Source: the human T2T-CHM13v2.0 reference genome, Homo sapiens. Taken from it: a stretch of DNA of 64,000 bases. The stretch's first letter is position 1; the number at the start of each line of letters is the position of its first letter. Below the pieces are notes generated by a model. It made no database searches, was not told the DNA's origin, and saw only the letters and a list, made by a program, of their open reading frames with translations. Shown here in pieces: positions 1-64,000 of this stretch. Made by a program: the position numbers and the translations under genes. The DNA lies in NCBI RefSeq assembly GCF_009914755.1, contig NC_060932.1; one strand, 5' to 3'.

Positions 1-39
1 GCTTACCTGGAGAAGAACAAGATCGGTCCCCTGTTTGAG
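1..39 (+). CDS. C8orf34: 3' end of first coding exon of C8orf34 (VEST1); start of RIIa/Dpy-30-like dimerization-docking helix
   Basis: Frame 1 reads [13 protein letters not shown], which I recognise from C8orf34 (..[22 protein letters not shown]..). It is followed by the phase-0 donor GAG|gtaagg at 39/40. Confidence 0.88.
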
Positions 40-190
40 GTAAGGCGCTGTGGAGGAGGGCAGTCCCGTTGTCTTTAGGGGAAGGGGTGCAGTAATGAAA
101 ACAGAACACTCCCAATCCCACCCCTCCCAGGGAAGGAGGGCTAGAGAACCAACGCGCGGGAGAGGGCGCCCTGGGATTCACTGGCATTCG
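7..190 (-). ncRNA. Candidate first exon of an antisense lncRNA (C8orf34-AS1-like)
   Basis: Reverse complement of 1-10 is CCAG|GTAAGC, a near-consensus donor. An overlapping antisense lncRNA at this promoter is recalled from annotation; the 5' boundary is a guess. Confidence 0.35.
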
Positions 191-454
191 CTCTGTCCCG
201 GCCAGGTGTCCTGGAACGCGGCCGGGCGGGCACTTAGCCAGTTACCTGAACGCGGACAGGTGAGCTCGGGAGGGCCCAGCCTCAGCCTGGCAGGGGAAGT
301 TTTGGCCCTCTGACTGTCCTGCACCTCTCAGCTACATGTTCAGGACCCGGGCAGGCTGAGGCAGGCGACGCATACGGATGCACACACTCAGACTGTGTTG
401 CACACGCACACTTTCTTTTTTGAATTCACGCTATCTTGAGTGTTCGTGTTGGAT

Positions 455-481
455 TTTCTTTTTTCTTTTCTTTTCTTTCCT

Positions 482-515
<34 letters not shown>
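455..515 (+). repeat. Polypyrimidine tract ending in a T32 homopolymer
   Basis: T/C only from 455; uninterrupted T at 484-515. Confidence 0.95.
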
Positions 516-518
<3 letters not shown>

Positions 519-1054
519 GAGGGCGGTAATAGAACCCGAAAAGGTGGAGGAGGTGCTTAGCAGTTAATACAATTAACTGGAAGACAGCTGAACTGGTGAG
601 GAGTAGGCTTCAGTCGGTGCGGGCGTGATGAATGAAATTGGCAAACTGAGAGACTGCCATTTGGTCACTGGACGAAAGGAGAGTCCTTTGCACTGCAGAC
701 CCCACATGTGTTAGCAGGAGAAAGGGACGGAGAAAGGTTCTGAAAAGCACACACGTATTTGTGGAAGAAGACTATAGCTCTGAGCTGGTTTTGTTTTTTT
801 TTCTCTCTCTCGCCATTAAAGAATTTAAGACAAAAATACAGTAGAAGGAAGAGCGCGAGGACACGAGAAAATGAGAACAAGAGATTGAAGCCTGGCACCA
901 GCAAAGCGTCCCGCGGGTTGCCAGGGTGCTGAGCAGGGGTGGGGCGTGCGGACCGTAGTCAGAAGTGGAGGCCCTTGCGGAGGGACTCCCTTGGTCCCAT
1001 CCAGTTCAGGGGGCACTGACCGGCGGCGAGAGTTCGCGGGAGGGTCGAGGTGCT

Positions 1055-1098
1055 CCCGCCTTGCCCCCGCCTTGCCCCCGCCTTGCCCCCGCCCCCCA
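1055..1098. repeat. 11-bp GC-rich tandem repeat (CCCGCCTTGCC)x3 plus partial copy
   Basis: Perfect copies at 1055, 1066 and 1077, then CCCGCCCCCC. Confidence 0.95.
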
Positions 1099-4000
1099 CG
1101 TCTCCCAGAAGCAGTTGTAGCTGTTCTTAACAGCTTGGTTTGGGGTGAGGGCTTGGTATGGGGAGGAGGTTACGTGTCAGTGTCTGAGAGAGGCAGAATC
1201 GCGGCAAGTGGAAGGGGCTGCACTGGAGATCGCGGAAAACCTAGCAAAGACTGAAGAGAAGCAAGTGAGAACTGTGGAGAACAAAAAAATAATGCGAGTT
1301 AATGACCCTGCAAAAAAAGGGCGCGGAGGACAAAGGTGTGGTCCAATAGGTCTTTTGGGAGGACGGGTTTCACATAACAAGATTTGCAAGATCTCCTAAG
1401 TTTTTTTGCCCAACTTTAACGTTGATCTGTCTTAGACGATAAGACCATTGTTTCAATTGAAGCTCGCATTGTGGGGTGCAGAGTCCTACAATTGCTTTGA
1501 TTCTTTTTTCTGCCAAAAATGTTAACAAAGGCAATCCATGCAAGAGCGAAATAAAATTGATGGAACTACCAGATTTCTTTTCTTTGCCTTTAGTTTAATG
1601 ATTATTGATTATACATAATCCTATATAATTTTTTTAAAGGCAGAAGCCTAAAACCTTCTGCAACGCAGTGTATTAATTGCATCGAAAGAATCATAAAATA
1701 CATACATTTAGAGTGTGTGTTTTCTCTCTACTCTCCTGGAGTATAAAGTACAATTAGCCTGGGAGAATAAATGAATTGTTTTTAATAAATACTGTTTTAA
1801 TTTGTTATCTTAAAATCCCCAAGATTTTAATAATAATAAAATTAGGAATATATGTAAACTTTCTGCAGAATTAGAAAATAAACTCAAATGGATATTTATG
1901 AAGTGCCCCCTAACCCCCACCTTTTGATGCTCACCAGCAAGTTATGCGCTGAAGAATTTTAAGTGATAGCAACGTGTCTCATAAAAGCTTTAGGTCCCCT
2001 CACCAAAAAACAAGCACCACCATGCTTCGTATTTTATTGAATACATATGACATACACTGGCATTAGCTTAGATTGCAGTGATGAGTAGTGCATTTTTTAA
2101 GGTTTGATGTCCACTTTAAATAATTGAAGGGAGAAAAATGGATAATAAATTCTCTTTTAATAAAAGCTGGATGTAACACAGTTCCTTATGCAACAATTTT
2201 GATCATGATAGAGCTTGACTTTGAGAGTACAATTATACGTATTTCACAAAATTGGAAGATTTTACTAGCGTGTAGCCTACTTGTTTCATGTTAGAAAACC
2301 AGTGCCACCTGTGAAATGGACATTGTTGACCTAGAGACCGTCCATTCTCTTCTAGGACCTTACTCAATAGTTTTCACAGGAATTGATTTGGGTCAGAGGA
2401 GGTGCCCAGCAATCTGAACATATTTAGAAGCAGCACAAATGTTTGCTACAATTTTAATTTCTGGGCCACATTTTGAGAAACTGAGCTAAAATCTCCTTTT
2501 ACCACTCACAAATTGAAATTGGCCGCTTCATGTCTTGTCATCTATGCTTTGTTGTGTTGAGTCAGTGTAGCTGACACAGGCTTCTTTCAGTTTGGAAAAT
2601 ATGCGGTATCTGATAATATGTCCCCCTTGTGGATAGTTTAAGTTAGGAATGTTTTAAGAAAACTTAATTGGTATGAGATACTTTAAAGATAATCTATGAA
2701 TGTTTTTTAAAACAATAGCAAAAAGTAACCTATTCACTGATATTGAGAATACTTGATCCTCTTTTTTACCTGTAGGGCTTATTTACCTAGTTTGTTCACT
2801 TAGTTTATTTCTTACTTAGTTTATTGCTAATATTTTATGATTTGAGATGCTTATTAAAGTGTTACATGCAGTATGGTGTTTCAAAATTTATTTTAAATTG
2901 AAATTAATTTTGTTTCCAGCTGACTCAGGTGAATAAATTTGTACTACTTTTAAATTTCATTGAAGATGTTTTGGAGCATTACAAAACTATGCCTAAAAAT
3001 CATTGCATTAGAATTCTGGACAATGATATTCTGATTAGATAATATGAAGGTGTAAGATGAAAAATACATTTCACAAACTTTCTAATTTTTGTAAGATGTA
3101 ATGGTTTACATCTTACAAGATAAATATTTGTAATATATATAAATATTATATATAGTGGAATATATATATTCCATGTATGTTTGTGTACACACACATTTTA
3201 TATAAAGAAATAGAAACTTTTGAGTTTCTCCCATTATTGATTGGAAGAGTGCTCAGGGCAGTTATATATCTTGGTTCAGGCCTGATCACACTCACAAGAG
3301 TGTGAAATCTTAAGTTACTAAGAAGCCAAATAGTGGGGATCTTCATAAAATCACCATGGAATTTTTAAATTTGTGTACTGAAGATGTGGCAAACAAAAGT
3401 CACTACATTTCTCTAAGTATGGTATGACCCACTCCAAATAGAATGGAATCACTATCACCTTCTCTGTTCCACTCAAAGTGCTTCTACTCACATGGTGTAA
3501 ATTTGCATTAACTGATTTGGCATATATGTTATAAAATGGACTTATCAAACTTATGATCAAAGCCTGCATCACTTATATATTTTGCTGTTGCCCAGCTTGC
3601 TCTTCTCTGGTACCCCACGGCACTTCTTCCAGCCATGTATGCAACCCTGAACTCCAATTTGCTGCCAACCCTCAGCAAGCCCATTATTTCACTTTATTGA
3701 CCTCCCTGATCATATCTAAAAAATGCTCCTTGCGTTTATCAGAGAGCTGTAGTGTCTGCGGAGATCTCCTTTCGTTGTTCCCCCTCTCATAAGGATCACA
3801 GCCGTGGGCTACCTGTTATTTAATACATGAAAAGAAATATTTTTGTCTAATTTAGGCAGGCTTATGATTGTTTAGGGCAGTTGTTTGGGGATAAGAAGGA
3901 TACTAGTTACTCACTTATGGCCAGAGGTAAAATACCCCTCCAGAAAGATATTTTAATGTTTAAAAATAATTTGTCGTTAATAAAGGTAAAAGTGTCATTT

Positions 4001-4500
4001 TAATAAAAATGATTAGGAAAATGCTTTTATTAGAGAAGTAATAAAATATAAGCTTGGTAGTTATAATATGTTCAACTTAAATATTGTAAATATATTTTTT
4101 GGAGTAATGATTGTCAGGTGATCTTCCCCAGTGCTCAAAGTTATGAAGACTTTTCCTATATCAAAATTTGCATTAATCTTTATAATCTCAGAGCATTTAG
4201 AGGAGGCAGAAGACAAAGCAGTTCCATTTTATAAAATTTTGCCTAGAGTCCAAGTTAAGTGTTGTCATTGACTTACTTCAAAACAGTTTTTTAAAATGTT
4301 ACTTTAATTAACATGTTTCTATTACCAGCCCATTTATTTTTCATTTCTGCCTTAATGTATTTTATTTTCATGCAGCTTTTAAATAGCTTAATAAAGTGAC
4401 CCAAAATTCAATTCAATAAATCACTATATAACCTTAGAAATAGTAATATGTACATATACCAATATGGCATCAATAAATTTGAAAAAAGAAATAATATTTT

Positions 4501-4843
<343 letters not shown>

Positions 4844-5129
4844 TCAATGGAAATATGAGACTACAAAAATAACATAGGCTTTCCTCCCTTTTTTTTTTCA
4901 TAATTCAATTAAGAAGCCATGAACCATACAAAGAGAACAGCTAAGACTACAGCTAAGACCCATATGACAAGGAGAGCTAAGTTGGGAGTTCACCTGGAAA
5001 GTATCAGAGCACAATTAAAGAAAGGGGCTGAGTGGGCAGTGGCCTGGCAGGGTCAGAAGATTTGTTACGTACAAGGTGGGGGCAGGGTATTCAGAAAATA
5101 ATTAAATATATTGAAAAAATATATATTCA

Positions 5130-6340
5130 AGTCAGCCTTCTTACTGATGGACATAGGAGTCACAGAGATAGTATAGGGAAAGCTAGAATGAACCTTGTTG
5201 TGTTGGATTGAAATTGGAGGTGTTGGTGTGATCTCATGACTTTCAATAATAGAAACAGGTATAGATGTAATAGAAACAAATATAGATTTGTATGTATTTA
5301 CATATACTTAAGTGCATATACCTACATTTACTTCCCAACTCTGTCTACTGGAAGGGCCTGGGAATAACAACATCCTGGTAGCAATGAGCACACCTAGCAT
5401 CCACATTTTGGTTTCTAAATACCATTCTCCATTAAGTAGAACCAGGTGTCCTTGAAGAAATGGTTGATTCCAGGTTTGGGGCTAAGCAAGGTTTGGAGTA
5501 TCATATGTCAAAAAGTAAGGAAGAGCTCAAAGAATAGTAGGTATGTATCAAAGGACACAGAGGATGTGCCTACCCCTAAGACAACTTGAGGGTCAAAATA
5601 AAGAATGATAGTAACAGATTATTTTACTGAATAAAATAGGAATATTTTACTTCACTGGGATCTAATGGAATGTGGAATGTGCTTAATTCATGGGGAGAAG
5701 AGAAAACTTTACCTTATAGTAGAATGCCAACTAATAAAAGTAGAAGGATGATGGAATTAGAAAATTACTACTTGGCAACCATCTGAAAGATAATTCAGGC
5801 AAGAAACATTAATCAGTACTAAAATTAATGGGTAAAAGTTGGATAAACAATAAGATGTTACATAATCTCTAAGTATCTTCCTACAAAATACTTGTAAATT
5901 ATAAAGGGAAAAAGTGACTTTACAGTAAAGAAACCTGGCAGACACTACTTCGTTCAAGTGATGGGATAAAGCAATATTGTATGCCCATGATAGGATGCAT
6001 TTAAAACAACACAGCATTGTTTTGTGATTTTCCTGACAATCATGTATAACCTGAACTGAATAATGAGAAAATATCTTATAAAGCTAATAGAGAAAATCTA
6101 CAAAGTAACTTTTCTAGAGTTTTCAAAAATGTTAAAGTCATGAGGGTCAAGAGAGGCCTCAGACTGAAGGGACATGGCAACTAAGTGCAAAATATGGTTC
6201 TAGATATAATACTTCTGTTATGAAAGAGATTATTGGGAAAGTTGACAAAATTTGAATGTGGTCTCTATGTGAATGGAATAAGGAATTGTTTGTATTGTTC
6301 CTATACTTTTTCTATAATTTAAAATTACCTTAAAAGAAAA
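5130..6340 (+). mobile_element. Ancient L1 3' end (L1MC4/5-like)
   Basis: Motifs gtagcaatgagcacacctagc, gaaatggttgattccagg and taattcaggcaagaaacattaatc resemble the L1MC 3' UTR. Confidence 0.6.
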
Positions 6341-6734
6341 ATTACTAAAAATAATTTTAAAGAGCACCTAGGGAATCAGTATTTGCAAAATAGTTCACCT
6401 ATTGGGTTTCTTTAAACAGTAAATTATGTGAATGTAGTTCAGAATTTCATCAATGTTTATACGAGGAAATGGCTTATACAATAAATAGCTACAAATCTGA
6501 GTAAAGACAATTTGCAATTCTGGTTAACTAAGCATATGCATTTTCCTCTTCTCCCTCTCAAAATCATTTTGAAATATCTGAAAAAAATATTTAAACAATA
6601 AATGCACAAGAGTGCTGGAACATAAGAAAGAGTGCTGAGGGAGACACTTTCTCCTTTGTGTACAGAATTTCTTTATTACAAATGGTGGCATCTTCTTTGC
6701 ACCTATATATAGTCAGTGACACAGAGTCAATGAT

Positions 6735-7040
6735 GTGTTTTCTTAGTTTTTCTGCTGCTATTACACAATGCCTTTATTTCTCACAGATCTGGAGGCTGGG
6801 AAGTCCAAGATCATGGTGCTGGCATTTGGTCTGGTGAGGGCCCTCTTACTTTGTCCTCATATGGCAGAAGGCAGAAGGCAAGCTAGCCCAACACTGTATG
6901 AAGCCTCTTTTAAAAGGTCTCTAATCCCATTAATGAGGGAGCAGCTTTCTTGGTCTAATCATCACTTAAAGACCTCACTTATAAACCCCTTCAGATTGGC
7001 AACATATGAATTCTGAAGGGGCCACATTCAAACCACAGCA
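6735..7040 (-). mobile_element. MaLR LTR (MLT1A/MST-like)
   Basis: ttctcacagatctggaggctgggaagtccaagatc...cacattcaaaccacagca. Confidence 0.75.
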
Positions 7041-7169
7041 TATGTAGTGAAAACGTTGTTTGGAATTTCCTGGAAATTACCTTAAAATGCATTGTCTCAG
7101 TTGGAACAGGCTCCTCATATGCCCTTCCTACTGTCTAGAAGCCTGTTTGTAACTCCTCTTCTCCTTACT

Positions 7170-7925
7170 CCTTCTGCATCTTCAGGCAATGACTGATCTC
7201 CTTTTTGTCACTATGGATTAGGTTTCATTTTTTAGAGTTTCATGTATATGAAATCACACACTATGCAAATTTTTTGGTATATCCTCTTTAACATCTTTAA
7301 GTTAATAATTATTAACCTAATTATTTTAATATTCATCCATGTTGCAGCATGTTACCAATTTTTATTTCCTTTTATTGCTGAGTTGTATTCCATATGGCTA
7401 TGTGCTTTCATTTTTCTTATGTAAATACCTGGAGTGGATTGACTGAACCATATGGTAGGTATATGTTAAATTTTTAAATAAACTAGTTATTAAAGTGGAT
7501 GTACAATTCTACATTTCTGTGAACAGTGTATAGGAGTTCCAGTTGTTCCATATCCTCACCTAATCTTGGTATTGTCAGTCTTTTTAGCCAGAAACCCATT
7601 AGCCATTCTAATAGGTTTGTAATGATATCTCATTGTTATATTAATTTATACTTCTCTGATCTCTAATGCAATGAATTTTCTTTTCTTGTGATTATTTGCC
7701 TTCCGTATATCTTTGGTGATGTGTCTGTCCAAATATGTTGCCCATTTTTATTTGGGTTGTTTTGGGGGTTTAAGAATTATATGTTCTAGATCCTTTTCAT
7801 TTTCATATAAATTTTAGGATCATTTTGTTAATTTTCATATAAAAATACCTGCTGGAATTTTGATTCAGATTGTGTTGAATTTATAGGTGCTGTTAGGCAG
7901 AATTGACATCTTAACAACTTTTAGT
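7170..7925 (-). mobile_element. Ancient L1M fragment (ORF2 C-terminus/3' end)
   Basis: Antisense L1 motifs (ttagccattctaataggt, gaattgacatcttaaca). Confidence 0.65.
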
Positions 7926-7929
7926 CTAC

Positions 7930-9065
7930 GTAGAAAATTAGAGGGTATCTACAAAAAAGAGACAATAATAAGTAAGTTTATTAAGGTTTTAGATGCAAGG
8001 TATCTTTTACAATTACCTGTTTATGTAATAGGTAATCAATTACATATTTATGTTCAAGCAAACAACCATCAGAAGTTAAAATAGTAAAAGTACCATTTAT
8101 AATGGTATTAAAATATGAAATACTTAGGAATTAAATTTTAAAAAGATATGTAAGACCCCTACACTAAAAAGTATAAAAACTCTTAAAAAAAAGTTAAAGA
8201 ATATCTAAATAAATGAAGAGTTGTATTCTTATTTATGCATAGGAAAACTCAATACTATTAATATGTTGAATTATATATGCTACCTGACTTCAACAGTCAT
8301 TAAATCAGTTATAAGTAAAAGAAAAGGCAGTGCAGTATTGGTGTAAATTGAAATGGATTATTACCTAAATGTAAAACCTTTTTTCTTCTCAAAGAGAGTG
8401 TAGGAGATAATTTTTGTGAGCTTGGGTTTGGAAAATATTTCTTAAATATGACAGAAATATATAAACTGTAAAAAAATCAATAAAATGGACTTATTTAAAA
8501 TTAAACATTTGTTCTTCAAAAGGCAATTGTTAAGAAAATGAAAAGGCAAACCAAAGATAGACTATATATCTGAAAAAGGACTCCTGCCTATTATATATAA
8601 ACAATACTTTTCTTAAAACACTATGATAAGAAGAGAAAAAACAATTCAATAAATAAACAACATAATTGAATAAAAACTTTTCATAAGAAGATGTATAGGT
8701 GGCAAAGTAAGGGAATGAATAGCTGCTCAATATCATTAGGGAAATATAGCTAAACCCACTACCCATTTATTAGAATGTCTGAAGTTAAAAAGACTGACTT
8801 TAATAAGCATTGGTGAAGATTTGAAGCAATTAGAACTTTTATATACTGACAGTGGGAATGCAAAATGGTCCAACCACTTTGGAAAAAAGTTTGGCAAGTG
8901 AGGTTTATTTCTAGTAGCCCCAAATTGAAAATAGGTGGATTGATACGTTATTGGATAAAAAATTTGCATACATACATATAATATAATACTATTCTTAAAT
9001 AAAAACATGAATTAATGATGCACGCAGTAACACAAATGAATCCTGAATTATGCTGAGTGAACAAA
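7930..9065 (+). mobile_element. Ancient L1M fragment (ORF2 RT to 3' end)
   Basis: Degenerate ORF2 motifs: atacttaggaattaaat, ggaaaactcaatac, gggaatgcaaaatggtcc. Confidence 0.65.
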
Positions 9066-9715
9066 GCCAGAGGAAAATGAGATGAAATAAGCAGAAATTT
9101 ATTTTCTGAAAGATTAATAAAATTGACCAAGCTTTAGCAAGACTGACAAAGGAAAAAGAGAGAAATCTCAATTCAAAAACAGGAATGAAATGAGAGATCA
9201 CTATGGACTGCAGACATCAAAAGAATAATAAGGAAATACTAGGGATGACTCTATGCACATAATTGACAACTTAATTGAAATAGACAAAGTCTTTGAAAAT
9301 ACAAATTGGACAATTCATGGAACATGAAGTATATAATTGAATTGAATTTACATTTTGAAAACTCCCCAAGAAAAGATCTTCCAGCCCAAACCAATTCAAT
9401 GAAGATTATCATCAAATATTTTAAAAATAATCAATACTAATTCTATACACTGTCTTCCAGAAGAGGAGGAAATACTTCCCAGTTTATTTTATGAAGCTAG
9501 TTTTACCCTTTTGCCAAAACCAGACAAAAACTGTACAAAAAAGGAAAACTACAGATAAAATTCATTACATTATGAATATAGACACAAAAAACCTTAACAA
9601 AATTAACAAACAGAATTCAGAAATAAAAAAACAACAAACAAACTTATGCACTATGACCAAGTCAGGTTTCTTACAGAGGTGCAAGGATAATCCAATTAGA
9701 AAATCAATGTAATCA

Positions 9716-9965
9716 ACTGTCTTTGTACCTTCCAGCTGCTATAATGAAAATACCATAAATTAGATGACTTATAAACCATAGAAATTTATTTCTCATAGTT
9801 CTGGAGGCTGGAAGTCCAAGATCAAGGTGCCTGGCAGATTTGGTGTCTGGTGAGGGCCCACTTTCTAATTTGTAGATGGTGGCTTCTCTGTGTGTCTTCA
9901 CATGGAAAGGGCAAAGGAGCTCTCTTGGGACTCTTCTAAGGATGCCAATCCCGTTCATGAGGGTT
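9716..9965 (-). mobile_element. MaLR LTR fragment (MLT1A-like)
   Basis: aaatttatttctcatagttctggaggctggaagtccaagatcaaggtgcc. Confidence 0.75.
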
Positions 9966-10196
9966 GTCAAAGTACAGAAGTAGTTCAATGGAGGGAGGAT
10001 AGCTTTTTCAATTATCAGTGCTCCTGGAGCATTTGGATATCCATTGGCAGAAAACCAAAGCTCGACCTCAGTCTTACACCTTGTACAAAAATTAACTTAA
10101 AGTATACCACAGATTTAATGATGTCACATATATGGGAAATCTAAAAAAACTGAACTCATAAAAGCAGAGAATATTAATGGAATACTGGGTACCAGA

Positions 10197-10594
10197 TAAT
10201 ATAGTGTGGATGTCCCCTCCATATCTCATGTTGAGATGTAATCCCTAGTGTTGAAGGTGGGGCCTGGTGGGAAGTGTTTGGGTCCTGGTGGCAGATCCCT
10301 CATGGCTTGGTGCTGGCCTCACGATAGGAGTGAGTTCTCATGAGATCTGTTTAAGTGGTGTGGCACCTACTCCTGTGCCCCTCTGCCCATCCTGCTTTTG
10401 CCATGAAACATGCCTGCTCCCACGTCACCTTCTGTCATGAGTAAAACTCCCTGAGGCCGTCCCAGAAGCTGAGCCGATGCCAGTGCCACGCTTCTTGTAT
10501 AGCCTGCAGAACTATAAGCCAATTAAATCTCTTTTCTTTATAAATTATCCAGTTTCAGGTATTTCTTTATAGCAATGCAAGAATGGCCTAACAC
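10197..10594 (+). mobile_element. MST-family solo LTR inserted in an L1MA 3' end (~10120-10900)
   Basis: atagtgtggatgtcccctcc...aagccaattaaatctcttttctttataaattatccag...gcaagaatggcctaacaca. Confidence 0.85.
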
Positions 10595-11189
10595 ATCAGG
10601 GGTTGAGGGTGGAGTGTGTGAGGAGAAAGATTGGAAGATGTTGGTCAAACAATATGAGGTTTCAGTTAGACAGAAGGAATAAACTCTGGGCTCTATTTTA
10701 TAGCACAGTGGCTGTAGTTAACAATTATGTATTGTATACTTGAAAATTCCTAATGGAGTAGATTTTAGATTTTTACCACAAACAAAAATGATAAGTATGT
10801 GAGGTAACAGATATGTTAATCAGCATGATTTTGTCATTTCATAGTGTATAATATATCAAAATATCACATTGTACATCATAAACATAATATTTGTCAATAA
10901 AAGTTATAGATGTAAATTTTAAAAAACAAAACTTAAAAACAAGGAAATTCTAAGGAAAGTTCTTAGAGATCTAGAGTTACACTTAGACTTGACACCATAA
11001 GCACAGTCTATAGGAGGACATATTGATAAATTGGACCTCAGCAAAATTAAAAACTTTTGCTCTGTGAAAGACTGTATTAAAAAGATTAGAAGATAAGTTA
11101 CCGGTTAGGAGAAAATATTTTCAAAGCACACATCTAACAAATGGATAAGATCTATTTATAGAATACAGAGCTCTCAAACTCAGCAGTGT

Positions 11190-11773
11190 AGTAGCCCCCT
11201 CTTATCTGTGGTTTCAGTTACTCATGGTCAACCATGGCCCAAAAATACAAAACAGAAAATTCCAGAAATAAACAATTCATAAGTTTTAAATTGCATATCA
11301 TTCTGAGTAGCATTGTTAAGTCTAACCCTGTCCCACTCGATTTGGGTGAGGTGTGAATCATTCCTTTGTCCAGCGTCCCCACACTGTCTATTCCACCCAC
11401 CCACCTGTCAGTCACTTAGTAGCAGTCTCAGTTATCAGATTGACTCTTGTGGTATCTCAGTGCTTGAGTTCAGGTACCCCTTATTTGACTTAATACTGGC
11501 CCCCAAATGCAAAAGTAGTGATTCTGGCAATTCAGATATGCCAAAGAGAAGCCTTAATGTGCTTAAGTGAAAAGGCGAAAGTGCTCTCCTTAATAGGGAA
11601 AGAAAAAAGTCATAGGCTGAGGTTGCTAAAATATACAGTAATAATGAAGCTTCATGAAATTGTGAAGAGGAAAAGAAGAAATTTGTGTATAAGTAGAGTT
11701 TGGTACTGTATATAGTTTCAGGCATCCATTTGGGGTCTTGGAATGAATACCTGCAAGATAAGGGGAGACTACT
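11190..11773 (+). mobile_element. MER44 (Tigger-family MITE)
   Basis: TIRs tagtagccccctcttatc / gataaggggagactact; internal aattccagaaataaacaattcataagttttaaattgc. Confidence 0.8.
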
Positions 11774-12116
11774 TGTATAAACAAAACAAAACAAATTAAC
11801 CAACACTCCCTCTAATAATCTAAATGCAATTAGAAAATGGGTAAAAGACAAGAAGAGACATTTCACATAAGGGTCTATACTGATGGTAAATAAGCACATG
11901 AAAAGATGTTCAAAACCATTTGCTATTAGAGAAATACAAATTAAAACCACAATGAGAAATCACTACACACCTATCCGAATGGCTAAAATGAAACTGAGAC
12001 CACCAAATGATGGTGAGGATGAAGAGAGACTGAATCACTCGTGCTTTGCAGGTGAGAATATAAAATGGTCCAATCACTCTGGAAAACACTTTGACAAATT
12101 ATTCTATTTTATTTTT

Positions 12117-12710
<594 letters not shown>

Positions 12711-14372
12711 TATTGTTTAAAGTAGATATGCAACTACCAAATATCAGTGTTCATACTCCTGAACATTTATCCCAGAGAAATGAAGATTTATGTTAACACA
12801 AAAACTGGTACATTATGTTTCTAGAAGTATTATTTACAGTAGTAAAAAAACTAGGAACAACCCAAATATGGCTGAATCATTAAACAAATGTGGGGCATCC
12901 ATGACATGGAATACTATTCAGCAGTTAAAAAAAATAAGCTATTAATGCATGCAAAAATCTAGGTGAATTTCCAGAGAAATATGCTGAGTGAAAAAAGCCA
13001 AATGAAAAGTTTACGTATTATATGATTGTGTGATTACATTTATAAAATAGTGACAAAATTTTTATTTGTGATTTCTGGGTGTCAGGGATGGAGTAGGGAA
13101 ATGAGGAAAGTGAATGAAACAATGTAACAACATCAGGGATTCTTATTGTGATCAAAATGTTCTATATCCTGATTTTGTCAATATAAATACCCCAGTTATG
13201 ATATTCTTCTATAGTTTTGCAAAATATTACCAATGGAGGAACATGAATAAAATGTACATGGGATTTCTTTATATTATTTCTAACAGCTGAATATGAGTCT
13301 ACAATTACTTCAAAATATAAAGTTTAATGAAAAATGTTCCCAGCCCAAAATATAGTTTTTTAACTTTCAAGAAAGTAGACAGGGTTGCATAATAGAAAGA
13401 ATAGAGCAAATTAGAGAATTAGTTAATTGGAAGGTAAAGTAATTTGAATATACAGATAGATTGGATAAAGATAAAGAAGTGAAAAATCTAAGAGCAAAAT
13501 ATGTGTTAAGCAAACTTTTTGTAATTTTTATTGGGGGGGAGTAACATGGGTAGTGATCTGTGATATTGATAGAAAAATATTAACATACGTGTTGAAAATT
13601 TAAGAGTAATCTCTAGAATATAAGTGTGTTGCTTCCAAATAATTAGAAACATAATACCAAAAGTAAGTAATATTTAGTTAAATTAACAAGTCAAGAATAG
13701 CACATTAAAGACATCACATGAGAGAGCAAGAGAAATGGAAAACAAAAGGAGATACCAAAAGCAAGTCCAGACAGAGCAGGAATTTTAATAAATATAAATG
13801 TATTAAATTATTTTATCAAATCAAAGATTCCTAGATTGGCTTAAAAATCTTTGCGTAATCTGTATAAAAGACACACCAGGAACAAGATGATACAGAATGG
13901 TGAACACAAAGGAAAATGGAAAAATATTTACTAATAAAATAACAATGAGACAATTGATATTGCATTGCTAGTATCTGAAACAATAGAATTTAAAGTGAGG
14001 TACATTGTATTTGTTACAGAGATTTAAAAATATTTATTATATATAAGTACTCCATGATATACTTTAAAAACTTTTATGCCCATAAAGTAAAGCTTTGAAA
14101 TATGTATAGAAAAGCCAAAAAGTGCAAGAATTCATAGTAGGCAGACTTAAAATATTTCCCTTAGGAGTACACATTAAATTGGTAAAATAAGGAGGAACTG
14201 AATAACCAATTTATAGGCCTGACAGTTAACTATATAAGCTTAAAAATACAAGGAAGAATCAATATTCATAGTAGGAAAATTTAAAATATTCCTTTCAGGA
14301 GTACACCTATCAAATTGGTAGAGCAAGTAATTAATACAGAAAGGAATTGAATAACCAATTTAGAAGCTTGAT

Positions 14373-14485
14373 TATACATACATACATATATATACATATA
14401 TACATACATGTGTGTATTTATACATATATACATATAAGTGGGTATATATATATTTTTTGTGTATTATATATATGTGTGTGGTGTA
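14373..14485. repeat. (TA/CA/TG)n microsatellite
   Basis: tatacatacatacatatatatac...gtgtgtgg. Confidence 0.9.
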
Positions 14486-14964
14486 TGTGTCAAGGTACAG
14501 AAACATTTTCATCAAGTAAATTTATACATTTAAAAAATACACAATAGCATTTAGAAAAAAATTTACCATGATTTAAGCCACAAAGAAAATACTAACAAAT
14601 GTATTAACTTAGAAAACTGTACAGGCCACATTTTCTGACCACAATGCCCAGTTGTATTTAACAACCAAAGCACACCTTCCTGAATAACACATCTTGCTCC
14701 ACCCTGTCCCCCACATCTATGTTAACATTGTCCTATGTTGGTAAAGAAATCAATTGTTTTGAAATTGTATTGAATGAAATAGAATATGTTATTTATTTCA
14801 ATATGTATGTAGAACTGCCTCAATACCACTGATTGAATGTGTATTCTTTCTTAGTTGATTGGAAATATGATATATTTTACATACTAATTTCCCATATTAG
14901 AGACTTTCTGAGAATCCCAAATCTCTGCATTGAAATAAACATATTTTAATAATCTCCCTACCTT

Positions 14965-17900
14965 TTTTTTTTTTTTTTAGAAAGATCATATTGTTAGGAT
15001 TTAGGTTCACAGCAAAATTAACAGGAAGCTACAGAAGTGTCTCATATGCCACCTGCCCCATGCAGGCACCAACCTCCCCCATCACAACATCCTCCACCAG
15101 AGTGTAACATTTATTACAATTGATGAACCTACATTGACACATCCTTATTACCCAAAGTCTGTAGTTTACAGTAGGGTTCACTCTTGGTGTACATTCCATG
15201 GGTTTGGACAAATATACAATGATGTATATTCACCATTATAGTGTCATACAGAGTATTTTCACTGTCCTAAAATCCTCTGTGTTTTTGCCTATCTGTCTCT
15301 CCCTCCCCCATAAATCCTGGCAACCTCTGATCTTTTTACTATCTCCATATTTTTGCCTTTTCTCAAATGTTACATAGTTGGAATCATACAATATGTAGCC
15401 TTTTCAGATTGGCTTCTTTCACTTAGTAACTTGCAGTTAAGGTTCCTCCATGTCTTTTCATGGCTTGATAGCTTATTTCTTTTTTAGTTTTGAATAATAT
15501 TTCATTGTTTGGATATACCATAGTTTATCCATTTCCCTGCTGAATGAAGGAGATTTTAGTTCCTTCCAAGTTTTGGCAGTTATAAATAAAGCTGCTATAA
15601 ACATCCATATGCAGGCTTCTACATGGACATAAGCTTTTTACATTTTATTTATTTTATTTTTAACTTTTATTTTAGGTTTGGGGGCACCTGTTAAGGATTA
15701 TTATATAGGTAAACATCTTTCATGGGGGGCTGTTATAAATATTATTTCATCAGCCTATATTAAGCCTAGTACCCAACAGTTATCATTTCTGCTCCTCTTC
15801 CCCCTCCCACCCTCCACTCTCAAGTAGACCCCAGTGTTTGTTGTTTCTTTCTTTGTGTTCATAAGTTCTTATTATTTAGCTCCCACTTATAGATGAGAAC
15901 ATGTGGTATTTGGTTTTCTGTTCCTGTTTGAGTTTGCTAAGGATAATAGGCTCCAGCTCTGTTCATGTTACTGCAAAAGACATGATCTCATTCTTTTCTT
16001 ACGGCTGCATAGCATTCCATGGTGTATACGTACTACATTTTTTTAATCCAGTCAGTCATTGACAGGTATTTAGGTTGATTCCATGTCTTTGCTATTATGA
16101 ATAGTGCTGCAATGAACATTCTTGTGTATGTGTCTTTATGGTAGAATGATTTCTATTCCTCTGGCCATATTCCCACTCAAGGGATTGCTGGGTCAAATGG
16201 TAGTTCTCTTCTTAGGTCTTTGAAGAATCACCACACTGCTTTCCACAACGGTTGAACTAATTTACACTCCCAACAGTGTATAAGTGTTCCCTTTTCTCCA
16301 CAACCTCACCAGCATCTGTTGTTTTTTGACATTTTAGTAATAGCCATTCTGACTGGTGTGAGATGGTATCTCACTGTGGTTTTGATTTGCATTTATCTAA
16401 TGATCAGTGATGTTGAGCTTTTTTTTTCATACATGTGTTGGCCACATTTATGTCTTCTTTTGAGAAGTGTCTGTTCATGTCCTTTGCCCACTTTTTAATG
16501 GAGTTATTTTTCTCTTGTAAATTTGTTCAACTTCCTCATAGATGCTGGATATTAGGCCTTTGTCAGATGCATAATTTTGAAATATTTTCTCCCCGCTCTG
16601 TAGGTTGTCTGTTTACTCTGTGGATATTTTCTTTTGCTGTGCAGAAGCTCTTAAGTTTAATTAGATTTCATTTGTCAAGTTTTGCTTTTGTTCTGATTGC
16701 TTTTGGTGTCTTTGTTATGAAATCTTTGCCCATTCCTGTGTCCACGGTGGTATTACCTATGTTGTCTTCTAGGATTTTTATAATTTTGGGTTTTACATTT
16801 ACATCTTTAATCCATCTTGAGTTGATTTTTGTGTATGATGTAAGGCAGGAGTCCATCTTCAATCATCTGTATAGGGCTAGCCAGTTATCCCAGTACCGTT
16901 TGTTGAATAGGGAGTTTTTTTCCCCATTGCTTGCTTTTGTCAGCTTTGTCAAAGATAAAATGGTCATAGATATGTAGCTTTATTTCTGGGCTCTCTATTC
17001 TGTTCCACTGGTCTACGTGCCTGTTTTTATACCAGTATCATGCTGTTTTGGTTACTGTACCCTTGCAGTATAGTTTGAAGTTGGGTTATGTGATGTCTCC
17101 AGCTTTGTTCTTTTTGCTTAGCATTGCCTTGACTATTCAGGCTTGTTTATCGTTCCATATGAATTTTAAAATAGTTTTTTCTATTTCTATGAAGAACATT
17201 GTTGGCAGTTTGATAGGAATAGCATTGAATCTATAAATTGCCTTGGGCAGTCTAGTCATTTTAATTATATTGATTCTTCCTATCCATGAGCATGGGATGT
17301 TTTTTCATTTGTTTGTGTCTTCTCTGATTTCTTTGAGCAGTGTTTTGTAATGCTTGTTGCAGAGATCTTTCTCCTCCCTGGTTAGCTGTATTCCTAAGTA
17401 TTTTATTGTTTTTTTTGTGGCAATTGTGAATGGGGTTGCCTTTCTGATTTGATTATCAGTTTGGCTGTTGTTGGTGTACAGGAATGCTAGTGACTTTAGT
17501 ACATTGATTTTGTATCCTGCAACTTTGCTGGAGTTGTTTATCAGTTGAAGGAGCTTTGGGGCTGAGATTATGGCATTTTATAGATATAGAATCATGTCAT
17601 CTGCAAAGAGACAGAGTGTGACTTCCTCTCTTCCTATTTGAATGCATTTTATTTCTTTCTCTTTCCTGATTGCCCTGGCCAGGGCTTCCAATACTATGTT
17701 GAATAGAAGTGGTGAGAGAGGATATCCTTGTCGTTTGACAGTTTTAAAGGTGGATGCTTCCAGATTTTGCCCAGTCAGTATAATGTTGGCTGTGCATTTT
17801 TCATAGATGGCTCTTAGGCTCTTATTATTTTGAGGTATGTTTCTTCAATACCTGATTTACTGGGAGTTTTTAACAGGAAGGAGTATTGAATTTTATCAAA

Positions 17901-20860
17901 AGCCTTTTCTGTGTCTATTGACATAATCATGTGGTTTTTGTCTTTAGTTCTGTTTATGTGATGAATCACATTTATTGATTTGCATATGTTGAACCAGCTT
18001 TGCATCCTAGGGATGAAGCCTACTTGATCATGGTGGATTAGACTTTGATGTGCTGCTGGATTCAATTTGCAGGTATTTTGTTGAGAATTTTTGCACTGAT
18101 ATTCATCAAGGATATTGGCTTGAACTTTTTCTTTTTTTATTGTGTCTTTGCCAGGTTTTAGTATCAAGATAATGCTAACCTCATATAATAGGTTGGGGAG
18201 GACTCTCTCCTCCTCAATTGTTGGGAAATATTCCAGTAGGAATGGCACCAGCTTTTCTTTGTATATCTGGTAGAATTTGGTTGTGTTTCTATCAGGGTCC
18301 AGGCTTTTTTTAGTTGGTAGGCTGTTTATTATGGATTCAATTTCGGAGCTTGTTATTGGTCTGTTCAGGGAATCGATTTCTCCCTTGCTCAGTCTTGTGA
18401 GGGTGTATGTGCCCAGAAATTTATCTATCTCTTTTAGGTTTTCGAGTTTGTGTGTAATAGTTTCTGATGGTTGTTTTTATTTCTGTGGGGTGAGTAGTAA
18501 CATTCCCTTCATCATTTCTTATTATGTTTGTTTGGATCTTCTCTCTTTTCTTCTTCATTAGTCTAGCTAGTGGCCTATATATTTTATTAATTTTTTTCAA
18601 AAAAATCAACTCCTGGTTTGGTTGATCTTTTGAAAGGTTTTTTTCTGAGTCATTTTCCTTCAGTTCAGCTCTGAGTTTTGTTATTTCTCATCTTCTCCTA
18701 GCTTTGGGGTTGACTTGTTCTTGCTTCTCTAATTCTTTCAGTTATGAAGTTAGGTTGTTAATTTCAGATCTTTCCAATTTTTTGATGTGGATATTTAGAG
18801 CTATGAATTTCGCTCTTAATACTGCCTTAGCTGTGTCCCAGAGATTCTGGTATGTTGTATGTTTGTCCTCATTATTTTCAAAGAACTTCTAGATTACTGC
18901 CTTAATTTCATTACTTATCCATGTAACTGCATGATTTTGAGTGATTTTCATAGTCTTGCTTTTTTTTTTATTGTGCTGTGGTCATAGAGTGTGTTTGGTA
19001 TGATTTTGGTTATTTTGCATTTTTTGAGGATTGTTTTATGTTCAATTATGTAGCTGATTTTAGAGTATGTGCCATGTGGTGACGAGAAAAATGTATATTC
19101 TGTTGTTTGGGTGTGAACACTTCTATAAATGTCTATCAGATCCATTTGGTCCAATATTGAATTTAGGTTCTGAATATCTTTGTTAATATTCTACCTTCAT
19201 GATCTGTCTAATACTGTTAGTGGAGTGCTGAAGTCTCCCACTATTATTGTGTGGGAGCCTATGTCTCCTTGTAGGTCTCTAAGAACTTGCTTTATGAATC
19301 TAGGTACTCCTGTGTTGTGTGCATATATATTTAGGATAGTTAGGTTTTCTTGTTGAATTGAACCCTTTACAATTATGTAATGCCCTTCTTTGTCTTTTTT
19401 GATGTTTGTTGGTTTGAAATCTGTTTTGTCTGAAATTAGTTTTGTCTGAAATCTGTTTTGTCTGAAATTGTAACTTCTGCTTTTATTCTGTTTTCCATTT
19501 GCTTGGTAGATTTTCCTCCGTCCCTTTATTTTGAGCCTATGAATGTCATTACACTTGAGATGGGTCTCTTGAAGACAGTATACCGTTAGGTCTTGCTTTT
19601 TTATCCAGTTTGCCACTCTATGCCTTTTAAGTGGGACATATAGTCCGTTTACATTCAAGGTTAGCATTGATATGTGTGGATTTGATTCTGTCATTTTTCT
19701 GTTAGCTGGTTATTATGTTGGCTTGTTTGTGTGGTTGCTTTACAGTGACACTGGTCTGCGTGTTTAAATATGTTTTTATATTAGCTGGTAGCAGTCTTTT
19801 CTTTCTATATTAAGTGCTCCTTTCAAGGTCTCTTGTAAGGCAGGTCTGGTGGGAATGAATTACCACAACTTTTGCTTACCTGAAAAGAATCTTATTTTTC
19901 CTTCACTTAAAAACCTTAGTTTGGCTGGATATAGGATTCTTGGTTGAATAATTTTTTCTTTAAGAATGTTGAATATAGGCCTCCTATTTATTCTGGCTTG
20001 TAGGGTTTCAGCTGAGAGATCCAATTAGCTTGATAAGGTTCCCTTTGTATGTGAACTGCCTTTTCTCTCCAGCTGCCTTTAACATTATTTCTTTCATTTT
20101 GACCTTGGAAAATCTGATGATGATGCATCTTGGAGATGATCTTCTTGTGTAGAATCTTGCAAGAATTCTCTGTATTTCCTGAATTTGACTACTGACCTCT
20201 CTAGCAAAGTTGTGGAAGTTTTCATGAACAATATCCTGAAATATGTTTTCAAAATTGCTTGTTTTCTCTCCCTCCCTTTCAGGGATGCCAGTGACTCATA
20301 GATTTGGCCTCTTTAAATAATCCCATACTTCTCAAAGGTTTTGTTCACTCCTCTCATTCTTTTTTCTTTATTTTTGTGGACATAAGTTTTCAATTCCTTT
20401 GGGTAAATACCAGGTAGCATGACTGCTGGACTATATGGTAAGAATAGGTTTAATTTTGTAAGAAACTGCCAAATTGTCTTCCAAAGTAACTGTGCCATTT
20501 TGAATTTCCACCAGCAAAGAATGAGTCCTGTTGCTTCACATCCTTGCCAACATTTGGTGTTGTCAGTGTTCTGTATTTTGACCATTCTGATAGGTGTGTA
20601 GTGGAATCTCATTGTTTTAATTTATAATTCCCTAATGGCATATGATGTTGAACATCTTTTCATCTGCTTATTTGCCATCTGTATATCTTCTTTGGTGAGC
20701 TGTTTGTTAAGGTCTTTGGAACATTTTTGAATCAGACTTTTTTTTTACTGTCGAGTTTTAAGGGTTCTTTGTATGTTTTGAATAACATTCCTTTCTCAGA
20801 TACATTTTTTTGCAAATATTTTCTCCTACTCTGTGGCTTGGCTATTCATTCTCTTGAATA
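14965..20860 (-). mobile_element. L1MC1/2-like 3' end, split into 14965-15637 and 20377-20860 by an L1PA insertion
   Basis: ttaggttcacagcaaaatt...gatgaacctacattgacac; the sequence resumes at tggacataag after the L1PA. Confidence 0.75.
15640..20376 (-). mobile_element. 5'-truncated L1PA15/16-like LINE-1 (decayed ORF2 and 3' part of ORF1)
   Basis: ORF2 fragments in the ORF track (19197-19694 endonuclease [18 protein letters not shown]; 17814-18248 RT region). TSD tggacataag(c/t)ttt at 15624-15637 and 20377-20390. Confidence 0.9.
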
Positions 20861-22189
20861 TTCTACCAAACATTTAAGAATAATTTTTGGTATTCAAAAT
20901 ATTAGGAAATCTGAATTAACAGAGCTTGAAGAGGAAGCATATATGTAACTCTTTATTCAATTCACTGAAAAAAGTTACATTATTATATTAAAATGTGGGC
21001 CTACTGAGAGTTCAGAGACGTGAAAACTATGTCTGATATGTCATTTTGAAAGCAAATCACGGAAACTGGAAACATGTGCTCTTGCTAAGGCAGAGATGTT
21101 GTTTTGGTCACTTTTTCTTTTTAGAAAATGTAGACATTTGCTAAACAATAATTTTTATAGACATTATGCAAAGTTATCCTCAAATTTCAGTCAGAAACTG
21201 CTCCATTTACTTGCTGTGTTAGGCAGCCTCCACTCCTGGCTGTCAAGTTGCTGGGGAAAAGTGATCCAGCTTTCATGAATGCACTCCTTTACGCACATGA
21301 TTGTCTCAGGGACCCTTCCTACAATTTTTTATTCTGGACTTTCATTCAAATTTGGTAATATTGCAAATTGAAAGAGCCTTTTGGGTTCGAAATGTGTTAA
21401 AATATATCAAAGTGAAAAAGAACTCTTTAAACCAGCAATTTCATTGTAGGAATGTATTTTAGAGAAATATTTGCACACATGCAAAACATTTACAAGGACA
21501 TTAATTGCAAATTATACAAGATGGTCAGAAGTTGTGAACAATAAGTATGTACAGATAGTAAAATAGCATCTTTTTGAACACAAATAGCTGTTAAAAAGAA
21601 TCAGATAAATATCCATATACTCAATGCCTATATTGACATGGAATGGTGTCTATATTTTTAAGGGACTGAATCTTGGAATGCTTATATCTCTTGCAACATA
21701 ATGAAGTAGATAACTGACAACAATTCCTTATTAAATCACTTAGAAATTACCTCCTTTTGAAAGTACAGAAGTTTAAAATAGAGTAGGGAAACCCATGGGC
21801 TAGACATAAGTAGGAAATGGGTCATGAGCCTGGGAGTTTGACACTGAATCCACACCTGCTGAGCATGTGTGCTTCATCTCTTGAATTTTGAGCATAGGGT
21901 CTTAATGGCTATGTAAGGGACAGAAAATGTGGCCTTGGACCTAAACAATGAAGTATTAGAACTGCACTCCCCCACAAGGGATGCCCACATATATAATAAA
22001 AGTCTAAATAAATGGATGAGCACTATAATACAGCTAAAGAAAGTGATAATGTTTTGGAGGGATGGGGGAAGTTTAACTATTTTGGTAATATTTTCCAGTA
22101 GTTTTATGAGTGATGCATAGATGATTGTTACATTATTATTTATATATTTTTATGTCTCAAATATAATAAAAAGTTATGGATGTGTGGAT

Positions 22190-22351
22190 GTATGTATTGT
22201 GTGTATATATATGTGTATTGTATGCTTATGTGTATGTATATATACACATATGTGTGTGTGCATATATATATATACACAGTTGATGTATATATATACACAC
22301 ACATATATATATACAGTTGATTATATATATATTATATATATATATATATAT
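22190..22351. repeat. (TA/TG/CA)n microsatellite
   Basis: Directly visible dinucleotide runs. Confidence 0.9.
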
Positions 22352-22680
22352 AGTTGATCCATATTCTTGGGTTCTGCATCTGTGGATTCAACCAACTGTG
22401 GAATGAAAATATTGCAAAAAAAATTGCATCTGTAATGAACATGTACAGACTTTTTTCTTTGTCATTAGTCTCTAAAGAATATAGTATAATATCTATTTAC
22501 AGAGCATTTACATTCTGTTTGATATAAGTAATCTAGAGGTGATTAAAAGCATACAGGAGGATGTGCATAGTTTATATGCAAATACTATGCCATTTTATAT
22601 AAGGAACTTGAGATCTGTGGGTTTGATATTCAAGTGAGGTCCTGGAACCAATCCCCTTCTGCATCTGAGGGACAACTGTA
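22352..22680 (+). mobile_element. MER2 (Tigger2-derived MITE)
   Basis: tgcatctgtggattcaaccaac...taagtaatctagagg...ggtcctggaaccaatcccc...gagggacaactgta. Confidence 0.85.
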
Positions 22681-23039
22681 TATATCAAAACAAGATGTCT
22701 ATATGTGCTTGTATTTGTGTATGTGCTTGTTGTTTGGGGAATTAACATCAAGTTGTTTATAGTGTTTACTCATACGTAAGGAGAGAGAGGAGTAGTCAGA
22801 GGGTGACTTTAATTTGTGCGCTAAATTATTTCAATGTTTTATAATATTTATATATTACATGTATATTTTTCAATAAAACAAAAGTATGAGATTAGTTAGA
22901 ATTACAGATATTTTATCCATAATATAGTATAGTTCAATTCTGTAGAACTCACTGTTGTAGAAAACTTATACCCAATTTTATTTGAAAGATAACAGACCTA
23001 ATAATCATAGTACTATTCTAGGCAATTTATTCTTACAGA

Positions 23040-23200
23040 CTTTTTTTGTTTTTAGAGACAGGATCTTATTCTGTTGCCCAGACCGGGGTGCAGTGGTGTG
23101 ATAATAGCTTACCACAGACTAGAATTCCTGTGCTCAAGCAATTCTCTTGCCTCAGCCTCTCAAAGCACTGGGATTGCAGGTGTGACCCACAGCACCCAGC
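23040..23200 (-). mobile_element. Alu monomer / FLAM-like
   Basis: tagagacaggatcttattctgttgcccag...caaagcactgggattgcaggtgtga. Confidence 0.75.
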
Positions 23201-24029
23201 TGAGAATATTTTTATTTTGAAATAAAATAATGCTAAAGGCACTTGGGCTTCAGAGTGATGGGGCTGCATCATCCTTCCCTGATTGACTGCCAGAGTTTAG
23301 TGGATGGATATGACTGATCTAAGTAGGGCTTCTCTTTCTATGCCATTTCTCTGTGTCTCCTAGAGGTCACAGTCTATTGAGATAGAGAGGGCTTACCTAC
23401 CATCAAGGGTGTGTGATTACCAGGTATCTGCGGACAAAAGATATTTGGTCATACATTATATCATGCCCTGTATCTCAAAGTAGATCGTAAAGTCTTGAGG
23501 GTGGAAAACAGGTGTTTTGCTTCGTGCTTCATTGTGCATCTGTGCAATAGCCCTGTACAGATGCACAGTGTACAGATACTGTAGCGTCTAGGGGAGCATG
23601 GGCCATAAAGCAGGAGCTCAGCAAATATCTGTTGAAGTAAACCAAGCATTGACTTGTGTATGCTTTCATCTTATTTGGAAAAAAAAAACATTGAAAATAG
23701 AACCAGTTAGCAAATAGCATCTTAATATTTATTCTTTTAAGATCTAGAGAAAAATAACCCCCATCCCATTAAGTTACCTTTATGTACAGTGGATATGTTT
23801 TAATTATATACTTAAATACACAATTAGCTTTCAGCCGTCTTTTTCTCTTTTAATATTTGCTTTCAAGAGAGGGGCTGAGAAATAAATTCACACTGAACTG
23901 AAGCTCAAAGTGTAATGTATAACCCCCCTGCCCCACCACCAAACACACACACAACAAGTGCATTTGCCTTTAATAGGGAGGAAGTTGCATGACACAGCTA
24001 TATCTGGGAGATAATCTTTGGGAATGACT

Positions 24030-24200
24030 CAGGTTTGGCAATCTGTCTGCTTGACCCTGAGCAAGTGATTTAATCTCTGTTAACATTGGAGTCTTCATCT
24101 GCAAAATAATACCTAATGGGGACACTGTGAGGAATTTATGAGGTGAAAACAGTTTGAAGAGCCTAATTCTGTGACTGGCATTTGGTGGACACCCAATACA
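24030..24200 (+). mobile_element. MIR
   Basis: tgaccctgagcaagtgatttaatctctg...tcatctgcaaaat core. Confidence 0.6.
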
Positions 24201-27200
24201 TTTTGGCCAGCAACACAGTAGATGCTGTTGCTTCTCTTCTATTAATATTAATGGCCCAGTGACAGAACAGGTGGAGAGATCTTTTGAAGGCTGCCTTCTG
24301 GTATCCTGAGATTAGAACTCAGAGTGTGCATCTGTTCTTTTAGGTTGTAGCTCTGGTATCTATAGAAAAGATCTTGGTGATGGTGTAAAAGAGAGCAGTA
24401 CTGGGCAGGGCAAAGTGTACGTGTCTGTGTTCGTCAGTGGGAGCAGAGGAAGCCTAGCTTGCTCCTGCATCTCCACAGTGACAATATGCTTTGGCAAACT
24501 TTGGAAACATGTCATATAATTAGAAAACAATCCAGAATATGTCCTATCATCTCAGAGAGGCAACTTGGATCACCCTTAAATAGCACACACAACTCCAACT
24601 CCCCTGTTTCTCTGTAGTATAATTGTCTTTGTTTTTCTTCACATCATCATCTAAAATCATCTTGTTGGATGTATTCCTTTGATTACAGTTTATATTCTGT
24701 TTATTCCTGCTTGAATATAAACTCCTTCAAGGTGGATATTTTGCCAGTCTTTTAAATTGCTTGTATCTTCATGACCAGAAAATGTCTGCTACACAGTAGA
24801 TGTTCTTCTAAAGAGTTGTCAAATGCGTTTATGAATGAAAAATATCAGGGCAAGCCTGTCAAATCTGAAATGTATGGTTTATGTGTGAATATCATTTGTC
24901 ACTACAAGTCTGAGAATATTCTTAGCAGTTTATGGGAGACTTTATTTTCTGGAAAATTCATTCAGACTTGGATATCTTTTCAACAGCTATTAAGTTCTTT
25001 GGTGCATGGTATTGGAGACTTCATTTACACCAATTGGTACATATTTATTGGGTACTATATTATCTACCGAGAAAAATAAACACAAAAACTCATATGTATG
25101 TAGAAACTACTGGTATATTTGGGACATTCCCTACTATTATATCCTGACAATTTCACAAAAGCCTGCCTTGATTTTCTGTTTATATGCCTGCTCAATTTTC
25201 ATACTCATCAATACATTTCATCATTGTAATATTAGAAGCAAGAAATTCATATTTAAATTATGATTTAGATTTGGAGATTAGTTTTCAGAGATTCAGAGAT
25301 TAATTTTTGAGAAATTTGCCATGAAATTAAGTATGTGAATTGGATAAGGTAAAAGATTTATTAAATAAACCAGTTTCTGTTGTTTTGTTCCTGGAAGTTC
25401 TTAGCAACAATAAAAACATTTAAAGATAAATTACTAAAATTATGTAAATGATCTCATTGGTATATGTAGTATTCTACATGAAATATACTGATAATTTTAG
25501 ATTGGAAGTTTTCCCTTTAATATAAAAAAGATTCCTTTTGAGGTATAGCCCAGCGAATATAGGAGCATATAACGCCTGCTGTTCCTTCACTGTTTGGAGA
25601 TATTGATCTAATTCATAGTGACAAGCTAGATTGCAGTGAGAAGACATTTTATTTGTCTGTACATTGAAACAATATATCTATTCGTATGAAGTGAATTTCA
25701 TAAGATTTATCATAATTGTATGTTTTTGAGATATTATCTTTAATTTTCTTTTATTTCTAAGAATTCTCTCTAGAAAAGTTGGAATTGTTTTGGTCATTTT
25801 ATTTTTTTCCTGTTATATGTTTTGTATAAAAAATATAATCGTCTTAGTATTATATAAAATGGTAATTAAAATCAGCTACAGCCTATTAGGTATACAATAT
25901 TCTATTCTGCTGAAAATATTTATTGAGACATTCTCTAGTATCTTTGCTCTTAGTTGTATAGTAATGATATAATATGCAATAATGTTAAGTAGGTGACAAT
26001 GTTAAGCAGATGATAAATACTCTACTCTGAGGAAGCTCTCAGACTTTCCATAGCTTCACAAAAAGTTTCAGCTTTCGATTTTAATTATAACCTTTATGAA
26101 ATGTTTGGCTAAGACATTGAAGTTTGTGTGCAACTGGCAACATTCCACTCCTATAATCTTCAGATTAGTAGGGAACACAGAGATCAACATTACTAGGTTC
26201 ATCAGTGGTTCAGTTTTAAAAAATAATATTCAGGGAAGAATTTATGAGGTTCATTTACATCAACTTCTAAGTTATTAAAAAGTATATTTTTGGATAAATT
26301 TTGTGAAACAATGAGCTGGATATCTATTCTGCATAAGGCTGGCCTGTTGAGGAATTACTTTCACTGAGTTGTACAGTGGAGCGATTGAAGAAGCCTCTCG
26401 AATGATTCTTTATTACAAGAACCACACTGATTAAAATGGCAGTTTTGTCTAAGGAAGAATGTTGAGGGACATGTTTATTACATTTGGTAGCAAACACTTA
26501 TGAGAACTACTGCATAATTTGATACTGTCAAAAATATTTACGTAGATATTTTGAATTGTGCAACTAATAGGCTCCTCCCCACTTTTTTTGCTTGGGCTTC
26601 TGGAAAACTCACGGCCCTGACATAGCCAGACTCTAGCCCATTATCATGGGCATTTATACCCCCATTCTTTTTCCCACATTGTCTTCACATTGTTTTACTT
26701 TATCTTTTTCACTCCTTTGTTTATTTATGCTATTTGAACGTAATTTATGCTTCCTTGGAAAATGCCTTAAATTCTTTCTGAAATAAGGACAAATATAAAT
26801 ATTTTAAATAAATCGTAAAGCAACACACTTTCGGCCCACATCATTTTGGTACATTATGAGCTATAATCTGTTTCCTGTTGATCCATGCTATAACTGGCTT
26901 TCTTACTAAAAAGATTTGTTTGGCTCATTCTGGATTGCTTAGTGAGAATTTATTTGTACATGATGTCTCCCTGGATTAGTCTTATGAACAGCAAAGATGA
27001 AGCACCAAAAAAGGCAAGATTTGAGCCTTAGAGACTTTGCACAGTCTGTTTTCTTCTCTTGAAAGTTTTCCCCATTGTGTTGCCGGCTCCAGCTTGCCAT
27101 TTGGATCTCAGGTTAAATATATACTAGATAGACCCGCACAGATGACTCAATCCCAATAGCCTCCTTCATGCCACAATAGTTTATTTTCACCACATCTCTC

Positions 27201-27399
27201 ATCAGTCACTGACATTTCCATGTTTATTTGTTCAGTGTCTGGCTCTGCCTCCTTAAAAAGAGCCTCCACTAAGAACAGGACTTTGCCAGCTTTGTTTCTG
27301 ACACATCTTCATCATGGACCATAGGCCAATTTCTACAATTGGCAATTTATTCTTTTTTTTTTGGAGGGGGGGTGTTTATTAACAGATTGATTTATTCAT

Positions 27400-27694
27400 A
27401 TTTATTTATTTTTTTTTTGAGACAGAGTCTCGCTCTGTCACTTGGGCTGGAGTGCAGTGGCATGATCTTAGCTCACTGCAGCCTCTGCCTCTCGGGTTCA
27501 AGTGATTCTTGTGCCTCAGCCTCCTGAGTGTACAGGTGTGCGCCACCACATCTGGCTAATTTTTGTAGTTTTAGGAGAGGCACGGTTTCACTGTTGTTGG
27601 TCACTCTGGCATCAAACGCCTGGCCTCAAGTGATCCACCCACTTCGGCCTCCCAAAGTGCTGGGATTATAGGCGTGCACTCCCACAACTGGCCT
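27400..27694 (-). mobile_element. Alu (old S/J)
   Basis: Antisense dimer gagacagagtctcgctctgtc...cccaaagtgctgggattataggc. Confidence 0.9.
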
Positions 27695-29409
27695 ATATAT
27701 TTATTTTTTAAAAAAATTGACAAGTAAAAATTATATTGCTATTCATTCTTATTTCTCTTACCAAACATTAAAAAGGAGTAAACGTTTCCCCAGATGAGAG
27801 ATAATGAAGTCATTAAAAATGTGGAAAGACAGAGTGCAAAATTATATGCACAATATTATTATTGCTGTGTAAAGTATGCAAAAAGAACAGAAAACAAGAA
27901 TGATTTATAGCTTTTATGTGATATACTATGTTAGCAAGCTATTTTTTATGTAACGTACTGTATAATGAGCTATTTATGCTCCTGAGCAACCCATTCAATT
28001 TTCCAAGCTGCCTGTATTGCTGCACTGTTGCTTTTAGTATTGTTAAGTCATTGTTTTAGATGATTTAGTCTTCGAGAGGCCCCTACTGACTCCTACATGG
28101 GTACTGTATTTGCATACTAATACTGAATCTCTTGTCAATTAAAACCTTAATGGGGATTTCTGGCAGAGGGTGAGAGAAGAACCCTAATTGAAGAGACCAA
28201 CCCAGAAGTGCTGGTGATAAGAGGGCAGTAGTATGTAGAATAGAAATGAGCATCAGGTGAGTTGAGACAGTGCCAGGTGGGGAAGTGGAACGAGTGAGCC
28301 AACATTTTCAGATACATTTCTCCTGTCACTCTATACCCACCCCTCTCTCTTTTTAAGGCTCTCTTTTAAAGAGCTGAAAAAACATTGAGAATTGTGGATA
28401 GTGCGTGCTACCTGGGTTCACAAAGTTTTGCATTATTTCATCCTGCACCCTCGGTCTTTGTAGGAATGTAAAGGAATGAAATACCATAAGCACAAAGGGA
28501 CATGAAAATTGAGGTGATCTCAAGAAGGTGACTGAAAGAATTATGAAGGAATTATGTTGAGCCTCATTCATACATGTCTAAAGCCAAGCTGGAATCTACT
28601 CTAATATCATTGTATCAGCAGCTGCCTTCACAGCATGCCTATTTCACAAATATTTTTGAGTGAATAGTATTTGAAGGACATTTCATGGAGGTGATCTTAT
28701 AGGTACCCAAAACTCAAAATGACAAAAAGGAACCAAAATAACACAAGATGTTCCACTTCCCTTACCTCTTTGTTTCAGCTGTGGCTTAATTCTTCCCAGG
28801 GCCCAGTTACCATTCTTTCTTTTCTCTCCTTAAACAAAAATTCTGTCTGGTAAATTATCAGATCCTTCTAATGAGTTCTGTGAAATGTCTTTTGTGTCCT
28901 TCCCTTGCTTTTCTCGTCTTTGCCAAATTAGTCCTGACACTCAACCAACCCCATGAAATGGTCCCAACCCCATTCATTTTATGTGTGGTTGATACATTGA
29001 CCATTCCAAACAGTGATATTTATCATGTCATGTCTCTACTAAAAAAATAATCATACACTGTTTGGCCACTTCCTGTGGCTATACTTTTTAAACAGGAGTC
29101 TGCATACATTATTTGACACATGCCAATACTTGTAGACAAAATGCAGAGTTCATGTAAATTTTAAAGATAATCAAACTTTCATGGTTGCATTTTATCACTT
29201 TTAGTCCTGCCTCCAGACATCTGGAATTCACAGCCTTGGGCCACTGAGAATGCACTGAATCATGGGATTAATTCCAAACTAGGGCAGCATTCTTGGACCT
29301 TCAAAATCTACTTAACTATACATTGTCCTCACACACTGCCTTTAGTGTCAGCCAGACCAGCTTGTCCAGTTCTTCCCAATATATATAATGTCATCTTTTT
29401 GCTTGGTAA

Positions 29410-29750
<341 letters not shown>

Positions 29751-29764
29751 CCCCTTTTTTCTAT

Positions 29765-30205
29765 AATGTCCTAGAAAAAGTTTCTTGGGATACAGACTTT
29801 GAGATGGAGATTTGCAGGCAGAGGGTTAATTGTGGAGTGCCCATGAGAATAGCACCTTGAAAGGAGTGAGGGAAGAAGGTTTCGGTAGAATATGTTGAAC
29901 TATAAGGCAGTTACAGTTGTGTCCACAGCCATTTACATAGAGAGGCTCACCTAGGGAGCACTGCAACTGGAAAGCACTGAAGGGTTGCTCCAACAGAAGA
30001 TGGAGTAAGGCCTTTGTACGCTGCATGGACCAGTCTTTAGAGGCAGGCTTCCTCCAGAGAGAGACTGTAACCTCGGAGGAGGCAGCTTTTGTGGGAGGAG
30101 GATTCTAGAGGAGGCCTCTGAGAGTCTTCAACAGCCAATATTCCTGGCAGCTGGCACAATGAGCTCTGAAGGAAGGATCTGGACATGTGCCACTATATCT
30201 ACCAC
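29765..30205. mobile_element. Old ERVL/MaLR-class solo LTR (family uncertain)
   Basis: cagactttgagatggagatttgcaggcagagggttaatt... resembles ERVL-class LTR ends. Confidence 0.45.
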
Positions 30206-31481
30206 ATTACTCTATCCAACTATCGCTCATTAGGGGAAAATTCATGTTTTGCCTGTTGAATTAAATATGTTTTGACTGCTCTAGCTTCCTTACATTTTCC
30301 ATTTCTGTTGTGCTTATGAGCTATTGCACCCATTTCTGTGGTTAACCACATTGTTACTTAACTACTTTCTGGGTTATGGATTGTCTTTCTAACTATATTG
30401 TTGGCTTTTTTCTACTACTTCTCCCAAATATTTAATTTATAGTAAATGTATGCATCATAAGAATTTAACTGAGTACTTGTTGGGTGAATAAAGGCATACA
30501 AAATAGCATGGTCTACAGAACTGTGAAATAATTTTTGTTTTGTACACAAAGCAGGCTGAACCTTTCCATGATTTCTAAGCTTTACAAAAGAAAAATAGGC
30601 AAAGAACTCAAAGAAGGTTAAAGATCTACTAACGTACATGGAACTACAATCTCTATAGTCAGTTATGTGAGTTGATGGATCTTCTTTTAGGTGTAAGCCA
30701 AACTGATTTGGATTTTTTATTTGTAACGTAAGAGTCCCAAGTTATCTGTGTAGTTGCAAATGTGATCTGTGTAAAATGAGCTCTTGAATTGTACAAATTT
30801 ATGTGACTCCATTCAATTCAGGCAAGAATAAGAAAGATGTAGTTAAAATGAATGGCATTTCCTTGTTTAATTGATTGATTGCTTTCTTTCTTATAAAGAT
30901 TATAAATTTGAGGTTCTTCAATGAAGGGATCTTTTTCATGTTGGCTACTATTGGCTAAGTAATGAAGATTATTTATTAAACTCATAGAGTTTATACACAT
31001 TCTCAATTTGATGTTTTCATCATTAAAACCAAGATTATATTTGCTTAATATTTAGCAGAGTCCACTGTCAATGAAAAAAGTACATCGATTAATTCCAAAG
31101 GCCATGGAGGGAGGAGCCAAGATGGCCGAATAGGAACAGCTCCAGTCTACAGCTCCCAGCGTGAGCGACGCAGAAGACGGGTGATTTCTGCATTTCCATC
31201 TGAGCTTTGAAGAGAGCAGTGGTTCTCCCAGCACGCGGCTGGAGATCTGAGAACGGGCAGACTGCCTCTTCAAGTGGGTCCCTGACCCCCGAGCAGCCTA
31301 ACTGGGAGGCACCCCCCAGCAGGGGCACACTGACACCTCACACGGCAGGATATTCCAACAGACCTGCAGCTGAGGGTCCTGTCTGTTAGAAGGAAAACTA
31401 ACAAACAGAAAGGACAACCACACCAAAAACCCATCTGTACATCACCATCATCAAAGACCAAAAGTAGATAAAACCACAAAG

Positions 31482-32498
31482 ATGGGGAAAAAACAGAACA
31501 GAAAAACTGGAAGCTCTAAAAATCAGAGCGCCTCTCCTCCTCCAAAGGAACGCAGCTCCTCACCAGCAACAGAACAAAGCTGGATGGAGAATGACTTTGA
31601 CGAGCTGAGAGAAGAAGGCTTCAGACGATCAAATTACTCTGAGCTACGGGAGGACATTCAAACCAAAGGCAAAGAAGTTGAAAACTTTGAAAAAAATTTA
31701 GAAGAATGTATAACTAGAATAACCAATACAGAGAAGTGCTTAAAGGAGCTGATGGAGCTGAAAACCAAGGCTCGAGAACTACGTGAAGAATGCAGAAGCC
31801 TCAGGAGCCGATGCGATCAACTGGAAGAAAGGGTGTCAGCAATGGAAGATGAAATGAATGAAATGAAGCGAGAAGGGAAGTTTAGAGAAAAAAGAATAAA
31901 AAGAAATGAGCAAAACCTCCAAGAAATATGGGACTATGTGAAAAGACCAAATCTACGTCTGATTGGTGTACCTGAAAGTGATGGGGAGAATGGAACCAAG
32001 TTGGAAAACACTCTGCAGGATATTATCCAGGAGAACTTCCCCAATCTAGCAAGGCAGGCCAACGTTCAGATTCAGGAAATACAGAGAACGCCACAAAGAT
32101 ACTCCTCGAGAAGAGCAACTCCAAGACACATAATTGTCAGATTCACCAAAGTTGAAATGAAGGAAAAAATGTTAAGGGCAGCCAGAGAGAAAGGTCGGGT
32201 TACCCTCAAAGGGAAGCCCATCAGACTAACAGCGGATCTCTCAGCAGAAACCCTACAAGCCAGAAGAGAGTGGGGGCCAATATTCAACATTCTTAAAGAA
32301 AAGAATTTTCAACCCAGAATTTCATATCCAGCCAAGCTAAGCTTCATAAGTGAAGGAGAAATAAAATACTTTACAGACAAGCAAATGCTGAGAGATTTTG
32401 TCACCACCAGACCTGCCCTAAAAGAGCTCCTGAAGGAAGCGCTAAACATGGAAAGGAACAACCAGTACCAGCCGCTGCAAAATCATGCCAAAATGTAA
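31482..32498 (+). CDS. L1 ORF1p, intact 338 aa (coiled coil, RRM, CTD)
   Basis: MGKKQNRKTG...LQNHAKM; REKG, ARR and YPAKLS motifs retained. Confidence 0.95.
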   Translation: MGKKQNRKTGSSKNQSASPPPKERSSSPATEQSWMENDFDELREEGFRRSNYSELREDIQTKGKEVENFEKNLEECITRITNTEKCLKELMELKTKARELREECRSLRSRCDQLEERVSAMEDEMNEMKREGKFREKRIKRNEQNLQEIWDYVKRPNLRLIGVPESDGENGTKLENTLQDIIQENFPNLARQANVQIQEIQRTPQRYSSRRATPRHIIVRFTKVEMKEKMLRAAREKGRVTLKGKPIRLTADLSAETLQARREWGPIFNILKEKNFQPRISYPAKLSFISEGEIKYFTDKQMLRDFVTTRPALKELLKEALNMERNNQYQPLQNHAKM

Positions 32499-32534
32499 AG
32501 ACCATCGAGACTAGGAAGAAACTGCATCAACTAA

Positions 32535-36389
<3,855 letters not shown>

Positions 36390-37879
36390 ACAATGAGATC
36401 ACATGGACACAAGAAAGGGAATACCACACTCTGGGGACTGTGGTGGGGTGGGGGGAGGGGGGATGGATAGCATTGGGAGATATACCTAATGCTAGATGAC
36501 GAGTTAGTGGGTGCAGCGCACCAGCATGGCACATGTATACATATGTAACTAACCTGCACAATGTGCACATGTACCCTAAAACCTAAAGTATAATAAAAAA
36601 AGAAAAGAAAAAAAAAAAAAAAAAAAAAAAAAAAGAAAAAAGTACATCACTGAGCTGAAGAAAGATAAACTGGTAATTTCTACTCTGCTCTGCACTAGTG
36701 AAGGTGCTATAGAATCTATTAACTATGTCTATTAGTTTACTTTCTTCTGTATTTTAAAGTATTTAAAAGTGTGATGTTGGAGGATCTTTCAGCTCAGCAA
36801 AGTCATTATGCCAGCCTCCTAGGTGAACACAGTTTGTAGGGAAGTTTTACCACAGATTATCCTCTGAAATTGCACCGGAAAGTAGATTTAATTATGATGC
36901 AGGAAAGTTTTTCAATGATTTTAAATGTGCACCTAGAACCATGCTATATTCCCTTATTTATTCTTCCTTAGATAGACATTATTTTGAATTTTCAGTGTAA
37001 AGAGGCATATTGTTTGCAGAAATGGCAGTTTTGTTTCTTTCTGTCTAGTTGCTATAGCTTTTATTTCCTCTTTGGCTCTGTATTATGGCTCTGTATTATG
37101 GCTATTATTCATGAAAAATATGAAAAATGACAGTTTTTGTTTCTTTTCACTCTCTACAGATTTTATTTATTTATGTTCCAGTCTTACTTTGCTAGTTAAG
37201 ACCTTTAATATTATGCTGAAGAGAGTGGTAAACTTCATATTTTTTGTGTGGGTCCTGATTTTAAGAAGAATGATCATTGCAATATTAGCTTTTTTGTGTT
37301 AGGTACCTTTATAAAGTTAGGAAAGTTTTCTTCTCTCAATAGTTGGCTAAAACTTTTAATTAAAAGTTGAGTCCAGTAATATTTAAAGGTTTTTCTCTAT
37401 GTATTGAGATTACCATATGATTTTTTTCCCTTTATTCTGCTAATGGGAAAGATTATGTTACTGGAGTTATTAAATGTTAAACCAACTTTGCATTTCTGGA
37501 AGAAATTGATTCAGGTTAAGATGTATAATCTAGTTTTTGCATTGCTAGATTTGGATTGCTAACATTTGGTTTAAGATTTTTTTCCCTCTACTTTTGGAGG
37601 GTTCAAACTCAATTCTTTCTTTTGTTGTTATCCCAGAAATAGTAAGATGTATATGTAACTTAAAATCTGAAGTTGAGCATTATCTTCACCTTTCTCCTGG
37701 ATAATGCAAGGATTTTAGAGCGCTTTGCCTCTAGCTGACACTTTTTCTAGTTTATATGCTGTTATTCATTATTTTCAATTCTATCTTCTTTTGGTTCAGA
37801 TTCAAAAGCAGACAAGTAATAAATATTTTTATCCTTTATGCACATTTTAAACAGTGCTTCCACATCACTATTCCTAGAC

Positions 37880-40860
37880 ATCCTTGAAACCAATCTTCCA
37901 GTTCTGTTCTTTTCAAATCTCTGAACCATTCCATTATTCACTGCCCGTAAATCACTGTATTCCTGCGTTTGGCAACAGGCCACTCAAGTGGACAACCAAA
38001 TATGCTTACAGGTTTGCTTCTTGGGAGCCTTTCTACATGCCATTTTAGCAGATGCCTGAGTGGAACTGTAATGCTGTAATAGTCCACCTCTATTTTATGA
38101 CAGAATGCCATGCCGGACTAGGTCTAAACCAGTCCCACATTTTCTGTTTGCCTCTTCTTTCTTTTTAGTCACTGGTCGTAATCAATTTTCCATGAAGGAC
38201 ATAGGTGTGGATTGAAGGAAAGAATATAATGTATCAGAAGTTGGTACTGAAGGAGTTTGAGCTACCTGACATGTAACTTACCTGTGCATTCTGGATTGCC
38301 TCTCTGCATATCCAATCTTATGGTTTGGTGAGCCACTTCAGTCTCATGAGCAACTGATGTCCCATAGTAAGGCATTGTACCAGGGCCCAACAGCAAACCA
38401 GAAGCTGTGTCTCAGAAGAAAACTAGTCATCTGGAGAAGCAGACAGGACTTTACTAAAAGCCCCCAGGGGTCTGCACTGTAATTCTCTGCACACTTGCCA
38501 GCCACTCAATGTAGCATTCCCCTTGGCACAGGCACTTCGAGTATCATTGGATCTACTGGAGCATAAGGGTTGAGCACTAGAGCAGCATGTGCTGAGCTGT
38601 ACTGCCTGCAGAGTCTTCTCTTGCTTTGGACCCCTCTCACGCAGGGAAGCTTTATGGGTTGTCCAGGACATTGTGATATAGAATGCCTCCAAAATCCAAA
38701 GAGGGCATGCTCCTTTGTGGTGTTAGGTGGCATAAATGCAGCAACTTTGGGAAAGATATCCTGATTAATGGGCCCTTGGAAACTTTACCAACTTGGCTGA
38801 CCCCTAAATTTTCCCTGGGGCAGACTCTCCATTTGTGGTAATTCAATTCAGGTTTTAGCCTACCAGACCTAGCTTTTTTCCTGTGATATGGATTAAGTTA
38901 TATTTCTGTAGGCTGCCCATCTATTCCCCTTCTACAGACACCCTGACTGATTATCAGGCAATATGAAATATTCCTGTTGGTCAAAACATTTTGCTTATTA
39001 TTTTGTCTCTGTTGCCCATGATAGTAAATATGTCCATTTTGCCTATGGAAATTAAGCACTGCCACCTGGACTTTGCTTCTCTGGAATCCATCATCCCAGC
39101 TGAAAGAAGAGCCAATCCCAGTGGCAACATTTCTTACTGCCCTCCCTGGTCTTCAGAAGGCAGCTAGTATGGAGCCTATCAAGGAGACTGTCTTGCTCTC
39201 CTCACTAATGTATTTTTAAATTCTTTCATGAGGGAAATGTGCTCTGGGCCTTTCTAGAGTGCGGAGTGGGTGAATGTCCAGTGTGCACATGATAAATTCA
39301 CTTCACTATGCTTATCTTTCCAAGTCTTTGGATTCTTTCCTTTGTATCATGATTTACTGTGGCATGTCAGCCTCATTGTTTGCAGGACTCTGCTGAGGCT
39401 AGGTTTCAGTCCTCCAACACAGCAAACTGTTAGTACCTGAGAGCTAACACTTTACATGAAGAATCTCTAACTTCTCCCATATTAATATCCAGCTCAATAT
39501 AATGTTATATTCCATTCACTTTGGTCTAACATCCTTAGAATCCATTTCTGCACATATTTCCCAGATTTAAGTCAAAATAAAATTGGAGGAATTTTACGGA
39601 GTATAAGCTATCTCCTACAGGGTCACATTTTTTACATGTCTTCCAGGAGCAAGCTGGTATCTGACTCTTAAAAAAAGTGGTGGCTGGGGGTGGGTCTTAA
39701 GGGAAAGAGGTATCCCATTGCAAACAACGGCCCAGATGAGGTTAATCAGGGCCCTTGATCAAGGGAAGGTGATTCTCCTCCAACATAGGAGAGCAAGCTG
39801 CTTCTGCTGGCAAGAGAAGCCCAAAGAAGCTTGGGGTCCAAGATTTTCAGTTTCTTTTACTTCCATTTAGCTGTCCTCATTCAAATAACAGGTTCCCATT
39901 CTTTCTCACTCAATGCCATAACTTTTATATTTGGGAAGCCTGTGAATTCAAATTTCATTGTAATGGTACAATCTTGCAATGTAATTTGTGATTTCAAATT
40001 ATGTTACAATTCTATAATTTGACAATTTTTAATAATTCCATAGTTTTGGCAAATTATAGAATTGCAGCATAATTTGAATTCACAAACTCACAAATTGAAA
40101 ATTTAAGTTAGATATTTTATGACATTCTATATGACATCTTATAAGAAACAAAAGATTATTTTATTTATGACATCCTATATGACAACTATAAGAAACAAAA
40201 GATTATTTTATGACTAGTGTTGAAGCTTTGTAATTCTCTGACTATGACTTGGGCTGAGAGTTTAAGGATCTGAGCTTGCCACTTACTTCATTTCTTTCTT
40301 TTTTTTTTTTTTTTGATACGGAGTCTCGCTCTGTTGCCCTGGCTAGAGTGCAATGGCATGATCTCGGCTCACTGCAACCTCTGCCTCCTGCGTTCAAGCT
40401 ATTCTCCTCCTTCAGCCTCCTGAGTAGCTGGGATTACAGGCATGCACCACCACACCCAGCTAATTTTTGTATTTTTAGTAGAGAGGTGATTTCACCATGT
40501 TGGTCAGGCTGGTCTCGAACTCCTGACCTCATGATCAGCCTGCCTCAGCCTCCCAAAGTGCTGGGATTACAGGCACCACTTATTTCTATAAGCTACCCTA
40601 CCTCACAGTCTTTATGGTCACCAATGCTACAGTAATGGTCAAATGTAACAGCCACTTGGTTCTCCAAAATACTGGCTTCTGTAAGAACTTCATCACAATC
40701 AAACACAGGCTATAATATTTTTAATGAAGAAGCCTCTGCATGTCACATAATTGTTAGTATTATAATTTCCACTGGCAAAGAGTTTCACATTGTGATTCAA
40801 GGCCAAACATGGCCAAGCTAATCATGAAGTTCCATCTCTGAGGTTCTTGATCCTAAATAC
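37880..40860 (-). mobile_element. Decayed ERVL-class internal region (gag/pol remnants)
   Basis: Minus-strand peptides ALFGFWRH, AALVLNPYAPVDPMILEV and QCRPLGAFSKVL..QLLVCCWALV resemble ERVL pol; KVMALSEKEWEP near 39900 resembles ERVL gag (KVRALIGKEWDP). Confidence 0.7.
40290..40575 (-). mobile_element. AluS (Sc/Sg-like), slightly 5'-truncated
   Basis: Antisense dimer; TSD-like ccactta(c/t)ttc on both sides. Confidence 0.9.
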
Positions 40861-40861
40861 T

Positions 40862-41660
40862 TTATCAATCAGGAGTCAGTTAGAAAACGGAAACCACATT
40901 TGGTAGTTCAAAAGACATAATTCATTACGGAGAATTGATGGCATAGGAGTTGGAAGACTGAAAAAGCAAACAGGGAAAAACTGGGATAACATGAGGTTAT
41001 TAATAACTTCAGGAAGCAGCTACCCCTAAAGCCCAGGGAAACACAGGAAAGAAACTGAGGTTGTCAGAACTTAAATCTCAGAGACCCAGTCCCTCCTGCT
41101 GAGAAGAAAGCTTAGCCTAGATGTTGCTGGTCCCTCTGAGGACTTGTAATGAGAATGGTTCTCCAATGCCAAAGAAGCTAGAGATGGTTCTCTGGTGGGC
41201 CAAGGGGTTATATTAATAGGAATAGCAAGCAATCAAGAGGGAGTAAGTCCCTCCTCTCCTCTTCCTGTTTTCCCATTTTTGCAACTCTCCCTAGGAGCAT
41301 AACTTACTATTATTATACTTTAAGTTCTGGGATACATGTGCAGAATGTGCAGGTTTGTTACATAGGTATACACGTGCTGTGGTGGTTTGCTGCACCCATC
41401 AACCCGTCATCTACATTAAGTATTTCTCCTAATGCTGTCCCTCCCCTAGTCCTCCACCCTCCGACAGGCCCCAGTGTGTGATGTTCCCCTCCCTGTGTCC
41501 ATGTGTTCTCATTGTTCAACTCCCACTGATGAGTGAGAACATGCGATGTTTGGTTTTCTGAATGTAACTTTAACAGGAAGTCAGCTGACAAAGGAAATGA
41601 ACGTGCAGAGTACCAGCCCCTTCCTTGCAAAGCACAGCATAGAAGAATGGGTTTGTTAAG
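40862..41660 (-). mobile_element. Probable 5' LTR of the ERVL remnant, interrupted by an L1 fragment
   Basis: atcaatcaggagtcagttagaaaacggaaaccac resembles the reverse complement of an ERVL/MaLR LTR end, and it abuts the internal region. Confidence 0.45.
41306..41560 (-). mobile_element. L1PA7/8-like 3' end fragment
   Basis: ttatactttaagttctgggatacatgtgcagaatgtgcaggtttg...gagaacatgcgatgtttggttttctg. Confidence 0.88.
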
Positions 41661-41665
41661 AAATG

Positions 41666-41991
<326 letters not shown>

Positions 41992-42609
41992 AGAAATGGT
42001 AATTTCATAACTGTCAAAAAGACATTCATCTTGACTTGCAGATGACCACAGATGGGGGAAAAGGGAAGAGATGAAATAATCCAGCTCTCTCTACTCATAG
42101 GAATTCTCTCCAAAGCATTTTCCTCTCTTTCTCTTATATCGGCTACTGTGGAAATGATGATTGAACCGGTTTGTCCCCCTTAACCAACAAGCCCTGTGCA
42201 GATGTATGTAGAGCCTCATATTTAATGGGGTTTATTTCTCATCCTCTGTTCTCAGCTTTAATGCTGTAGCCAAGAGTTCTGAGACAGCCAGAACTGTCTC
42301 ATTCTGTTTCCCATTACTATGGTTAACTTAATGGTAAAATTTATTTCTTTAAGTTACTATATATTTATTTATAGCAGCATATGGCCAAAAAAATAAAGTA
42401 TGTTTTCTCTATGTTGATTTTGAAATAAGTGAATACTTTGGAGTTTATTATCAAATTAGACTCTTGGTACATCACATACTAAGACTTGATATATCATATA
42501 CCAAGACTTGGTAACTACATATCACAAGTGGTTAAAATAAATATAACCACAAGGCATCCTGATTATTTTCAAAAACTAAAGGATATATTCTAGTTCTTTC
42601 CTTTCTTAT

Positions 42610-42911
42610 GTTTTTTTGTTTGTTTATTTCTCAGATAGGGTCTTATCTGTTGCCCAGGCTAAAGCACAATGGCATGATTATAGCTCACTGTAACTTTGAA
42701 CTCCTGGGCTCAAGCCATCCTCCTGCCTTAGCCTGTTGAATAGCTAGTACTACAGGCGTGCACCATCATGCCCACCTAATCTTTTAATTTTTGTAGAGAT
42801 GCAGTCTCGCTATTTTTCCCAGGATGGTCTTGCGCTACTGGCCTCAAGTAATTCTTCCACCTCGACCTCCCAAAGTGCTAGGATTGCAGGCACGAGCCAC
42901 CACACCTGGCC
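42610..42911 (-). mobile_element. AluJ
   Basis: ctcctgggctcaagccatcctcctgcc; TSD ta(g/a)ttctttc. Confidence 0.88.
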
Positions 42912-45806
42912 TATAATTCTTTCTTACTATGATTGTACTTTAGAATTTTTTTTAATGTGAAGCTTATATTAAAATATGTTTGTATCCCGTATGGTGTGTT
43001 TTGGATACATCTACAGCTAAGGTAAGATGGGAGCTTTTAACCCTTCATATTCAGCTTCTCCTCTCATTAAATCCAGTTTAAAGTTTTCCCCAATGCTGAC
43101 TAGGGCACAGTAGGTGCAAATTAATTTTATTATTTGCATTTGACAGGATTCATTGTAGTTCAAACTTACCAGACACAGATATTGTTTGAGGTTTCAGCTG
43201 TTCACCAAACACAAATGAAAATATTTGAACTTCATTGTAATTATTCAACGCAAGCTTTGAAATTAGGAGAGTGAACCCTTGTGGATACCATATAGCTCCT
43301 AAAACATTAACGTATTTCTCCCAGTGCTACAGAGTCTCTAAGTAAAATATACTAACCAACCAGAAAGTAGTTATTATTATCATTTCCTTTCAAAAAATAA
43401 AAAAATGTAAACAGTTTAAATAATTGGCCCAAGGTTGCATCCAAGTACTAAAATTATTATTTTGTCTTAGGGGAAAATGCTTGGAATATGCAATTAAAAA
43501 TTATTCAAATACCAGTTTCTCTTTTTATTAGAAGTGTAACATTAGGGAGTTCTATAACTCTCTGAACTTTGATTTACTCAATGATAAAGTAAGGTAAATA
43601 TTCTCTACCTTAATGTGTTGTTGTGAAGATTAAATAGGGATTTATGTTTTGACATAGCAACTACTGCAAAATAAGATGGCAATAAATGGTAGTTTTTACT
43701 TCTTTCTTCATGTAGGAAAAGATGTGATAGAATCAACATTAATAATATTCTCTGAGATGTTTTCCTAATTCTTTAGCAGAGATGGATCTGTGATTACTTA
43801 TCCACATCCTCTTATTGGACTAGCTCAATTTTATGCCCTATATAAGAGGCATCTAATTTATGTGCAATAAAGTGACATAGAAAGTTGACTTTTTGACATG
43901 GGCTTTGCTGTATTATGTTCTAGCTCAGTAGTTTCCAAATGTTTTGATTGTGCAGTCCTATTTATAAAACATTTTGTTATTCACAATATTTAGGTGCATG
44001 TATAAATTATATGCATGCATAAATCTATTAATAAATTTTACACATAATAAAACACATGTAAACAAGGGCATGTTCAAAAGCTGAAACAAAAATTAATCTA
44101 AGTAAAAGTTCTGATAATCCCTAACAAATAGTCATGTACACCCCATTGAGAAACCACAGCCACAACCATTAAATGGACATGCACAAGCATCGTTGCAATA
44201 GAAACTCATATAGAATGTTCAAGTATTTCTGCTTTTATTCATATACTGGCACCTTTCACAATTTTTTCAAACCTCAGAAAAAAGCAATGGCATGAGCCAA
44301 GACAAGACAATCTTTCAATCATGACAGACCAATTCATGAAGTATTTGTTAGAGAATGGGTCCTTGGGAATATTACCTTGTTTAGAAAAACAAAACACAAA
44401 CTACTTAAAATATGTGTGTGTCTTACCTTGACCTACTGTACTCTAGCAATTAGTCAGCATTTATTTAGGGAGTACTTATATGCCTAGAACTGGGCTAGGT
44501 GTTTTGTGGTACCAAAAGTATGATTAGACTTGAAGACGTAGATGCATATTGCAGTGAAGCCAAAATCATTAAAATATAGGCTTTAGACTCAGGCATGTAT
44601 ATAGGTTTGAATCAAGTCAAGAAATGGAAGCAGTATCTCTACTTCCTTCCATCAACCCAACCGTTTGTCTATTCTTCAACTTTCATGGAGTGCCTACAAT
44701 ATACCATGACTGGGTTAGGTACTGAGATGCTAAGGACACATGATGCTGAGGGAGGTAAGGTCAATGTCCCTGTCCTTTTCCTGTTCTTTCATATTTGTAT
44801 CTCCATGGCCTAGAACAATGCATGTATTTGTTGTATGAGTGAAGGAAGGAATAATCATATGGCCTGTCAGAAAAGGCAGACATAAAATAAAATAAAATAA
44901 AATAAAATAAAAGTTGATAAATAATGTTGATTGTATTGAGAAGAGAAAGAAAAAGTGCAGCTCTTCTGAAAGCTTATAAATGGGGGGTCTTATGAAACCC
45001 ACATAGGCTAGGAAAGCAGTCCAACAGAGCATGGATACAAATAGGTTTAGAATGATGGAAGCTGAGCACAGGATTTGGGCAAAGGAATAACATAAGAAGA
45101 ATTCCCTAATATGGGGAGATGTTTGGCCTAATTGAAATGGGAATAAGATTAGTGTTCCTTGAAAGTAGAGAATGAAGGGAGAAATGATATAGGATGTGGC
45201 TGGACTGTAGTCGGACCCAGATAATCCGAAACCTGTAGAGTCATTATACTCCTTCCTCTTGGGCCTGCCTGCCTCCCTTTTCTTTTATGTTCTGTGCATC
45301 TTTCTCCTTTTTTTTTTTTAAATCATTTTACTTCTCTCTCTCCAGGCCCATTTATTCAACTATATTTAAACTTAATAGATCAAAACAAAACAAAGTTTTG
45401 TTTTATGTCCAGTATGTTGTATGCCTTTTGAAGGAAACCCATACTGAGTTCTTCGTTACTTCTTGTATCCACTGACATTGAGTAGTCAGTGGATAACTAC
45501 CCTTCATCTAGAATCTGATCAACCTGGCTCATGACATTTTATACAGAGTCCTCTGTTTCCAATTTCTAGTGAGAAAATATCAACAGAAGGGCCATTGCCT
45601 TAGGGACAGAGGCCTAGTGGAAAAGTTGTCTGTAATCTAGGGATTTGGATCTCAGAGTTCCAAATTTCCCAGTGGAGCAACGGATGCAGGAAATACACTG
45701 TTTAGTTTTGTTTTGTTTTTGTTTAAAATGTCGGCAGTAAGTGCTGAGAGGAGGAACCTTCATGGAGCCCTGAATGTGAGAAGAGCAGAAGTAAGAAGCA
45801 AGAAGG

Positions 45807-46170
45807 GGCTGGGCATGGTGGCCCACAGCTGTAATCCTAGCTCTTTGGAAGGCTGAGATAGGAGGATCACTTGAACTCAGGAGTTCAAGACTAGCCTGGG
45901 CAACATGGCAAAACCTGGTCTCTATAAAAAGAAATAAAAAAAATGAGCTGGATGTGGTGGCATGCACCTGTGGTGTCTCAGCTATTCAGGGGGCTGAGGA
46001 GAGAGGATCGCTTGAGCCCAGGACGTTGAGGCTGCAGTGAGCCATATTCATGCCACTGCACTCCAGCCTGGTGACAAAGGGAGACCCTGTCTCAAATTAA
46101 GGAGAAGGAGAAGGAGAAGGAAGAAAAAAGAAGGAAGAAGAGGAGGAGGGGGAGGAGGAAGAAAAGGGAA
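45807..46170 (+). mobile_element. AluJ with GA-rich (GGAGAA/GAA) tail
   Basis: ggctgggcatggtggc...gaggatcgcttgagcccagga...gtctcaaa, then a purine repeat. Confidence 0.88.
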
Positions 46171-46433
46171 TTGTGGTAAGCCTACTGTTAGGAGTTAAGG
46201 TAGAGGTGGAGGTTTCAGTTATAATCTTAGTAAGAATTTTGCAGGATTCTGCTACTCTCAGTAATATCAAATGTTTTGAGCATCATTGGACAATATCCTA
46301 TATTAAATGTGAATCATTAGGAAACAATTCACATGACCACTTTTTTGGGTAAAGCAATTTAACAAAAGTTTTTTTTCAAGGTTTGGCAATCTCATTTTTT
46401 TTCTAGGTCATATGTGTGAGTATGCTAAAGCAG

Positions 46434-46813
46434 TTTATTAGTTTGTTCTCACGCTGCTATGAAAACATATCCAAGACTGAGTAATTAATAAAGGAAAAAG
46501 GTTTAATTGACTCAGTTCAGCATGGCTGGGGAGGCCTCAGGAAACTTACAATCACGGTGGAAGGCAAAGGATAAGCAGGCACCTTCTTCACAGGGTGGCA
46601 GGACAGAATAAGTGCAAGCAGGGGAAATGCCAGATGCTTATGAAACCATCAGAAACCATCAGATCTCATGAGACTTACTCACTATGACAAGAGAAGTGTG
46701 GGGAAACTGCCCCATGATCCAAATACCTCTACCTGGTCCCACCCTCGACATGGGGGGATTATGGAGATAATTCAAGATGAAAGTTTGGGTGGGGACACAG
46801 CCAAACCGTATCA
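46434..46813 (-). mobile_element. THE1 (THE1D-like) solo LTR
   Basis: ttattagtttgttctcacgctgctatg...gaggcctcaggaaacttacaatc...gggtggggacacagccaaaccgtatca; 5-bp TSD agcag/ggcag. Confidence 0.88.
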
Positions 46814-47013
46814 GGCAGAGACCTGACAAAACTCACTTGGAATCATATTAATTTATTTCTTGATTAATTTGTTCAAGAAATGTATATTGAAAACCCCATT
46901 TTCCATGTTCTGTGCCTGAATGATGAACTTCAGAAAAAATTCCTTGCCCATGCCTTGATTTGTTGGCAGGGTTAAATTTAAGTTTCTCCTACAAGAATGT
47001 AAGGAGCTTATTT

Positions 47014-47286
47014 TATTTTATTTCTTTCTTATTTTTGAGACAGAGTCTCACTCCAGATTGGAGTGGAGTGGTACAATCTAGGCTCATTGCAGCCTTGGCC
47101 TCCTGGACTCAACCTTCCAAGTAGCTGGAACTATAGGCACATGCTACCACGTCCAGCTAATTTTTGTAGATATGGGGTGTCGACATGTTGCCCAGGCTTG
47201 TCTCGAACTCCTGGGCTCAACTGATTCTCCTGCCTCAGCCTCCCAAAGTGCTGGGATTACGTGCGTGAGCCACTGTGTGTGGCCCA
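47014..47286 (-). mobile_element. AluJ with internal deletions
   Basis: TSD gagcttatttt on both sides. Confidence 0.85.
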
Positions 47287-48541
47287 GAGCTTATTTTAGG
47301 ATGAGATCCAAAGCATGAATAACAGAGCAGAAATAACCAAGTCCTTGGTGATGTTCCTGAGCAATTTAACCAATCAACTTGAAGTCTGTCCAAGCTGAGA
47401 AATTTCTAGCTAAATAAGCCATTAATTCTTTTTTATTTAAGCTAGTTAGAATTGAGTTTCCTGTTACTTGTAAGCCTGAGCATCTTGAAACAATACATAT
47501 ATGAGATACATAAATTTAAGGATAAATGATAGAAGGGTTGAATGCCTCTATTGTAACTTTATTTTTAAAGTATGAAATTTGAATCAATATATAAAGTCTG
47601 ACATTAAAAACATCCGGTTAAGAAGAAAGGCCTAATATTATAACTTCCAAAAAGTGAAGGAATATCTTTGAAATGAAAAGGGAAAATGAAACATCAAACA
47701 TTTATATGAATTATTTGTATATTATTAAATGCTTTTCAAACTCATTCTTTAGGATCTCGAAGAGAGAAGACTTACTATGTGAACAAAATGAACATTTACA
47801 TGCACATTACTTATATTAATAAACTACATATATAAATCAATTAATTACAATTGGACATGGCATTTATTTGTAAACAACCTATAACAGATCATTGTTTGAA
47901 GAGAGAAAAGATGATGGAATGCTTTAGCAACTGGTAGATATTTGAGAGTCGAAGATTTTTGCACCTTTAAGAAATTCCAGTGTTACTTCGGTTGTTAATT
48001 TCAGGTCCACTTCCTTCCTGGTGGCAAGAATCAGGCCGTCTTCTGAACAAATTCCATGAAGGATCTGTTTCCTTTCCCACAAAGAAAGAATGTCTAATGT
48101 AGTTTCACATTCCTACAGGTACATTAACCAAGCATGAAGTTTATCTATCTTCATGCCCCGCTCCACAGCAGCGCTGACTGAGATGACATTTAGATGATCT
48201 GAAATACCATTTTATTTATTGTTGCTACTCTTGTTTTTCTTTCTGACTTGGTTCCTCTCTTGCTGTTGTTACAACTTCATCTCTCATTCCTTTCATTGCT
48301 TCCATGGCTTTAACTTTCCTTTTGTTTCTCTTTGCAATATTATCTCATTCCTACAACAAGTCACTGATTCCTATTCAAACAAGCAAACGTGTACAAAAAG
48401 CTCAAATAAAATAAACCTTGTCCAGTGTAGGCCACTTTGTAGAAAAGAAAAAAGTCAGGATCATGTCATTGTCTCGGATAAAGATGTGCCAGGACACCCT
48501 CTGGTCACATGTGTATACATCGTCACGCTTCTTGTTGCATG

Positions 48542-48857
48542 GTTTTTGTTTATTTGTTTGTTTTTCGAGACAGAGTCTCACTCTGTTACCCAAGCTGGAG
48601 TGCAGTGGCACAATTATGGCTCACTGTAGGGTCAACCTCCCAGGCTCAAGTGATTCTCCCAACTGGAACCTCCCAAGTAGCTGGGACTACAGGAGTGCAT
48701 CACTACACCCCCCTTCTAATTTTATTTTTTAATTTTTTTGTAGAGATAGGATCTCCCCGTGTTGCCCAGGTGGATCTCAAACTCTTGGACTCAAGTAATT
48801 TTCCTGCCTTCACCTCCCAAAGTGCTGGAATTATAGGCGTGAGCCACCACACCCAGC
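48542..48857 (-). mobile_element. AluJ
   Basis: TSD cttcttgttgcatg at 48528-48541 and 48858-48871. Confidence 0.88.
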
Positions 48858-50147
48858 CTTCTTGTTGCATGTTAATCCCAGGCTCTGCTTATGGTTAGAG
48901 AAAATGTCTTTGAAGCCATTAAGACTCTAAATATGGCTGAATATGCCTTTAAATTAAATTCAGTTGATAAGTTAAAAAGAAATGGTAGCTCCATTTTGCC
49001 ATGACAGGAACAAGATGTACTTGAAAGAGAAACTGAGTTCAGCCAGAAAAATTAATTGGAGGGAATAAAAGAGGCTTGAAGAGAAACCTAGCATTTAATT
49101 ATGCTTAATTGTCACTGTGGAAATTACTGTTTACAGTATTGTCATTTTTAAAAAAGATATTTTTAGAGGTGACATTTTGATTAGGATAATTTCCTGCTTC
49201 CAATGTAATACACTTTTATCAGTATTTGGCTCCATGGCTGTCAAGCCAGCAAAACTGTTGACAGGTTTTTTTAGATTGGATGAATGCAGGCCCAAGATGT
49301 CTTGGTTCTTAGCTGGAATTTATTGAATGCATCAATATTGCATTGACATTAAAAAACTCTTTATGCTACACTACCTGAATTCAATTGTACAACTTGGTAG
49401 ACATACATAAGACAATGATGAGCTCAGCAAATATTTTATGTGTGCAGACAATTTGGAAAGAACTTCAGGATTGAAACTCAGGCTTAGAAGAGCTAATATA
49501 TATATTACATTCAACTCAAGGCAATCAAATTTACCACACATTCATGTATCTCAGAAGATTGTTTTGGGAAAACATTAACTCCTTTCTATGTGTTCCATTA
49601 TGCCCTGAGGCTTTATTCTAATTGAGAGTCCATATTAATAAGTTAGATGATAAAATATAAGCAAAAAAATGACAGTGAGATAAGTTGTCCTAGAGAAAAG
49701 AAGCTTTGAGGTGACAGAATTTACAATTAAGAATACTAGAGGAAATCATCAGAAAGCACAGCTTGAATTATTTTGTACAAAATAAGGTTAATGAAGGAAT
49801 ACTTCAGTGTTCAGTATTTTTTCATGAATATTTTAAGAAGTACAAGAAGCTTGACTATTGTATTATCTGAAGCAGGAAGACTAGACTATTTTTCTTTAAA
49901 AAGGGAAACCAGTAAACTTCATTGATCTGCATTCAAGTGCTCTACTCTAAGTTTATTCCAAAGAACCTATAGAGGTTAACTCAAGCATGTTCTAGTTAAT
50001 CCACTAGATGCTTACATCTCATATATGGCTAGTATTGTATTTTCGGGTTTGCAAATGTTGCTTTTGGAGTACTCTGTTATCATTACAAGATTCCCACCAC
50101 TTGTATCTAATGTTTACAACACACATCATTTAAAATAGGTATATTAA

Positions 50148-50460
<313 letters not shown>

Positions 50461-51094
50461 TAGGTATATTAAATGGCTTACAAATTGAGGATGATGTGTG
50501 TGCATTCCATTTATTTTTTCTTTTAAAATGACTTAAATACCTATAGATTAAAAACAGAAAGTAAAAATAATCAAGAAAAATGTAAAAGTTCTCCAGTGCT
50601 CCTTCATAGACATAACTTTTGTTAACATTTTGATACATATTTTCCAGTCTTTTAATGCACATATATATTTGGTACTTAACAAAATTCAATCATATACAAA
50701 TAGTATTGCAACCTGAAATTTTCAATTAGAAACATAGCGGACATAAGAAATTTCATTGATAAGTTTAGTGGTTTTCCATTCATGATGTATTCCATAAGTA
50801 CATGATAACATATTTTATCTATTTCCTATTGTATTGAATATTTATATTTTGCATCTTTGCAGTTATAACCATTGTAGTGGTGGATAAATACGTAGATCTG
50901 ATTACTTCCTAGTAATTCTTGTTGATTAAATTGCATATAAAATGATGTGCACAATTTAAGACATTTCACATATATTGCCAAAATGCTTTCCAGAGAGATT
51001 TTTACAGTTTACAATCTTGACAGTGTTATAGGTTGCTTTTTTCTCTGTATTTTTGCCTCTGTTTCCTCATCTGTGATACAGAAATAATTATACA

Positions 51095-51240
51095 ATGAAC
51101 TAAAGTAAATTAAATTAGAAATTCAGTCTTCATTCTCACTAGCCAGATTTCAAGAGTTCAAAAGTAACGTGTACCTACTGTGTTGAACACAGCAGACCTA
51201 GAGTACTGCTCTCATTGCAGAATACTTTTGCTGGACCAAT
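51095..51240 (+). mobile_element. MER3-like hAT MITE fragment
   Basis: aaattcagtcttcattctcactagccagatttcaagagttc...cattgcagaa. Confidence 0.65.
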
Positions 51241-51249
51241 GGGCCTTAG

Positions 51250-51560
51250 GTTCAGAAGCATTTCTATTTCCCATCATTCCTGGCCTCCCATCTATTCCAC
51301 ACAGTAAGATGCTGCCATCCCTTGGCCCCTGTGACACCATGCTCCCTTAGTTTTCTTCCAGCCTCTTCAGGCCATTTCTTCTCAGTCTCCCTTAGGAACT
51401 CCTCCACCTCCACCTGCTCTTTAAAAGTTGAACATTCTCAGGACTCAGTCCTAGATCTCCTCTTTTTTTATTTTATACTTTCCTTTAGAAAGATTCTATG
51501 GATTCCAACACTTTCTATTTGGTTGGAATAGAATTCTATTTGGCAATTCTGAAATTTATA
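51250..51560 (-). mobile_element. L2 fragment
   Basis: ccttggcccctgtgacaccatgctcc...ctcaggactcagtcctag. Confidence 0.6.
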
Positions 51561-53829
51561 TTTATATTTATATCATATCTTCTGATAGGTCTACTTTGCA
51601 TCCGTGCACTGGCATCCATGCCAGTTTCATCCTCCTGGGAGAAAGGGGGTTCCTCAGACAGGAGCTAGAAAATGAAAGCTCCACTCTCATGATCAGAAGA
51701 GTGCTGTCTTTCTTTTGGCCTAGACATTGAGTCTGCATATCTAGGAGGTTATATATTGTAGCATAGGTTAAAGATAATGTCAGACCAAGAATTAGGAAAT
51801 CTGAAAGTCAGGAAGATGTGACCGTCATCCTAGGTCCAGCACACACTTGAGAGTGAAATTATCTGGGGTCATTATCATGGCCATGTTTATATTCTTTATT
51901 TACATCCTAGTTTCTAGTAAAATTTTATTGAAAATTCTGAATTTACTTCAACTGTACGATGTAGAGCACATTAAGAGGGGAAACATTTGCCTAAATTTGG
52001 GCCATGATGTTAACCATAAAACTGTGTCCTCTAGCCCCATTTCCCCATTTCCTACTTCAGATCCCTGTGATGGTGACTGGTAATGTATGAGCTGTTCCAT
52101 AGGTCTGTCTTGCTTGTTCAGACAATTTCCCCATCATGAAATTTTTCTTCCAGCATTAATATTTAAAGTTCATAGTTTTCATGTGATTGAAATACATATT
52201 CCCTTCAAGGTCCCTGCTGGGAGAAAGTATACTCGGGTCTAGAATGTTTCTCTAAGGTTTCAGGTCCAGTATATACATCTGCATCTACAGTGTAAGAATG
52301 ATGAATAAGCTTCTAAGTTATCACATCCTAATTTGTGCTTCGAGCTGTACAGTGTGCAATAGTGCACCCTTCTGGAAAAATATTAGAAAAAAACTACATC
52401 CTCGACTGCAGCCCATCCTGATTATTTATTTTGACTTGTGCTGAGAATTGCTCATTTCCTCTCTGCAGTCACTGGCATCTCCATGACTGTCTTGTGCCAA
52501 TGTGTCCAGGAGAATAGCCTGGCACTGGCCAGGTGCTGAAAAAATACTCCTTGAGCTAAAGAACCCATGTTTGTATCATTAAGCAGTCTAAATGAGACAA
52601 TGTAATCTCCCTAATAGGGTGGGAGGAAGAGGATTTCTGTTCTGCCAAAAGAAACATACAGGATTTTGGTATAGATGCTGGTGAATTTCAAACTGTCTGC
52701 CATTCAGATGTGTGTCCTATTTAGGAGATACTTAACCACACTACCCTTTCTCAGAAGACATGATAGGAAGGAAAGTTTTACCCTTTTAACAAAATGAACT
52801 AAAATGAAATGCTTTAGAGGTGAAAATTTGGCTCTTTCCAATTCTATTTTCTAAGACTATTATTTTTAAATTTTGTTTACATCTAAAGTCAATGTCAATA
52901 TAGAGTTCTCAACCCTCTCCTTTGAAGTTTCAATAGGTTCCTTCGAGAGTAAAATGACAGCAACAGCAAAAACAGTAGGTCAAAAGAACATGTATCAATG
53001 GCTTTTGCCAGTTTAGTGTTGAAAGTACTAATATCTTGCTGTTTGCATCACTTCTTGATTTGCTGTCTGGCCCAACAATATGTTTGGAATGCAGGGCAGT
53101 CTGTTTGATATATATGGCGCTGGCCTCTGCTTCTGGGTCTGCGCTTTTGTTGCCAAGATATTGCTTTACTTGTTAAATAAAAGAAGACAAGATTAATTGG
53201 TTAATAGTAAAACTCTAGGCTGTATGATTAAATATTGTACAACAACAAACATTGTGTTTTTAAGAAGTGAGGAGATGCATAGTAAAAGCCAGGGTGAGTT
53301 TATTCCATAAGGGCATGGTTTGCCCTCTGCTGTTGCTGATTGCTCTCAGATTAATCAGGCTAAAACTGGTTGTTTAAATACATAAAATGCTTTGACAAGA
53401 AAAGTGATCCAGTTGGTACGTGCAGGCTTAACTGTTATCTCCACTCAGCCAAAGGTTTTGTTCTCTCTTGCACTCTGCATATATTTTGAAAGATTGGAAA
53501 TGTAGGTTCTAATAATAACATGATGGAACCAAGCTCATGGTGGGAGCAGATGGTGAAATTTTAACAGATGACATGAGAGTGTAGAGTGATTCAACCTTTA
53601 TTTTGCTGATAGATTTTCTATCAAAGAGGATTAACTTTACACACCAGAAAATAGGGTGTTCTTGATTAAGAAGAAGCTGAAAACGAAGGAACGAAAAAAA
53701 TATGCAATATGCTTTTAATGAGTTTAAAGTCTCTTGGCTCAGTGTGGTTATATCCTTGTGAATGTAAACAACTTGAATTGAGGTCACAGAACCATGGAGT
53801 GTCCTCTTTAATTAATAAGCCAATACCTC

Positions 53830-54060
53830 ACCACAATTACTATGTGACAGTCACGGTCTAAGCACTGGGTATTATTTGATCCTTACCTCAACCTTATGTG
53901 GTAATTTTGTCAGCCTCATTTTAGTGATAAGGACATGGAGGCACAGAGAGGTTAAGAAACTTGTCCAAGGTCACACACCAAACAAATGGAGGAACAAAGT
54001 AGCAAACCCACATACTTTGATACCAGTATTCATGCTCTCAATCCCCACACTATACTTGCC
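53830..54060 (-). mobile_element. MIR
   Basis: gaggcacagagaggttaagaaacttgtccaaggtcacac core. Confidence 0.75.
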
Positions 54061-54339
54061 AAGCTGACAGATGTGCCTAAACACTGGAAACAGGAATAGC
54101 ATTTTTAGTTTTCAACATAGAAAACTAGGTATATTCTGGAATCAACAGAAGATAAGATTAATTGACCTATAATAAAATTATACAATTTGTGATTAAATGT
54201 TGAATAATAAAAAACAGTGAGTGAGATATATGCTCCATTGAATCCAGTGTGAGTTTAATGAGAACAAATCATTCTACACCAGCTTAATCTTTGCTTCTGA
54301 TAAGATAACCAGGCTCACAGATAAGATCCATGTAGGAAA

Positions 54340-55330
54340 CATAGCTTATCTGAGATTTTTTTTCCAGACAATTGGAAAAGCCTTTCATATACACAACACA
54401 GATTTGTATAAGATGGAGAAATGTGGAATTAGTGATAGTGCAGCCATTTGGATCTTATTGAATCCCCCTGCCCATGAGGATGGATTGATGATTGGTATGA
54501 GCCTGGAGGACTGTCCCTAGTTGTTTGCTAGTGCCAGAACATGGCCTGTTCAGTATTTTTACCAAAAACCTAGATGATGAAAAATCAGCTTTATTTTACT
54601 TATTTACTTATTTTTGAGACAGGATTTCTCACTGTTGCCCAGACTGGAGTGTAGTGGCGTGGTAATAGCTCTTTGTGGTCTCAACCTCCTGGGCTCAAGT
54701 GACCCTCCTACTTTACCTCCAGAGTAGCTGGGACCACAGGCATGGCCCACTAGTCCACCACACTTGGTTAAGGTTTTGACTTTCTATAGAGATGAGGTCT
54801 TGTTGTGTTGCCCAGGCTGATCTTGAATGCCTGGGCTTAAGCATTCCTCACACCTCGGCCTCCTAAAATTCTGGGATTACAGGTGTGAGCCACCCATACC
54901 CGGCCTATTTATTTTGAAATACATTAAAACAAAACAAAACAGAGCCTGAACTTGGCATGAATAATATGAAGCTTTATAGGGATAAATCTGAAGTTCAGCA
55001 TTTAATTTAGAATATTCCAAATGCAATGGTCATTTCTACAATGACTAGCATAATAAAAAAGCTTTGAAGTATTTAGCAATATTAACCTTAAGAAGGAAGA
55101 CTTAAGGGGAATAGCACATATATTTCAAATATATGAAAGGCTGTTGTATAAAACATATATTTATTCTGTATCTGTTCAGGAGACAAAGCTAGAATCTATA
55201 GGTGGAAACAACGTAATACCATCCTAATGATATTAACTGTTTAAACATTGCATGGGTTGTCTTTTCTTCTATAACCTCCTAAGTGTCTATGACATAAGAA
55301 GCTGTCCTTGGGTAACTGCTAGTTCTGCTT
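54340..55330 (+). mobile_element. L3/CR1 RT remnant interrupted by AluJ
   Basis: aagatggagaaatgtggaatt..., cctggagg..., ctgttcagtatttttacc resemble CR1 RT motifs (KMEKCGL, WREV, LFNIF). Confidence 0.5.
54590..54905 (-). mobile_element. AluJ
   Basis: Antisense dimer, J-type. Confidence 0.85.
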
Positions 55331-55445
55331 AGATCTGTGTTATGATTTGAGAAATATTAAGGGATTTTCTTCTTCTTTCAAAATACCTTTTACCACTAGG
55401 ACTTCTGCAGACCTTTAGACGCCCACGCTGTGTACAGCATTAGAG

Positions 55446-55660
55446 CAGGGTTGCTCAACCTCAGCTCTGCTGACATTTTGGACCAGATCATTCTTTGCTG
55501 TGGGAGCTGTCCTGGGCACTGTAGGATGTTTGGCAGCATTGCTGGCTTTTACCAACTAGATGCCAGAAATAGCCCTCCCCCAGCCGTGACAATGAAAGAA
55601 GTCTCCAGACATTGCCAAAAGTGCCCTGAAGGACAAAATCACCACAAATTAATAACTACT
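55446..55660 (+). mobile_element. MER20 (hAT-Charlie MITE)
   Basis: cagggttgctcaacctcagc...ctgtcctgggcactgtaggatgtttggcagcat...ctccagacattgccaaa. Confidence 0.88.
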
Positions 55661-57318
55661 GCTTTAGGGAAAGGCATTAAGTTTCTTGCTAAAATGCAAA
55701 TGTATTTTAACTGAGGTATTCCAAGCTGAAGGATGGCATGATACAAAGATGGGCATGATGGAGACCCACATGCAGTGTTTTCTTGGAGAAGTAGTTTGGT
55801 GTATCTGGCTCATGGTGCATGTGTGGGAGGAAGGTGAAAGGTGGTGATGGGCAGTAGCCTTATTCTGCACATGGACCGACTTCAGTGTCAGGCAGGAAGT
55901 GGGTACTAACTTTGTTAGGCAAGTGAGTATCACTAATGACATTTGGGTAGGAGAGTGCATGTCAAATTGCCACTTTGGGAAGATACATCTTATGGTGGTG
56001 TGTGGGGTGACTGGGATGTGTAAGGTATTAGTTAGCATTTATTACTAGCAGAGAAATGATGATGACCTAACCTAGGGTGATGGTTAAGTGGACCTGGGAA
56101 AGGAGGCAGCAGGTGAGGACTATTAAATAGGAAGTATAATTGAATAGTTATAGAGTGTGAGGTATGGGCAAGGATGATCCTGAAGTTTCAAATATGGATT
56201 AAAAAGATAAAGTTAATTTCCTTACAAATAGAGGAAGAAGGAGCAGCCATGCTGGTGGAGAGGATGATAGAGTCATGAATAGACACCAAGTTCCTAAGGA
56301 AGAAGATACAGAAATGGATGGAGATTTACCATAGGCAAAAGAGTTTCCTTCATAGCACTGTGTGTCTGAAAAAAAGAAAAAAACCTCGTAGAAAACCATT
56401 CTTAATGTTTGTGCAGAGCCAAAAGTAGTCAAAATAGCTCATTCTTTGATCTACCTATCTCATCATTTATTGAAATCTAAAACAAATACAAAATAGGTAA
56501 TAGAGCATGAATGTGACAACTCTACAGTGTTTTTTTCTTTATTTAGCATATATGTAAATTTTGATAAATAATGTTATTTCCCTTCATCCACCTGAGTTAG
56601 TAAAAGGTATTTACTTGCTTTCAAACTTGAGCTGTCTTCTCTTGTTGCAGGACTTCACTGCTGCTTAGGGAGCTACTTACTGATTAGCACTGAGTGTGCA
56701 TTTCATGGTAGTTGTGTTACAGTGGTTCTTGATTGCCTTCTGTTGTTGGTGGTAATTTTCCACTGATCTTTTCCAATTATGAATTCCATGAAGATTGCTT
56801 CTGGTTTTTGTTCCCAAGACCAATTTTGGTCTTATTCCAGATAAAACAGACATTCAATTTACCGTTTACCCACTCTTTACTCACTGTTTTCCATGGAAAT
56901 ATTCTTCACAAAGCCTGTATGAAGAGTTTTAGGATAAAGTGCAATTACTAATATTTTGTATTTGGCAAACTCAGTCCTTAAGCTGTTTAGTCTCTGTGTA
57001 TTTCTGCAGAGCCCCAGTGGAGTCTGACATAGCTTTCCTTCTCTAGAGTTCATGAAAATTCTTGCCTGATCACCTCAGCTAGCTGAGAATCACCCCTTTT
57101 CTGACATGTAAAGTACATGTAACCACTTTCTATGTCATTATGGTATGCATTTTGATACAAAAATTTCTCTTCTATTAAAAAATCTCCTATTAGTCTTAAG
57201 CTCCTTAGGAATATGGACTTTTATCTCCCCTTCTCCTCCACTTTTCCCCCACCCCTTCAACTCACACACATAGTTTAGCCAGCCTGAGGCAATATGGCAT
57301 CATGATACTCATCTGATG

Positions 57319-57373
57319 AGAAATGAACAAGTGGATATTCATCAAAAGAAATGAACAAGTGGATATTCATCAA
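57319..57373. repeat. Perfect 28-bp-period tandem duplication
   Basis: agaaatgaacaagtggatattcatcaa at 57319-57345 and 57347-57373. Confidence 0.95.
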
Positions 57374-57529
57374 GTTACTTTTGTAAGTTGATCTTTCTTG
57401 ATACAGATCAGTTGCCCAGTGCCAAAACACAAAGTAGTCAAAGCCATGTTATAGAGGGGTAAAATAACAAGACCGTGTTTAAGACTATTTAGAGTAGTAA
57501 AAATAATTTGGTAGATGTAAAGTGGTACC

Positions 57530-57605
57530 CCAAAATTTGCATTTCTGTTTCCCAACATGCTGATGCTGCTGGTCCAGGGATCACATTTTGAGAACAACTG
57601 CCCTA
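57530..57605. mobile_element. MER5A fragment
   Basis: aatttgcatttct...gctgatgctgctggtccagggatcacattttgagaacaactg. Confidence 0.7.
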
Positions 57606-59448
57606 AGCTGAGTTTTACATGAGTGATATAAGTTTCTCGTTAGCCTTTTCTGTCACATAACTGTACTGCAACTCTTTTGTATTGTCAGTTGATGAAGAAT
57701 GTGTGCAAAAATATGGATTACAAGGTATGCTACCCAGGAAGTATTCAGTGAATTGAAGCTTTATTATTGCTAGTAGGGTCTGGCATTCGTATTTTTGTAT
57801 GCATTCATTTTGCAGAGATTCATTAAATCTCCTGTCTCTGCTAGAAAATGTAGATAGAATAGTGAGCAAAATATTGTCCTCATGGAGCCTGTTATATATT
57901 GAATAAAAAGCACAGTAAGTGGGCAATTATAAAGTTCAAAGACCTGGTTTCCATGTCAGTTTTGCTTCATGATCTATGTTCTTGGACAGGCTCTTACTTT
58001 CCACATCTGTGATGTGGTGATGAGAATAATACTTGCATAGTTGCCAAGAGTTAAATGGGGCATCATATATATAAGTGCTATGTATGCTATTAAGTGCTAC
58101 TCAAATGTGAGGTACAAAAAAATAAGAATCATCCCAGTGCATGTAGGAGAGATCATGGTAGATGGAATGAAATAGATGATTGGAAGGCATTGCGATGATT
58201 ACTTATGGGCACATTTTAAGCACCTACAACACCTAAGTATACTTGTTATCCACATGGTACATTAGCCTCCCTTGTTAAGAGGCAGGGATTTAATTTGTAA
58301 TTATCATATTGTAAAGGGCATGGGTGACTATCTTTTCAAATTGTTGCTTAGGAACTCAGAATTTATTAGACACTTGGACACTTCTTCAGCCAAGAGGTTA
58401 CAAATTAAAAACCTGAAGGTGCGAGCAAATAAAAGAAGGTGATTTTTTGATATATATGAGATGATTTGACGATTTCTTTTCTATTTACTTTTGAAAGCCT
58501 TAGTGAACTTATCTGGGGAGAAATATATTTGCTTTTCACAGAAAGCAAAATCTAGTTCAAGGACGGTTTCTTTAGATGAAAATTATGTTTAGGCTTACAT
58601 AATCCTAACGATGACCACTTTTCTTTTGACCTCTTTTCTAAGGTGTTATGTATTAAGCATGTGAGTAAGCATTTTGGTGAGCTGCAGTTACTCTTGAAGG
58701 GGTCACCACCACCATCACTATTGGAAGAAAGGTGACTCTTCCATTACCCTGGATTTGTGAATCGTATTTCAAATTTGAATGTGTTTTGCTTTTCCCCTCA
58801 CTGTTGTATCTTTTGGTGTGGGATGTTTTGCCATGGAAAGAAGGAGAAAGAAGCAGGATGCAGTGGGCATACACTTAATTGGGGCTGAAGGACGTGAGGG
58901 CCCCTGTCCAGCCCACCATTCTGTGCCCTGGACAGCCCCTTAATGTGTTAGTGCCTTGGGTTGCATGTCTGAGTTGAATTCCATGAACTGAGTTTCGTTT
59001 CCTGAGAAAAGAAAAGTTTGAGAGAGAATCAAATTAACTGTTTAAATTCACGAAATCTTTTGAACAAAAGGGTAGTGGCCACTTGCTTTCTAAATATATC
59101 ATAAAGGGGTCAAGAGGAAGTAGCTAGCAATAAGATAATGTATGTAATGACAAATGCCTTGGAAGTGGAAGTTAGTACATATCAGGACAGACTATGTATG
59201 GTTTATGTATCACATACAATTCATTAAAACTAGAACAGACTCTTTCTTTCCATCTCTGTTACTTCTATCCTTTTTTCTTTGGCTATGGGAATTTTATCAA
59301 GTTTGGATGGTGCAGGCTGTGTACATTCCCCAGGCATGGGTTTTGGAACACAGGGGATCTGACTGTGGAATCAAGTTCCATCTCTTAGAAGCTCAGATTT
59401 TTATCTATAAAATGGAGATGAAGGTTACCTTTGAGGGTAGTCACAGTC

Positions 59449-59822
59449 TGTATCAGTCAGGGTTCTCCAGAGAAACAGAGCCAATAGAGAGTTATTTTAA
59501 GGAATTGGCTCATGTGATTTTGGAGGCTGGCAAGTCTGAAATCTGCAGGGCAGGTCGGCAACTGCTCAGGCAGGAGTTGGTGTTGCTGCCTGGAGACAGA
59601 CTTTCTTCTTCTTCAGGAAAGCTCAGTTTTTGCTTTTAAGGCCTTCAACTAGTAGGATGATGCCCACCTGCAGTATTAAGGGAAATATACTTTTCTTAAA
59701 GTCAACTGATTGTAGTTGTTAACCATAGCTACAAAATGTCTTTAGCAACACATAGATTAGTGTTTGATTAAATAACTGGGTACTATGGTTTAGCCAAATT
59801 GACACATAAAACTAACCATCAG
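59449..59822 (-). mobile_element. MLT2-family solo LTR
   Basis: tgtatcagtcagggttctccagagaaacagagcc...gccaaattgacacataaaactaaccatcaga; 5-bp TSD cagtc/tagtc. Confidence 0.85.
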
Positions 59823-60029
59823 ATAGTCATCATATTAATCATAGCTGGTATTTACTTACTCCATGAGTAGTAAGTAGATGCTCACATGGATTCTTTCATT
59901 TAACATTAATAAAACCATAGGAGGTGATATTATAATCCTAAAAAGGATGATACTTGCCAATGTCCCACAGTAACTTACACAAGCCCAAGAGCCAAGCCAT
60001 GTGTAGGACAACCAGAGTTCTGTCACAAA

Positions 60030-60690
60030 AGTTTACAAATTCAAATTGGAAGGAGATTGTCCTTTTTTTACTAGCTCAGATCCCAAGGCTATACTGACAT
60101 GCTGGTGGCCATGTCTCCCACCCCATGAAGGAGGCTGGTTTAAGAGCATGAAGCCAACATGCTCAGAGAAGCTGTAATGAAAGTTGGATAGATGTAACCA
60201 TGAATGGTCCAAGATATCTTTCCTCTTCTGCGATTTGTTCTTGTTAACTAATTATTTATCTTCTTTCCTTAAGCAATTTTGTGTTGAGGTTCTGTCACTG
60301 CTATCAGAGTCCAGCAAGATACTGTCACATTGCTGTCAAGTGACAGACAGCAAACAACCCATAAAATCTCAGTAGCTTAAACCACAAGGTTTATTTCTCA
60401 CTCACACTCCATGTCCATCTGAGTCAGTGGTAAGTTCTGGTCTTATCAGAACATATCTAAAATGTGGCCAGCCACCACAGCAGAGGGACCGGAATATGAC
60501 AGATCGTGCTCTGGCTCTTAAAGACTCCTGCCGAGAGTGACATAAATCACTTTTGCACACATTTCATCAGCCAAAGAAATCACATGGTCACTCAGACATT
60601 TAAGGAACTGGGAAAATGCAATTCCACCACATGCCCAGAAAGAGGACCATTAGGAAAACCAATGAACATCGCTAATGAATGCTGAATTGT
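60030..60690. mobile_element. Old MLT1-type LTR fragments
   Basis: gcttaaaccacaaggtttatttctcactcac...ccaaagaaatcacatggtcac; gttgaggttctgtcac. Confidence 0.55.
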
Positions 60691-62379
60691 TCATACAACT
60701 TTTCACTCCTGGGAAATACTTTTGATGCCTTTGTTGGTAAAGGGTAGCTGACTTTATGAGAATATAAATTCTGATTTTGAAATTACTTTTCATTTTTTGC
60801 CATGAATTTTATTCTTATCTACAAAATATTTTGTTTCCCTGAGGTCAAAAATGTTTTCTCTTATATATTCTTTTTATAATTTTTTTTCATTTAGGCCTTT
60901 AATAAATCTGGAGTTTACTTTCCAATGGGTTTGAATTAAGAACCTAATTTTATTTTATTTCTGTCTATAGAGAAAATCATCCAAATGCCCTTAATAAAAT
61001 AGTCTACTCTTCTCCTTTGATATATAAAGCTGTTGCTAATATATATCAAGTTCCTGTATTTACTGGGAGCATAGAGGATTTCTATTTTCTTAGCAATGTC
61101 CTATTTATTTTATAATTTAAAAACTCTGGAAGCAAAATAATATGTTACCCTTGAGTTGCACATACAAGAATGTTTACTGGATTATTCTTAGTAACTTTTT
61201 TATATTTTCTCAGAATATAAAAAAAATGTTCTGCCTAGACTATTATTTTTTTCTTAAAGTTTTTGTAGATACTACAGATAAAATTCTATTATAAAATAAT
61301 TTTGCTTTCCAAATAATTTTTATACCCACATATGCTTTAACAAATATTAATAAAAGAATATTCAGATTAAATATATAAAAAATGGATAGCCTCCAAGAAT
61401 CCACTTGAAACGAGAGTGACCCCAGTTCATTCTCAATCTATTCTTGGTTTGAAGAATATGCTTATGGTAGGGACTAGAGTCCTATTTTCTTCTTTCATAG
61501 GTTATTATGATTTTGAAAAGTGATAATATCATGTTCTTGGCTTCAGGTAATAAAGGCTATGTTTTGGAAAAAGCCTAAGGATTGAATGTTGACCTTGGAA
61601 ATGTTTCCTAATGGAATGTATTAGAAAAACACATTCTCTTTTGAATTTTGTTTAATCCATTAGCCAACATTTTATTTCATTTGTAAAACAGTGCTGTACT
61701 TCTCACTCATACTTTAAATGAGTTATTTGGGGCTGATGAAGGAAGGAAATGCTGAAGACTGAAATGGATGTATAGCTTGTATTTGGTGAATTTCATAAAA
61801 CTGAATAGGCTTTTTGTGAATAACGTGAATTCAGGTGTAAGCAGGATTGGTCAAGTCTAGATGGTCTGAAACCAGGGGAGAGTTTTAATCTGTGAGACTA
61901 TCTTAAAGTCTTAATCTTTTTCTAATATTTTCCACACATTACAAAAAATGTTGGCTATGTTCATATGATTTGATTAAATATAAAAATGTAGAGAATCGAC
62001 ACACTCTTCTTGGCAGAGTTGTTCACTGCTGCAGGAAATGGATGGAGGACATTGTGAAGCAAAAAAAATAGAGGACATTCCATAATTTTGGTAGAACAAA
62101 GCACAGGAATGTGAACAGATCAGTGAATAATGAGGAATTTGACAGTCAACCTTCCTAGCAGTGTAGTGCAACAGCACTAGGCTGCAGTGACAGATGGGGA
62201 AACTCTGTCACCAGGTCAGGCTTTAGCATTGCTTTTTCTGCACTGGGCTTCCTAAGAATGGCATGGGGAAAGAAAATGACACCATGGCAAAAAAATAGAG
62301 AAAGAGGAGGCTTTAGAAGAAGATTTACTAAAGGAAACATAGAACTTGAGAAAAGAGAACTGACAAGCGATGAAATTAG

Positions 62380-62785
62380 AGAATTCAGCAAGCATCAGTT
62401 CATGCAGGTCCATATAATCATCTTTAGGAGTTTGGACTTGATTCTGAAGGTGATAGCGAATCATTGAAGGGCTTTGAACAGGGGAGTGAAATAAGTTGTG
62501 AGAGCTTCACAAATACACTCTTGCTTCAGTTTGAAAAATGGATTGGAGAGAAACAAGGTTGACGATAGTTAACACCTGTTAGCAGGGCCTTACAGTAATC
62601 TAGGGGAGAGATGATGGTGGCTGAGACCAGGGAGTGAAAACTGAAGAGAGGACTGGCTACATTCAAAACTAAATAATGAAATGTTACCAGTAAGACTTAG
62701 CAATCAAATACCTTTGGGGGCTTCGAGTGGAGGAGAATTCAAGAATAATGCCACAGGCAGCAAAATTGAGTGGGTAGGCATGCCA
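62380..62785 (+). mobile_element. L2 fragment
   Basis: aggagtttggacttgattc...gagatgatggtggctgagaccagg. Confidence 0.65.
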
Positions 62786-63243
62786 TTTTTTTTTTATTAT
62801 TATACTTTAAGTTTTAGGGTACATGTGCACAATGTGCAGGTTAGTTACATATGTATACATGTGCCATGCTGGTGCGCTGCACCCACTAACTCGTCATCTA
62901 ACATTAGGTATATCTCCCAATGCTATCCCTCCCCCCTCCCCCCACCCCACAACAGTCCCCAGAGTGTGATGTTCCCCTTCCTGTGTCCATATGTTCTCAT
63001 TGTTCAATTCCCACCTGTGAGTGAGAATATGCGGTGTTTGTTTTTTTGTTCTTGCGATAGTTTACTGAGAATGATGATTTCCAATTTCATCCATGTCCCT
63101 ACAAAGGACATGAACTCATCATTTTTTATGGCTGCACAGTATTCCATGGTGTATATGTGCCACATTTTCTTAATCCAGTCTATCATTGTTGGACATTTGG
63201 GTTGGTTCCAAGTCTTTGCTATTGTGAATAGTGCTGCAATAAA
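62786..63243 (-). mobile_element. 5'-truncated L1PA2/3 3' end (~460 bp), no TSD found
   Basis: T tail then ttatactttaagttttagggtacatgtgcac...actaactcgtcatct (GAG diagnostic); encodes the ORF2 C-terminus (63004-63261). Confidence 0.93.
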
Positions 63244-63458
63244 AAGGGAGGAAACATACATCCTTTGGCAATTGTTGACTTGTTTTTGAGTGCCAAATAT
63301 TTTACAAAGTAATTTGTTTCTAAACTTATACTATTTTCTATGATTTTAATGATGAATTTCATCTTGATTTGGAGTCATATGGTTTATAATAAGCACATAA
63401 TTTCTTAAGTGAAGGAAGCTAGTTCCGTAATTTAGTACTAAAAATAGTGACATTTCTG

Positions 63459-63477
63459 CTGTTGCCATCTAGTGGCC
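63459..63477 (-). promoter_or_regulatory. CTCF-binding motif
   Basis: Minus strand reads TGGCCACTAGATGGCAACA, a close match to the CTCF core CCACYAGRKGGCR. Confidence 0.65.
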
Positions 63478-64000
63478 ACCATTAGTGATGGTGCGTTTCA
63501 TTTAATTTTGTGCTCAAGATTTCACTCCAAAAGACTATACTGTAGAAAATACTAAGGAATAAAACCACTTCCTTTAAAAATGTGGTAATTCTAGAGATAG
63601 TTCTAACTTAATGAATCATACCTTGTAGAGTGCTAGTGATGAGAGGATACTGTTCAATGTTTGCAGTTTAAATTCTACAGTTTTCCTAGAGTATGACTTT
63701 AAGCAGTTTATTTTGGCAGCTTTGGAAGGAATTTAGCAAGAAATTTATCAGTAATATGAATGTCTCCATACCAAGTCAAGTAACAGAACATTCCTAAATG
63801 TCAAATATGTGGAAAAAGTACAAAAAGTATTTTTTTTAAACAACTATCAGTATGGAAATCCCTAGTGAGCAACTTTGACATGCCTAGGGATTAATATTGT
63901 CACATTCTGGGAGACATAAATGAAGAATAGAACAAGGGTTTTTTTTTTCCTGGACATATAACTATTGGGGAAAGGTCACAAAATATATTATGTTTGTTTC

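What the first reader, a model, noticed from the sequence alone, without database searches (positions are those of the whole stretch)
31106..31260. Young L1 retrotransposed from a spliced RNA (SpIRE 97/622): 5' UTR intron precisely removed
Seen: the 5' UTR is only ~375 nt, and CATTTCCATCTGAG joins directly to CTTTGAAGAGAGCAG at 31204/31205. Established: in unspliced L1 the left side continues GTACCGGG (donor ~+98) and the right side is preceded by CTGACAG (acceptor ~+621). The ~0.5 kb loss is therefore an exact GT-AG intron, the SpIRE class. Inference: the antisense promoter, ORF0, most of the CpG island and the SOX sites are gone while the YY1 site (AAGATGGCC) remains, so this copy is promoter-crippled despite a young, near-intact body. 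This is a known but rare class, easily mis-annotated as a deletion.
Basis: partly seen in the sequence, partly recalled or inferred. Interest (0 to 1): 0.8.

Follow-up and report, generated by a model that had tools for sequence, protein, structure and literature searches.

The report
Known spliced L1 copy (SpIRE97/622-70)

Summary
At window 31204/31205, CATTTCCATCTGAG joins CTTTGAAGAGAGCAG directly. In 15 of 15 unspliced L1 copies of the same genome, the left side continues with GT and the right side is preceded by AG. The interval between them is 524 nt in 6 of the 7 nearest relatives.

The element runs from 31107 to 36634. It has 14-nt target-site duplications, a poly(A) tail and an intact 338-aa ORF1. 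ORF2 is in frame but carries one premature stop.

A 34-mer across the junction occurs at 133 places in the genome and at 0 in the reversed control, so this is a recurrent splice product, not a chance deletion.

The locus is listed as SpIRE(97/622)-70 in Larson et al. 2018 (PMC5860796, S1 Data and S1 Table): L1PA2, hg38 chr8:68362348, in C8orf34, same orientation, TSD 14, "5' 20 untemplated". That paper also measured the promoter defect of this class.

New here: on a tree, this copy is sister to an unspliced L1 and nested among unspliced copies. Its splicing was therefore a private event, and I found no daughters.

Verdict: confirmed, already known, low interest.

The parts
31073..31086 (+). 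5' target-site duplication GAAAAAAGTACATC (14 nt)
   Evidence: It is identical to 36635-36648. Larson S1 Table gives TSD 14 and EN site TTTC/A.
31087..31106 (+). About 20 extra bases between the TSD and the L1 start, of unknown origin
   Evidence: Larson S1 Table records '5' 20 untemplated'. The 23-mer 31087-31109 is unique in the window. In the genome it has only one other match, 21 of 23 on C18, and that match is not next to an L1.
31107..31204 (+). L1 5'UTR upstream of the splice donor ('exon 1'); holds AAGATGGCC at 31119-31127
   Evidence: It aligns to the first ~97 nt of unspliced L1 copies at 94-100% identity.
31204..31205 (+). Splice junction (donor ~97 joined to acceptor ~622, L1.3 numbering as used by Larson et al.)
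   Evidence: Fifteen of 15 unspliced copies have GT...AG at the edges of the missing interval.
31205..31481 (+). Rest of the 5'UTR ('exon 2'); one private 7-nt loss after 31282 in a short CCCTGAC repeat
31482..32498 (+). ORF1, intact, 338 aa
   Evidence: Pfam finds the L1 trimerisation, RBD-like and dsRBD-like domains.
32499..32561 (+). 63-nt inter-ORF spacer
   Evidence: Coordinates. The length matches the 63-bp spacer named in Larson et al., Introduction passage.
32562..36389 (+). ORF2 frame of 1275 codons, with a single premature stop at 35253-35255 (codon 898)
   Evidence: Pfam finds the endonuclease and RVT_1 domains upstream of the stop. None of 13 compared copies has the stop.
36390..36634 (+). 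3'UTR, AATAAA at 36592-36597, and a poly(A) tract of about 40 nt with two G interruptions
36635..36648 (+). 3' target-site duplication GAAAAAAGTACATC

Best explanation
An L1PA2 source element was transcribed from its own 5' end. The spliceosome removed the 524-nt interval between the donor at about +98 (GT) and the acceptor at about +621 (AG) inside the 5'UTR. The spliced mRNA was then reverse-transcribed into intron 1 of C8orf34 by ordinary target-primed reverse transcription: a nick at TTTC/A, a 14-nt duplication and a poly(A) tail. About 20 bases of unknown origin were added at the 5' join.

The inserted copy keeps the first ~97 nt of the promoter, including the YY1-type motif. It lacks most of the CpG island, the internal transcription-factor sites, the antisense ORF and, from recalled positions, the antisense promoter. 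It is therefore a poor promoter and left no detectable offspring. It later acquired one premature stop in ORF2.

Shown here: the junction, the GT...AG edges, the insertion hallmarks, recurrence of the junction, the catalogue entry, and nesting among unspliced relatives. Taken from the literature: the promoter and retrotransposition defects, which were measured on an L1.3-based construct and not on this copy.
For: - Junction and coordinates.
- GT...AG edges: 15 of 15 unspliced copies; interval of 524 nt in 6 of the 7 nearest relatives.
- TSDs, poly(A), ORFs.
- Recurrence: the same junction 34-mer occurs at 133 places against 0 in the control. At least 40 loci carry the whole 395-nt spliced 5'UTR. 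Among the 14 junction-bearing extracts examined (two pairs are the same locus fetched twice), the 400-nt 5' flanks are unrelated, apart from one segmental-duplication trio and two weak matches of 73-77% identity.
- Catalogue: Larson et al. 2018, S1 Data (filled and empty site; identical to the window over the roughly 430 nt shown) and S1 Table row SpIRE(97/622)-70.
- Independent origin: on an ML tree of 16 bodies of about 5.4 kb, the window is sister to unspliced L021 (support 98/95). That pair is nested in a clade with three more unspliced copies (99/96). In 0 of 200 bootstrap trees are the spliced copies one clade. The window shares 19 of its 54 variant columns with L021, and at most 6 with any other spliced copy.
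- Functional consequence: Larson sections read.
- Lost content.
Against: - No ape orthologue could be examined, so a full-length insertion followed by a deletion at exactly these bases is not formally excluded for this one locus.
- The two-base AG microhomology would also suit a microhomology-mediated deletion.
- Only 28 of 14,363 first-look candidates were scored and 40 of 915. A closer spliced relative could therefore have been missed.
- The origin of the ~20 extra 5' bases is unexplained.
- The promoter defect was not measured on this copy.
Confidence: 0.95

Rival explanations
1. A full-length L1PA2 inserted here, and a later genomic deletion, helped by the 2-nt AG microhomology, removed 524 nt of the 5'UTR.
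For: The breakpoint is ambiguous over two bases (AG|...AG|). Unrelated internal 5'UTR deletions do occur: locus L013 lacks about 275 nt at other breakpoints.
Against: The same breakpoints recur at 133 places in the genome against 0 in the control, at loci with unrelated flanks. They coincide with a GT donor and a pyrimidine-rich ...CAG acceptor in 15 of 15 unspliced copies. Recurrent deletion at one pair of bases is far less likely than splicing.
Confidence: 0.02
2. This copy is a daughter of another, unseen SpIRE. That parent would have been transcribed from an outside promoter, as in the RAP1GDS1 case, and the ~20 extra 5' bases would be a short 5' transduction or a piece of a host exon.
For: There are 20-23 extra bases between the TSD and the L1 start. 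The route exists: SpIRE-35 in RAP1GDS1 gave daughters on chr1 and chr10 (bioRxiv 10.1101/2025.02.02.635956, passages).
Against: The 23-mer has no second exact copy in the genome. Its only near match (21 of 23, about 0.2 expected by chance by my own estimate) is not next to an L1. The nearest relatives are unspliced and the window is nested among them with starred support. The best other spliced 5'UTR is only 96% identical.
Confidence: 0.03

Closest known systems
SpIRE97/622 class (Larson et al. 2018, PLoS Biol, PMC5860796), entry SpIRE(97/622)-70
   Same: It is the same locus. The flanks, TSD, 5' extra bases and junction sequence in S1 Data match the window over the roughly 430 nt shown. The table row gives PA2, C8orf34, same orientation, TTTC/A, TSD 14.
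   Different: Nothing differs structurally. Added here:
- the state of the ORFs;
- the content of the lost interval in the nearest relatives;
- placement as sister to an unspliced copy;
- the count of the junction in the T2T assembly (133 places at up to 2 mismatches, against 116 by BLAT in hg38). The methods differ, so the two counts are not directly comparable.
SpIRE(97/622)-35 in RAP1GDS1 and its chimeric daughters (bioRxiv 10.1101/2025.02.02.635956)
   Same: It is also an L1PA2 SpIRE97/622 lying in an intron in the same orientation as its host gene.
   Different: That copy was re-mobilised through the host promoter, by splicing into a cryptic acceptor 15 nt upstream of the L1. The window's copy shows no daughters in this genome.
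SpIRE97/790, 97/853 and 97/976 classes
   Same: They use the same donor (G98U99) and arise by the same mechanism (Larson sections read).
   Different: They use other acceptors. The window's junction uses the +621 acceptor.

Membership tests
SpIRE97/622 | L1 (L1PA1-L1PA6) that keeps the true 5' end of the 5'UTR | tested here: met
   The first ~97 nt align from about position 1-5 of unspliced copies at 94-100% identity.
SpIRE97/622 | The missing interval starts at the donor G98U99 and ends at the acceptor A620G621 (GT...AG) | tested here: met
   Fifteen of 15 unspliced copies have GT right after CATCTGAG and AG right before CTTTGAAG. L1.3 itself was not aligned; the numbering is taken from Larson et al..
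SpIRE97/622 | Loss of about 524 nt | tested here: met
   The interval is 524 nt in 6 of the 7 nearest relatives and 513 nt in one.
SpIRE97/622 | Hallmarks of target-primed reverse transcription: TSDs, poly(A), EN-type nick site | tested here: met
   14-nt TSDs at 31073-31086 and 36635-36648, a poly(A) tract of about 40 nt, and a bottom-strand TTTC/A site. This agrees with Larson S1 Table.
SpIRE97/622 | Listed in the published catalogue | tested here: met
   S1 Data 'Clone 70' and the S1 Table row.
SpIRE97/622 | Reduced promoter activity and reduced further retrotransposition | not testable with these tools
   Measured by Larson et al. on an L1.3-derived construct. For this copy there is only indirect support: no daughters were found.
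SpIRE97/622 | No unspliced allele or orthologue at the same site, i.e. not a later deletion | not testable with these tools
   No ape or other human assembly is on hand.
L1PA2 subfamily | Subfamily-diagnostic sequence states | tested here: inconclusive
   The assignment 'PA2' is Larson's. Here:
- the ~130-nt 5'UTR segment seen in 2 of 8 random unspliced copies (L014, L015) is absent. Larson et al. say it was lost between L1PA3 and L1PA2;
- the nearest relatives are 98.1-98.8% identical.
No subfamily reference sequence was available for a direct test.

The most novel reading that the evidence does not exclude
The ~20 'untemplated' bases at the 5' join may be the trace of a transcript that began outside an L1, either in a parent's flank or in a host exon. 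In that case SpIRE-70 would be a second-generation copy of a lost or polymorphic SpIRE parent, mobilised through a borrowed promoter. That would be a second example of the RAP1GDS1 route.
Probability: 0.03. Interest if true: 0.35.

Novelty: already known. Interest (0 to 1): 0.08.

Why it matters
It matters little beyond correct annotation. The element should be labelled as a SpIRE, not as a full-length L1 or an L1 with a deletion. It should not be counted among potentially active L1s, because its promoter is truncated and ORF2 is interrupted.

The tree result adds a small point. This copy came from its own splicing event in an otherwise unspliced L1PA2 lineage. That fits the published view that 97/622 splicing recurs and that the products are usually dead ends.

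Because the copy lies in sense orientation in C8orf34 intron 1, it could still appear in host-driven transcripts.

Tried and rejected
- 5' transduction. I searched the genome for the 23-mer 31087-31109 at up to 2 mismatches and the window at up to 3. The only result was one 21-of-23 match on C18, not adjoining an L1. I treat it as chance, since about 0.2 such matches are expected by my own estimate. No source was found.
- Daughter or parent search. The full body and the spliced 5'UTR were searched against the genome, and no spliced copy is closer than the unspliced ones. Both searches scored only part of the candidates (28 of 14,363 and 40 of 915).
- Multiple alignment. MAFFT of the whole 5'UTR with unspliced copies misplaced the window's first ~100 nt next to the acceptor. 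The edges were therefore read from BLAST coordinates and anchors instead.
- Host-exon identity. A 37-aa peptide from the chr1 chimeric copy found nothing in the PDB sequences. The gene name therefore rests on Larson's table and on the 2025 preprint.
- Ape orthologues could not be examined with the tools on hand.

Full report
**Observation.** The window reads ...GATTTCTGCATTTCCATCTGAG|CTTTGAAGAGAGCAGTGG... with the join between 31204 and 31205.

The L1 begins at 31107-31109 (GGGAGGAGCCAAGATGG) and ORF1's ATG is at 31482. The 5'UTR is therefore 373-375 nt long, against about 900 nt in unspliced copies. The motif AAGATGGCC sits at 31119-31127.

**Gap ends.** I drew unspliced L1 copies from the same genome in two ways:
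- eight loci found with the donor motif (that motif occurs 1,875 times);
- the seven nearest full-length relatives for which both edges could be placed.

In all 15, the base pair following ...CATCTGAG is GT and the pair preceding CTTTGAAG... is AG, after a pyrimidine-rich run (TCCCTGTCTGACAG in 13 of the 15). The interval is 524 nt in 6 of the 7 nearest relatives and 513 nt in one. In the other eight it is 520-526 nt, except for one copy of 249 nt that has a different, unrelated deletion.

The loss is thus an exact GT...AG intron of the size reported for SpIRE97/622 (524 nt; Larson et al. 2018, section read). One caveat applies. Exon and intron both end in AG, so the breakpoint is formally ambiguous over two bases.

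**Not chance, not a one-off deletion.** A 34-mer spanning the junction is found at 133 places in the genome at up to two mismatches: 48 exact, 30 with one mismatch, the rest with two. One hundred places were listed and 33 were not. The reversed control gave 0.

The whole 395-nt spliced 5'UTR is matched end to end at 40 scored loci, one of them the window itself (40 of 915 candidates were scored), at 92-96% identity for the other 39.

Among the 14 junction-bearing extracts whose 400-nt 5' flanks I compared, the flanks are unrelated apart from three things. Two pairs are the same locus fetched twice. One trio on chromosome 1 comes from a segmental duplication. Two matches are weak, at 73-77% identity.

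**Anatomy of the element.**
- 14-nt target-site duplications GAAAAAAGTACATC lie at 31073-31086 and 36635-36648.
- AATAAA is at 36592-36597, followed by a poly(A) tract of about 40 nt.
- The bottom-strand nick site reads TTTC/A.
- ORF1 (31482-32498) is open for 338 aa and carries the three L1 ORF1 domains.
- The spacer is 63 nt.
- ORF2 (32562-36389) keeps its frame for 1,275 codons but has one premature stop at codon 898. This lies after the endonuclease and reverse-transcriptase domains.
- None of 13 compared copies has that stop.
- About 20 bases (31087-31106) separate the 5' TSD from the L1.

**It is already in print.** Larson et al. 2018 (PLoS Biol 16:e2003067, PMC5860796) searched hg38 with a junction probe and found 116 SpIRE97/622 copies, about 1.8% of annotated full-length L1PA1-L1PA6 (section read).

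Their S1 Data entry 'Clone 70; PA2; SpIRE(97/622)-70, chr8:68362348-68368033' prints an empty and a filled site. These match the window's flanks, TSD, extra bases and spliced 5'UTR over the roughly 430 nt shown. The S1 Table row reads: PA2, chr8, 5500 bp, C8orf34, Same, TTTC/A, TSD 14, no transduction, '5' 20 untemplated'.

I read the sections named above, the passages, part 1 of S1 Table, and passages of S1 Data. I did not read the whole paper.

**What the splice removed.** In 7 of 7 nearest unspliced relatives, the interval holds 21-27 CpGs, against 4-6 before it and 3-5 after it. It also holds a 71-aa antisense ORF lying wholly inside it. The size matches ORF0 as I recall it from Denli et al. 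2015, a paper I did not read.

The window's 5'UTR keeps 10 CpGs. The positions of the antisense promoter and of the SOX sites inside the interval are recalled, not tested.

Larson et al. state that five transcription-factor sites are lost. The spliced 5'UTR drives luciferase about 7-fold over the empty vector, against about 267-fold for the wild type. An L1 relying on it retrotransposes at about 7% of wild type. These measurements were made on L1.3-based constructs, not on this copy.

**Is it a primary splice product or a copy of another SpIRE?** Searching the genome with the body alone (31205-36590) gave 27 other hits at 98-99% identity, with 28 of 14,363 candidates scored. I fetched eight of them. 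Seven carry the intron; for the eighth, L033, no 5' part was found.

Six other L1PA2 SpIREs from Larson's list were compared with the body, and all are less similar: five are 97.5-98.0% identical, and the sixth (L027) matched only in pieces of 95.1-97.0%. The unspliced copies are 98.1-98.8% identical. L027 was left out of the variant count and the tree.

The window differs from the commonest state of 13 compared copies at 54 alignment columns, 7 of which are one 7-nt loss. Of these, 28 are private. Nineteen are shared with unspliced L021, 10-12 with three further unspliced copies, and at most 6 with any spliced copy.

An ML tree of 16 bodies puts the window as sister to L021 (support 98/95), inside a clade with three more unspliced copies (99/96). 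The spliced copies form one clade in 0 of 200 bootstrap trees. Starred branches force at least three changes of the spliced/unspliced state.

As a positive control, the known parent-daughter trio (see below) groups together, with support 83/74 for the trio and 98/94 within it. Since an intron cannot be regained, the window's splicing was its own event. No daughters were seen.

**The 5' extra bases.** The 23-mer 31087-31109 occurs once in the window. In the genome it occurs once more, with two mismatches, on C18, where it is not next to an L1. No transduction source is visible in this assembly, which agrees with Larson's 'untemplated'.

**Age.** The end branch is 0.0054 changes per site. At the 0.17%/Myr rate quoted in the methods of bioRxiv 10.1101/2025.02.02.635956, that is roughly 3 Myr since separation from the lineage of L021. 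This is a rough figure that CpG decay would inflate. Whether apes share the insertion could not be tested.

**Seen on the way.** Two other catalogued L1PA2 SpIREs are not independent splice events: Larson's -6 on chr1 (present three times through segmental duplication) and -79 on chr10. Both are retrocopies of a host-gene transcript in which two upstream chr4 exons are spliced to an acceptor-like site (TTTTCAG) 15 nt upstream of SpIRE-35. The transcript runs through that L1 and about 100-115 nt of its 3' flank before a new poly(A) tail.

This is already described as the RAP1GDS1/L1PA2 promoter co-option case in the 2025 preprint (passages read).

**Verdict.** The observation and the interpretation are both correct. 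The element is SpIRE(97/622)-70 and nothing about it departs from the published class. It is already known and of low interest.

Noticed in passing
L035 (G000:C1:205590500-205598500, minus strand), L043 (G000:C10:45362300-45370300, minus strand), L036 (G000:C4:101634000-101642500): The SpIRE97/622 copies on chr1 and chr10 are retrocopies of a chimeric transcript. The chr1 copy is present three times through segmental duplication, at about 121.3, 144.1 and 205.6 Mb. The transcript joins two upstream chr4 exons (matches at C4:101576429-101576528 and C4:101608361-101608469) to a site 15 nt upstream of the intronic chr4 SpIRE. It continues through about 100-115 nt of that L1's 3' flank and ends in its own poly(A) and its own TSDs. 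The two copies differ in 5' end and in poly(A) site, so they are two separate events. This is already published as the RAP1GDS1/L1PA2 promoter co-option case (bioRxiv 10.1101/2025.02.02.635956).
   Followed up: yes
Larson et al. 2018 S1 Table rows SpIRE(97/622)-6 and -79, compared with L035 and L043: The table gives TSDs of 14 and 16 nt and 'no transduction' for these two copies. From, those repeats appear to be the chr4 parent's own TSD carried inside the chimeric transcript. The true duplications lie further out: in an A-rich Alu tail on chr1, and GAAAGTCTGTTT on chr10. If so, the count of 116 includes at least two copies that are not independent splicing events. I did not see whether the 2025 preprint says this.
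   Followed up: partly
L020 (G000:C18:52297977-52300999), around 1501-1523: This is the only near match (21 of 23) in the genome to the window's extra 5' bases. It lies in non-L1 sequence and is probably chance.
   Followed up: partly
window 31282/31283: A 7-nt loss in a short CCCTGAC tandem repeat of the 5'UTR is private among the 14 aligned bodies. It is also seen in one unrelated unspliced copy, L014, so this looks like recurrent slippage.
   Followed up: no
window 31073-36648, relative to C8orf34: The SpIRE lies in intron 1 of C8orf34 in the same orientation as the gene (hub annotation; Larson S1 Table). This is the arrangement that allowed the RAP1GDS1 copy to be re-mobilised. No daughter copies were found for this one.
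   Followed up: partly
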